A stretch of DNA of 63,176 nucleotides, counting the filler, from Porpidia crustulata (taxonomy: Eukaryota): NCBI GenBank assembly GCA_964255105.1. It is 7 parts of 7 records of this genome, joined end to end, with 100 filler letters (N's around TTAATTAATTAA, not from the genome) between each part and the next. Parts side by side here need not be neighbours in the genome. Positions count along the whole stretch, not along the records: positions 9,070 to 18,017 come from CAXUWE010001022.1; 6 more parts are not named here. The stretch is one strand, 5' to 3'. The notes beneath the pieces were generated by a model. That model did not search any database. It worked only from the letters and a program-made list of their open reading frames with translations, and was not told the origin of the DNA. This document shows positions 1-63,176 of the stretch, in pieces. The stretch's first letter is position 1. Each line of letters opens with the position of its first letter. Position numbers and translations under genes: made by a program.

Positions 1-882
1 GTACATCATGGCGGTTCGGAGGCGGGGGTCCATGAGCGCGTGCACGAATTGGCGGCCGGTGGGTTTGAGGAAGCTGGGGGTTTTCCAGAGGAGGATGGCG
101 AGGGTTTGGTCGGCGGTAGTTTTGTTGGCGGGGTGCGGAAGCATGTGGGATTTTTCGTATTCTTCGCCCCAGGCGACGAGTTCTTCTTGGAATTGCAGGC
201 CGTCGATCCAGCCGTTTTTGGCGGACGGGAGGTTGGCAAAGGAGATGCCCATGGCGTCGCCGAGGGATTTCCAGAAGGTGCCGATGGCGCATTTTTCAAA
301 GGCTGCGAGTTTGCGCCATTCGTAGGTGTCGATCCAGCGGATGGGCTCGGCGATGAAGAGGGATAGGGTGTAGAGCATGTCATCGTTTGATATTTTGCCG
401 GCTTTTTGATATCTGCTGTGGATGTAATTCATCCTGCTGATTGCTTCCAAGGTCCTCTCATGTGCGGGTGCATGTTTCATGAATTCTTGGATCAATACCT
501 CGGTGTCCGTATACCGTTTGCAAGCCATTGACTCACTGCTGAGCTGTCCTGTTGCAACGAGCAATTTTGATATCGAAGGAATGCCATAGGTGCGAAAGAG
601 CGCAAATTGCAACGCCTTTTCGAAACAAAAGGGAAATTCAAGCTCGCCAAGATTCTGCTGAATTAGAAAAGCTTCATTGTCGGTCATGGAAGCAAAGGAG
701 CGGCGGTCGGTGTAGGGGAATGTCTCGAGAGTCGTGCGAAGGCGGTCATGACGTAACAGGGCTACGATAAGGGGATAAATAAGCAGAAGAAGGAGGTAGT
801 ACGGAGACGGTTCGATAAGCGGGCTTTTTGACGGGTCATTGAAGGCGAAACCACCTGAAATTGCGGTAAAGTTGTCCATCAT
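1..882 (-). CDS. MpaB-like ER-bound oxygenase (DUF2236 / rubber-oxygenase-type catalytic domain), 3' end truncated by window start
   Basis: Absent from the ORF track because it runs off the edge with no stop. Manual translation: MMDNFTAISGG...YYLLLLLIYPLIVALLR (TM)...ELEFPFCFEKALQFALFRTYGIPSISKLL...KRYTDTEVLIQEF...AISRMNYIHSRYQKAGKISNDDMLYTLSLF...EPIRWIDTYEWR...GTFWKSLGDAM, matching MpaB-family motifs. Confidence 0.85.
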   Translation of the reverse strand, partial: MMDNFTAISGGFAFNDPSKSPLIEPSPYYLLLLLIYPLIVALLRHDRLRTTLETFPYTDRRSFASMTDNEAFLIQQNLGELEFPFCFEKALQFALFRTYGIPSISKLLVATGQLSSESMACKRYTDTEVLIQEFMKHAPAHERTLEAISRMNYIHSRYQKAGKISNDDMLYTLSLFIAEPIRWIDTYEWRKLAAFEKCAIGTFWKSLGDAMGISFANLPSAKNGWIDGLQFQEELVAWGEEYEKSHMLPHPANKTTADQTLAILLWKTPSFLKPTGRQFVHALMDPRLRTAMMY

Positions 883-2509
883 CGACGACGAATGGAAAGG
901 CTTTGCGGGATATTTCAGAAACGATGGGACGAAGTAGAAAAAGAAACTGGAAACTGAATCAAATGGATAATTTCAGAGAACATCTGTTGATGAGCGCCCA
1001 ATCTATCTGATTGGCTCTGCTCCAGACGCAGCCAACCGCATGAAGAATCTCGTCATGGCCATAAGGCTGCCCTCACAGTGTTCTTTGACCCCCAAGCCTG
1101 ACCATAAAAGGCCTAGATTCCCGATCGAAGCTCGGGCCAACCCGAGCCCCACTGCCATCCCTGCAGCTGCGCCATCGCAACCAACATCATCTCGTCTAAA
1201 ACTACCTTACATCAAGGCATCTACCTAGTGCGATGATTGAAATTCTCCCAGATCATTGGATCGACTCGAATCGACTGATACAGAGACTCTAGATCTCAAG
1301 GCTCTAAATGAATCGTTGCCGTGAAGAAGACGGCGATGAAGAAGATGCAGTCAGCTCGCTTGCATGCAAGCACCCAAGCGCGCCGCCCTAAGCAGACGAC
1401 CGTTACCCGTATTTAACCCCCATAGAGCTAAAAAGCCCTCATACTAGCGGATGCGAAGATCGACGCTAGTAGATTCACGTTAGGTGCTCCATTGGCGAGT
1501 GAATGATGTCGATGCTGTCTTCCATAGTCTTATGCACGAGCTTCATGTCATCTGATACACATCGGAAAAATGGATTGGTGTTTTACTAGTCTATATCGCA
1601 TATTGACTCTCAACATTCCCTCTCAATATGTAGAGTGAATATGTATGCGTAAGTGCGAAGCAATTCGAATCTTCAATCTTGTACGAATCTTTGCGAAAAT
1701 CTCCCAAGATCTACCTATTTATAAGAGCGAATTCAGAGCTTGGAGCAAGATACCTACCGTGACGTAGGCCCTGACTCTAAGGGCCTGGAACTGTTCTCAG
1801 CTCTCTCCACCAAACATATAATCTACAGACTCTCCCCCGAAGTCATCTTACAGGGTGATATCCCGCTAAACTCGCACATAATTGGAGCCTATACCTCCCT
1901 GGAACATTAACAGTTTTAGTATTAATTCACTTGAATTAACATCTTCCATACGTATTCTCTTACGACTGAACCTTTACCCAACTCAAAAGCGGCTTAGAGA
2001 ATCCAGTTCCATAGGTCCTCCCCGAATTCAGGATTAGCAATCTTCCAATGTGACTATCCAATGTAGACCCAGCCACAGAAACTAAGCCCCGTCAATTCCC
2101 CCAGGATTCTCAGTCTTCCAACTTAAATAACAAAGCCACCCGACTTCTACTTCTCGACGTCAGCTCTCAATTGCTTAGTTTCGATGGGATGGAACCGATG
2201 AGGAGGAATGTGCATAGGGCTTCTAGTGCTGAGTGATTTACTTCTACATTTATAGACTGTCGTTCGCAGTGGGACTGAGTTTTATCTTCGCTTTGTCGCC
2301 AGTGCTATCCATCTCCACTGGTTTGAGAATCGTCGGTAGCTCTTGCACTTTCAATCTCTGTGACTTCCGGATTCCGACCTTCTCTTCAACAGGGCACAAC
2401 CGCGTCCGCTTTCCGATCGCGACTTCGCAGCATCACCGCTGTTAGCTAATCATTTGACTCATTCACCTCCAGTCCGACATCTACAACCCTGATCTCATTA
2501 CTACTGACG

Positions 2510-4724
2510 TCAAGACTTTGACACCGGATACCTCTCCCCCTTCAACAAGCCCTCTACCGTCTCTCTCACATTCGCCACCTCAATCTCTTCCTTGTACCCG
2601 AGTCGCCGGCACTGCACCTCTACCTTCCTTTCCGTCCCCCATTTCTGGCGCAACGCCACAATCACCGGGAACCCAATCAGATCGGCGTCTTTGAGCTTCC
2701 ACACCGGACTTCGATACCTGTCATCCATGACTGCATCGATGGCTGGGGTCTCAGGTGTAGGCGCACTCATGAATGCCCCGACGGTCCGATTGCCGTTGGC
2801 GCTAGTAAATTCGAACCATTTTCCGTCGCCGGCTGTCAGGAAATCATAGATTTCGGCGGCCGCTTCCGCATGCTCATCATGGCTGATAATTACCACTTCG
2901 AAGGGAGCCATGACACGCGGCCAATTCAAGCCGACCTTATCGGCCAGCGAGTCCGCTACAGCGCCGATAAGACGCGAGACGCCGATTCCATGGCAACCCA
3001 TTTGTACGGGGACTTTCGGGTTTGCACGATCAAGAAAGACATTGGCGCCGAGAGGCACGCTGTATTTGGTGCCAAGATAGAAGGTATGGCCAAGCTCGAT
3101 AGCATTTTGGGTTTTGAGGGTTCCGATCGTGCATTTTGGGCAGGAGGAGCCGTTTTGGAGTCGAAGGAGGTCAGGGGCCTCGTTGGTGTCGGCTGAAAGG
3201 TGAGCCAGCTTGGGGATCAAGAGACCTAGACGTGAGAGTTTCGCGCTGACGGCTTGCGTAGATTCAGTGAGCTGGGAGAGGGGGACGCGATAGTCGGAGA
3301 TTTGGAGAATTTTGGGCATTGTTCGGGTTTCCGTAGCTTGAGCACCTATCCAGAAGCGAGCAAAGGTCTTAAGTGCGTCCTCAACGCTGAGGTCCAGGTC
3401 TGGGAATAAGCGCTTCATCACGAAGGGATTAATTTGGGGGTTTTGGCGCAAACCAATATTAGCCGGATAGATAGCCTCTACGAGATATGTTCGATCTCGA
3501 CTGATACCGTACCATGAAGAAAAACCATTGGCTTTTCCTTCTGTTGACTCGGTACGTGTACGAGATTGTTCTTGAAGTTTAGCCACTTCCTCTTCATTGG
3601 CCACCAAGGAACACGAATCACAGCTTAATATATTGTCTTCGCCTTTGGAAGTTGGTAAGTGATATTCATGACTGAGGTCACCCCCAATATCGCCAGAATC
3701 TGCTTCGGCAATCAAGTAAGGGATTTTAAACTCATCAAAAAAGGCATTGTAAGCCTTTCGAACGGTTTCATAGCTTTCAAGCGCCATTTCCTTTGTCAAG
3801 TCAAAGGTGTACAAATCCTTCATCAAAAATTCCCGCGTACGTAATAATCCTTGCCGCGGGCGCGGCTCATCTCGGTACTTGCGGGCTATACTGTCAGTCA
3901 TAAGATTGTGCTATCGAAAATGTTCGAACTGACTTATCTGGTAAAGCTTGAGCGGAAGGTCCTTGTATGATTGCAGCGTGCCGCCAACAATTGAAGTAAT
4001 CTCTTCTTCATGCGTTGGTGATAGAAGGTATTTCTGATCTTTACGGTCGCGTAGTCGGAAAAGCTTTGCGCTCGATTTTTAGATACGAAATTTACTTTAT
4101 ACGTAAGCAAACATACCTCTGAGGTTCTTCCTAATCTTCCAGATTGCTCCCATAATGCTTCGGATGAAAATGTTGACAGTGAAACCTTCGATGCTCCTAG
4201 GTGTTAAGTAAGCGTACGACTGGAACTATCAACGTGGATTTTCAGTACATACCAAGCGCACGCATATACTTGTCTAGTAATCTCTCAAGCTTCTCCTGTA
4301 TCCTCAAGCCCAGAGGTAAGAGCTGGAAGAGACCGGAATGCGCCTATCGTTGGACTTAGCATGGATGCTGGATCAAAATATTCCGTCTACTTACCTGCCG
4401 CAAGAAGCCAGCTCGGACTAGCATTGAATGAGAATCTTCTTCATACAGTCAGAATCTTGGGAATAGAATTTACAAGAGGTACCAAACCATGGGAGCCGCT
4501 CGGAGGTGCGATACCCCCTGTGGGTATCCACAATCGAGAAAGCCGTTGTCTGCCATCATCCTACGATTCGTGATAAGTAGCAACAACAATCACATGGAAA
4601 TTAGGCATCAAACATAGAGCGATCGCAGCTGAACGTTCCTAAAACCACTATTCTTTGTAAGATGGATCGACTTGGGTCGATAAATCAAGCAGAGAACATT
4701 GCGCTTCGAGAGATGAGACTGCAT
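2510..4724 (-). CDS. AIM10: Mitochondrial (bacterial-type) prolyl-tRNA synthetase, multi-exon
   Basis: Spliced reading [10 protein letters not shown]...[28 protein letters not shown]...[10 protein letters not shown]...[27 protein letters not shown]...[13 protein letters not shown]...[11 protein letters not shown]...[11 protein letters not shown]. Class IIa motifs, anticodon-binding domain, and basic presequence-like N-terminus. About 6 short GT-AG introns between 3889 and 4615. Confidence 0.92.
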
Positions 4725-5206
4725 TCATGCTAATAACCCGCTAAGAGAATTGGAAATCCCAAGGTAATCTCATACTTTAACGAACACTTAACCGGCAATA
4801 ACGTAGTATACTAAAGAGCGTGACCACACTAATTATTGACGCTCTTTGGCTCTAGGAATCATCGTTAATCAAAAGCTTAAGCGCGAGGCCGTAGTAACGA
4901 ATGCGCCTATCGCGGCAGTTGCTATGCAAGGCTGCCCGAAATCAACAAAGCATTTGGGCACGCTGAAGGACAGCACGACTCGTGCCTGAGATGGTCAGGA
5001 TCAAAATAATTCTCGAATGTCTCTTTCAGTCTGTATCATAATTTGAATTTGCTTCAACCCTGCTGTTTAGGAAGCTTAGAGTCCTTGACTTTGGCGATTC
5101 CTGAGAGTAAACAAAGCATACTACACAAAATTACATCAGCGCTTGCTTAACTGGAATAATCGCCTCAGATCTTCTGCTAGACTCTTGGGTACTTTGACCA
5201 GACAGT

Positions 5207-6031
5207 ATGCGCGTACTCGGAAGTCTCGCTTTACTATTTCTGTCCAGCTTCGTATCAGCTTCCGGCTTCTCCCCCTTCCTTTTACCCTACGCTGGCTGGT
5301 CTATACAAGATGTTGAAGGATCTACCGGTGACCTTTCTAAACGTCAGAGTGGCTGTGCTTTAGGCTTTATTTCATGCGCCAATCTTGGAGGAACAGGCGT
5401 GTGCTGCAAGTCAAATGCTATGTGTGCCCTCGACCAGGCTGGACATGTCGCTTGCTGCCCAATGGGATCAGCATGCACGGGGACCATCAACGCAGGATCA
5501 GTAGTAGCAACAGCCTTGAGTACTAGCAACACAATCACCAGCTTAGCACCATCGCAAGCGACGGTAGCTTCGACGACTACCGGGAATCGTGCGCAGATCA
5601 CTGGGCTGAGAAGTACAGTGCCCAACTCTTACTTTCCATTCGTCTACCTCCCGAGCAGTTTTTCAAATGGCGCCGACTGTTCTTTATCCTATTCGAGTTG
5701 CGCCTCGGCATTCAGCAGCTGTACTAGCTCCTTGGGCGGGGGATCCAATGGTGTCACTGCACCCGGTGTTACCATCACAGGGCCTGGAGTAGGCGCCACG
5801 GCGCAAACTTCGTTACCGTCAGCATCAGCGGCATCGATCTGCTCTAGTCTTAGTACACAGGCTTGCTACCCTCTTCAATTGGCAAATTGCCCGATGTACG
5901 GTACTGCCGGCGAAACGGCACCTTCAGCGGCAACATTTGTTGCCCCAAACGCGGCAGCCACAAAGTGCGCCGCTTTTTATGGCATGGGAGCTGGAATTGC
6001 TGTTGGTATCGCTGGGCAGGTACTCAGATGA
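5207..6031 (+). CDS. Secreted Cys/Ser/Thr-rich cell-surface protein, probably GPI-anchored
   Basis: Signal peptide MRVLGSLALLFLSSFVSA, Kex2-like KR before a Cys module (C..SC....GVCC....C......ACCP.G..CTG), S/T-rich linker, second Cys cluster, hydrophobic C-terminal tail. Single exon, 274 aa. Confidence 0.8.
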   Translation: MRVLGSLALLFLSSFVSASGFSPFLLPYAGWSIQDVEGSTGDLSKRQSGCALGFISCANLGGTGVCCKSNAMCALDQAGHVACCPMGSACTGTINAGSVVATALSTSNTITSLAPSQATVASTTTGNRAQITGLRSTVPNSYFPFVYLPSSFSNGADCSLSYSSCASAFSSCTSSLGGGSNGVTAPGVTITGPGVGATAQTSLPSASAASICSSLSTQACYPLQLANCPMYGTAGETAPSAATFVAPNAAATKCAAFYGMGAGIAVGIAGQVLR

Positions 6032-7984
6032 GATCGCTTCAAGGCTCGCACTCACATATGTAGTAAAAGTGAAGCGTGGAGTTTGGGCGACAGGCTTTGG
6101 GGTTTCGCGGGTATGATGGAATGGCAGTGGAGTTGATGATTCCGTTTTACGATATATCCTATTTTCCCGTGCATTATATTGCTCCTGTAAAATCCAGACT
6201 TGCTAGGGTACCTGTTCTCGATCTGTCCGCCCATTCAGTCTTAGTCTCATGTCCTGAAGACGTTACCTTCACATTAAACCCTCATCACTCAACACAACTC
6301 AAATCAAATCAAACCAAATATAGATCAATAATTTCCCTTGCTCCATGCCCACAATATAGAACACCTACTCGGCTTTGGCTTACTCTCTTACAAGTCTTTC
6401 ACTTTCCTCAAGGCATTCGACTCCTTTTGCCAACCTCACTTGGTGGGCTTCGGCTTCGGCTTAGCCCAAATGTCCCGCGTCGACCGTAGAAGTTTCGAGT
6501 CGCTCACTCCATCCTACACAAGTCTTTTGATGTAGTGAGTGGTCAACTGAGACTCTATGAAATTCAATGAGCTTCGGTCATTGTAGTTGAGACATCCGTG
6601 AGTGGTGGCGTGGCGATTGCCGGTTGGCCCTCGAATTGATCAGTCTGCCTATTTAGGTAAGTGATATCGTCCCTGAATCATCTACCTAGTTAGCTTGAAT
6701 GATCAACGGAATCTTTGATTATTAATCTGCACATTTGTGATTTGACCTGTTCAAGCACCATGTAAAATTCGTCGAGTGCAGTAGGGACAATGATGTCATC
6801 TTTCATGAGATCCAATACACAGTGTCATTGCATACACCCGAACGGGTTTCGACTGCTGTAGTAGAATGATATATAGTGAAGAGAACATTGCTGGAAAGCA
6901 GTGCTTGCAAGAGAATCATACATACAGGAATGTACCGAGACAATGTTGATGTTTACAGAACATAGAAAGATCAATTTGATCCGGGTATTACTGATGACAC
7001 GATATGGAAAGTTGATATCCACTACTCTATGCTCCCTAGTAAGAGAGTCGTTCTCTCCGGCTCCGTAGTAATAAGGATAGTAGACACGATAAGATAGTCG
7101 AAAGGGGCCCGATCTATCAGATTGATTCCTTCGTTCCGAGAGCTTGAACTTCCCAGTGGTGCTTGCGAGATTGTTTCATTCCCTTCATCCTCACGCACAC
7201 TATCTACTGCTTGCTGAAATGGTTGTCGTCTGGTGGTCCTGTCGTTGAAGTATCATCAAGATCGAAGAAGCATACAGCAGCGCTAAGATAAGTTATCTTA
7301 TCGTGAAATCTGCTAACCATCATTGTTACAGATCGATGTCCCTTCAGGCTTCAGGACGCTCACCTAAGGACCGGAGGCTTGGTCTGTTCTCAATCGTCAC
7401 AGATACATGGTAGATAGGACAACTACTCTTCAGAATATTATAGGCAGTCGACGGTGATCTCGAGGCTCTTGCGAAGAAGCAGCGAAATTTGACTGTCGAT
7501 CATCCGTAGGGTGTGCGTTGCCCGGTCGTACCTCGCTAAAAGTAAACATGCAAAGGGTGCATTTCATCCTTATCCAGTTGAACATCATTGGCTATCTTTG
7601 AATCCTGGCATTGAACTCCTGTATCGCATCAAATAACTTTGTCATTCACCGAATCCATCAAACTATCAGACATCAAGGCCTACGAGGAGCGTGCGGCTCT
7701 TAGTGGTGGAGAGTTCGGATTATTTGGGTGGTTGGTCGATAAGGTGGTTGGGGATATTGATCATAGCCTAAGCTTGCATTCCCGACTCCCTCACACCACA
7801 ATTTTCCTCTCTACACTCACTTGCCCGCCGTATAACAACGCTCTTTATCTGATTGTTCATCCGCGCCACCATTCCAAACATCTTTCAGTTGGAAGTGGCA
7901 GATCAGGTCTTGATCGTGAACCTCGAAAACCGCTGCTGCCGCAGTGACAACAGCATTCCTCGATCCTCCCCCACATTCCTCGCC

Positions 7985-8969
7985 ATGCATTTCTCACAAC
8001 CACCGACTCTTCTTTCCCTTCTCCAAATCATCCTATCGTCAACACACACCACGAGCGCAACACCACTACCTCAAGATCAATCAGCACTTGGATCGGAAAA
8101 TAGTACATTGGTGGAAAGGACTTGCGCAAACCCCTGTGGATTCGGAGGTCTATGCTGTGGAGCTCAACAAGCATGCTTAAACATCAACGGCCAACCCAAC
8201 TGTGGCGATGCCAGTCCAATAACAGCAGCAACCACATTTAACAATGCCGCGAACAATGGCCAATGGCAGCTCTACACCACCACCTTCACCGAGACCGACC
8301 TCATCGTCCGAACCTCCACCTACAGCTCGAATTTCGCCTCCGTGACAGCTCAAGTGGTAGCCACACCGACCACATTCATCGCGCCCGCAGTCACAACCCT
8401 CTCCTGCCGACTCGACCTCCAAGAAAGCCCCTGCGGCACCTTCTGCTGCGCTGCCGGCCAAGTCTGTCTTTACCAAGGCCAATGTGGAGCGGCAACCACC
8501 CTGGCCGACGCCAGCAGCTATTACTTCTCCGCGGTAACCAACACTGCCTCCGCCTTCATCCGTCCTACAAGTAACACTATCCAGACCATCACCTCGACCG
8601 GCACCCCCACCACCACCGTCCCCTTCAGCACGCCCACCTCTACCGGCAGCACCGCCGGCATGGCCGCATCTACCACCAACAACGGCCTCAGCGGCGGTGC
8701 CATCGCGGGCATCGTCATCGGCGTCATCGCGGGCATCCTCCTCCTCCTCATCTGCGCCTGCTTCTGCTTCAAGGGCCTCCTCGACAGGCTCCTCGCCCTG
8801 CTCGGCCTCCGCAGTAAACCGCGCCGCACCCGAGAAGAAACCTACATCGAAGAACGGCACTCGCGCCACGGCGCCGGTGGTGGAGGACGCACTTGGTATG
8901 GCGCGGCAAGACCGAACCGGGTCGATCGGCCGAAGAAGAGCGGGATAGGAGGCCTCTTAGGGGTTGGGG
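7985..8969 (+). CDS. Single-pass type I membrane protein with Cys-rich repeats and S/T stalk (Mid2/Wsc-like architecture), truncated at contig end
   Basis: Signal-like MHFSQPPTLLSLLQIIL, two CC-containing modules (CANPCGFGGLCC; SPCGTFCC), T/S-rich region, TM GLSGGAIAGIVIGVIAGILLLLICACFCF, basic cytoplasmic tail. Confidence 0.8.
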
Positions 8970-9069
8970 NNNNNNNNNNNNNNNNNNNNNNNNNNNNNNN
9001 NNNNNNNNNNNNNTTAATTAATTAANNNNNNNNNNNNNNNNNNNNNNNNNNNNNNNNNNNNNNNNNNNN
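8970..9069. other. Artificial contig linker (N44-TTAATTAATTAA-N44)
   Basis: 100-bp spacer with a six-frame stop cassette, repeated identically six times in the window. Confidence 0.99.
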
Positions 9070-9902
9070 GTGCCTTTGCTGAATGGGGTCTGGGGGAGCA
9101 TGGCGAGGATGGCTTTGGCGTAGGGGATTGCTAGGCGTTTGCCCTGGGGGGTGTCAGTTGTTTTCTGTAACTGTCCTTGTATCGGGAGTGGTGCGGAATG
9201 ATGCCGAAGGGGGTGCGTTCAGAGAGTTGTAATTTTATTTGGTAACCATAGTGGAGGTCTTCAAGACTAATCGATTGTGTGTTTTCTCATCATTGCAGAC
9301 AGCTTTGGAGCAGCTCGATCCCCACATACCTGTTGGATCCACTCATTTTCTACAGCCTTGAGGCGTATCACTGCCCCAACCCTACGCATCTCGATACCCA
9401 GTTCGGCACTTATCACTCTCACACTCCGTTTAAGCTCTGAATGCCTATACCACACTTCGTCCCTCAGTTCATTGCTCAGCACCGGCTGACTTCTAAATTG
9501 CCGGTTCATCGGGAATGGAACGAGATCATCCAGCGTTTCCTTCGGTATACTCTGTCCCAGCTCATAGTTCTTTTCCGATGATTTCGCATTGTCTTCACCT
9601 GGCAAGGGCGTGCTCTGCTCATCCTCTACTTTGGGATCCCTTTCGTTTGCGCGAATCAGACGCCCATTCTGGTCATAAGCGTTAATGTAATTTGTTGATC
9701 CAGGGAGGGGATTCCTAAAGACGGAACCAGGGCCTTCGAGCCATCGGAACATCAGAGCTCTTTGACGAGTGGCTGCTCGAGGGGTAGTTGAGAACTTCTT
9801 GGCAGGAACTTGGCAAAGACATTGGCACTGTGAGCTGGGGACGGGCAATATTATTGATGAGAGAGAAGATGGTAGGGACGGTTGTCGAACTCGCGGTGGC
9901 AT
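9070..9902 (-). CDS. MRPS35: Mitochondrial small-subunit ribosomal protein mS45 (MRPS35/Bot1 family), 3' truncated
   Basis: PFPMNRQFRSQPVLSNELRDEVW...SVRVISAELGIEMRRVGAVIRLK...EWIQQ, then an intron at about 9143-9329, then GKRLAIPYAKAILAMLP. Mitochondrial presequence-like N-terminus. Confidence 0.85.
9214..9297 (-). ncRNA. Intronic box C/D snoRNA with two LSU rRNA guides
   Basis: Minus strand: box C ATGATGA (9293-9287), guide TCGATTAGTC then putative D' TTGA, guide AAATTACAACTC then box D CTGA (9222-9219), short TGC/GCA terminal stem. Guides are complementary to the conserved LSU rRNA segments GACUAAUCGA and GAGUUGUAAUUU (rRNA sequences recalled from memory). Confidence 0.85.
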
Positions 9903-10759
9903 CTTGATATGTATGGTCGCGCTTTAAATTACTCTGAGTATTGAAGTAATGTAAATTAAAAGTTTATCGTAATCTTTCCTATAGTAAGAAATCTTGTTCT
10001 GAGAGTACTAGAGCGATGTTTGATCTATATCTCGAAATTGATTGAGTGATTTGACTTGGCTGCGGCGAAAACGTTTACGGCAAACCATAACGTCAGATTC
10101 GCACTGTACTCATTCTCACCCCTCAGCGGATCGCCCTAATCAAAACTAGATACAACCCTAACCCTATACGGGTGGTCCGTTGAGGGATGAGAACGAGTAG
10201 GAGAAAAACATTGCTCCGCTACATGCGTAGGATCAAGTTTCTACAGAAATCTCGTCAATGATCAGCGAAAGGGCAAGTAGCAACTATGTGTCGATTCATA
10301 AGAGCGAGTGAATGACGATAGGACTACATAGCTAGATTGACTGTCAAACTGTTTAGGAGCTTCTTGAGTTCCTGAACATATCGAGTCTAGCCCTAAAAAG
10401 TCGAGCGGTCATTATATGGGGATACTGGGGAGAGATAGACCTAGAGTAGCCGTCGATGGGATGCCTAAAAATTAACATTCGCTCACCATAGTAAGTCCTT
10501 TCTTCATTCACAAGGCGCATCACAAATGGATGACTTAAGTAGGGTAAAGCACAGACAGACACCCTTTCCGACAGAATGTAGGCATCTTCGTGTGTAGAAT
10601 ACAGAACGCCGACCCAACATCACCCAGGCTCAATTTATCATTTCCTGCATCATTCAATGCTATCCTAGCATCGAGTCCCTCAATCAATCGCTGCCCAGGT
10701 TTCATGTTCCTAAACTCCTAAACCAGGGTGGTTTTCTTGGATCTGGTATGTATCAGACT

Positions 10760-11705
10760 CTAGTTATTTGATTGGCTGTTGAGGATCCTGAGAATGGCAA
10801 GGAAGAGATTGATAATATCCAAATAGAGAGAGATTGCCGCGGCTATCTCTTCCTCGACGTGATAGTGTCGTAAGACGAGTTGGGTGTCCACCAAGATGTA
10901 TGCACTGAAAATCAATGCAGCTACTCCCCCATATATCAGTTCGACCATGCTGTTTTTAGGGAAAAAGGCCGCCATGAATCCAAATAGGATCAGTGCCCAA
11001 AGGGTTGTAAAAAGGTATGGTGCCCACGACGTAAAATCGTACTTTGTTTGGCACGCAAAGAGGGTCAAAGCAACGAATATGCCTGCTGTGAGGATGAGTG
11101 CTTCGAGGACAATCATGGATTCATAAAATGATACGATGACGGATATCGAATATGCTTCCAGCGCAGTGAAACCACTGAGGAACAGTAAGTTCGTAGGATA
11201 GGATTTCCGCTTCCAGAAAGTCAGGAGCATGAATCCGATGGCCCCGAAGAACGATATCCACATCACCCAAGCATGTGATTGGATCCAGGTCTTGTAGGAG
11301 TGGTTGAAGTATGAAATTGAGCTGACTGCCATGGTCGCAAGAATTTGCACAGTCCTGTAGAAGTTAGCTTCGTGCTTTCAGAGTCAGAGAATCCAAAATA
11401 ATGAAGAACTTACAATATTGCGTAGACCTTACGGATGAATTGCATTCGAATCGGTAAGGTGGCTTCTGCGACAGAGCCGCCGAACTGCAGAATCGTCAGC
11501 TTACTGTTCATTAATGTCTCAACAAAGGCATCAATTTACGTACCTTGAAGTCATCAGGAATGTTGTCATCTTCGCCTCTTGGTGCACCCAGTAGACCTTC
11601 GTTCGCATGCGCTTCGGCTTGGTAGGATGGGGGTGCTTGGGTGTAGCTGGGCTCCTCAAAAGAATCGCGTTGTGGTGCTGGCTGATATCTCATGTTCGCT
11701 GCCAT
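10760..11705 (-). CDS. BXI1: Bax inhibitor-1 / TMBIM family membrane protein
   Basis: 3 exons: MAANMRYQPAPQ...DDNIPDDFK|FGGSVAEATLPIRMQFIRKVYAIL|TVQILAT...LVDTQLVL...EEEIAAAISLYLDIINLFLAILRIL. Multiple TM helices. Confidence 0.93.
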
Positions 11706-12174
11706 TTCTTTGAATACTCTATGCTACGCCTTGATCTGAGATATGTTAACGTTGATGAGTTATATGAAAGAAGGATACGGAATAGGTAGACTGAGTCAAA
11801 TCTGACGTCTTGGTTCCTCCGAATACGGTTAGAGTGCTCTATAGACATGTGACTCTTTTGCCCCGTGAAACGGTGTGCACCTGGTTTGCTTAGACTTAGT
11901 TTTATTGTGTATCACAGCGCTTTCGATTTTGGCTTCTCTACTTTGTAAGATATAATCTCGTCATTCTGATACAATCCCAGGCCAGCAGATGTACCGTGCT
12001 TTCACGCTCATTAGGATCTACTGGGCGCAGGATCAAATGAAAGAACATTCAAGGGGATATCTATGACTCGCTTGAAGCAGTGAAATGAAATCTCCGTAGT
12101 CCTTCTGGTCCTTACTTGTTACCCACTACCAGCAGCAGTGCTTGAATAATTCGAATCTTTCTGAAAACACCAAA

Positions 12175-13685
12175 TTAAGCCATGTCCCCATTGGTGTCAT
12201 CCATAGCCGAGCTCTGCTCCCTGTGCATTCGCTCCATCTCCTTCAACTGGCTCTCGCGAGCCAGTAGCTCCTGCCTCTTCTCATTGATTTCACGCTGCAC
12301 CTTCACCTCAATCTCTCGGAGCTTCTCCTCTTCGCGACGGAGTTGCTCCTCCTTTAGACGGACTGACTGGGAAGCTAGGTCTTCGGGGTTCATTGAAGAG
12401 TCGCTGTTACAAAATCCATCAGCAAAGAACGTGATGAGCGAGAAGGAAGTTCGACTTACGCAGCAGCACCTCCCTCAACGCTCTTGCTCAGCTTCTCGGT
12501 TCTGTAATTTTCATACAAAAAGTCGTGGGTGATTTCCTTCAAATCTGCGAGATGACTGTGCAACAGAGCACTTCTAATTGCAAGGAAGTCTGAATGTCGC
12601 GGATTATCAATCTCTACGACGCCCCAAGGATATTGTCGCGCTCGGACTCGTCGACCTCCAATTTCCACAACCTCTTCCGACCCCACAATGGCAAACGGCA
12701 TCAGGCCTCGCAATTCGGCATTTTCTTCTACTGTATCTTCGTCGTCCTCCTCGATGTCATAAGGGAAGTTGTAGACAGGGATACGGTAGTGTTCGATATC
12801 CTCCATGACCAGCTTCTTTGATTCCGCTAGTTCCGCTGGCGTAAGGGAGTCCGCCTTGCCAATGACAGGGATGACATTTACACGAGGAGAGAGGCGCTTC
12901 ATTAGTTCAATATCGAGTTCGCGGAGACTGCAAAATAAAATCAGTCAAAGAAGGGCGCACGGAGTCGAGAGCCCAGCCCTACCCATGACCAGTCGGGGTA
13001 ATGAAGTATAGCAGAGCGTGAACCCGATTGTCTCTGAACCTAGGGTTACGCTTGATTCGCGATTCTTCGGCGAGAATATCGTCGTATTGGCGCTCGAGAT
13101 GACCAACAATCTCGGAGAAGCTACGGTATTTCGGATCAGCAAGTGACCTTACTGACAATTTTGGTCACTCAAGCTTACCTGGCCTCGTTGTCGATCTGAT
13201 CTCCAAAGCCGGGAGTGTCGACAATCGTGAGTGAGATGCGTGTGCCTTCCTCATCAAGCTCCAACTCTTTACTTCGATCAGCCGTAAGACATTTAAGTAC
13301 GCGAACTCAATTTACATACCGACTGTGATAGGCTTGATACGAACGCCTTCTTCGAGATGAGCATTGGTTGCGTCATCTGCGTCTTTACTCTGGAGAACTC
13401 GTTTCCCGCAAAGCGTATTTACAAAAGTTGTTCGCCCTAAGTAGTAAAAGTGTAGAAAAAGAATAAGTCTTTGGAACTAGTTCTCCGACAGCTATCGTAT
13501 AATTCTTACCTGTTCCCGAGGCGCCGCAAACCATCAGACAGAATTGAATGCCTTTCTTAACATTCTTCTTCCGGCGCATCTTGATCTAACGTGGGCAAAT
13601 GGTTAGTCACAGGGAAGCCTCGACCATATGCAGAGATGTTGCGGAATAGGAGCTAAACACATACGGCGTTGAGCGGAGAAGACAT
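12175..13685 (-). CDS. CDC11: Septin, Cdc11/AspA group
   Basis: Spliced MSSPLNA|IKMRRKKNVKKGIQFCLMVCGASGTG|RTTFVNTL...IVDTPGFGD...RDNRVHALLYFI...NVIPVIGKADSLT...RQYPWG...LYENYRTEKL, plus C-terminal coiled coil. GASGTGRTT P-loop typical of Cdc11. Confidence 0.93.
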
Positions 13686-14005
13686 GCCGAGTCACTGCAG
13701 GATCAGAAAGCGAGGAATGTAGAGACAATACTGCGAGGGTCAATTGTAGCAGAAAATGTGCTGCTAAAGGGGTGGTCTTGGCGGCAATGAAAGCTGGGGA
13801 GGCTGCGCTACGCTTTGAATGGACTAGGATGAAGCGACTCGCACGGGCTTCGGTCAACATCCGTCATCTGTTAACCACAGTTCACACCCGCATGTACTAT
13901 TTACCTTACGAGCTTCACAACCGCCTCATGAATTATACCTTAATCTTTCCCCTGACTGCTTACAGTCATCATAGGCGCCTTCCGCCATAGCTTCGAAGCT
14001 CAACC

Positions 14006-15435
14006 ATGAACACCAGACCAGCTATTGACGAATCTGCAGGCCCTGTATCATTATCTGTGGCGTTCAATCAAGATAGTAGTTGTTTTTCGGTCGGTCTAGA
14101 TACTGGGTTTTGTGGTACAAGAGAAATAGCCAACTATGTGAATAAGGGAGAGCTAATACGTTTGGGCAGTGTTCAATGCAGAGCCTTGCGAGCTCAAAGT
14201 TTCACGCGGTACGTTAGCTACGTTCAGTACGCATGCTTAGGTGCGGGAGTTTGACATCTAAAGAAGCTCGTTGCTGAAAATTCGTTTGAACAGACTTCAA
14301 TGCCGGTATTGGTGAAGCAGAGATGCTTGGGCGAGCCAATTACATAGCATTAGTTGGAGGAGGAAAGCAACCTAAATTTCCACAGAATAAGGTCGGTAAG
14401 CCAACACCTCGTTGTGATTTCCAGTGGTCCACATGAGCTAAGCTGCCTCTAGGTGATTATCTGGGACGACGCCAAACAACAAGCAGTCATCACACTTGAG
14501 TTCCGTTCACCAGTCAATCGAGTGAATCTATCACGGTCACGCATTGTTGTTGCACTTCAGAACAGCGTACACATGTATGCTTTTTCGTCAACGCCTGAGA
14601 AACTTTCAGTCTTCGAGACTGCGGATAATCCACTTGGTTTATGTTGCCTTGGTTCAAAGATTGTAGCATTCCCCGGGCGAACGCCAGGTCAAGTGCAGAT
14701 GGTTGAGATATCTACTGGAAATGTTAGCATTATACCCGCGCACGGCTCTCCGTTGAGGGCTATGGAATTGAGCCCCGACGGCGAGATTCTGGCGACCGCG
14801 AGTGAGTTGGTGAGTATATGGAAATAATCTTCTGACTATTATTGCGGCTAAAGGTTGCTTAGGGAACACTCATCCGAACGTTTTCGACAAGCAATTGTGC
14901 TCGTATCGGTGAACTTCGCCGAGGGGTAGATCAAGCTGTAATTTATTCTATCGCCATATCACCGAACAGCGAACTCTTGGCTGTAACATCGGATAAGTCA
15001 ACACTACACATATTTGATCTTCCTCATTTCTCGTCTACGTCGATGTCTGCGGCCTCGAGCATTAGATCTCACCGCAATTCTAATACTTCCTCTGTATTAA
15101 GGAATGGCGAAGACAGCAATAGACGGAAATGGGGTATTCTTGCTAACATACCGCTCCTCCCACGAGTCTTCTCCGATATCTACTCTTTTACGTCCGCTCA
15201 TATTGAGGTTGATGACGACCCACAGACCAGTCTAAAAGCAACGGGTAATATACCAATACCAGGCATTCCAGGTGGCAAGCCTCGAAAGGGTATTATTGGT
15301 TGGAGGAATGATTACACAATAATTGTGGTGGGGGCTGGAAGAGACGGTCGGTGGGAGAAATTTATCATTGGTGAAGGTGATGATGGAAGACGACATTGTG
15401 TGAGAAACGGTTGGAAACGGTACCTTGGTAGTTAA
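14006..15435 (+). CDS. HSV2: PROPPIN WD40 phosphoinositide-binding protein (Hsv2/Atg18 family)
   Basis: 5 exons: [14 protein letters not shown]...[25 protein letters not shown]...[31 protein letters not shown]...ELRRGVD (L/FRRG lipid-binding motif)...[11 protein letters not shown]. Confidence 0.92.
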
Positions 15436-15818
15436 CGAAGTCATGTGGAAAACTCGAAAACTAATATTTGGAAATGCAATAGTTGCACCCTAATTGCACT
15501 TATGTGACAGGTTGTGCTTCCAACTGGACGGCCCTTAGACTCCCTCAAGCCTTTATTTTGTCTTTCGATCTTTAGTTGTCAGGAAAATGGCACACCCTTC
15601 CTCTACATGTTGTCAAAATTATGTCGGCGCTTATTACAATGCGGTAGAGTTCCCCAGGGAATCCAATGTCCCGTAGCTCTGACTAGATGTCTGACCACTC
15701 AGTCATTTCGCTTTTCCGTCTGGCAGAGCTGCAGAAGCTGGTAAATCAAGCTCAAGTAGCACAATCTTGCTGAGACTGAACCAGACTTCAAAAGTTAAAG
15801 CTTGAGTTCACTTCACCT

Positions 15819-16538
15819 TCAAGGACTCCGTGATCGCTTTTGCTGCGATCTATAGTGTCTCCGACTTTCTTCATCAGATTGCGAATTGCTATGCCTGCGA
15901 GACCGATGCCTATGGGATTTGTGATGGTGCTTTTCCTTCCGGTGCCGAAGCTTTCGGGACTTCGCCTTCAAATCCGCCAATGCCTGTGCCACCTCTTCCC
16001 TTTTCTCCTGCACCAGGTATTCCTTCATTGGGTCATCTTCGTCGTGATCCCTGATAAGCGCAGCTAGTTCTTTCTCCTTCCTCAACATTGGCCTCTCCGC
16101 TTCGCTCTCCGCTACGTTGGCATATCCTTCATTATCATTCTCCTTCACATCACGACCGGCAAATACGGCGGTTCTTGCTTCTTCTTCGTCATCATCCTTT
16201 CGTTTATATCTCGTATGATCGACCTTCAGAGTCCTACCTAGAATTGTGGCTCCACCAAGGTTGTCAACAGCCAGATCCGTACTCCTCTGGTCCTCATACT
16301 TTAAGAAAGCGAATCCTTTCGATTTGCCAGTTTCCTTATCCCGCACAAGATTCATGTAGACAGGTTCGCCGTACTGAGAGAAGATAGTCATGATGTCACC
16401 CTCTGATAAATCAAAGGGAAGACCACCAATATACACGTATGCTGTGTCATCAAAATCGCGGTGCCAGGAGCCTCCTATGGAAACATTGTTCTCGAGTTCG
16501 CGCTTATTAAGAGATTGTATTTCACGAATTGTGTTCAT
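15819..16538 (-). CDS. IST3: RES-complex / U2 snRNP RRM protein Ist3/Snu17 (RBMX2, cwf29)
   Basis: MNTIREIQSLNKRELE...SWH...DTAYVYIGGLPFDLSEGDIMTIFSQYGE...KSKGFAFLKYEDQRSTDLAVDNL, followed by an R/S/H-rich tail. Confidence 0.93.
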   Translation of the reverse strand: MNTIREIQSLNKRELENNVSIGGSWHRDFDDTAYVYIGGLPFDLSEGDIMTIFSQYGEPVYMNLVRDKETGKSKGFAFLKYEDQRSTDLAVDNLGGATILGRTLKVDHTRYKRKDDDEEEARTAVFAGRDVKENDNEGYANVAESEAERPMLRKEKELAALIRDHDEDDPMKEYLVQEKREEVAQALADLKAKSRKLRHRKEKHHHKSHRHRSRRHSNSQSDEESRRHYRSQQKRSRSP

Positions 16539-16977
16539 CCTCGCAAACGAGCTCCTACAGTCCACGAGAATATACGTAAAGAGACTGTAGACTAATATGC
16601 ACGACCAGCTTATCTCAGAGACGCGAAATAAGAAAGTTGTCCGTTGCGTATCGCATTAATTAGAGAAGATCAAGAACATGTTCGTAACTTCGGCCAAACA
16701 ACTTTCGGAATCGTTTATGCTGCCCTGCAGGGCTAGGTAGCTAGTATCTCGAGCTCATTCAGTGACTGTTGCTTTGTATGAATGGAATACTACTTTGGTC
16801 AGGAATCGTCATAGTCGTTGGGATAGTTGAAATAATCAACAGGCCGGAGTTGAGAGCTAAAAGCTTGGACCACATTTCAGGGCTGGCGGTGTCTACAACT
16901 GAAATACATAACAAGCGTAGCTTCGAGGTAGTCGCATTTGCTTTACGCATTTCCATTGCATCCATACTTTATGCGCA

Positions 16978-18017
16978 ATGAATCGAAGATTTAATAATAA
17001 GGTGAGTGCACCGACGGTTAGCAATGGCGACCGCCCGCAGAGCAATGGGGTGGCAGAGCAGAACATGTGGTCGTCCATGTTGGAAAGCGTTGCTAGTGGA
17101 AAAAAGCTGCCAGAGAAAACCATCATAGTTTTGGGCTTGTTAATCTCAACATCCAAGACTGCGTTCATACTAATACATTGCAGGGGGAAATCCGGAAGTC
17201 CAGAAAGAATTCCTCCAAACACTAGCATCAGATGCCTCAAAGCAGCCGCAAGAGAGACATAAGAGGAGGCCGCCAATAGCTAATCGATTTGCGCTGGGAT
17301 ATACATATCAGGACGTGCTGGACGCGGACCACGAAGGTACAAGATCACGACACCTTGCGAGGCCATGGAAATAAGACTGAGAACCGATAGATATCCTAGC
17401 TCGTCTTTCGCTGTATCTCCTCTCAGAGCCTTTGCCATCATTTGGCCCCTTGCTAAAGCCATTGCTAAACCAACGTACAGTACCAGAAACGCTTCTGGTA
17501 ATACTGTTAGATTGGGCTGAGCCCTGGTTATGGGTTCGCCAGCTACGGGACTGGGTTAGATTTCTTCGAAGAATCATCTCGTCGTTAGACAATGAGACCG
17601 CAGATACGATGGAAAAGTCTATGAAAGAATGGCAGCACAGGAGACAAGGTGGTCCGGCATACGACTCTAGCGGGAATGCTAACGAGGGAAACATCATGAT
17701 ACCACTAAGTCAAGGGGAGTGGGATGAAGCTTTGGGACTTCCTTTATGCGTAGTCTGTCATAGCGTACGTGGTTCTGACCATGAATGACGAACGAGGAAG
17801 TTTTAGGTTTTAAAGGCTAAGCTGACTTTTCGAAACGTAGGCAGATAAGATTGAAGCGCTGGAGAAAGAGCATTCATGGCGGGAAGAAGAGTTCGATTTT
17901 GTGCTACAATTTCTCCGAACAATTCTTATGAAACGTGAGTCGTATCTTGCCTTTGATTTCCAGTTCCTGCTAAACATAAACTATAGATGGTGCATCTCTA
18001 ATCTACACGTCCATCTC
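16978..18017 (+). CDS. dli1: Cytoplasmic dynein light intermediate chain, 3' truncated
   Basis: MWSSMLESVASGKKLPEKTIIVLG|GNPEVQKEFL...NRFALGYTYQDVLDADHE|DILARLSLY...VILLDWAEPW...GEWDEALGLPLCVVC|ADKIEALEKE...EEFDFVLQFLRTILMK|HGASLIYTS. Confidence 0.9.
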
Positions 18018-18117
18018 NNNNNNNNNNNNNNNNNNNNNNNNNNNNNNNNNNNNNNNNNNNNTTAATTAATTAANNNNNNNNNNNNNNNNNNNNNNNNNNN
18101 NNNNNNNNNNNNNNNNN
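18018..18117. other. Artificial contig linker
   Basis: N44-TTAATTAATTAA-N44. Confidence 0.99.
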
Positions 18118-18698
18118 CCCCACACCACCCACATCACTCATACACTCATTCTCCCCTCTCTCCATCTCTTTCTACACCTCGCACACATAATCCACATCCA
18201 TCCATCCATTTCCCCACATCCCTCACTCTCCTCACTCTCCTCACAATTACACTACCCGCACACCCCTGCAAACAATGATACCACATCTCAGACTCTAAAA
18301 AAAACCGAGTTCCCAAAACCAACGACTTTCAGACCTCACGCATTCATCCGTGATCGCGCTTATATATCCTTCTCGGAGCCTTGAGCGGTGCACATAAAAA
18401 ATAATCTTTGAACGTAAATTTGCTGTACACTACCCTTTCCCCCTTCTAGGCTCCTGCAAAGTCCACGCGCGCCCCGTGACGCCCGTGTTTCACGGCTAGG
18501 ACTGGTACGCTGCATCTATATAAGCAAGAAACGCTATACCCAAAAACCATAAAGTCCCAAAGTGTCAAGAGTAGGTACGCCCCGAGAACACCCCTCAAGC
18601 GCCGCCAACGCTAAACCCGGCAAAGAACCCACCCAAAACGCCATGGACGGAGCCAACCGTATCCGACCCCGAAAGAATGAACGATACGCAGCGGACTT

Positions 18699-21291
18699 TC
18701 ATCCAAGCAGAACTGCACAACGGTCAACTTCGAGCCCTGGCGAAACCAAAAGCGTTCACAAAACTCACCTTCCCACTTCCAATCCTTCATGACCCCCAAC
18801 CAATGCAGGCGGCCCCGGACCGTCTTCTTAAAGTCCATTTCCTGCACCAACTGCACTGACGATTTTCGCATCGGCTCCATCCTCACTGATCCTAGATCCA
18901 TGCCCACGAAATCCTGGGTCGTGGTTCTGCGCTTTACGCCCCCGAGACCTTCCGGCCAGTCAAAGGGGGAAGGCACCAGACAGTCGTCCTCACTCTTGAA
19001 CTTCCGCTTCATACGCTCGTGGGTGGGTGAAGTGAAGCCATTGGGCATGGTTTGGGACCCGGCTCGCCGGTGTCGTTGTCTCCGTTTATCAGCTTCGTGG
19101 GCATCGCGACGGTCCCAGACTTCCTTGATGACTTCCCAACACCGGTCGAGGTTGCCGATGAGCATGCGTTGCATCATCGCCGCCCATCGGTTCTCGACCC
19201 ATTTACGATCTTCGGGGGTGGAGACCTCGCAGCCGGCAGCTAGGAGGGGGTAAATCTGGACGATGGTGGCTCGGGAACTGAGCGGAACGGTGGCGAGGAA
19301 CCTGAGGACCTCTTGAGCCATTTCTGCTGCGCTTTGGGAAGGGATTTCCGGGACGGCTTGATGGAGGTATAGGAGTGTCGCCCATCGGTATGCTTCTGCG
19401 GTTTGCATGCTATGTCTAATTTCCGATGTTGGATCTTCAGGAGGTTCGAATCCGAGCGGGAGTTGCCAGTTTTCGATTGCGGCTTTGAGATCACTCGCTT
19501 GTGAGATGATGTTTATGGAATTCCTCGAGCTCTTCCGGACTCGACGTACTAGGTTTGCAACGCGACCAATGATGGGAAACAACGTGCTTGCACATCCTAG
19601 AAGAGGGTCGACTTCATTGGTTTGGAAAGGACCACACGGTAGAGCATGGACGGCGTCAAAAACTTCGGATTCGTCGTCATCAACAGAGGTCAACCGGGAG
19701 ATAACGTCCATGTATACAAAAATGTTACAGAGAAACTTGAGTCGTGCGAATTCTTCAGATTTAAGTGGATTTCGGCTGTGCTTTGTTAACGCTTGATTCA
19801 CTAGGATCTTGGCACCACGAAGGTGTTCTATGCCAGTTGATATATGCTGATCCCACGATTCCGAAAACGCAAGGACGAGGGTTGTTGCCAACGCAGTGTC
19901 TTCCCGCATGTGTTCAATTCCATTGGCCAAATACCGAACACTTCTTCTCATGTGTTCCATTCCTTCAACCCGCAACCCAGGGTTTTCTTTCGACGTATGA
20001 AACGCAGTCATGGAACTAATGGCGTGATAGAGCGCGGGGGAATCTCGCGCCAATGGCCAAATCATCGTTCGCCAAGGATTTTCGTTTAGGCCGTCCTTTA
20101 CGGATAAGATCCCGCAAGTCTGCTGATTGAAGCGCATCATGAGCATCTCCGGACTACCAGGGGACATTCGAGGCTGTTGATACCAGAGCGAAGTGTTGTC
20201 AAAGCGCGATTCTTCAGAGGACGATGACGAACTCGATGCCGTAGGCGACGGTAAACGAATAACCCATGCTTCAGCTGGATCTGGTTGCCGTACAACCTCT
20301 TCAACATCTTCGTCGTCTAGCATACCCGCTTGCACTTGAGGATATCCCCCGGGTTGATACGGGTTACTTGACTGTTGCGGTTGGTAATCTAGGAAGTCTG
20401 GTGATGGGGCGTTGAGATCCGTACCAGGTAGGAGGAGATCGATCAATCGAGGTGATTGACCAGAGGTAAGACTTGACGCGGTCGTAATCGACGAGTGAAA
20501 GATACTCCCGTCTTCGAAGCCTGAGTTGACAGTGCTTGGCGTTGAGATGGGTTGTTGAGGATTATCTGGAAACGTTGCCTCTCGTCGAACATTGTAGGGG
20601 TATTGAGAGGGATCGATGTTGTATTGATTTGGTCCATTGGGGAAAGGCTGCTGTCGAAGCCCAAAGTCTGGGGATACTAGGGGTTGTAGAGGAAAGGAGT
20701 AGGTGGATTGAGAGTATGCAATCGCAGTGCTAGTCGTAGAGCCAGATGCATCTGAAGTTGTTGGACTTGCTGGACTTGGCCTTGGAGGCTTGGAGATCAC
20801 GGAGTCTGCAGATCAGTTCCAGTTAACTGATCATACTATAACATTTATCAGGCATACCCTTCCTTATCTTTGGGGAAGTTGGCTTCCCTATGAAGTTTGT
20901 TTCCTCGAATGAGCGCCATTTGAAATCTTTCTTGTACCCCCCACAGTCCACGCCCCTCTTATTACAATGATTACAGAGAGGCTTTGTCTCGTCACATTTG
21001 AGCCGCTTAGCTTTGCAAGTCACACAGCCTGAAGCAAGTCAGCCTGGAAGTCCACGGGCGGTGGGAGGCTTAAGATAAGAAGGCATAGCTTCTGGTGTAC
21101 ATACCATTGCGGCTTTTGGATTGCTTGGGCTTCACAGACCCATCAGGGAGGAGCTTGGTCTCCGACTTCGGCTTTGTTGCTGCGGATTGACGCTTCGTCG
21201 CGCTTTTGGTGGACCGTCTTGGCGATTTCGGCGATTTCAGGCTGTGAGGTTCTAAAAAGGCTGTAGGCGAGGGAGCACTAATTGCTGCCAT
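18699..21291 (-). CDS. Zn(II)2Cys6 transcription factor with Fungal_trans_2 (DUF3468) domain, ACR-2-like
   Basis: KPKQSKSRNG|CVTCKAKRLKCDETKPLCNHCNKRGVDCGGY Zn cluster. Later ENPWR...SPALYHAI...HLRGA...DPLLGCA...AEAYRWATLLYL...YPLLAAGCE. Final short exon gives KDWKWE|VLLG*. Confidence 0.88.
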
Positions 21292-22216
21292 GAAGACATA
21301 GGAATGGAGTAGTCAATTGATGTCGGATGGCACTTGTGTTGTTGTTGTTCGTTGTTTGCGCGCTGAGTTGTAAGAGAGGTGTTTGGCAATTAATTGGCTG
21401 ATTGGCTTTCTCTTGTCATGGGTAGGTAACTCAAAACCCCGGAAAGCTACTTATCATTATCACCATATCTCTATCTCCCATCAAGTCGTAGACATCCAGG
21501 TATCATATTTTCCATCTGACTTACAGCCACCAAATGATCTAATGTCTGGTTCCTTCCAAGTCGTGTCTGAACCCCAGAGATCTGATCAATCATCCCAATC
21601 TCGTGCCTACTGTTTCCTGTGCCTTCCCGCCCCTCAGTGATTGCCCCGCAGTCATCCAATGGGCTGACCTCAAGCGGGAAATTACTTGGTTGCTACTCCC
21701 TGTCTAGTCAATCGTTGATCGATACAGCGACAAGACAGAGGGTGCAGAGTTGGGTAGATGCAGCGATTGATGTGTATGGGTGGCTGCTGGCTATCGCTCG
21801 CTTTGTAAGGGTCACGAGGAAGTTCTGGACCAGGCGCGATGTATAAGTGGCGATCCGCGGATGCTTGCTTTCCCATGGTCAGGTAGCTTTGTGTCGATAT
21901 ATATAAAAGTACTTGGATTTTTAAGGTGGGGGATGCTGCCCTCGAGACTCGGCACCAAGTATTTGAATGAAAAAGGTTGGAGCTTTAGATGCTCGAGCCA
22001 TATCCCAACCAGATTGGTCATTCCAGTCCGCCTGTCTATTCCCATTTCAATGCAGATCAAGCGTCCAGATATATCATACAGCCCCTTGATCATCCCAGAA
22101 TCTATGCTACATTGAGAACCCCATGTTGACCGACCCCATCGTACAATCCTGTGGCACCCAAGCAATACGCCGACCTTTTCCCCTGATATCCTCATTTACA
22201 AGACTCCTGTTGAAAC

Positions 22217-25200
22217 CTACCACTCTGCCGTGGCCGGTAGATCCCTTGAGCTCGCACCTGCTTGGATCTTGAATTTTCCCTCGACCGGCATGACCCAATT
22301 CTGACTTCCAACGCTCCAGTAACTCAAGTCTCTCCTCGTAAGCGCTATGCTCACCTCTTTCCGTCCACCCTTCTCCAGCTCCACCTTCTCGAAGCCTCTT
22401 AATACCTTGACGGGAAAGTCTACCTTTGTCCCGGCTGACTCGTCGACAACCTTGTCCGGAAACGACACGTATACTTGTACGACCTGCTTCCCTTTTCGGT
22501 CGCCTGTATTGATGATTATGACATTGACACGGACGTATGTTTCAAATAGGTCTGGGTTGCCGCCTTCTCCTCCCCCAGCTTGAGAAAGAGTTTGATTGAT
22601 CGAATAGCCTTCAGGGTAGGGATAGCGGTCGAGCGTCACTTCTGAGACCGAAGAAATGTATGGGTAAACGTAGTTTCTTAATTTACGGAAACCAGCTGGA
22701 AACAGGGCAGTAGAGGGGTCAGGGAGAGTTCTGTTGAACGATGGTGGCGAGAGTGTCTCGGGTCTCGGAGCTGGAAGAGCGGATTTCTCTTTGACAGTAG
22801 TCAAGAACAAATCAGAAAAGGAGAAAGTGGTGTATGAGAGGCCAAAGCCGAATTCGTAGCGTGGTGTGATTGAGTGTCTGTCAAAATGTCGGTAGTCAAT
22901 ATATAGGCCTTCATCAAAGTTTTGTTGAGGGACGACAGCGTTGGGATAGTAGAGGATCTGGCCACCCTTGCCATAGTCTTCGAGAGACTTGCCCACAGTG
23001 TAGGGTAGACGTCCACTGGCGTCTACATCCCCAAATAAAACATCCACAAGGGCATTGCCGCTCTCTTCGCCAGGTAGATTGGCGAGAACCACAGCCTTGA
23101 TATTGGGTAAGTCAATCCATCGTTCAACGACAACTGGGCCAACAGCATGCACAATGACTATAGTTGCGCCCTTGCCATTTCCACAGCCCTTTGCAACATT
23201 TTTGACGAGCTCGTCGCCGTCTTTCTGTGGGTATAGGTGATTCCGATCCCCGCGAACGTCACTCCAAGACAGAAAGCCTTCACCAGCATCTGAGTTGACG
23301 AATGCCAGACAAAGGTCCTGATCTCCAAGGATCGAAGATGTCGTGGTCTGAGGGAAGGTATTTCCAAGGAAAGAAGTCAAGGTTACTGACTCATTGTCAA
23401 AAGTGGATTGAAGGGCCTTAAGTGGTGTGATCAAGTAAGGGAATTCGACGGCTCCACTGCCCCACCCTGAAGCCAATGTGCCTTGATTACAACTCCGATC
23501 GGGACATGCATTGGGCCCTTTGCCCTCTCCAGCATCCTCGCCAAAGACTCCAACACAATACTTGACGGCTCCGTCGCGCTTTGCACGTTTAAAAGGGCCT
23601 TTTCGAGCCAAGGGAAGGATGTTTCCCTCGTTCTTCACAAGCACAGTACCCTCCGCGGCAATTTCCCTCGCTAAACGGCCGTGGGAGTCTTTTCCAACTC
23701 CTTGAACATCCACGAATTTGTTGACGACTGCGGTCGTTTTATCGTCGCTACCAGGATGAATGAGGCCCCTCTCATCATCGGTAAAAGACGAGAAATTGGG
23801 CCCTCCGGTACCCTCCGGAGGCGGTTTCGGCCACTTTTTCACATCGTCTTGACCCACCTGGTACCAAGCTGCCACTATGCGGGTGACCATGTCATTTAGG
23901 CGTTCCATAGGTAGGGAGCCATTCAACACAGCTTTCGTTAATTTGGTGCCAAAAAGCGAGTCACCGTCCATCCAGCGGAGTCCGTCTCCTGGCATTGTCA
24001 TATCCAGACCAGCCAAGGCGCTCCCCACGCCGCTCCGCTGGGCGAGCCAGTCCGATTGTATAAAGCCTTGGAAACCGAGCTCATCTTTTAGGATTCCGTT
24101 CATCAGCTTACTATTACCACAAGCGTATGAATTGTTGACCATGTTATAGCTGCACATGACACTTGCAACGCCAGCCTTGACACTGTCGGCAAATGGCCAG
24201 AGATACAATTCATGGAGAGTTCGATCATCCAAATTTGAGGACATTGCGTTGGGTAATCCCCATTCCCACGATTGGCGGAAATGTTCTTGTTCGTTCGCAA
24301 TGAAGTGTTTGGCGGTTGCCATTACACCTTCTTCTTGGATCCCCTTAATGACTTGGCTGGCTGCCACCCCCTGCAGGACTGGATCCGCTCCGAAGCCCTC
24401 CCAATTTCTACCACCGGCTGGCATTCGCCCAAGGGGTCCCATCGAAGGTCCAAGCAATACGTTGACACCCTTCAGTCGCATCTCAAGGCCTTGTGCTTTG
24501 CCTCTTCTGTACATTAAATCCCTATTCCAGGTTGCGCCTACAGTCACGCCGGCGGGAAACGCAGTAGCATGATCCACGAAACGAATGCCGAGAGGGCCAT
24601 CTTGCAGACATAGCATTGGAAAGCCAACGTTATTCGCAGGCCCAGTGTTGCCGACACACAAATTCTGAGACCACCCCGTTCCCGACGTGACATTGACCTT
24701 TTCAACTATACTCATCCTCTTCACCATAGCTTCTGCCTTTTTGTAGCTCTCTTCCCATGCTTTTATTGTACCTCCCTCAGGGGTGGGATACCACGGTGGC
24801 GATTGCTTGGATGTGAATCAGCAAAGAAAGCAGATACATTCGAGCAGAGCTTACTCCATCTTGAGGCGCGGTCTTGTAAGCCCAAAATCCACCGCCAGCT
24901 ATCAAGCCCAATAGCCCTCCCAGTAGTATGACCGTCACAAGTAGGCATGTCCTACGTGGCCATAAGCAGTTTCGTATCCTTCTTGTTCGCGAGAGCCTCT
25001 GAGGTCTTGCATCCTGGTGGTTTGCATTCGGGAAGAGGGGAGCCCGGTTTTGACTCCATGGCCATCTGGCACGCTTGTTTTTCTTTGGCTTTAACTCTTC
25101 GTGTAGGTCTAATTCGTCCAACTCATCGCCAAATTCTGAAGATGACCGATAAGCTTGCTCCAGTGAGGGCCTCAAAGGTATAGGGCTTTCGCTGCGAAGA

Positions 25201-25241
25201 AGTCCTTCCCTGCTGGCCTTGAGCTCCTCTTCACCATTCAT
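22217..25241 (-). CDS. bglE: GH3 beta-glucosidase with N-terminal type II membrane anchor (BglE-like)
   Basis: Exon 1 has a cytoplasmic N-terminus and TM (LLVTVILLGGLLGLIAGGG). After one intron: QSPPWYPTP...QDGPLGIR...GGRNWEGFG...AKHFIANEQE...GFIQSDW (nucleophile)...YEFGFGLSYT, and an FnIII-like C-terminal domain. Confidence 0.93.
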
Positions 25242-27065
25242 CGTCGAAGCTCATTGAAAACTCGCAGATATTGTATCATTAGTTATAGGTGTACATGTGT
25301 TGTCGCGTCTGTGGGCATCGCGTGCTTGGTTACAGCATGGCCACAAAGGGTCTAGCGGTTGGCTGCGGCATCATATCACAAGTAGTGAATTCCTTAATGT
25401 GAGTTCGAATCTTGCATAGCTTGACAGCGCCACACAGCCCTTGGAGCTTTATCTACCTCGTCAAGCTGTTTAAATTGGTCCTGATCAGGAACGGCTTTTG
25501 AGCATTGACGCACGCGTAATAGCATCGCTGAAAGGTCACCAATCGTACCAAGAGTACTACCATATGGCCAGCAACCTGAAGACAGTATCACTCCGCGTGC
25601 ATTTGAAAGAATAGATTTGGTTTGAAAGAATATCGAAAACGCAACGAGAGTAAAAGCCCACAACTAGGGTCTTGTGCCTTCCACCACTTACAGTACTAAA
25701 GTGTCTATCAATGTCCATCCTAGCAAGCTGAGCTACATGAGATCCGAGCCTCATGAGTTTTTACAAGTGTAGAATTACTTCCTTTCACCCAAGACGTCAT
25801 CCTACGCAAGTCTCCTATCCAATTCATCGCTGGGATGAACAACGCTGGGATGTCTCCGTCAGAGACGCGAGCTTTTTCTTTCTATTGTCTGAGCACCTAT
25901 CTCCTTGCAAGGTGTTCTAGTAGGTTCTGTCTCCCTCTGCAATTATTTTACTTTTTTATTTATCTATTCTAGAACCAACTTTAGAAGGAGATAACTTTGG
26001 TAAAATGAATATCCCCCCTATCAAGAAATTCCCGGACTTTGGCTATGTTACAGTCGCCGGTCTCTACCTTGAGAAGGGATCCAATAGAGCATGCCTAGCT
26101 CCCTAACAATCGCAGACCCAGGTCCACATAGAATCCCAGAACAAGCCAAGATTACATATACTAATGACGAACCGCGTCCGAACCTAGACGCTGCAGTCGG
26201 TAGGAATCATATCGCCGCCCTTGTGGCAGACGATTTTCTCTGGTCCGCCGGCAGTGGCAGAGCTGGAGAGCTGGGTATCGGCAAGGGCTCTTCGACCTGG
26301 TGTAAGAGGAAAGGCTGAAAAACTTGGACATCACGATGACACGCCCGCGAAGAAGAACCTAATGTACCGATCAGGAGCCTTTTGTAAAAGATTGGCAAAG
26401 AATAGAAACCGACGGCTTTTGAAGCCCCGGGATAAGCTTCTCTGAATTGTTTGGCGAGAACAATACTACCTTTGTGACGACGATGAAGACTGATGAAATT
26501 GGAGAAGGCGGAGCGAGACACTGGCGTCGATCCGAGTTTCATACTATGCAAATATTCATAGATGTAGCCATGAAGTGTTCAACGATTTTATTCTTCCGAA
26601 ACAAATTGGCCGTCTCCATTGTGTCGACGAAGATTTATTTTATTTTTCCACCTACATCCTGAGCCATCCCTCAAAATTGGTAGCCACCAAAAGATACCAG
26701 CTTAGCCTTTGAACAAAATCTATGTAACGACGTACCCAGCCACACCATCACAATCCCATAACTCTCCCCAACAAAACCTCCAACAAAACTCCAGCAGCCA
26801 CGGATGACGCAGAAGGGCTGTGGTCCTTGCCGCACAATCTCGCCATTTTTTCGTCCACGTCTGATTTCGTTCAGAGAGGATCGCCTTCCCTTACTTGTGC
26901 TCTCTGACTTTCCGAAACACGTAGCGGTTGGCCGGTAAGAAGTTCTTTCGCAACCATCTTCTTGAGTGGAGAACGGTTTTGTCTACGCGTTTTCTTTATG
27001 TTTGTGGATGGACGGTGTGGATTTGTTGACTGATTGGATGGGGGATCAGGGGAAGGGGACAGTAG

Positions 27066-27165
27066 NNNNNNNNNNNNNNNNNNNNNNNNNNNNNNNNNNN
27101 NNNNNNNNNTTAATTAATTAANNNNNNNNNNNNNNNNNNNNNNNNNNNNNNNNNNNNNNNNNNNN
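27066..27165. other. Artificial contig linker
   Basis: N44-TTAATTAATTAA-N44. Confidence 0.99.
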
Positions 27166-27525
27166 TGCATTCTGTGACCATGCAGCCGGTGCCGAGATTG
27201 AGATCGCAGACGGATTTTCGCTAGCGGCACCTTCGGTCTTTTCTTTTTTTTTTGGAGAAAGACTACGTCAGGGTGTGTTGTTAGATAGATTCTGCGGATA
27301 TTTTGGTTGGAAGTTTGGGATTTGGGGGGAGGGGATTGTGGGTTTTTGTCAAATGGCATTTCCGTTACCGTATTCGATGGTTCTTTTGCTTTTCCGTGGC
27401 ACGCATGTGCTACCCTCTATTAGATAATCACCGTATTTTCAACCGAGGGCTCCCCGTACCCTCTACCATCTCCCTCGACCCTCGACTTTTTCGCTTCCAC
27501 AGACCCCCGGCGCACAAACCCCAAC

Positions 27526-28541
27526 CTATCCTCTCGCCCTCTTCCTGCCACTCCGACCCAGGTCCTCTTCGCGCTTCGTCCGCTTCTCCTCGGCGTCGAG
27601 CACGAAGCTGAGCACGTCGAAGGCGAACTCGGGGAACTCGAGGCACATGGAGCGGAAACTGCCTTCGGTCTCGTGCCGCAGCACGTGACTGCGCTGACCC
27701 CAGAAGCTGGCGACGGGCTTGCGGATGGTGAGGTCGGTGCGGGCGGTGTTGGAGTACACGTAGCGGGCGTATGTGATTTCGGCGAGGGCGGTGGAGGTGA
27801 CGAGGTGGATCTTGGAGTGCGAGAGGGTTTTGAGTTGCTGGCGGGGGAGACGCGAATTAGCAGAGTTGGAGGAGGGAATGGTGGGAAGGGGAGACTTACG
27901 CTCATGCCGAATTTCTCGGCCAGAGTGTAGACTTTTGCGTGTTTGAGGAGTTGGTCGCCTGTGTTGTCGGTGATGGGAGCGGAAGGGTCAGGCTCGAGGT
28001 TGCCTGTTGCGGTTTTTTTGGGGAAGTATTCGCCGGTGTAGAGGTACTCAAGGAAGCATCCGACGGCTTCGATGTCGTGATCAGCAAGCTCGATGCTACC
28101 TCCCTAAGGTCATAAGCACCTGTCAGTAGGGATCAAGATGATATCTAGAGCAATAAAGCCATACCTGTTTACCCGCGAGCGTTTCAGCCAAGTGGGGCGA
28201 TCGTTCGAGGAGTATTTGGTGGGCCGTTAACTTACTCTGGCTTTCACCAGAGCCGACGACGAGTTCCACGATAGGGGATCTCAGATAGCTGCCAACAATC
28301 TTAGCCGGCTTCGCTGCATATGTCCTTCACATCCGTTGCGAGCGACATACTCAACAAATCTTAATTTCTGCGCAGGTTTGTCATCCTCCATTGGTATGCC
28401 CTCTTCTTGCTCAACCACATCTCCACCGGCGCCTGTTTCGCCAACCTCGACGACGTCTGGACTGTCCTCTTGCTGCATCTCAACATCGTCCTCATTTGCG
28501 CCAGAATCGCCTATTGAAATGCGAACCTGCGGATCTGCCAT
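27526..28541 (-). CDS. BTB/POZ-domain protein, 4 exons
   Basis: Acidic N-terminus, then YLRSPIVELVVG...LTAHQILLERSP|GSIEL...EAVGCFLEYLYTGEY...LLKHAKVYTLAEKFGM|QLKTLSHSKI...YARYVY...IRKPVASFW...EFPEFAFDVL, ending in NLS-like GRKRARG. Confidence 0.85.
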
Positions 28542-29060
28542 GCTCGCATGCTACCAAGCTTTTGTCCAATACTGAACCTTGATATGCTACCAGAATTGAT
28601 GGAAATGTGCGAGCGGGACGAGTGATGCTGCGCAATTGAACGAGTGTAAGGTTTCAGAGTGACCAGATAATGCTAGCGACCTGATCGACACATGAACAAC
28701 TAGAATGACTGTGAAGTAGCGAACGAAAGAGACGGCTCACGCATGCAAGCCATTCGAAAAAAATTGAAAAAAAAAGTGGGCAGGAAAAAAGGGTGCTGCT
28801 ACTGGCAGCTTATCAGCCTCCTCGAAGGCCGTCGGAAGCATGAGCTTCGGTTCCTGACGCTAACGAATGGTCCGTGCCCAAACCCATCCCCCGCCATGCC
28901 TTCCGCTGCGGGGGGACAGCGGGGCAGCGGAAATCTCTTCAGAGAGTCCGACATCCGATTCACGCTTGTGGAGTCCTCCATGTTAGTTGACGAGAGACTG
29001 GCACTCTTTCATTTTCCCACGTAGCATTCTCTGTACTCTCTCCTTCAAACATTAACTACA

Positions 29061-29900
29061 ATGGCACGACGTGGGCGTTTGCGTAAGTTGGTAATCGATC
29101 CCCCATTGAGATCCCACTGATCGCCTGTGCAGCAAATCCCGCTCTCTTGTGCGGACCATATCCAAAAATCTTTGCTGAGCTGAGCTGAAGCTATTTGCAG
29201 TGTTTGCGATATTCAAGAAAGATTTCGACCAGCGATATGGGAGTATCCCAAGGTGTACGATCTTCCCCAAGCCTCACACACTCCATCATTTCACTCAACT
29301 CACAATATGCCCCCCTTATAGCATCGCAACCGCCCAGAAGATGATCAAGGCCTGCCACACCCTCGCCGTCCCCATTTACGCCACCACACAATCCGTCTCT
29401 CGCCTCGGTCCTCTTTGCTCGGAGCTATTCCCTTCGAACCAGCCCCCTTTTACAATTGACAAAACGGCGTTTAGTATGATGGTCCCGGAATTACGCTTTG
29501 CCCTGAGCTCATCCTCACCGCACCCATATCAAGTCGCTATCGTTGGCATTGAGACACACATTTGTGTTACGCAGACAGCACTAGACCTCATAGCCGAGGG
29601 ACACAAGGTTTATGTGATAGCGGATGGTGTAAGTAGCTGCAATGAAGGGGAGGTGGGAGTGGCCTTGAAGAGATTGTCGCAGGAGGGGGCGGTCGTGACA
29701 ACGAGTGAGTCATGGTTATATGAGTGTATGGGCGATGCGGATATCCCCGAGTAAGACATCAATTGCGCTTACTGCGAGCTTGGCCTGGCAATAGTGGAAA
29801 GATGGCTAATGATGTGGTTAGGTTCAAGGCAATCGCTGGACTGGTTAAGGAGACAAAACAAAATACAAAGGAGGCGGTCCAAACGCTGTGCAAAATGTGA
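29061..29900 (+). CDS. Isochorismatase-family hydrolase (ISOC2-like), 5 exons
   Basis: Spliced ...NPALFVCDIQERFRPAI...ATTQSVSRLG...IDKTAFSM...VGIETHICVTQTALDL...ADGVSSC...TTSESWLYECMGDA|EFKAIAGLVKE. D/K/C catalytic triad present. Confidence 0.9.
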
Positions 29901-30108
29901 GGAAGGGTGACTGGAATTTATCATTTGGGTACGATAGGGATGGGAAGTATTTCGAGTTTGTGACGAAAACCCTGTAAATACATCGACGTGCATAGCCCAT
30001 CAGGCACTGAATTATCATACACAGTTTTGAACATCGTAGCACAGAATGCAAAACATGGCGACACCAAAGAGGCTATCGTAGCATACGGACATCGTGAGGC
30101 CTACTCGC

Positions 30109-31992
30109 TTAATCACTTGCCGTGGGCGATTGCTTCTGTTTTCCGGAGTTGAGCCAGCCAAACGCGGACGCCCCTCCAATTGGATTCGAAGGTCTTGATT
30201 TATTCGTCAGACTTTGCAGAGGGGGTTTCGTTTCGCTAGAGAATAATTTGCCTTCCAAAGCCGGGCTTGCGCTTTCTTGGTTCTCACCTGGCGTGGCTAG
30301 AACAGTACGCTTACCAGAATCCCCAAATCGTGGAGGTGCAGCATCAAATCCAACCGCAGGTTGCGTTGCTGATGCCGAGCGAGAGGTAGAAGTATTTCCC
30401 TTGGCGGGCTTGAGCACTTTCATGCCTCGACCACGACCTGCTCGTTGGTAGCCAGAGGTGGTCATGGAAGCGGATGACGCAGGGTCTAGTCGGCCGGGAA
30501 GCGCACCATCACGTCTCCAGGAGCCCCATATACTTCCACCATCTGGCTTCGATGGAGTATCCGGCGTTGTACCATTTGTTAAGCTTCCAGCATCTCTTGC
30601 ATCTGCGTCGGCCTTCACTGATGGAGGGTTCTCGATGTACGTTTTCCCTCCAGCCGACTTGCGTCCCTCGCCAATGACGGAAGGGGATGAAGTGAGAGGC
30701 CTTGAAAGCGTAACCGAAGATTGTTCATCCTTGGGTTCATCGGGGAAGCCTGCTTGATCTTGAGTAACAAGTCTCAATTTACTCTCGTTTGCATCCTTAT
30801 CGCTAGTCAGAGGCTTCTCAGAACGGCTTGGCTGGTCAATGAGACCTTCGGCAGGGCTGTCGCTAGTCGCATTCGATGTGAGAAGATTCTTAAAAAGTGA
30901 GGCCTTTTCCGGTCTGACTAATGGCACCGACAGTTTGTTGCGGTCATCATCCAACAGTGTTAGACGATCAAGAGAGAAATGTATATCAGCATTTCGTGTT
31001 CGAAGTACATCGCTCCCAATGAAGACCTGTATTGTATCTGCTGTAGTCTGAAGTTCTTGGACTGTGAAATCAATTGTTATTGTTGGTAGCTGTGGGGCAG
31101 GACTATTAGACCGCGACGATGATTGTTGAACCGTAGCTTCGGGCAGATAGACTGGGATCTTCAGGGTGCGTGACCCTTCGTGGTCAGCTTTTATTTGATT
31201 AACAATACCGAGGTGAGTCGCCAGTTGAAGATCAATTACTGATTTGTACGAGCCTGTGCAGACAGCAGCGTAAAGCAAAGATTCGTTGGAATAATTATTA
31301 TCCAGCCAACACCGAATGATCGACGGAACAGGGCCTAGTATGAAGAGGCCTGGCGGGGGACCCAGCGGTACAAACGGAGCCACAGCGGCCGAGAGCGGAC
31401 GAGGCTCAAACGCAAAACTACCTGCTCGAACCGATTGATTAGACTGCCCAGCAGAGCTCTGCCTACCTTCTGATTTGTGCGATGACGAACGCTCAGTCAT
31501 AGGATGGCTTCCGAAAGCACTTCCCGTTCTCAGCGGTAGAAAGTCTGTCGATGAACGAGACCCATGGCCAAAATGACCGTGCAATGCAGTTTCATCAAAG
31601 CGAACGCTATTGGCTCTAGATGCCCCCCGCCGTGGCTCCTCTTCAGAATCCAAATGAAGACTGCCAAGAAGACTACTGGGATGACCTTGATCGAAGTTCT
31701 TGAATGCTTCCGAGGCAGGGTTGTAACCAGGCTCTATGGTACATATAATTAGAATTTTTTAGTAATACGTTGAATTTCTCTTACCTTGCTGCGGAGTGCC
31801 ATTCAAGACGCCTGGAAAAGGCGATTGACCACCCCACGGAGATTTGGTCCTAGCATCTTCCTCTTGCCGTCTTTCTAAACGCATAAGCCTGTCAGCGTGT
31901 TCTGCTTGGGTCGCATACACATTCTTCATCTCGTTTTGTAGACGCCAGAGGTCGTCTCTAGAAGCAAGGCCAAATTGCAGGTCCATGCCCAT
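30109..31992 (-). CDS. Conserved fungal hypothetical protein: N-terminal coiled coil, central retropepsin-like domain, disordered tail
   Basis: Exon 1 MDLQFGLASRDDLWRLQNEMKNV...; intron at about 31735-31783; long exon with RANSVRFDE, IIRCWL...LLYAAVCTGSYKS, IGSDVL and a C-terminal ASAFGWLN. Confidence 0.8.
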
Positions 31993-32911
31993 CTACTGTA
32001 TGTTGATGGCTTAGGCAGCCCTTTCAAGGATCGAGGGAAATTGCCGCTGTCATCTATGCAGCAGGCGCTCCGCTGCCAGAGGACGTGCAAAAGTTCCAGC
32101 GGAAGCGGAGCCCTCGATAATGAGCCAGGTCGTTGTCTTAGAACTCCACCCCTCCTAATATCCACCTCCCACCTCAGTGCGCCACCGCGGAGAAGCTAAC
32201 CGCCACCACGCTGTGATGGGGCCCCAAGATTAGAAATAACGAAGCGTACTCTTATTACTGTTTCTTTATACTCAAGTGTGGATTGATGGCGTCGATATAC
32301 AATATGTCCTGTCGAATGCAAGGAACACGACGGCTGGAAGGCTGGAAATTGCTGACTTTGGTCGAAGTCCAAGACGCCTGGGCGTTAATCCTATGGATCG
32401 TAATAAATCTGCTGTTCTCACCAATCAGTAATTTAATGAAAGGTTCTGTGGGGATGATGATATTACTGAACGAGTGGACTGATCGAAGGGATGGATTTGG
32501 ATTTGTTTTAGATTATGTCTCTAGGCTTGAATACCTTACATGTAGTAGGATCTGGCAGAAGTGCTGAACAATTATCTCACAGTATTTCAGCAAGTGAAGT
32601 GTAAATGGTACACATTTCAGATCGTAAGTTAAGTAAGTAGGTAATAATACAATTACCGAATTCCATTGATGCCGCTAAACAAGGATCTTTGCGGCAAAAA
32701 CTGCTAAGCGCAATCGAACCTGCCTGGATGCTTTTCATCATCCGACTTTTCATTGCGACTCGACATATCACAAACTGCCAGGAACTGAAGTCTCTGGAGC
32801 TTTTGCTCTTACAATTCGCTGAGTATTACTCCTACACAGCCTCTGATATCTATGATCCTAAGCCCACCAACACAATAGTTGCGCCATCTAACGCCTAAAC
32901 TTCAGCCAATA

Positions 32912-34031
32912 CTAGCTTTGAAGGGCAGCCTGCCAAGTGGGCGAAATAAAAGGTAGGGTCTGATCGTCCTGGTCGGGCCACTTTTGCTTGATGGCTTCCA
33001 CGGTAGCATCAAAAAAAAGCTTGTAGCCATCTGGATCGAGATGCAGCCCTGGCAAATAAGAATTAGTCTCCTGAATTGGTACAATACTCTAAATTTACCG
33101 TCACTTAGTAGATTTTCTAATCTTTCACTTCTTGGAGCGTTTTTGCTTCCAATCAGTGGGTGCCCATGTTTCCACCCGACCTCTTCCATGAAAATGGACC
33201 ACAAGTCAACAACAGCTATGCCAAGCTTGATGCCAACTTGTCGACAGCTATCCGCGTATTTTCGTGTGTGTTCTGCAGTTCGCTGTATCTCCGCAGGGTT
33301 ACCTTCTTCTAGCTGATATTCGTTGACTGGGGGCGGTGTGACTAGAATCAGGCGAGGCTGTTGTTCTTCGATGCTTGGATGTGCCAGAAGTTTTTCTAGG
33401 TTTCGAGTGTACCTCTCAATTGGGACATGCTGGCCGGTCGATGTTCCTGGTAGACAAGCATCGTTTGCGCCGAAGAATATCATCTGCGGATGTTAATGAT
33501 ATTTCGTCTTTTAGAGAGTATTCCCATACCATAAAACGGAGACCGGCCTGCTCTAGAGTCGGCATAAATTCTGGCAACACGTTGAGGGCCAGATCCGTAT
33601 TGTATCCACTAACGCTGATCAGCTTCCTCGAAAGATTGAATTTCGGCTCTATCAAAAAGTCTACCTATAGCCTCTATTGATGACATCGAGACGTCTGATA
33701 TAAGCTAAAGGAAGATGTATTCCGTTAGAGAGGACATGTCATTGCGTTTATGTCTTATGTTTGAAGGAAAGGCGGCAATGTCAAGGGATCGACTCATGGA
33801 TCTTGGTGTATCGGATAGTTTTATGAAAGAGAAGCAATTATTTCCAATAGCTTACCATTTTGCAAAGCCGGGCAAAATGCGAACCCCTTGGATTGATCAC
33901 ACGACTGTTGTAGTATGGAGTCCCCAAAGAGGAGGAATTGATGTAATGGTCCTTTCTGCACTTCATCAATACCTTGAGGTCCTCCTCTACACTATTTGAG
34001 CCCTGACATCTGGAAATATATTTACCTTCAT
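32912..34031 (-). CDS. IAH1: SGNH/GDSL esterase (isoamyl acetate-hydrolysing esterase-like); start exon uncertain
   Basis: Blocks FLLFGDSI, LDVINRG|YSGYNT, IFFGANDA, LLSD|GLH give the S-G-N-H catalytic blocks. Confidence 0.88.
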
Positions 34032-34922
34032 TGCAGAGAGACCGCTGTATTCAGGTGTGGGAGTAATACTGATCCTCTGATGGATCGTCCGTGTCACTTT
34101 TGTTAGGTAGCATAATACATACAGACGTTTACTCTAACTCTCAAGGGCAACGTTTTCTTTAATTTACCGCGCTAACGAAAGAAAGTATCGCTAGCTTGGA
34201 AATTACATCTTTATAGTGAATCACTTAGAGTCTTTTGACTGTTCTACATTTCTGTTCTTCAGATATGCCGCAAATCCAATCCAGAATGCCTCAATGAATC
34301 GCGTCGATTAAAAGGTCGTGTCATATTTTCGGAAAGGTTTCACCTCACTGTCGGAGAACGCCATGTCGTTTTGCTCCTCAGCCGTCACATTGTCACCACC
34401 AGGCAACTCGAAGTCTATGCTTGGATTCTAGACATGTTGGGTTAATGATCGATCTTAATCCTTTATGCAGTCATAGATTACTTAGAAACTTGTTAAAAAG
34501 GAAAAGCGAACAGGTTTGAGACGTCAACGTAGCCTCAGTGCAGTTGTCAGTATGATAAGAGTTTGGGTAAGAATTAAGCCAATGAGTGAACAGAGGGACT
34601 CAATACGTGGTATATGGCACTTGAAATGTCGATTTGTTGAAGGTCATTCGGATTCGCCTTTCAATAATTCGAAGATCTGTCCGCTCTGCAGCATAAAGCG
34701 GTCTATATTCTGTTTCTAGTCAGCCTTGAGGTTTCAATTCATGGATCCGTCATTCAGACTGAGGAGGGACTGTATGCATACTGTGACGTATCCAGGACTG
34801 CTCTCTGCCGCGCCTACATCTTTGTAACGTCACAGTGATTCGTTCTTTCTTCATTAGTCGCATGTTGGATTTATTCTTTGAAAATTTCCTTACCTTTACT
34901 GCACTCAGATTAATAATCTAAA

Positions 34923-35481
34923 ATGCCGAAGAATCATCCTCCTACTAAGATCTCGGTGGCACAAACGGATGAGGAAAAGGTATCTCATACCACGAGAGCA
35001 ACTGTGTGATGGACCTCTTCCTGGTCGCTAATCTTTATAATTCTAGAAAAATGTTGATGTCGTCAAAGAATATATGAGTACCGCATACTCACCTACAAAC
35101 AACAAAGGTCGCTCGTCTGTCGCACATCTTTGCACCTCTGACAATATCTTTACGGCCCCTACAACATTCCCAGACTGCCATTCGCCCCTTGACTACGCAG
35201 ACTCGCATGCCAAGGTCATGTCCGCCATTGCGGATTTACATATAGGTTCCTATGACATTGCATTCGCCAAAGAGGGTCATGTACTCCTGAGATATTCAGC
35301 TGAAGGTTCTCATTGCGGCAAGCCACATAACGGGATTGAACCCTCAGGCAGACATGCGAAGTGGAGTGCAGCAGCGATTTTTGAAGTCCGAGATGGCAAG
35401 GTGTACAGCTTCACGAAGGAATGGGACAAGTTGAATATGTGGAAACAGTTAGGCTGGATGAAAGGCGACGAGTATGTATGA
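34923..35481 (+). CDS. SnoaL-like / ester cyclase (NTF2-fold) protein, 2 exons
   Basis: MPKNHPPTKISVAQTDEEK|KNVDVVKEYM...AIADLHI...VLLRYSAEGSHCG...GIEPSGRHAKWSAAAIFEVRDGKV...WDKLNMWKQLG matches the SnoaL pattern GTH.G...G..PTG+......I....DGKI......D...L..QLG. Confidence 0.82.
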
Positions 35482-36110
35482 GAGCATAGATTTAGGTTTC
35501 TGAGCCGAAATCAATCGCAGGACGTTGTTCTCAATAAATTTTGGTCGAGTAATATCCCGAAGCCGATGCATTGTACATAACACTATCAAGCTTTAAACTA
35601 TTGTGGATGATATGGCAAGAAACGTAAAGCCGTAGAGCGAAACTATCTCAGTACTTAATCTAATTCCGCACGGCTGCAAACATCTTGTGATATCAATAAT
35701 ATCATGAGGGCCTCGAGATCTCCACAATTTCCATATCCACATCAGTATTCTAAGAATGCGGAAGTTGACTGTCGGTATCCAGTGAAAACAGATCGGTATC
35801 TCGCTGAAGAAGTTGATTCCGCTTTCAAACGGCGGATAGAGGGGCTGCAATCAAATGTGTCACAAGATCAAACAGTTTAGACATTTGTTATTAATTCTTA
35901 AAGGCCACAACGTTAGTCATCATCTCTTGTACGGATATCATCTGCTACGAGTACCGAAGAAGTCATATCATCACGAGGGCTCTTGTTGCCTCGAAAGCAG
36001 CCCATATGACAATCATGACTTGAATCTTTACTACGGTTGACTTTGAGAAAACAGTTACTCGTATCCACCCCTCGTTCGATTACACCCCTAGTTCGAACAC
36101 TACACTTAGG

Positions 36111-36210
36111 NNNNNNNNNNNNNNNNNNNNNNNNNNNNNNNNNNNNNNNNNNNNTTAATTAATTAANNNNNNNNNNNNNNNNNNNNNNNNNNNNNNNNNN
36201 NNNNNNNNNN
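36111..36210. other. Artificial contig linker
   Basis: N44-TTAATTAATTAA-N44. Confidence 0.99.
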
Positions 36211-37476
36211 TATTTATCCCATCACTTTCATCACATCATTCAAACCCATGTTCCCATCCGATTTACCCCCTTCTTTCCACCCCCCCCACAAAACCCCTCA
36301 ACCTTCCCATCCATCCCTTTCTCTCACAATGTAACTTTTTCTGCATCTACAAACCCAGCCCATAATAGACAGGAAATATTTTGGTAGTAAAGGGGGCCTT
36401 GGCGAGAGAATCACGTTATGTGGGTTTTTTTACCTGTGTGTGGATAGTTATTTAGGTAGGTACTTCATGCTGGCCGAATTGGTCAGGCCTCGCTACGCGC
36501 TGGTATTTTGATCTTGATCTTGATCTTGACGTCTGTGAAAACGGAGTCGTGGAGTTGTCCCATCGAGGATATGATGATGAAAAGCCTACACGTACCCTAG
36601 AGGAAGATAGATAGTTGGAAAACGTGCGTGCTTCAAGCATCTGTGATGCTACTGCGTAGATGAATTATCCAAATGCCGAGAAGCGAAGACGTAGGTTCAA
36701 GCAAAGCGGGGGCAGTTGCCGTGTAATTTCTACCGGTTTTCGGTTGTTGCTTCTAGTTTGTTTTTGATAGAGCTCCAAACACCAAGGCACTTGCCTACCC
36801 TGGAATCTGAACCCCGGTAAAGGAAGGAACGGAGCGGAGCGAGACGGAGTTTCCAAAGATCAATCATCGGATTTCATGTTTGTGGAGGGATTTTTACCAT
36901 GGTTCTCCTTTCCGCTGACCGTATTCCAGTGTTGAAGGAAACTTCGACGATGTATCGCCCAGAGAACAGAAGAATTTCTCCCATGGAAACGTTCAGGCAG
37001 GAAGCGCTTTTTTGCTTCATTGGAACCGCACAACCGATTCCTTCAGGTCCAGCGATCCGCCTTCCAAGACCCATCTATACAACCAAGGAACTTCATCCCG
37101 GAGATGGAGCAAGTTTCACGAAATTTTTCACCCATAGTTCTCATATCCTCTACCCATCTCCTCCGTCCCTCATGCCACCTAAGCTCTTACCTATTACAAG
37201 AACATCCCGAGTATCCGAGACCAGTGACTTTGAATTCCATCTCAATCATTAAACTCTGCAACTCTTCTTCTCCTGACCGTACACGCACGACCATCTACTA
37301 TCACCACCACACACGCGCCTGCACCGCCCGTCCCCTCGACATTACACCCCGATCAGCGCTCAAGCTATCGAATCATCCACATCTCCACGACCTCGCAGTC
37401 AGAAAAGCCGTCTTCCTTTTTCACCTCTTCTCCAAAAATCAAGACTACTACTCCTGCACCTAGTCAGCCTCGCAGA

Positions 37477-37777
37477 ATGTGCCAGCAAAACCTCAACGAG
37501 TGCCCGACGTGCTGGCATCAGGATGTTTTGGATATGGTACCTTGCTCCTTTGCTCCTCTTCTTCTCCTGCATTCTTATTGCTCCCCACGCACCCAACTAA
37601 TCACCCGTCCCCCAGATCCACTGCCCTACAGCCCTCAAACCTCCCCAGGACCAGCCGAGCGCCAAAGGACGAAAGATCGTCTGCGGTAATATCGAGGTCG
37701 AGGTGAAGGGCAGGATCGATTGCGGGCGGTGCAGGGCAGCGAAGGTGGCCAGAGCGTTGGGCGGATGGGTTGGATGA
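37477..37777 (+). CDS. Small Cys-rich putative zinc-binding protein, 73 aa, 2 exons (37477-37536, 37616-37777)
   Basis: Intron GTACCT...ACTAAT...CCCAG joins MCQQNLNECPTCWHQDVLDM and IHCPTALKPPQDQPSAKGRKIVCGNIEVEVKGRIDCGRCRAAKVARALGGWVG* in frame. Confidence 0.65.
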
Positions 37778-40700
37778 AGGAGGTTGGAGGTTGGTAAGAA
37801 GGTTGGATTTGGCGTGGGGTCTGGTAAGACCGTTGTTGGGTAGATATCCAGATTATTGTCTTGGTAAGATACCTCAGCCGAGCAGGACAAGGTGAAAACA
37901 GTCGTGGATATACCTAGTAGACCTTGAAAATGTACGAGTATTTCTGGTTTTTGTCCTATGTATAGAGTCATGATTCCATAGACTGTAACAATCAAGGGAG
38001 TGGCGAGCGTTAGTTTTCACAGCGTCTAGAGTATTATCAATGATGGAAGAAAACTTGAGCTTGGATAGTAGAGGGCGATGATGCAAGCGCCTATGACAGC
38101 ATACAATCCAGAAATAACAAAGAGCACAACAGAAGATATCGTTTCACGCGGAAAAACAAATTGTCATTGAGATCATGTATATACAGATCAGTAGTACTTG
38201 GCAGATTTTAAGCGTCGAAGACAAAGCTGGTTGGGAAGCGTGGCGTCCTCAAGTATTTGTGGCATTGTCGGATAGTATCTAAATAAAGAGGTGCGATCAA
38301 TGTGCGCTGAGGTTGATATGATATTCTCAAGTTGATGATTTAGTTGGAGACGTGTGCAGTGATATGATTGAGCGTAGGTCGCGCGGTGTCTCAACGGTGA
38401 TGCTGATGGGGGTGATATTTCACCCGCACCGTTGCTCAATGGCCAGTTGTTAAGCTACACACTCGGCTTCTTTCAAATACGGATAGGTGGTTTAATACAG
38501 GAGCAAGGATTCTACAATTGTCAGCGCTGGTGCCATGGCCCCACTTCCTGTTTGAAAGGGTTCGTCTCGCTACATTGATTAATAGAAAATGGGTGTGTCT
38601 ATGGGGCTTCAGCACCCAAAAGAGACCGACGAAGGGCAAACATAGTCTCTGTCAAGGTCAACATAATTGCTGAGCGATAGACTAAAACGGCAGCTTGGAG
38701 ATGCTCGGATATGAGGAATCCAATGGCAGATCTTGAAGTTGGACGCAACAAACATACTCGGAAAAGCGAAAGAGGTAAGATTGAAATGACAGTTTTCAGG
38801 TCACAAGATGATGGCATCCCAAACAAGCATGCAAATGGCCCGATCAAGTAAGAGGAGGTTACCCTAAGGGAAATATGGATTCGACAACGTGGAAATAGCC
38901 CCACCGTTTTGGGTGGGCAGAATCTGTCGACGTGCATGAGCTGCGCCTCTGGTGGCAACGTGGAAAGCCGTCATGCACAGCAGCGCTGCAGTACGTACCC
39001 CAGATACCGAACCGGACAATTGTACCGGCATATGTACTGCGCAGGCAGCAGCACCATGCAAGTCGGTCTGGCGACATGTACCTCGACCATTCTGCAGAAA
39101 GCCATCACTCAGCGTGGCGAGACTTGGGAAGATGATATCAAGTGATGATACATAGCATTAGCAGTAACAGCAACAGTAATAGAAGTAGTAGTCTGAAGCG
39201 TTGCAAGCTCGACATGCAAATTCAGAACAGGTGCGATGCTCTTGAGATAATTCGATCGCGATGACCGCTTAAGTTGGATTCATAATAGCGCATCGAAACG
39301 CGCTGCTGCATTGGTCATAAGTGATGCTTCCCGTCCGTACATTATTATTGTTCTCCGTGATATCATATCGTAATAGTTGGCCTCGGCTAGAAGACTAACC
39401 GGGAACGACATTCTTAGCGCATTTACTCTGTGGTTGTGTAACCAAAGTGTCAATAATGATTTCAATGCAACTTTGAATTTTGTTATCGTGAGGAAGTCGA
39501 TCACGTAGCTGATCAACGTTGTGCATTTGGAGATGGATACGGGAGATAATACTACCGTCATGAAATAGACTGATCAACAACAGGATACCTGGACCGGCCT
39601 CGTTGTTTTGCCGGCAGGACGCCGTGCGCAGGGTAAGGTGGGTATCTATTGGTTGTGCTATGATGGTGAGAAGGTGCATGCATAGTTGCATTCTCTCATG
39701 CGCTCGCTCTGAGTTTGTGCTTGCAATGGCCAAGCCTGGTATTTGCATTTTTGAGTCCAGGTGTTCACAGCGGAGAGAAAAGCTCAAAGCTTAAATGTGA
39801 TTATAAGTGCAATTAGTTTTACCACAGCCTTCGAGATGATGTGTACCGTCATCATCGTTCTCCAGCACTCACCTTTTCACCATCACAACATATCAACTCT
39901 AGTATCTTTGAAGAGCTCTTCTTCAGTAAATTTATTGCTATGACATCGCCGACGGCCAAGGCCCTTACTGCACGTGTAATATACAAGTCTAAAGAAGTAC
40001 CAGCCGGTGGGCCGTGAATGGGAAGGGCAGCGGAACAACTGTGATTCGCAACTCCGTGAGAAATGAGGCTATTGTATTTTACTAATTGATAGGCCGAATA
40101 CTAGCGTGAAAAAGTGGTGATTTGCTGACCCTTTTTGGTAGGCATATGCGGATCCATTTCTAAATATGGCCTGGCAGATCTTTCTAGACTAAGCCCCTTT
40201 TCCGCGCTAATGCAGGTCCAGGGGGAGGCAAAACGTAACTTCAAGCAAATTCCACGCCGCGTGTTGCCCTGCGCTCCGTATTTCCAATGAGGTGTCCCGA
40301 ATGCAAAATGGGTAAAAGAGCCGAAGGTGGAAGGGAGCACTGCACTTGATTCAATCGACCAGATTGCCACGAGATACTGAGTACGGAATGATGAAGACGC
40401 ACAATTGGAGGGCTGGCGGTTGTAGAATTCTTCGCACGCAAACCAGGCGGTCATTAGGGTTCCTCATTCCGGCAAGCGCAAGATCGAGGGATAGTCCTAA
40501 AAGAAAGTGAATAGGCCGGTGGTCCGGACTTGTAAGCCTAGAGACGGGCACTACTGGCGTGCCGGTGAATCAAACTAGCAAATTCTAACGTCAATCCTAA
40601 TAATGTCGCAATACGAAAAGGAGATTTCCATCCACCGATTCACCACAACTTGAATCCATCAGGACAGGCCACAATCTTGGCTGTGTTTACTTCCGGCAGT

Positions 40701-42104
40701 CACGGACCATTACTACTGCCGCTGGTGTTTAGTCCCTGAATGTTTCTGGAATTCAGTGCAGGGCTCCAATAGGCCGTAGTTCATTGTAGGCTCAGGAAGT
40801 CAACACTTACCTTGTGCTTACTTCTTACTTCTTGCTTCTTAAGAATTTAAGGTAACCACGCGTGTCATGCCCAAACGCACGCTACTGTCAAGCTTTTTTG
40901 CCTGGCCTAAAAAATACCTAGGAGATCAAGCGGATCGCTGAGGATCAGCTACGCCAGGGTATGACGGACTTACCGCGTCTGTAGTCTCCACATTCACACA
41001 AAAGCGTAGGGACTTGTCCTGATACTCTCAAGTCTTGAGACGGCTCGGGCTAGACCACCGAGCCAACGGTATCTGCCATCTGGCCTCGATTGGTTCTACA
41101 CGTGGCGAAGCAATTCAGCTGCATTACTGTAAAAACAGACACACCTTCAGCTAGCCACCTTATCGAGCCTTGAACAGAATGCCTGCGTGAACCTCGAAGT
41201 TGCTCGTAGAGTACTATAGAGGAAATGCCGACTATCCTCATGCGTCTACTTATCTTCAAAGAGCATTTCGTGGCTTCTTACAAGATACCGACTGGAATTT
41301 GCTTACATTACCACTCGAGTGTGGTCGGAATTCCATCATGACGCATTTGCACAGAATTCCTTACCGTGGATGGTTCCTCGATAAGCTCTTTGTTTTTCCA
41401 TTCGTATCCACACAATAACTCAAACCCATGGTCGATCATAGCCTACCCACGGTCTCCATATATGATACGCTGGGTGTGTCGAATGGATACTAGTGCTAGT
41501 TCCGAATGGTCCAATCCTGGCCTAAAGCGATCGATACGCCAAGGAACAATTTCTACCCTCGGTTAGCTCCATCATGGCGGCCCGCTCTGGGCAAGTCGAA
41601 AAGCCCACATTTGACTCTAAGCGCGTCTACTTTAGGAAGGGGAAATATGAGGCTACGACCTTAACCTTTCTGCTGGGATTTCGCTAGTATTTCCATCTCT
41701 TTCCGCACAGACTAGACGATTACCGCAGGACGTTCCATCTATCGTACAATGCTGTCCCACAGTTCCAATTGCTTCCTCAATACTCTTCCATTCTTCACAT
41801 CCGCTCTTTATTTCTCGTACGAGGTGCAACTTACTCGTCTTGTCCTTCGCCTTTCAACCCTAGTTTCCTCCGTTTCTTCCTTACTCATCATCCAGTCTTT
41901 CGTTGCACGGGCTGTTGGCCTTCTACACTTTCGTTCATCTCTCTTACATCGACTTGTCTCTCGACTACTTCTACTACCCCCGCCGGAGGAGCTCTCGCAT
42001 AATTTCTTCGGTGTATGGTTGCATTCGTTGCTCAGTAAGTCTCGAGTCGAGCAGATCGCACACGACACAAAAGCACTCGGTCTCAACTCCACTACTCAAT
42101 CATC

Positions 42105-44926
42105 ATGGACATGGTCATGTCTTATGTACGGCCCGGTGGCCAGAAGAAGAAGAAGGGCCAGGAAAAAAATAACAAGACTGTCGATGCTGCCCCTGCTATG
42201 GAAATGACTCCGTCTGGTAAATCGTCGTCGACATTCTCGCATCTGAAAGGCCAGGACAATTCCCGCCCTAGTACTCGCCCTGGCACTAGATCCGTCTCTC
42301 GGCCCGCGTCACTGTTTCCCGATGGCGATTTCAGAAACTCCGACTTCGCTGGAGTCAATGCTATAAAATGCGCCATTGCGTCGGAATGGCTACATCAACA
42401 ACAGCACAAGTTGCAAATCTATCATGGAACTCCCGAGGAAGGTGTAGTCCTCAAAAGGGCTCCGGGTGACTTCATCGCGTGTCCCGAATTCCTGGCAGGT
42501 CGGCAGTATGGCCTCTATGAGGCTGCATCCGCTCTCAATTCCAAGGTCAGCCGATAATGGTTTCATGTCTCTTGGGCGTCCAGAGTGCTGATCAAATTGT
42601 AGGTGGTAATGACGGTAAAGACCTCCGTCATCACCCTGATCTTACATGGTGAGCACGTTGTATCAGTACCTCTACGAGGTGGCCTACATGTACAGGTTCT
42701 TCCCGACATCATGCATTTGCGGACCTGTCAAAGATACCAGAACGCTGCATTTATTAAGGACTCTAGCATGCTCGTAGTCTGGGCCGATAGCCCGCAAGAA
42801 ATAATCACTCGCTCAAGGGAAATTCAGTCACAGATGATGGAGAGTTATTCTCATGGCATGTCTCCATATGATGAAAAATCGCCTGCCAAGGAAAGCCAAG
42901 CCGTACTGGTTGGCGAAATTCCCGAGGAAGACTACGACGAGGAGAAGGGAGTTCGAAATGAAGCCCCCCGCAAGATCGTGCTGAACCAAGCCGTGCTTAC
43001 TGCGTTCACTTTGACCTTGATCGTAGCTGCATTAGGAAGTGGTTGGCGGCAGATGGCGGTCGAGGTGGCAGTTGACAACACTTATCTCCGTCTGGCAATT
43101 CTGGTGGTGGTTCCCCTTCAGATCTGGCTGGCTCTGGTAAGCAATGCAAGAGGGGTACTCAATGAATCTTTGCTAACTACCTCTTGAAGTTTTTCATGCA
43201 ATCCGTGGCTGGATGTATTGCACAACTATTCGGTCCAACGAGTCAGATGATTAAAAATTCGAAATATTTCTCCGGTGTTGCTCCTCCTAGAATATCGCGT
43301 AGCGATCTACCCCATGTCACAATCCAATGTCCCGTTTATAAGGAAGGTCTCTACTCTGTCATCGATCCAACGATGAGATCGCTCCGAGCAGCCATTTCGA
43401 CTTATGAAATGCAAGGTGGAACCGCGAATATCTTTGTCAACGATGATGGCATGCAATTAATCTCTGAGGAGGATGCTCAGGCACGCAGGGATTACTATGA
43501 TGAGCACAAAATCGGCTGGGTTGCTCGCCCAAGGCACAACCCAAAGCCCGCCGAAGGCGAGGAGAAGTTTATTCGTGCTGGAAAATTCAAGAAGGCTTCG
43601 AACATGAATTACGCCATGTCCGTCAGCAGCCGCGTCGAGGACAAGCTCAGGCAGGTTGTCCGGTCAAACGGGTGGACACAGACAGCCGAATCGGAAGCCT
43701 ACCAACGATGCCTGAGAGCGGTCATGGAAGAGGATCAAGGTCGAACATGGGCAGACGGCAACGTTCGCATTGGTGATTACATTCTCCTCATCGATTCCGA
43801 CACCCGTGTTCCCGAGGATTGTTTCCTAGATGCCGTCAGCGAGATGGAGCTATCACCACAGGTTGCCATACTTCAATTTTCTTCAGGTGTCATGAACGTG
43901 ACAACGAGCTTCTTCGAAAACGGCATCACTTTCTTTACGAATCTCATTTATACCGCCATTCGATTTGCTGTTGCCAACGGTGACGTTGCACCTTTCGTCG
44001 GACACAACGCAATATTACGATGGAAAGCACTACAAGATATCTCATATGTCGACGATGAAGGAACCGAAAAGTACTGGTCAGAGACAACCGTGTCTGAGGA
44101 TTTCGACATGGCGCTGCGCCTGCAATGCATGGGCTACCTGGTCCGCCTTGGTGCCTACACCGGAGATGGCTTCAAGGAGGGTGTCTCTCTTACAGTTTAC
44201 GATGAGCTTGCCCGATGGGAAAAGTATGCCTATGGTTGTAACGAGTTGATCTTCCACCCAATGAGGTACTGGTTCGTCCGAGGCCCCTTTACCCCACTCT
44301 TCCGAAAATTCATTGGCTCCAATATGCCTCTGCCGTCCAAAATCACCATCATGGCCTACGTCGGCACATACTACGCCATCGGCTCCGCCTGGCTCTTGAC
44401 CGTAGCCAACTACCTCCTCGTCGGATGGTTCAACGGCCACCTGGACCACTACTACGTCGACTCTTTTAAGATCTACTTCGCCATCGTCATCGTCTTCAAC
44501 TGCCTCGGCAACGTCGCCCTCGCCGTCCTGCGCTACCGCCTCGACGAAGCCGACATCCTGAAGGCGCTCTGGACTAACTTCAAGTGGATCTTCATGCTCA
44601 CTATCTTCCTCGGCGGCATCTCCCTGCACGTCAGCCAGGCGCTGCTGTGCCACATGTTCTCTATCGACATGAGCTGGGGCGCCACGGCCAAGGAAATCAC
44701 GGAGACACACTTTTTCGAGGAGATCTGGAAGGTGCTGCGCAATTTCAAGTATATGTTCCTTTGGTGCCTGGTCTGCTCCGCCGGCATGGTCTATCTAGCC
44801 GTCGCCGCCCCCGCCCTCTGGCGCATCAACTTCTTCACCGCCATCTGGCCCCTCGCGACCATCGTCGTCAGCCATTTCCTGCTCCCCATCGCCCTAAACC
44901 CCGGGCTGATGCTCTTCACCTTTTAA
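42105..44926 (+). CDS. Multi-TM processive glycosyltransferase family 2 protein (Glyco_trans_2_3-like), 3 exons
   Basis: HVTIQCPVYKE, VNDDG, FKKASNMN, LIDSDTR, FVGHNA, VSEDF and ELARW (QxxRW equivalent). Two N-terminal and several C-terminal TM helices. Introns at about 42546-42602 and 43137-43190. Confidence 0.9.
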
Positions 44927-45136
44927 AGCGACATCGTGCTTTTCCCACCGGCGTTTTTACCAACCAAAGCATCTTATAGACATTTTACTTTCCTTGATCT
45001 AGCGACATTTTCCCTACAGGCGTCACGTTGAAAGCATCGGTGCCCGATTAAACATACTACGTTAATGAATTAATAAGCGGGAGGGGGGATGGGGTTTTTT
45101 CGTGTAAATAGACATTTATTCCAGGACCGGCACGGA

Positions 45137-45236
45137 NNNNNNNNNNNNNNNNNNNNNNNNNNNNNNNNNNNNNNNNNNNNTTAATTAATTAANNNNNNNN
45201 NNNNNNNNNNNNNNNNNNNNNNNNNNNNNNNNNNNN
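45137..45236. other. Artificial contig linker
   Basis: N44-TTAATTAATTAA-N44. Confidence 0.99.
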
Positions 45237-46810
45237 GTCTGAGCTTTCGTCGTCGTTGGTTTCGTTATCGTTATCGTTGTCGTCGTCGTCGTCGTCGTCG
45301 TTGTCGATGAGGGTGATGCCGTACATTTGCGCTTCCATGGAAGAGGGAGCTTGCTGCGGTTCTTGGACGGGGTCTTCGCGGTCAGCAGGGTTTTCGGGCA
45401 TGCGGAGGGAGTCTTCGAATGTATGGATGTCCATCTCGAATAAAGGAGCTAGATCCTTGTTCCAGTGCGATATCATGGCTTCCAAGATCCGTTGGATTAT
45501 CGCCGAGATCCTGACGTCTTCGATCGGATCCGGGCTGTGCAGGAGCGTTGGGGCGAAGCAGACTGCTAGATTCTGCGGAGTCATGCGGTTGAATTCAGCA
45601 AAGTCCGATATCCTGGATAGGAGGGGCAAGAGATGCATTATTAGGATTGTGCGGGAGATCTTGTTGATTGGCGACCACTCTGTGTCTGGGGAGAGCATGC
45701 CCAGTAGTTGTTCCGTTTCTAGGGACACCCCTGGATCGCCATAGAATCTCTCCAACCCCGTATAGCACGACTGGGGGAAGATGGGATCTCTGAGCTCTTT
45801 GTACCATTGCTTAATCAACCCAGCCGCGGCATGAAGTTCCCAACCTTCGCATTGATCCAACTCATCAACCCAGATATCGCCGAAACCTTCTCTACGATGG
45901 CTGTGTGTCAAGAACACACTGCCCTCCTTCCAGACTATGAGTTTCTGGCCGCGGTCATAGGCTTCTTTGAGGACATCGACCGTCATTGCTCGAGGGCTCA
46001 TGCGGAAGATGCCTTCGATCTTGATAAGCGGATCCATCAGGACAAAGCTCGTGGCCTCTCGTAAGACCCTCGGCAGTCTGACGGCCCCCGAAAAGGAAAG
46101 TGGTAATGGCTGCTTGACGCCAAAGGCTCTCTGTCCACGTGCGTATGGAACGTCGATACGGGGTAATAATCGCCGATCAGCCATGTAGGCGGATGGCGGA
46201 ATGAGGAGATCTTCAATCGGGATATGCAATGCTAATCCCGTCAGGGTAGAGACTATCCACCATCAGCTTTTAGCTCCCTGGCTTCTTCAAACCCATCGAA
46301 AGTCAACCCACCATGCACAACCTTCTTCCTAAATTTTGGGCTGACAGCGGTTGAAAACATTTCAAACAGCACCCTGACCCAATTTTTCTCATGTACAACA
46401 TAGAGCTTCTGCAGCCTTTTCCTCGTGGCTCTCGTCAGCAGATGGTAAGCCTGCAGTATCCATCCCCAGCCTGGCCGGCCCTTCTTTTTCGCTGTAGCCC
46501 CATTACTTCCACCGCCTGCGAAAAAGACGACTTCGTATCCACGGCCGCCTATCAATTCATCTTCGTCCGGGAGGCGGGAGAGCACATAGGGTAGTAAAGC
46601 ATCAAAATCGACTTCCTTCGTATCCGGAAAGGCGGCAGCGTTGAGGATGAAAATGGGTAGATCATTCTGAGATGGTATAGGTGAGCGGTATAGTATCTGC
46701 GTCGCAGTTTTGGCAAGGTCTGTGGAGTATTCCGGGGAATCAAGGGGCGGTGGAATAGCTGTCAGAGCGAAGGAGGTTCTTCGTAACCCACGAGGTATTT
46801 TGGAACGCAT
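45237..46810 (-). CDS. ECM25: CRAL-TRIO_2/BCH plus RhoGAP domain protein (Ecm25-like), 3' truncated
   Basis: LPIFILNAAAFP...YEVVFF...RKRLQKLYVVH...VSPKFRKKVVH|VSTL (BCH domain). EGIFRMSP (Arg finger), AGLIKQWYKELRDP and NRMTPQNLAVCFAPTL (RhoGAP). Poly-Asp tract at 45247-45310. Confidence 0.88.
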
Positions 46811-47422
46811 TGGGATGTGTATGTATATTTAATGGGAGGCTGAAGAAATTGAGCATTCAAGCTTCGGGCAAGCGACGAAGCTGCTTTTCGAGCAATTGTA
46901 TCGCAGGTATGAACGTTCATTGTGACTTCGCTGACTGAAACTTATACTTGTCCAACATGGATGCCTGAGTGAATACGCAAACCTGCTTGCCATTCGGCTA
47001 TAAATAGATGATCTACCCTAAGGGCCCTTCTTATCTTATCTAATCAAGACCGTTTGATGAAGAAGGCTCACTCGTGACACCCGGCTTCTTCAAATTATAT
47101 CTAGATATGTCAATTCATCTCGAAGATTAAGATCTCAGATTGGGAGTTTAAGATATATCGACTCTATTTATACGATGCGTACAAAGCTTCTTGGAGTATA
47201 CCAATAACAAGCAATTCTAACAATTTGTATAGAACCAATTAGCTATGATCCCACGAATGATTATGTTTTTTAATCTATCGTATTGCTATACCTACCACCC
47301 TTTCAAAGCCGTTCATACCTAAAACATTGTCCTAATCCCAATTGCTCTACCGTTCGATTTCCATGTCAAGGCCGTTGAAACCGTGCATCAGCTAAGTCAT
47401 ACCGAAAGTAAGAATATAGAAC

Positions 47423-49786
47423 TCAAAGCACCCGACCCCGCGACGTCACCTTCGCGCGATCCACCGTCTCAAGCGAGCCGCTACCCTCCCATCTCGACGC
47501 CTCTAAGTCCTCATTCGTAACAAAAGACCTATCGGCCGCGTCTCGAGGATGCACGCAGTCCTCGTACATCCTCGACCACACTGTGGCTCCGCCCTCACCG
47601 AGCCCAGCCGGAAGCTCGAGCTCCGGGTACTCGAGTACCCCTCCGGCCGAGATGGAAGAGCGATGGCCCTTGTCGAAGCCTCGCAGTTCGACATGCGACC
47701 GATAAAGTCGACCGAGTGTGTTGGTAATATTTTTCCGGAAGTGGAGGCTCCGGCTCTTCCTCTTATCCATTTCGGGGTGGATGCCGAAAGGCTTGTCGTT
47801 GGGTTTCAAGGTCTTGGTGATGTTTGTGGCAAAGTCACGAGTATGCACTCCGTCAGAACTGCTCGCTGGTGAAGAAGATCTTTCGGCGCGGGTGTGACTT
47901 GGAAAACGAGCCCAAGAGCCTGATGATCGCGCCGACGAGGTATCGCGTCCCTTTCTGTGTGTCGTATTAGTAGATCTTGTAGAATCCACCCTTTCTTCTG
48001 AGGGTGACAAGCTTCTAAGGGATGACGAAGATAGATGAGTGTCCAATTTACGCAATATCGGTCGTCGGCGTCCACGATTGCTACGTTCTGGCACTGCAAG
48101 TTTTGGAACTGAACTAGCAGTATCTTGTGATACACTGGCTTGCCTTGTGACAGCCACGCTACCTTTCCTTCGAGGTAACATGCTAGTTCGCCTCGTCTTG
48201 TTTGACATAGCAGCATCCCCTTCTGCGTGGAAAGCTTTCTCCCATAAAGAGGTTACCTCCTTGTTTTCCACGTTTAAAAGATCGTAGGCTGTCGATTGGC
48301 GTCTAGTTGCAGAACGTGGTTCACGACTCCCGTCGAGATTAGGTATACTTTTCCGACTATTATTATGGGATGAATAGACAGAGGATGCAATATTTTTGGG
48401 CGGATATTTCCGTCGCATACCATTGCTAAGATACCGTGCAGTATGTTTTTGACCGCTCTGAGCTTCGACAGCCGTACCGGGAAATGTTTCTTCCAAAACA
48501 GAACTTCGTGTACTGTACTGAGAGCTGCTCCTATACGTATTAGGCGGCCTTGAGTACATAGAGCTGCTCCTGCGTTGGTGCGCCTGGCCCGAACCTGAGT
48601 CAAGTCGAGATAGCGACTGTGATATTCGAATTTGTCGTTTTACTGCGGTATGGGTAGAGTGCGTCCCTTTCTGACCCGTCGACTTCAGGTCTATCTGCGC
48701 GCGATGATCTGCTGCTCCATCAATGCCACCAAACCCCAGCTCCTCAATGGCAGGGTCGCAATTTGCCCCGTGGGCATGTGGTACTTCGTGGCTCAGTTCT
48801 CCGACATGGCCAAATTGTAGTCTCATGTTGGGAGTAGATCGTCCAAATAAGCCAGATGCCCCCTTGACCCGGATTCCAGGTCTGACTCTATCGAATTTTC
48901 CTTTGGCTGTGTCCAACGACTCGACCGGTGCCTTTCGCAAACTCAAGCGAGACCTTTTGGGTATCACAAGGTTGTTGAAATGGAACGGACTAGAGGACTG
49001 TCCCGAAGTCAACCGAATCTCCGGTTCAGTCACAGTGCGAGTTGGATGCTGTCCGCCAAGAAACGCCGCTGGCGCACTCTTCTTCTTCCGTAAAACCTTG
49101 CGGACCGTCAACCCATCCTGTATCGTCGTGATTTTTGGCGAGTACTTCTCGGGTTTACTCTGGCCGCTAAACTTTCTATCGGACGTCTGTGACGGATCAC
49201 CCGGTCTAAACGCCACGGGAATATCCCCACGGACACTCTGCTCAAACCCTTCGCCCCGACCCAGAGTGAGCTGCGGTGTCACAATTACCACCGCATCCTC
49301 GTCATAGCCCCCATTGCTTGCCGACCGGTCCCTCAGCAGATCCTCTTGCAAGCGCCGGTGCAACGCCTGCTTTAGCTCCTGCCGTCGGCGAATCTCTTCA
49401 TCACTCGGGCTGCGCCGCAACCGCATCCGCGAGCTTTTCCTTGATAGCCCCGACTCCCGAGACATCTTCCTCTTCAGCCTCTCCGCGAGGTTGGGCAACC
49501 GCCCACCGCTGCCCTTGTGCCGGACGGTCGCCAGCGGTAGCTCCCGCTTAGTTCGTTTCTTCCGCGTCGTGTGTTGAGGTGTGTTAGTGTCTTGGGAAGA
49601 GGCGAAGAGCTCCCGGATCTCCCGAGACTGCGCGCTGCCCATGGTCGAGGCCGGAGTGATGAAGGGGATCGGATCGAGGGTCCGGACTGGGGACGTTTCA
49701 CTTTGCGGCAGAGGTTGGATGACTCGACTGTTGGGGAGATCGGGCGATGGGGATCTCTGGTAGCTACAACAGTTGATGGCAGACAT
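47423..49786 (-). CDS. Hypothetical Ser/Arg-rich, largely disordered protein (about 787 aa, single exon)
   Basis: 2.4-kb uninterrupted ORF with conserved-looking islands (RRQELKQALHRRLQEDLL, SLWEKAF, SWARFPSHTRAER, GGVLEYPELEL, VWSRMYEDCV). Confidence 0.75.
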   Translation of the reverse strand: MSAINCCSYQRSPSPDLPNSRVIQPLPQSETSPVRTLDPIPFITPASTMGSAQSREIRELFASSQDTNTPQHTTRKKRTKRELPLATVRHKGSGGRLPNLAERLKRKMSRESGLSRKSSRMRLRRSPSDEEIRRRQELKQALHRRLQEDLLRDRSASNGGYDEDAVVIVTPQLTLGRGEGFEQSVRGDIPVAFRPGDPSQTSDRKFSGQSKPEKYSPKITTIQDGLTVRKVLRKKKSAPAAFLGGQHPTRTVTEPEIRLTSGQSSSPFHFNNLVIPKRSRLSLRKAPVESLDTAKGKFDRVRPGIRVKGASGLFGRSTPNMRLQFGHVGELSHEVPHAHGANCDPAIEELGFGGIDGAADHRAQIDLKSTGQKGTHSTHTAVKRQIRISQSLSRLDSGSGQAHQRRSSSMYSRPPNTYRSSSQYSTRSSVLEETFPGTAVEAQSGQKHTARYLSNGMRRKYPPKNIASSVYSSHNNSRKSIPNLDGSREPRSATRRQSTAYDLLNVENKEVTSLWEKAFHAEGDAAMSNKTRRTSMLPRRKGSVAVTRQASVSQDTASSVPKLAVPERSNRGRRRPILRKLDTHLSSSSLRSLSPSEERVDSTRSTNTTHRKGRDTSSARSSGSWARFPSHTRAERSSSPASSSDGVHTRDFATNITKTLKPNDKPFGIHPEMDKRKSRSLHFRKNITNTLGRLYRSHVELRGFDKGHRSSISAGGVLEYPELELPAGLGEGGATVWSRMYEDCVHPRDAADRSFVTNEDLEASRWEGSGSLETVDRAKVTSRGRVL

Positions 49787-50440
49787 GGAACTGTCGATTG
49801 AAAATCGTGAGAGGTGTAATCGATGGTGAAATGGAGGACTAGGGATAGTAGGTAACATGAATATAGTCTAAGCTTAGCAATGTACTGAGAAGAGAGGAAA
49901 GGAACGTTGGGTCAAGGCGCAATCACCTCGGAATTGCGCCTGCTCTCCATTCGACATAAACCAAGTTATGAAATTCATGTAGTAGACGGAAGAGATAGAG
50001 GCAGAAGGCACGATCTGTTCAACCTGCTGGTGCGATTACACCTGACATACTCCATTGCACGGATGAAACAGAGAGAGAAGAGAGAATAGTCAATTTAAGT
50101 CATTACATCGATCACGAAGGAGCGCGATGTTGAGGATGCATCTCAACGTGAGTCAAGGCAGTAGTTGCCCGAATAATATTTTAGTATTTCCTAATGGCGC
50201 CGTTAGGCAGCGCCTATCCCTTCCTTTTGGTGCTCGGTTGAGGAGAGCACCAGCAAAAGGGGAATCCGCTATGCAATGTTGAAAGCTAAGATACAGTTTA
50301 TGACGCTTTTAGAGGTTCCAGATTGGTATCGCCTCCCCAAAAACGCCGATGTTGAGATCGAATATGTCTATTATTATCCCTATTTTCTTATGCCGAGTCA
50401 TGCTGTTGAACATTTCATCGTTATACATCACGAGGCTAAT

Positions 50441-52956
50441 CTAGGCCTTCGTATATTTTTGGCGGTAGTATTTGGCTGCGTTGACCATGTTCGTAATGGC
50501 AGGTTTCGTTTCCTTCCATTGACGGGTCTTCAGGCCGCAGTCGGGGTCAATCCAGAGTTGATCTGGACTGAGGTATTGAAGCATTTCTTGGATTCTGTCT
50601 TTGATCTCCTGCTCACTTGGGATACGAGGGGAGTGAATATCGTAGACGCCAGGTCCAATTTGCCTGGGGTATTTTGAGTCGACAAAGACTTTGAGCAACT
50701 TTGCGTCGCTCTTGCTGTTTTCGATACTGAGCACATCGGCGTCTAGCGCTGCGATGGCGTGGAAGAAATCTTGGAATTCAGAGTAGCAGAAATGAGAATG
50801 GATTTGAGTGGCGTCTGTTACGCCGCAAACAGACAGACGGAAAGAGTTGACAGCCCATGATAGGTAGTTTTCGCGTTCCTTCCCAGCTCGGAGTGGGAGA
50901 CCCTCACGAAGGGCTGGTTCGTCGACTTGAATAACATAGATTCCAGCCGCCTCGAGATCAACCACCTCATCGCGTAGAGCAAGAGCTAGCTGCTCGGCTT
51001 GCGAAGATTGGTGGATGTCATCACGAGGGAAAGACCATCTCAAACAGGTAATGGGTCCTGTGAGCATGCCTTTCATTGGTTTCTTCGAGATCGATGCCGC
51101 GTACTTCGACTCTTTCACAGTCATAGGATGAGGCCGTGAGATGTCTCCAACAATGATTGGAGGACGCACGCATCGTGAACCATAGCTTTGTACCCAGCCG
51201 TGGGTTGTGAAGGCGTAGCCGTTGAGACGTTCTCCAAAATACTGCACCATATCATTACGCTCAGGCTCACCGTGAACGTAGACATCGAGCTCAAGCTCTT
51301 CCTGTATCTTAACAACATCTTGAATCTCCTTCTCGATGAACTTCTCATACTGTTCGGCTGTGATTTCACCCTTTGTGAATTTGTTCCTCTGGACTCGGAT
51401 TTCCTTGGTTTGGGGAAAAGACCCGATTGTTGTGGTGGGGAACATTGGTAGGTTGAGCTTCTCTTGTTGTTGAGCAATTCTGGTGGGAAATTCCGAGTTT
51501 CGTTTGTACATTTGCTCGGTGATCTTAGATACTCTCTCCTTGACCTTAGGGTCGTTGGTTAACTTTGAGCTGGCACGAGCATGCATTGATTTAGCATTAG
51601 ATTCGAGCTGCTCTCGCACACTGTCAGGTCCGCTTGTGACAGCCTTGGCAATGACAGCTAATTCATGGGTTTTTTGGACCGCAAAGCTGAACCAATCCTT
51701 GACTTCGGCATCAAGTTTCTTCTCGCTCTCGAGAGTGTGGGGAGTGTGCAGCAGTGAGCTCGAGCTGGCAACAATGACACGTTCCTTTCCGAGTTTCTGG
51801 GTCGCCTTCTCGACCATCTCAATAGCCTTCTTGAAATTCGTTTTCCAGATGTTACGACCGTCGACAACTCCGACGGAAAGAATTTGCTTTGGGCCAAGGG
51901 CTCCGACGACCACGTCAAATTGCTCGGGATGTCGGACAAGATCAACATGTACAGCGTAGAGTTCCTGTGTTGATGAGAGAACGTCAATGTTGTGGTTGAT
52001 ATCGCCAAAATACGTGGTGAAAACCAGCTTTGGGATCTTGGAGCCAAGTTTGGTGAGTAGCTCGTAAGCCGGCTTGAAGGCTGCCTTCACCTTGGAAGGC
52101 AAGTCAAATACTAGGCAAGGCTCATCAATTTGGACAGTCTCGGCGCCAGCATCTTTAAGCTTAATAAGCAGCTCCTCATAGACTGGCAAGAGTTTATCCA
52201 GCAGACTGATAGGCTCAACTGTCTGATCACGATCTGCTTTTCCGAGGGCGAGGAACGAGACAGGTCCTACAAGGACTGGGCGAGTAACGATACCGGCTTC
52301 TTTCGCTTCAAGGAACTCTACGACAGGCTTAGGGTTTGATGATAGTTTGAAGGTCTGGCCGTCTTGAAATGTCGGCTTGACGTAATGATAGTTGGAATCA
52401 AACCATTTCACCATCTCCTGTAAGTTTGGTAAGTATTGTAAATTTTATGTAATCCGGATAAGAGTTCCCATTGATCACTTACAAGACTAGGAACATCGAT
52501 AGCAGCTGCGGCATCAGATTGTGGTTTCTGGAGACCCCTACCCATAGCAAAGAACTCATCGATGGGGTCGAGTTTGTATTTGGTGTATCGTTCCGGTATG
52601 ACCTAGAACAAGATTTAGTGCGTAATTCGGATAAGTTGTTAAACATGTTGTTAAACACCATTTTCTACTTACACCAAAGAATTGAATGTGGTTAAGGACA
52701 TGGTCATAGAATGAGAAGTCGTTGCTCGGAATTACGTCAATGCCTGCATCCTTCTGTATTTTCCAATGCGCAAGACGGATACGTTTGCCCTCTGCGAGGA
52801 GATCACTCTGGGACAATTTTCCTGCCCAGTAGGCTTCGGTTGCTTTCTTGAGGTCACGGTCCACGCCCATACGAGGGAAACCGAGGACAGCCCTAAGTTT
52901 ATGAGTAGAAAGTTCACAAAGGCAAGCATGGTTGGTACTACATACGATTGAACCAT
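50441..52956 (-). CDS. MET6: Cobalamin-independent methionine synthase
   Basis: MVQS|AVLGFPRMG...DFSFYDHVL...EMVKWFDSNYHYVKP...PTTTIGSFPQT...HGEPERNDMVQYFGE...WVQSYGSRCVRPP...HFCYSE...PDCGLKTR (Zn ligands). 3 introns. Confidence 0.98.
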
Positions 52957-53074
52957 TTTGGCGGTGAAGGTCCGATATCGTAGATTGCGGGGTAGAATTT
53001 GATGGGCTATACGTAGAGATTTGAGATGAAAGCAAGGTGCTGCAAGTGATTTACACAGAAGGTATGGCAAGGTG

Positions 53075-53160
53075 GTAGAAGGAAGAGGAAGAGGAGTAGG
53101 GAGTGGGAGTGGAAGTGGATGTGGGTGTGGAAGAGGAAGAGAAAGAGTGTGAGGAAGAGG
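53075..53160. promoter_or_regulatory. Purine/pyrimidine-biased degenerate hexamer tract upstream of MET6 (CT-box-like on the coding strand)
   Basis: GGAAGA/GGAGTG-type degenerate repeats about 120-200 bp upstream of the MET6 ATG. CT-rich boxes are common near transcription starts of highly expressed fungal genes. Confidence 0.4.
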
Positions 53161-53887
53161 TTTATCGGAACCGGAGCTTCTGGATGTGAGATGGTGGGGG
53201 ATCGAATATTTTCGCAATCCAGGGAATCGGGCAGTAAGCACGCTAGCCTCAACGGGACACGTTTCGGGGCATAAACCTATCGGCTATTACTCGGGAATAA
53301 TATTAATATTGATATATGATACGGGTCAATTCCTTCAAAGACAACAGCTTTGTAGAGTGGAATGATTCAATTTCAAGAGTGATTTATTTGTGCAAGATGT
53401 CGGCTGTGAACTTATGCTGTCTAAGTCCCGACAAGAGACAAGGTCTATCGCCGATGCATCACACGCAGACGTATATCGAGATGGTTTCCACAGCATTCAA
53501 AATATCCTGTACACCGATAGGACCTGTAGATCAAGCAGCCTGGCTCTCCGACGTTCGGCAACCTTAGTAATCACAGCAGACTCGAATTATACAATCCATG
53601 TCGGCGAATTGATTTCGCATTACCAGTAGGAGTTGTCTGCCGAAAGAAGACTTCGTGGGACAACTGTTAACTGCATATCATTACTGCTATTCGACGAGTC
53701 ACCTGATGAAAACGAAGAAGATCATCCAGCGAATTTCGTGCATTTGGAGTGGAGTTGAAGCGCATCCACCTCGACTTGGTGGAGAAAGTGCGTGGGTGAG
53801 ATCCGATGATGTCACCAGTTATCCCTCCGCAAACCCATTCCACTATATCTTCATCTACCGCTCCACCCCTTCAACACCGGAACCACC

Positions 53888-54160
53888 ATGGCACTCATAG
53901 AATCATGGCTTCCTCCCTCGCGAGAGCACTGGGAATGGCTCGTGTTTCTATGGCAATTCTTCCCCCTCGTCCGTACCCCTCCCCAAGTATCCCGGAATCT
54001 CCAAACACGGCTGATTCCGATTCCTCCAGTTTACCTCCTACCAATGGATCATAGACTACTACCCAATGGGTAAAACCTCCACCGAGTCCCGCTTCAATAT
54101 CCCCGGGAGGATCGGCTGGGTGACAATGGAAGCCCCCGGCTTCATCACCCTCTTGTACAT
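53888..54160 (+). CDS. 3-oxo-5-alpha-steroid 4-dehydrogenase (steroid 5-alpha-reductase family), 5' fragment
   Basis: MALIESWLPPSREHWEWLVFLWQFFPL|FTSYQWIIDYYPMGKTSTESRFNIPGRIGWVTMEAPGF; the P.+.GW..ME.P motif is characteristic of the family. Confidence 0.8.
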
Positions 54161-54260
54161 NNNNNNNNNNNNNNNNNNNNNNNNNNNNNNNNNNNNNNNN
54201 NNNNTTAATTAATTAANNNNNNNNNNNNNNNNNNNNNNNNNNNNNNNNNNNNNNNNNNNN
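54161..54260. other. Artificial contig linker
   Basis: N44-TTAATTAATTAA-N44. Confidence 0.99.
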
Positions 54261-54693
54261 GGTGGAGGTGGATGTCGTTATGATTCGAGATCATACTTCA
54301 GCTAGCTGTAGGTATGGATGAACGGGAGATGAAAAGGACATGGGTGGAGGGAAAAAGGGGTTTGTAGCATGGAATGTCATCGAGGGAAGCTTTTCTTTGC
54401 ATGCAAGGTAATTCAACGTCACGCGAGACATTGGGTTTTAGCGGAGATCATGAGACACGAATATTTTAAAAAGTAAATCCATGCCCTTCCGTTTTTAAGG
54501 CCTGACTTACTTATGCAATGAGAAACGTTGACTCTCAGCCGTTGGTGTCACCTATGTCGTCCAAAATCCTGGTATCATGCACACCCACCCTCCATGCATC
54601 CGGTTCCAAGCCCCTAACTTTGCCAACGCCTTATACTCCTTCAATACACAGTCCAAAAGGCCCACCGCATCGCGTCAGGTCTCATTGCTGGAC

Positions 54694-56497
54694 TCATACA
54701 TCGCCCTTGCCCCCCGTCACCTTTGCAGCTTGCACGGCGCTCAGCTTTTGCGTCCAGGCTTGAGCAGGCTGGATCTTCTTGACGGTGCGAAGCTCGTCAG
54801 ATGCATAGCCGGGGACGCGGATGTTGTAATTGCGCTCGAGGATCAGCTGGATGTCCCGCAATTCGAGAGTCGAAGAGGCGCGGAGCTTGGCCAGGCGGCA
54901 GGCACTGACAATGACTTGGTCGACGAAGTCGTCGGCGACCTGCAGAAGAGTCTAATTCCATAGTCAGTGGATAAGCGCCAGACGGCAACTTTAGAATTAC
55001 CTCTTCAACTTCGGCCGTCAGTCCTTCCTCCTCTTCACCTTCACCCCCGCCCCCTCCAGTGACTTGTCTCACAAGCTCCTGCAATTTTTTCTTGCTGAGA
55101 ACTCGTTCTCCTTCGCCTTCGAGCACATAACCAGGGTGCTTCTGGATTGCAGGTTGGCCCATGGACCCTTGTGCACCATTACTCGGTCCACCAGTAAGAG
55201 TCGGTCGTGCGGGGCCCATGGCGACAGGTTGAGGTTGGGGAATTTTGAGGTCCTTTGGGATTGGCATTTTCACGTTATTATTGTTTTGTGGGTCGCGGTT
55301 ACCCATTTGAGGATGAGCGTGTGTCGAAGATTGTGGAGTAGATTGCTGATAATTCGGTTGCGCATAGGACCGAGCAGCTTGATCTACAGCGGCTCTATGT
55401 GAAAGCGGATGAGGCCCTTGTGAAGAGGGTGCGGAATGAGGGTTTGCAACCTGCGGTGGAGTTTGGATCTGATGTGGTTGGCCTGCACTAGTGTTAATAT
55501 TGAGATTGAGATGTGAATTTTGTGGTTGGCCTTGGGCGATTCCAACCTGGGAAGTGGAGCCCTGACTCGCTGGCTGTGGCATTGGTTGTGCAGTACCTGC
55601 AGGACTCATCGCGGAGCGATTCGCTGGACCTGCTTGGTTCCTAGCAGCATCTAGCGCCGAACTAATAGTGTGTGGTTGACCTTGGTGCTCTGAAGGCAGT
55701 TGTGACTGAGGAGGCTGTAAGCCCACATCACCAGTTTGTGAATGATCGGAATTTGGTAATTGTAAATTCGGGTTTGGAGGGGGATGATTCCCTAGATTGC
55801 CTAGAGTGCTAGTTTGATTTTGGTGCTGCTTATAGCTGTCCTGTTGGCCTTTGAATCTATTGAGATAGTCCTTAGATTCCTGCTGCGAGCGCTGATACGA
55901 GTGCTTGTGATGGTTGAGTTTCTGTTCGTCCTCTGCACTAAAGGATTTTCCCTGAGCTTGGCGAGTCGAGGCAATTTGGCTAAGTTCGTTCAATTTGGTC
56001 GATGACGTTTCATATCTCTGATAATACTGAGCAAATTTGTGTTGTGCATCTCGTATCCATTGTTGGGATGCTTCTTGCCCTTGTGCACTAACGTTTGGCG
56101 GCACAATAAAACTTTGGCTTCGAAGAGCCCTCATGGTATTCTCCGAGAAGACTTCACGACCCTGCGGTTGGGGGCCGCCAGATAGTCGCACATCTTGTTG
56201 TAACGGCTGACCCTGGTTCAAAGGTCTCATACCATTTTGCTGTTGCGCGGGATCTGGTTGATTTCTCTTGATATTTTGTTTGATGTTATTAGAGACCTCC
56301 GCTAGCTTCTTGTGAGCTGCTACATGGTCGGGGTGACCCTCTGGGAAATTCTTCATCTGTTGCCATAATTTGGTGATTCCTGCCGTATAGGAACTCCGTT
56401 GTTGGTCTGTGAAATGTTGGATCTTGGCAACTTGATCAGGCTTTATCAAGGATCTAGGGTCTGGGAGCGGCGGCTGGGTAGGAGGTATGTTACTCAT
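54694..56497 (-). CDS. TAF12: TFIID/SAGA subunit Taf12
   Basis: Q/P-rich N-terminus, then histone fold [15 protein letters not shown]...[56 protein letters not shown]. Confidence 0.95.
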
Positions 56498-57095
56498 GAT
56501 GCGCCTTGTAGAGCTTGGTAGCAAGATGACCGTGTGCGAGTAAGAATAAGCAGTAACAATGATGGCTTGACACACACAGGAGATTGACCAGATAGTGGGT
56601 TGTTGGAAGCGTCCACCTTGAAGCACGCATGCAACATAAAGGCAGGTAGGATGAGGACGAAGGCTGGATTTTGTTGGTCGAAAGCTGTTCAAATAGTTTC
56701 GTGGTAATGATGGTGGGGGATGGTCCGAGCTTCCCCTTGTGCGGCTTAAAAACAGAGTTTCACTTTCGGCAGATTCTCATGTTAGATAAACATGCAATGA
56801 CTTTTAAAAGTCCGTCATACTCATCTTGATCTATGCTCTCACATTTTGACGAATGATATCTCCCTACAGCTTTTGTGACTTACTTAAATTGTCTGTCAAC
56901 CTTGGATGAATAGTGTCCAATAAAACATCCAAGACGATCGCGCAGACTTCATATAGAGCACTGAATATGCGACCACATCACGCGCAAAGGTGCGAGCTAA
57001 TCAATTATGGGAAGAGCTTCACCCGCGAAAGCTAGTCCAAGTAGACGTGTCGGATTTAATACTTCCATCCAGTCTGTCTTTGACCAACTTTCCAC

Positions 57096-58647
57096 TTAAT
57101 CCTCTGCAAACAGAGGTTGGCCACTTGCCTTTCCAATAGCCTCAACACGAAAGCCAAGCTCTTTCAACTCACCACCATCCAGAATGTCTCGCCCGTCAAA
57201 AACAAACATTGGCTTCCTCATGGATGTTGCGATGCGAGACCAATTCAGTCTCGCGGCACTTCTTTTGACACCGCAGGTAGAAGGCTTATTGGAGAATTCG
57301 TCCCATTCAGTCACCACAACTACTGCATCCGCGCCTTTACAAGCAGAATAGGCTGACTGGCAGATTTCGACTGCTGCCATCAAGGACTCCATGTCGTTTC
57401 CATCGTCCTCTAGCTCCCTTAATATCTGCTCACTTCCAACTTGGGGATCGTAAATGGCAACTTGAGCTTTTTCCGCAACAAAATTGCCAACGAGCGTTAT
57501 AGCGGGCGACTCGCGTGTATCACTAGTATTGGCTTTAAATGCAAAGCCTAGTATGGCAATTCTTTTTCCAGTAAGGTTGTTGAAGAGACACGAAATTATT
57601 CGGTTGGTAAAGCGTTTCTTCTGATACTCGTTCATGGTGATGACGGCACGCCAGTAGTCTGCAACCTCTGTAAGGTGTAGGGACTCGGATAGGTATACAA
57701 TATTGAAGATATCCTTCTGAAAACAGCTGATACGGTCAGTGTCTTGTCAGGTGGCGATTTGACCGTTCGACGTACCTACCGCCAAAACCTGGACCGGCCT
57801 TTAGCATATGGGGACCAATTCTGGAATCTAACCCGCAAGCATGAGTGACCTCGCCTACATCGGCTCCTGTAGCTTCGCAGATAGCGCTCAGTGCGTTGAC
57901 GCTGCTTATTCTCTGAGCTAGGAGTGCGTTGGCAGCCAATTTGGAGAGCTCAGAAGACCATAAGTTCATCGTTATGATGCGCTCACGTGGGACCCATTGA
58001 CTGTAGACTTCGGCCAGAGCTTCTGCGGCTCGATAACCAGCTGGTGTTGGCATAGATCCAATGATGACCCTGTCTGGCTCTAAGAGATTCCGTACGGCAG
58101 TGCCCTCAGCGAGGAATTCTGGGTTCGATAACACGTCAAAACATACGCCTGGCTGGGCATTTGCTGAGAGCTGAAAATTATTAGTACCTCTGAGATTCGA
58201 ATAGAGGAGAGTGCCTACTATCTCCCGGATAGACTGTGCAGTCCTGCAAGGCACTGTAGACTTTTCTACCACAATCTTATGTGAGGTAGCCACCCTCGCG
58301 ATATTTCTGGTAGCTACTTCAACAAAGCCCAAATCCGCAGCAGTACCTTTTCCTATGCCATGCGCCTTACTTGGTGTATTAACGCATACAAATATCAGAT
58401 CTGCGTCTAGAATGGCTTTGTCGACATTTGTTGAGAAGAAAAGATTCCTTTTACGGGCAGCGCGCACAATATTGTATAGACCAGGCTCGTAAATTGGGAG
58501 AGAGTCTGACTGCCATGCTGCGATGCGCTCTGGATCAAGGTCCACGACTGTCACCTCAATATTGGAGGACTTAAACGCCGTTACTGCAGATGTCGGGCCG
58601 CCAACATAGCCAGAACCCAAGCAGGTGATCTTGGTGATCGTAGACAT
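57096..58647 (-). CDS. UGD1: UDP-glucose 6-dehydrogenase
   Basis: [13 protein letters not shown] (Rossmann), [44 protein letters not shown] (catalytic Cys), [20 protein letters not shown]. 2 introns. Confidence 0.95.
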
Positions 58648-59112
58648 TGCGGTGATGATGAGTTGGCGATCAGCCTTGTTGAAATTGGGAAAGCGGATGA
58701 AGGTGAACAAATGCCCTGATATTGAACGTTTGTTGTCTTCACTCAACAACACAAAAAGGTTAAGAATCCGGACACAGACAGTACAAGTTTTGAGAGCAGC
58801 TATCGGACCATTGATTGTACGCTTAGCTTCATAGTTGGATGATGCATGGTAGTTTCACCTCACTTACAGTATATTTGCGAGATTTCACTGGGTGATGGAG
58901 TCACCTGATGAAAAAGTTACAGGAGACTCTCACTCTTTCAGTATTGACTCTCGTTTGTCCGAGGCCTACCATGCGGCGATTGACTATATCAGCACCGGCC
59001 TACACACATCTCGAGCCCCATACTTGCTACAAAAGAACTTAACAGGACTTACTTCGGAACATATTGAGGTCCCATTTCTCTCGATTCACTTTAGAGCTTC
59101 TTAATTTTATCA

Positions 59113-59977
59113 TCATCTAAGTAAGCCGCCAAGGTCGCGCTCCATACCGCTGACTCGGTCTTCAAGCCCACACTTTTTCTTTTCAAGCTCCCTAATCTCT
59201 TCTTCTTCCCTCCTCAGGTCTTCCGCAGTGACCTGAATTTCCTCAAGCGCCACAGGCACTTCGGGGAATTCTTCGTCATCTCCATCGAATTCATCAGCTT
59301 CACCTTCGTCAAATTCTCCATCATAATCCTTTCGCCTATTTAATTTCGACAACTGCGCGGTTTGCTTTGACAAACGGGACTCATATCGAACGATCGAAGA
59401 GCCTAATTGTTCGTAACGCGATCGCAGAGAGGCAATCTTCTCGACAGCTCCAGGGATTGGACTGAAAGATTAACATTCACACAAAACCATTTCCTAAAGG
59501 TGACTCACTAAATTCCGCACAATTTTTCGGCACCGCTAAGCAATACATCTACATCAACTTCCCCCTTCTCTTTACCTATGCTTGTCCCGCCTTTGCGAAT
59601 TTTCTCTCCTAAGTCCTTTCCCAAGATTCTAGAGACCGCAGAATCCTGTATCGGTACCCCATTCAAGCCTGACCCATTGGTATATCCCCCATGGCCCTTC
59701 GCGCTATGAACCGTACTCCGTCTAGATGTAGATGCTTGATCTGATGGAACTGGAGTAAAGAGAGCACGCTCATGCGTCTCAGTATCTCTTATAAGCGCGG
59801 TGATGTCGTGGGAGTGCAGCAAGGCATTGGTGAAGGTCTTGGGAGGGGGAAACCTGCAGTACTAATGAGCTTGCTCTAGGCCCACTCTCGGCCAGGGTCA
59901 ATCATTGCGTACGGAAGCTCTGCAATTGCTGCTGAAGATAGAGAAACCTGTTCAAGGTGATTTTCGAGTAGTGTCAT
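59113..59977 (-). CDS. SPC34: DASH/Dam1 complex subunit Spc34
   Basis: MTLLENHLEQVSLSSAAIAEL|PFPPPKTFTNALLHSHDITALIRDTETHERALF...DVDVLLSGAEKLCGI|YPIPGAVEKIASLRSRY..., C-terminal coiled coil. Confidence 0.92.
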
Positions 59978-60060
59978 AGCCAGCGATCCATTAGATAAAT
60001 AACCACCTCTCTTTGATGCTTTCAACAAGATTCAAAGTAACATTTTGTCATCTGCTGGTT

Positions 60061-60096
60061 ACGCGTTGCACCGGCGCGGAATCTACGATCACGTGA
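60061..60096. promoter_or_regulatory. MCB element ACGCGT (60061-60066) and E-box TCACGTGA (60089-60096) in the SPC34/RPN3 divergent promoter
   Basis: Exact consensus matches 84-119 bp upstream of the SPC34 ATG. Function not demonstrated. Confidence 0.4.
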
Positions 60097-60546
60097 GCGA
60101 AGACAGAACGGGCACGGCGGCCTCAATGTTGTACCTAGCTTAGATGGACACTACTTCTCTGCATCACCGACAATATTATACTTACTGGTTTCTACACCAA
60201 CACAACAAAGGAACTCAAGATTCACCACCTACGTTCTACCATCAAAGCTGCGGCCCAGTAAATTACAAATTACGGCGAGCGGACTCGATCACTACCACCG
60301 GTTTAACGCGGGCCCAGCAGAGCTTTGACTTTAGCGCTCCTTATCCATCCACGATCATCCACAACGTCTTCAGCCATCCCTCTCACCGTTAGTTTGCATC
60401 ATACTCGTCCGAGTCTGCCGATACTGAACGATCTTGTTGATTAGAGAGATCCTGCTTAGCACTAGATAAGAACCGACCTGAATTTGCCCTTACGGCCTTT
60501 GTTACTCTTCCGCTTCTTCAACGTCAGCTGTTGAACTAGCATAGAT

Positions 60547-62617
60547 ATGCCTGGAGAGAGACGAAATCTGAGGTCGAACAAGGAGACATCCTCGCAGACA
60601 AATGGAGAGAAAGCACGATCGGACTCTCAGAGCTCAAGCTCTAAAGATAAACCAGTCCCAACGCGGGCAACGTCGTCAAAGGGTAAGGCAATTCCTCCGA
60701 AGAAGACTACGACTACGTCAGCAAAGGACCCAAACGAAGACAAGCCACAAATCAATGGTAACGGGCCTACCGAGAACGGCGTAAATGGTACCGAAGATGT
60801 TGAGATGGCAGACGAGGGCGCAGAACGAGTGAAGGTTGGTACGGGCAAGGAGGGTGAAGACGAAATGGTCGTAGTTGTGCCACCACCGAAAAGCTCGAAA
60901 CTATTTGGTGAACCTGGTAAAGACGATGGAGGTGATGTTGCGATGGAGAACACTGAGCACGCAGAGACCAGCGAGCCAGAGGCTGAGAAAGTTGATCCCA
61001 AAATCAAAGCAGTTTCGGGTCAGTCTCCTAAATATAGCTCGTGCAGGACTTGGGTCTGGCTGCTGACAAATTTATACATGCTAATATCGTCTTCTACTAG
61101 ATATAAAAGCAAACTTCACGCTACTTGAGCAAGCTGTTTCCCAATTTGACGCCCGATTTACTCTGCGAGTACTTCGCTCGATGTCTTCAGTTCGCAAACA
61201 CCTTACTCAAGACCTTCTCGCACAAGTAATCACAGAGACCTACTTTTCATCAAGTCCAGTTGCCAAAACTTTATTAGCAGCCTTGGGCATGGAGCACACC
61301 CCTTTCAAGGGCCCTGATAGCGCTGCCGAGGTGGATGATGAAGAGACCGTGAAGGGAAAGCCAAGTATACCAGGAAAGCCGAAGGAGGTACTCCCTGAGG
61401 CAGACTTTTATTTGTCCATTCTGGTACAGATATATCTCTACGATACGAAAGCTGTCGAATTCGGAGCCAAATTCTCTAGCAGCCTCGTTGAGAAATTGCG
61501 AACGCAAAATCGCCGAACACTTGATGCGCTAGCTGCACGTGTATATTTCTACTACTCCCTCTTCTACGAACAGTTGGCCCCTCTTCCTCCATCGCCCATG
61601 GCATCTGTTGTGTCGATCCGACAAAATCTCTTGCAAGCACTACGCACTTCGGTTCTGAGAAAAGACCAAGACACCCGGGCTACCGTTACAACTCTACTCC
61701 TCCGCAACTATCTGTCGACATCCCACATCTCACAGGCCGATCTCCTGATTTCGCATTCTGAATTTCCTCCTGCTGCATCAAACAATCAAATTGTGCGGTA
61801 CCTGTACTATCTCGGCCGGATACGCGCTATACAACTGTCTTATACTGAGGCACACGAGCACCTTATTGGTGCCACGCGAAAGTCGCCCTCTACGCCAAGT
61901 GCTGGTGGTTTCTATCAAGCAGCATCCAAGCTATTGGTCGTCGTCGAACTTTTGATGGGAGACATTCCGGATCGATCTATCTTCCGCCGGCCAAGCCTGG
62001 AACAGACAATGCAACCTTATCTGAGCCTTGTTCAGGCTGTTCGTGTTGGGAAGATCGATGGGTTTCTAAACGTTGTTGATACTCATAACGCCGTCTTTCG
62101 ACGTGACGGCACTTACACACTCATTCTTCGTTTGCGTCAAAATGTCATCAAAACAGGAATACGGATGATGTCACTGTCATATGCCCGCATTTCTTTGAGG
62201 GATATTTGTTTGAAGCTAGATCTTGAGAGTGAGGAATCCGCAGAATACATTGTCGCCAAGGCCATTCGGGATGGAGTTATCGAGGCTACACTTGACCATG
62301 AGCACGGGTTCATGAAGAGCAAAGAGGTTGGTGACATATATGCCACTAGAGAACCTGGAGAGGCCTTCCATGATCGAATCAGGGCCTGTCTCGATCTCCA
62401 TGATGAGAGTGTCAAAGTAAGTTCATCGTAGAAAGTTGCTGATACTGTAGACGCGACGCTAATTGTATTCCAGGCCATGCGATTTCCCATGAACCAACAC
62501 CGACTAGAGCTTAAGAACGCCCAAGAAGCGCGAGAACGAGAGAGAGAACTAGCAAAGGAGATTGTGGAAGGCGACATGGACGATGACGATGCTGGTGGTG
62601 ACTTTGAAGGGATGTGA
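60547..62617 (+). CDS. RPN3: 26S proteasome lid subunit Rpn3
   Basis: ...FDARFTLRVLR...NRRTLD..AARVYFYY...LLLRNYL...SNNQIVRYLYYLGRIRAIQLSY...LRLRQNVIKTGIRMMSLSYARISL...AEYIVAKAIRDGVIEA...FHDRIRACL.LHDESVK|AMRFP. 3 exons. Confidence 0.97.
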
Positions 62618-63019
62618 CAGCTTGAAGTCCGCTGAGTGAAAGCTACATTGATATTTTCCTCGACAAATTGGCGGAGACAATTCTATCCGTTCGACACCCT
62701 GTGTTCTTAATACCTAACCTCCTCATCCGTGGGGAAAACGCTGCCAAGGGCCATTATCATTATGGGTTGGGAGTTACCATTACAGGTATTGCACAAGTGC
62801 TCATCACATGTAATAGCTTACTGTGGCTTCGATCACAAACAATTATTTCTCATTTTGGTGTACCATCACCACAGACAGACAGCACACAATTAGATTTACT
62901 ATTCCAACCATGAGCCCACTACAAAAGTGACTTGCCTCGAAATTCTTCCAACTCATGGTCACTACTTCTCCACGAACAAATACGCGCGTAAAAGTGTCCC
63001 TCAATTATCACCAGAGACC

Positions 63020-63176
63020 ATGATCCCCGTCCCCACCCGCCTGCGCACGCAGCTGGAGGCGTTCCTGGTGCTGCGGCGCAACCCGCTGGAGCTGTGGGGC
63101 GCGCTGGCCTACGAGAAGGATGTGCTGCCCGGCCGCTTCCTGGGCCGCGAGCAGCTGATGCTGAACGCGCCCGAGG
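63020..63176 (+). other. High-GC bacterial-like coding fragment resembling a cytochrome P450 N-terminus; probable chimeric contig end
   Basis: Abrupt shift to very high GC with CTG/CGC/GAG codons. Reads PVPTRLRTQLEAFLVLRRNPLELWGALAYEKDVLPGRFLGREQLMLNAPE and is open to the window end. Confidence 0.6.

Follow-up and report, generated by a model that had tools for sequence, protein, structure and literature searches.

The whole stretch of DNA that we analysed (63,176 nt, from Porpidia crustulata; the window) carries on its minus strand, at 9297-9214, a box C/D snoRNA of which all the elements were found by reading the sequence. We hold it very likely that this is an intron-encoded snoRNA of the fungal CD39 family, with a D' guide directed to A917 of the large-subunit (LSU) rRNA and a lineage-specific D guide directed to U146 (both in yeast numbering), and with methylation predicted. 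The assignment to CD39 rests on the target, on the intronic context and on the homologues that we define below, the published CD39 snoRNAs being compared by their description. The snoRNA is a genuine, conserved box C/D guide RNA, and its elements as read in the DNA are as follows.

9214..9297, minus strand: box C/D snoRNA, very likely of the CD39 family, about 84 nt with its terminal stem, found with a sequence model of nine homologues
9287..9293, minus strand: box C, AUGAUGA, read directly; ATGATGA is invariant in 9/9 homologues
9263..9274, minus strand: D' antisense element UCGAUUAGUCUU, 12 nt complementary to LSU AAGACUAAUCGA, in the AAGA register
9274-9265, minus strand: UCGAUUAGUC, the D' guide as bounded by UUGA, read directly
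9258..9261, minus strand: probable D' box, AAGA; AAGAC is invariant in the window and in 9/9 homologues
9264-9261, minus strand: UUGA, the alternative D' box of the initial annotation, read directly
9243..9249, minus strand: probable C' box, AUGGUUA (RUGGUUA in the family); TGGTTA is invariant in 9/9 homologues
9224..9235, minus strand: D antisense element AAAUUACAACUC, 12 nt complementary to LSU GAGUUGUAAUUU
9219..9222, minus strand: box D, CUGA, read directly; the alignments of 5/5 contigs from the sequencing runs X2 and X3 extend to 9219
9297-9295 with 9216-9214, minus strand: terminal stem of 3 bp, UGC with GCA, also present in the minimum free energy fold

A box C of the RUGAUGA type, a CUGA box D and a terminal stem, although a short one, are thus present together, and antisense elements of at least 10 nt lie next to boxes D and D' (12 nt at box D and 12 nt at AAGA). 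The sequence GAAGAC is located directly 3' of UCGAUUAGUCUU on the minus strand, and AUGGUUA starts 8 nt past AAGA; this degenerate motif probably serves as the C' box. We also considered AUGGUU as an extra pairing with the rRNA downstream of the D' target (AACCAU), and rejected it: this rRNA position varies between the rDNA loci (CCAT, CCTT, CCGT or CTAT), leaving about 4 bp. The fold of the snoRNA was no more stable than that of shuffled sequence (z +0.91), and a lack of extra fold stability is usual for C/D snoRNAs.

The snoRNA is located in an intron of a gene for a mitochondrial ribosomal protein, as the initial annotation had proposed when it described a long intron of an MRPS35-like gene. 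The parts of this host gene are given below.

9330..9902, minus strand: exon 1 of the host gene, 191 aa, Bot1p/mS45 (MRPS35-like), Pfam PF12298 with an E-value of 1.1e-20
9144..9329, minus strand: host intron, 186 nt, with the 5' splice site GTATGT at 9329-9324, the branch site ACTGAC at 9158-9153 and the 3' splice site CAG ending at 9144
9071..9143, minus strand: start of exon 2, matched by tblastn to exon 2 of two metagenomic homologues, L060 and L070

Exon 1 covers positions 2-65 of the 172 positions of the PF12298 (Bot1p) profile, which we take to be that of the family holding the fungal mitoribosomal protein mS45/MRPS35. The reading frame runs from exon 1 (..WIQQ) into exon 2 (GKRLAIPYAKAIL..), where it matches exon 2 of the homologues until a scaffold gap (8971-9070, N) breaks it off. 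The 3' half of the terminal stem ends at 9214, 60 nt upstream of the branch adenine (9154). The host intron is about three times longer than the introns of the neighbouring gene, 186 nt versus 59 nt for both of the neighbouring introns examined. The search for relatives of the host protein gave 254 homologues, and PF12298 was present in all of the best 120 of them. Among these best 120 of 254, all 18 homologues that bear the name of an organism come from lichen-forming fungi, with 52-63% identity, and the other homologues reach 75-85%. The named genera include Xylographa, Circinaria, Teloschistes and Lobaria, which we place in the Lecanoromycetes from general knowledge.

Several observations were made on the surroundings of the host gene. 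The gap at 8971-9070 consists of a TTAATTAATTAA linker with a run of N on either side, and it also truncates the 3' end of a plus-strand ORF for a Ser/Thr-rich membrane protein (7853-8970). The neighbouring gene, at 10760-11704 on the minus strand, has two 59-nt introns with the signals GTACGT and GTAAGT, GCTGAC and GCTAAC, and CAG; its product contains the motif ..IRMQFIRKVYAIL.. and presumably resembles the Bax-inhibitor/TMBIM family. A C/D-like element is present at 11748-11810 on the plus strand (UUGAUGA, UGAGUCAAAU and CUGA), with a 10-nt complement to the small-subunit (SSU) rRNA sequence AUUUGACUCA. It is antisense to the neighbouring minus-strand gene and located a short way upstream of its start codon, outside the visible introns. 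We rejected it as a second snoRNA, its best Rfam match being SNORD30 with 17.9 bits and an E-value of 4.4, and it is probably a chance resemblance.

Homologues of the snoRNA were sought by a scan of metagenomes with the pattern TGATGA-N16-28-TCGATTAGTCTT-N35-65-CTGA, which returned 27 loci. Nine of these were clear homologues (L055, L056, L060, L065, L066, L068, L070, L075 and L076) and the other 18 were rejected as unrelated chance matches. The 12-mer TCGATTAGTCTT is fixed in the pattern, so its conservation among the nine homologues is partly built in; the first spacer was set to 16-28 nt versus 12 nt in the window, so the closest relatives of the snoRNA of the window were probably missed. 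The nine homologues share UUCGAUUAGUCUU(G/U)AAGAC, RUGGUUA, box C and box D; in the sequences compared here, 75-86 nt are spanned from box C to box D. The stems of the homologues, terminal or external, have diverged in sequence but retain their pairing, as in L056, L065 and L076. A sequence-only model built from the nine homologues, with the window left out, gave a single match in the 63-kb window, at 9297-9219, with 35.5 bits and an E-value of 4.3e-10. Together with the boxes as read and with the presence of the targets in fungal LSU loci, this match upholds the earlier description of the element as a true box C/D snoRNA, two stretches of which are complementary to rRNA.

Comparison of the host contexts showed that, in the window and in seven of the nine homologues, the snoRNA is located in one and the same intron of the Bot1p gene, which splits the Pfam profile at positions 65-68. 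The position was established by tblastn with the protein of the window for L060, L068, L070 and L075 (4 of the 27 loci matched), by Pfam on both exons for L056 and L076, and by reading the translation for L066, which is close to L056. A comparison of orthologous introns had been proposed in the initial annotation, and its outcome was favourable for the boxes and for the D' guide, which are kept. The contig of L076 has 38% GC and a TACTAAC branch site, and it looks like a sequence from a yeast-like source. In L055 and L065 the host intron does not belong to the Bot1p gene: the snoRNA of L055 follows a PHD-finger-like ORF, and a Pfam search of the ORFs flanking L065 gave no match upstream and only a sub-threshold RAM match downstream. 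These two contexts suggest that the snoRNA has occasionally moved to a new host.

Three sequencing runs were available for comparison: X1 contains the whole stretch and may be the source of the window, and X2 and X3 are runs of other organisms from the same study, whose contigs were aligned at 80% likeness. The two contigs of X2 and the three of X3 all matched only the segment from 9219 to 9274-9298, which spans box D up to the D' guide or up to box C, with no flanking intron, and their unaligned continuations read ATGATGA, GTGATGA or GGATGAG at the position of box C. One contig of X3 additionally matched, at a distance of 226 nt, a 30-nt piece of exon 1 of the host, and is therefore from the same gene. 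Because all five alignments run through the D guide up to box D, it is suggested that these relatives may hold the exact 12-nt D guide, the alignments being given without any mismatches close to their ends.

The rRNA targets were examined in fungal rDNA obtained by scanning species-representative prokaryote genomes for an exact match to the NL1 primer; the at least 51 fungal LSU rDNA loci thus obtained (L001-L051) are contaminants of bacterial assemblies and thus stand in for the rDNA of the fungus itself. That fungal LSU rDNA contigs occur in at least 51 bacterial assemblies or MAGs is also an observation on eukaryotic contamination. The target of the D guide, GAGTTGTAATTT, was present in 20 of the 51 loci listed, and most of the remaining loci carried GAATTGTAGTCT (21/51 of the loci listed). 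The target of the D' guide, GACTAATCGA, was present in 15 of the 16 listed loci that reach 900 nt or more beyond NL1; the exception, L041, lacks it within 1,132 nt. For the yeast numbering we used L016, with the start of NL1 set to position 41; this gave the right base at 10/10 known yeast methylation sites and placed AAGACUAAUCGA at LSU 914-925.

We then compared these matches with chance. The reference for the shuffles was L046, which comprises the SSU, the ITS, the 5.8S and a 2,178-nt part of the LSU, so that alternative targets were compared in the LSU up to its last ~1,200 nt. Shuffles of the D' guide reached 10 nt in 305 of 20,000 cases and 12 nt in 18 of 20,000. The window contains 481 CTGA sites on the two strands, and a 12-nt match was found only at the snoRNA at 9297-9214. 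Seven CTGA sites have a match of at least 10 nt, and a RUGAUGA within 130 nt upstream was present only at this same snoRNA. The duplex energy of the D' guide was -17.0 kcal/mol.

The D+5 rule, applied from the canonical CUGA, gives U146 (yeast numbering), the first U of GAG-U-UG, as the predicted 2'-O-methylation site of the D guide, and this residue had been read correctly in the initial annotation. Conservation of the D guide in orthologous introns, by contrast with that of the boxes, was not borne out: AAAUUACAACUC was absent from all nine metagenomic homologues. The D guide of L055:1501-1582 and L060:1501-1585(-) is UGCGAGCCUC, with a 10-nt match to the LSU at about 800-813 nt past the NL1 site, that of L070:1501-1577(-) is GUCAAUUCCU, with a 10-nt match to SSU AGGAAUUGAC, and the D region of L075 has a 9-nt match in one rDNA locus only. 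The D regions of the other five homologues had no match of at least 9 nt in the reference rDNA. Since the D guides of the nine homologues all differ from that of the window, the D guide is lineage-specific. To judge from these ten sequences, the second antisense element of the CD39 family is replaced lineage by lineage. The D guide of N. crassa CD39 is in turn annotated to 26S-Am375, with an 11/0 match, in the table of Liu 2009 (PMC2780460). This turnover follows the pattern of the families called 'predominantly single-guide' in the main text of Canzler 2018 (PMC5824354), and it resembles that of the single-guide families with lineage-specific targets described there (snR87/CD_10 and snR53/CD_11), in which one guide is conserved and the other gains a clade-specific rRNA target.

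It is also conceivable, although we judge it rather unlikely, that the snoRNA has a single working guide, the D' guide, and that the 12-nt complement next to box D, arisen by chance or in decay, directs no methylation. The differences between the D regions of the window and of all nine homologues, five of which have no match of at least 9 nt, so that the region evolves freely, are in keeping with this, as are the A-U pairs that make up 9 of the 12 pairs of the duplex and the classification of most fungal C/D families as single-guide in the main text of Canzler 2018 (PMC5824354). However, only 44 of 20,000 shuffles of the D guide gave a 12-nt perfect complement anchored at positions 1-3 in L046, and the match in the window begins at position 2 from the canonical CUGA. 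The duplex energy of the D guide, -16.5 kcal/mol, is inside the range of accepted targets (-11.5 to -23) given in the available text of Canzler 2018, and all five related contigs of X2 and X3 align through the D region to box D, whereas the flanking intron does not align. A D guide with a predicted methylation site at U146 remains the preferred reading, and this guide is probably a lineage-specific addition in the lichen-forming Lecanoromycetes, as far as the compared sequences indicate.

The lineage-specific second guide has probably not been described previously. The N. crassa table of Liu 2009 and the A. fumigatus snoRNA list, in the parts available, contain no target within the 5'-most ~350 nt of the LSU, and the A. 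fumigatus table as available contains no snoRNA with either target. The novel Candida targets given by name in the main text of Canzler 2018 (PMC5824354) are LSU-G364, LSU-G1431 and LSU-C2809; for the CD39 family, this main text mentions neither the U146 target nor the other D guides found here (those of L055/L060 to the LSU and of L070 to the SSU), and its supplementary tables may list U146. In the literature on rRNA O-methylation, snoRNA and Candida, we found no fungal methylation map that covers the A917 and U146 sites.

For the D' guide, the choice of the D' box decides which nucleotide is targeted. AAGAC is invariant in 10/10 sequences (the window and the nine homologues), while the G of UUGA is changed to U in L076 (UUUA), where AAGA is kept. 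The pairing with the rRNA continues through the UU, right up to AAGA, over 12 nt in the window, 13 nt in most homologues and 14 nt in L076; the match is 12 nt and not 13 nt in the window because of the A at 9275. In K-turn geometry, moreover, pairing would be possible between the AA of AAGA and the two U residues of UGGUUA, which is conserved. The spacer between AAGA and RUGGUUA is 7-9 nt in seven of the ten sequences, 12 nt in L076 and 15 nt in L060; in L060:1501-1585(-), the 15-nt spacer between D' and C' appears to be partly self-complementary (AUAC..GUAU). Because AAGA, and not UUGA, is conserved as the D' box, the probable target is A917, and not A920.

In the initial annotation, UUGA had served as the D' box, which makes yeast A920, the A that directly follows GACU, the methylated residue. 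UUGA does fit the CUGA consensus at 3/4 positions versus 2/4 for AAGA, and it is present in the window and in eight of the nine homologues, but we consider this register quite improbable and its site probably 3 nt off. Besides the UUUA of L076 with its 14-nt pairing, one contig of X2 differs at both 9262 and 9263, within UUGA. The AAGA register is also favoured because the 13/0 match and the Am897 site given in Table 1 of Liu 2009 fit this register only. On the sequences compared, the D' box is therefore probably AAGA and the target probably the A of GAC, yeast A917, which corresponds to N. crassa Am897.

This equivalence was derived from the sites in the available part of Liu 2009 (PMC2780460), where Gm785, Am797, Am856 and Gm888 are assigned to the snoRNAs of yeast G805, A817, A876 and G908; the constant offset of -20 at these four sites makes N. 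crassa Am897 equal to yeast A917. In Table 1 of the same paper, N. crassa CD39 is a 73-nt, intronic snoRNA whose D' guide has a 13/0 match to 26S-Am897, with 'snR83' as its homologue in S. pombe. The snoRNA of the window is likewise intron-encoded (in the 186-nt Bot1p intron) and of similar size, and its D' guide UCGAUUAGUCUU, which pairs with yeast 914-925, has in common with CD39 the pairing with LSU AAGACUAAUCGAA and, in the AAGA register, the site A917, or N. crassa A897. It differs from N. crassa CD39 in its D' match (12 nt versus 13 nt) and in its D guide, which is directed to U146 in the 5' region of the LSU instead of Am375.

The available text of PMC5033589 gives CD39 as present in Candida and absent from S. 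cerevisiae, in line with the suspicion in the initial annotation that the two sites are missing from the S. cerevisiae methylation set. A supplementary table of Donovan et al. 2016 places Candida CD39 in an 'intron within orf19.3559', in synteny, and orf19.3559 is grouped with ribosomal proteins in the accessible part of one paper. According to the main text of Canzler 2018 (PMC5824354), a novel C. albicans snoRNA shares its target-binding region with Nc_CD_39, and the snoStrip family CD_39 is presumably the same as this Nc_CD_39. The proposed restriction to filamentous fungi does not hold, given the Candida reports, the S. pombe 'snR83' and the low-GC, yeast-like L076.

A scan of the whole window with Rfam gave no match at the gathering threshold. 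The Rfam models snR79 (RF01184) and snR61/Z1/Z11 (RF00476) were rejected, with 17.1 bits each versus gathering thresholds of 55 and 45 and E-values of 2.8 and 3.4, respectively; they share with the snoRNA a generic layout of box C, UGAAGA and box D, but their guide sequences are unrelated. CD39 is a family without an Rfam model. The Rfam check raised earlier thus found nothing at gathering level, and the family is instead known from the literature, so that the snoRNA is not novel as a family: its D' guide, LSU target and intronic location fit CD39. That it belongs to a new family merely converging on the CD39 target region is highly improbable, for although CD39 is known here by description and Rfam offered only the generic similarities above, the 12-13-nt guide, the predicted site and the placement in an intron are the same, the length is similar (73 nt in N. 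crassa versus 75-86 nt from box C to box D here), and the homologues span yeast-like and Pezizomycotina-like contigs in the same host intron, matching the distribution reported for Candida and Neurospora.

The snoRNA would be transcribed within the nuclear pre-mRNA of mS45/Bot1p and would assemble with the core snoRNP proteins; splicing and debranching, followed by trimming with exonucleases, would then set free an RNA of about 80 nt, as the general biology of intronic snoRNAs would lead us to expect. Fibrillarin may then methylate A917 and, less surely, U146, if established snoRNA biology applies here. The maintenance of the intron position together with its snoRNA resembles that of RPL7/snR59 and NOG2/snR191, which is kept across distant fungi in the available text of Lim et al. 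2021. The host differs, since it encodes a component of the mitochondrial ribosome, whereas the RPL7- and NOG2-type hosts of Lim et al. 2021 are ribosome-related and cytosolic. The available text of Lim 2021 contains no occurrence of MRPS35, CD39 or 'mitochondrial ribosomal', and that of Diao 2014 mentions neither CD39 nor a Bot1p host. The suggestion that the host may couple the modification of cytosolic rRNA to the expression of a mitoribosome gene is compatible with the conserved host intron. We put forward tentatively, as somewhat less likely than not, the broader proposal that CD39 in a lineage of lichen fungi gained a working U146 guide and that the mS45 intron has been kept since before the split of yeasts and filamentous ascomycetes, which would tie the modifier to mitoribosome transcription.

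The value of these results is mainly one of annotation, in that standard pipelines miss the CD39 family, which is without an Rfam model. The snoRNA is an ordinary member of a known family, and the general understanding of snoRNAs is unchanged by it. It shows a snoRNA-bearing intron held at one position of mS45 across distant ascomycetes, and it provides a clear case of second-guide replacement by lineage, with four different rRNA-complementary D guides among ten sequences. U146 is located in the 5' D1 region, in which the N. crassa and A. fumigatus lists and the Candida target names, in the parts of these sources available, have no site; if U146 is methylated, it would add one clade-specific site to the map of fungal rRNA modification.
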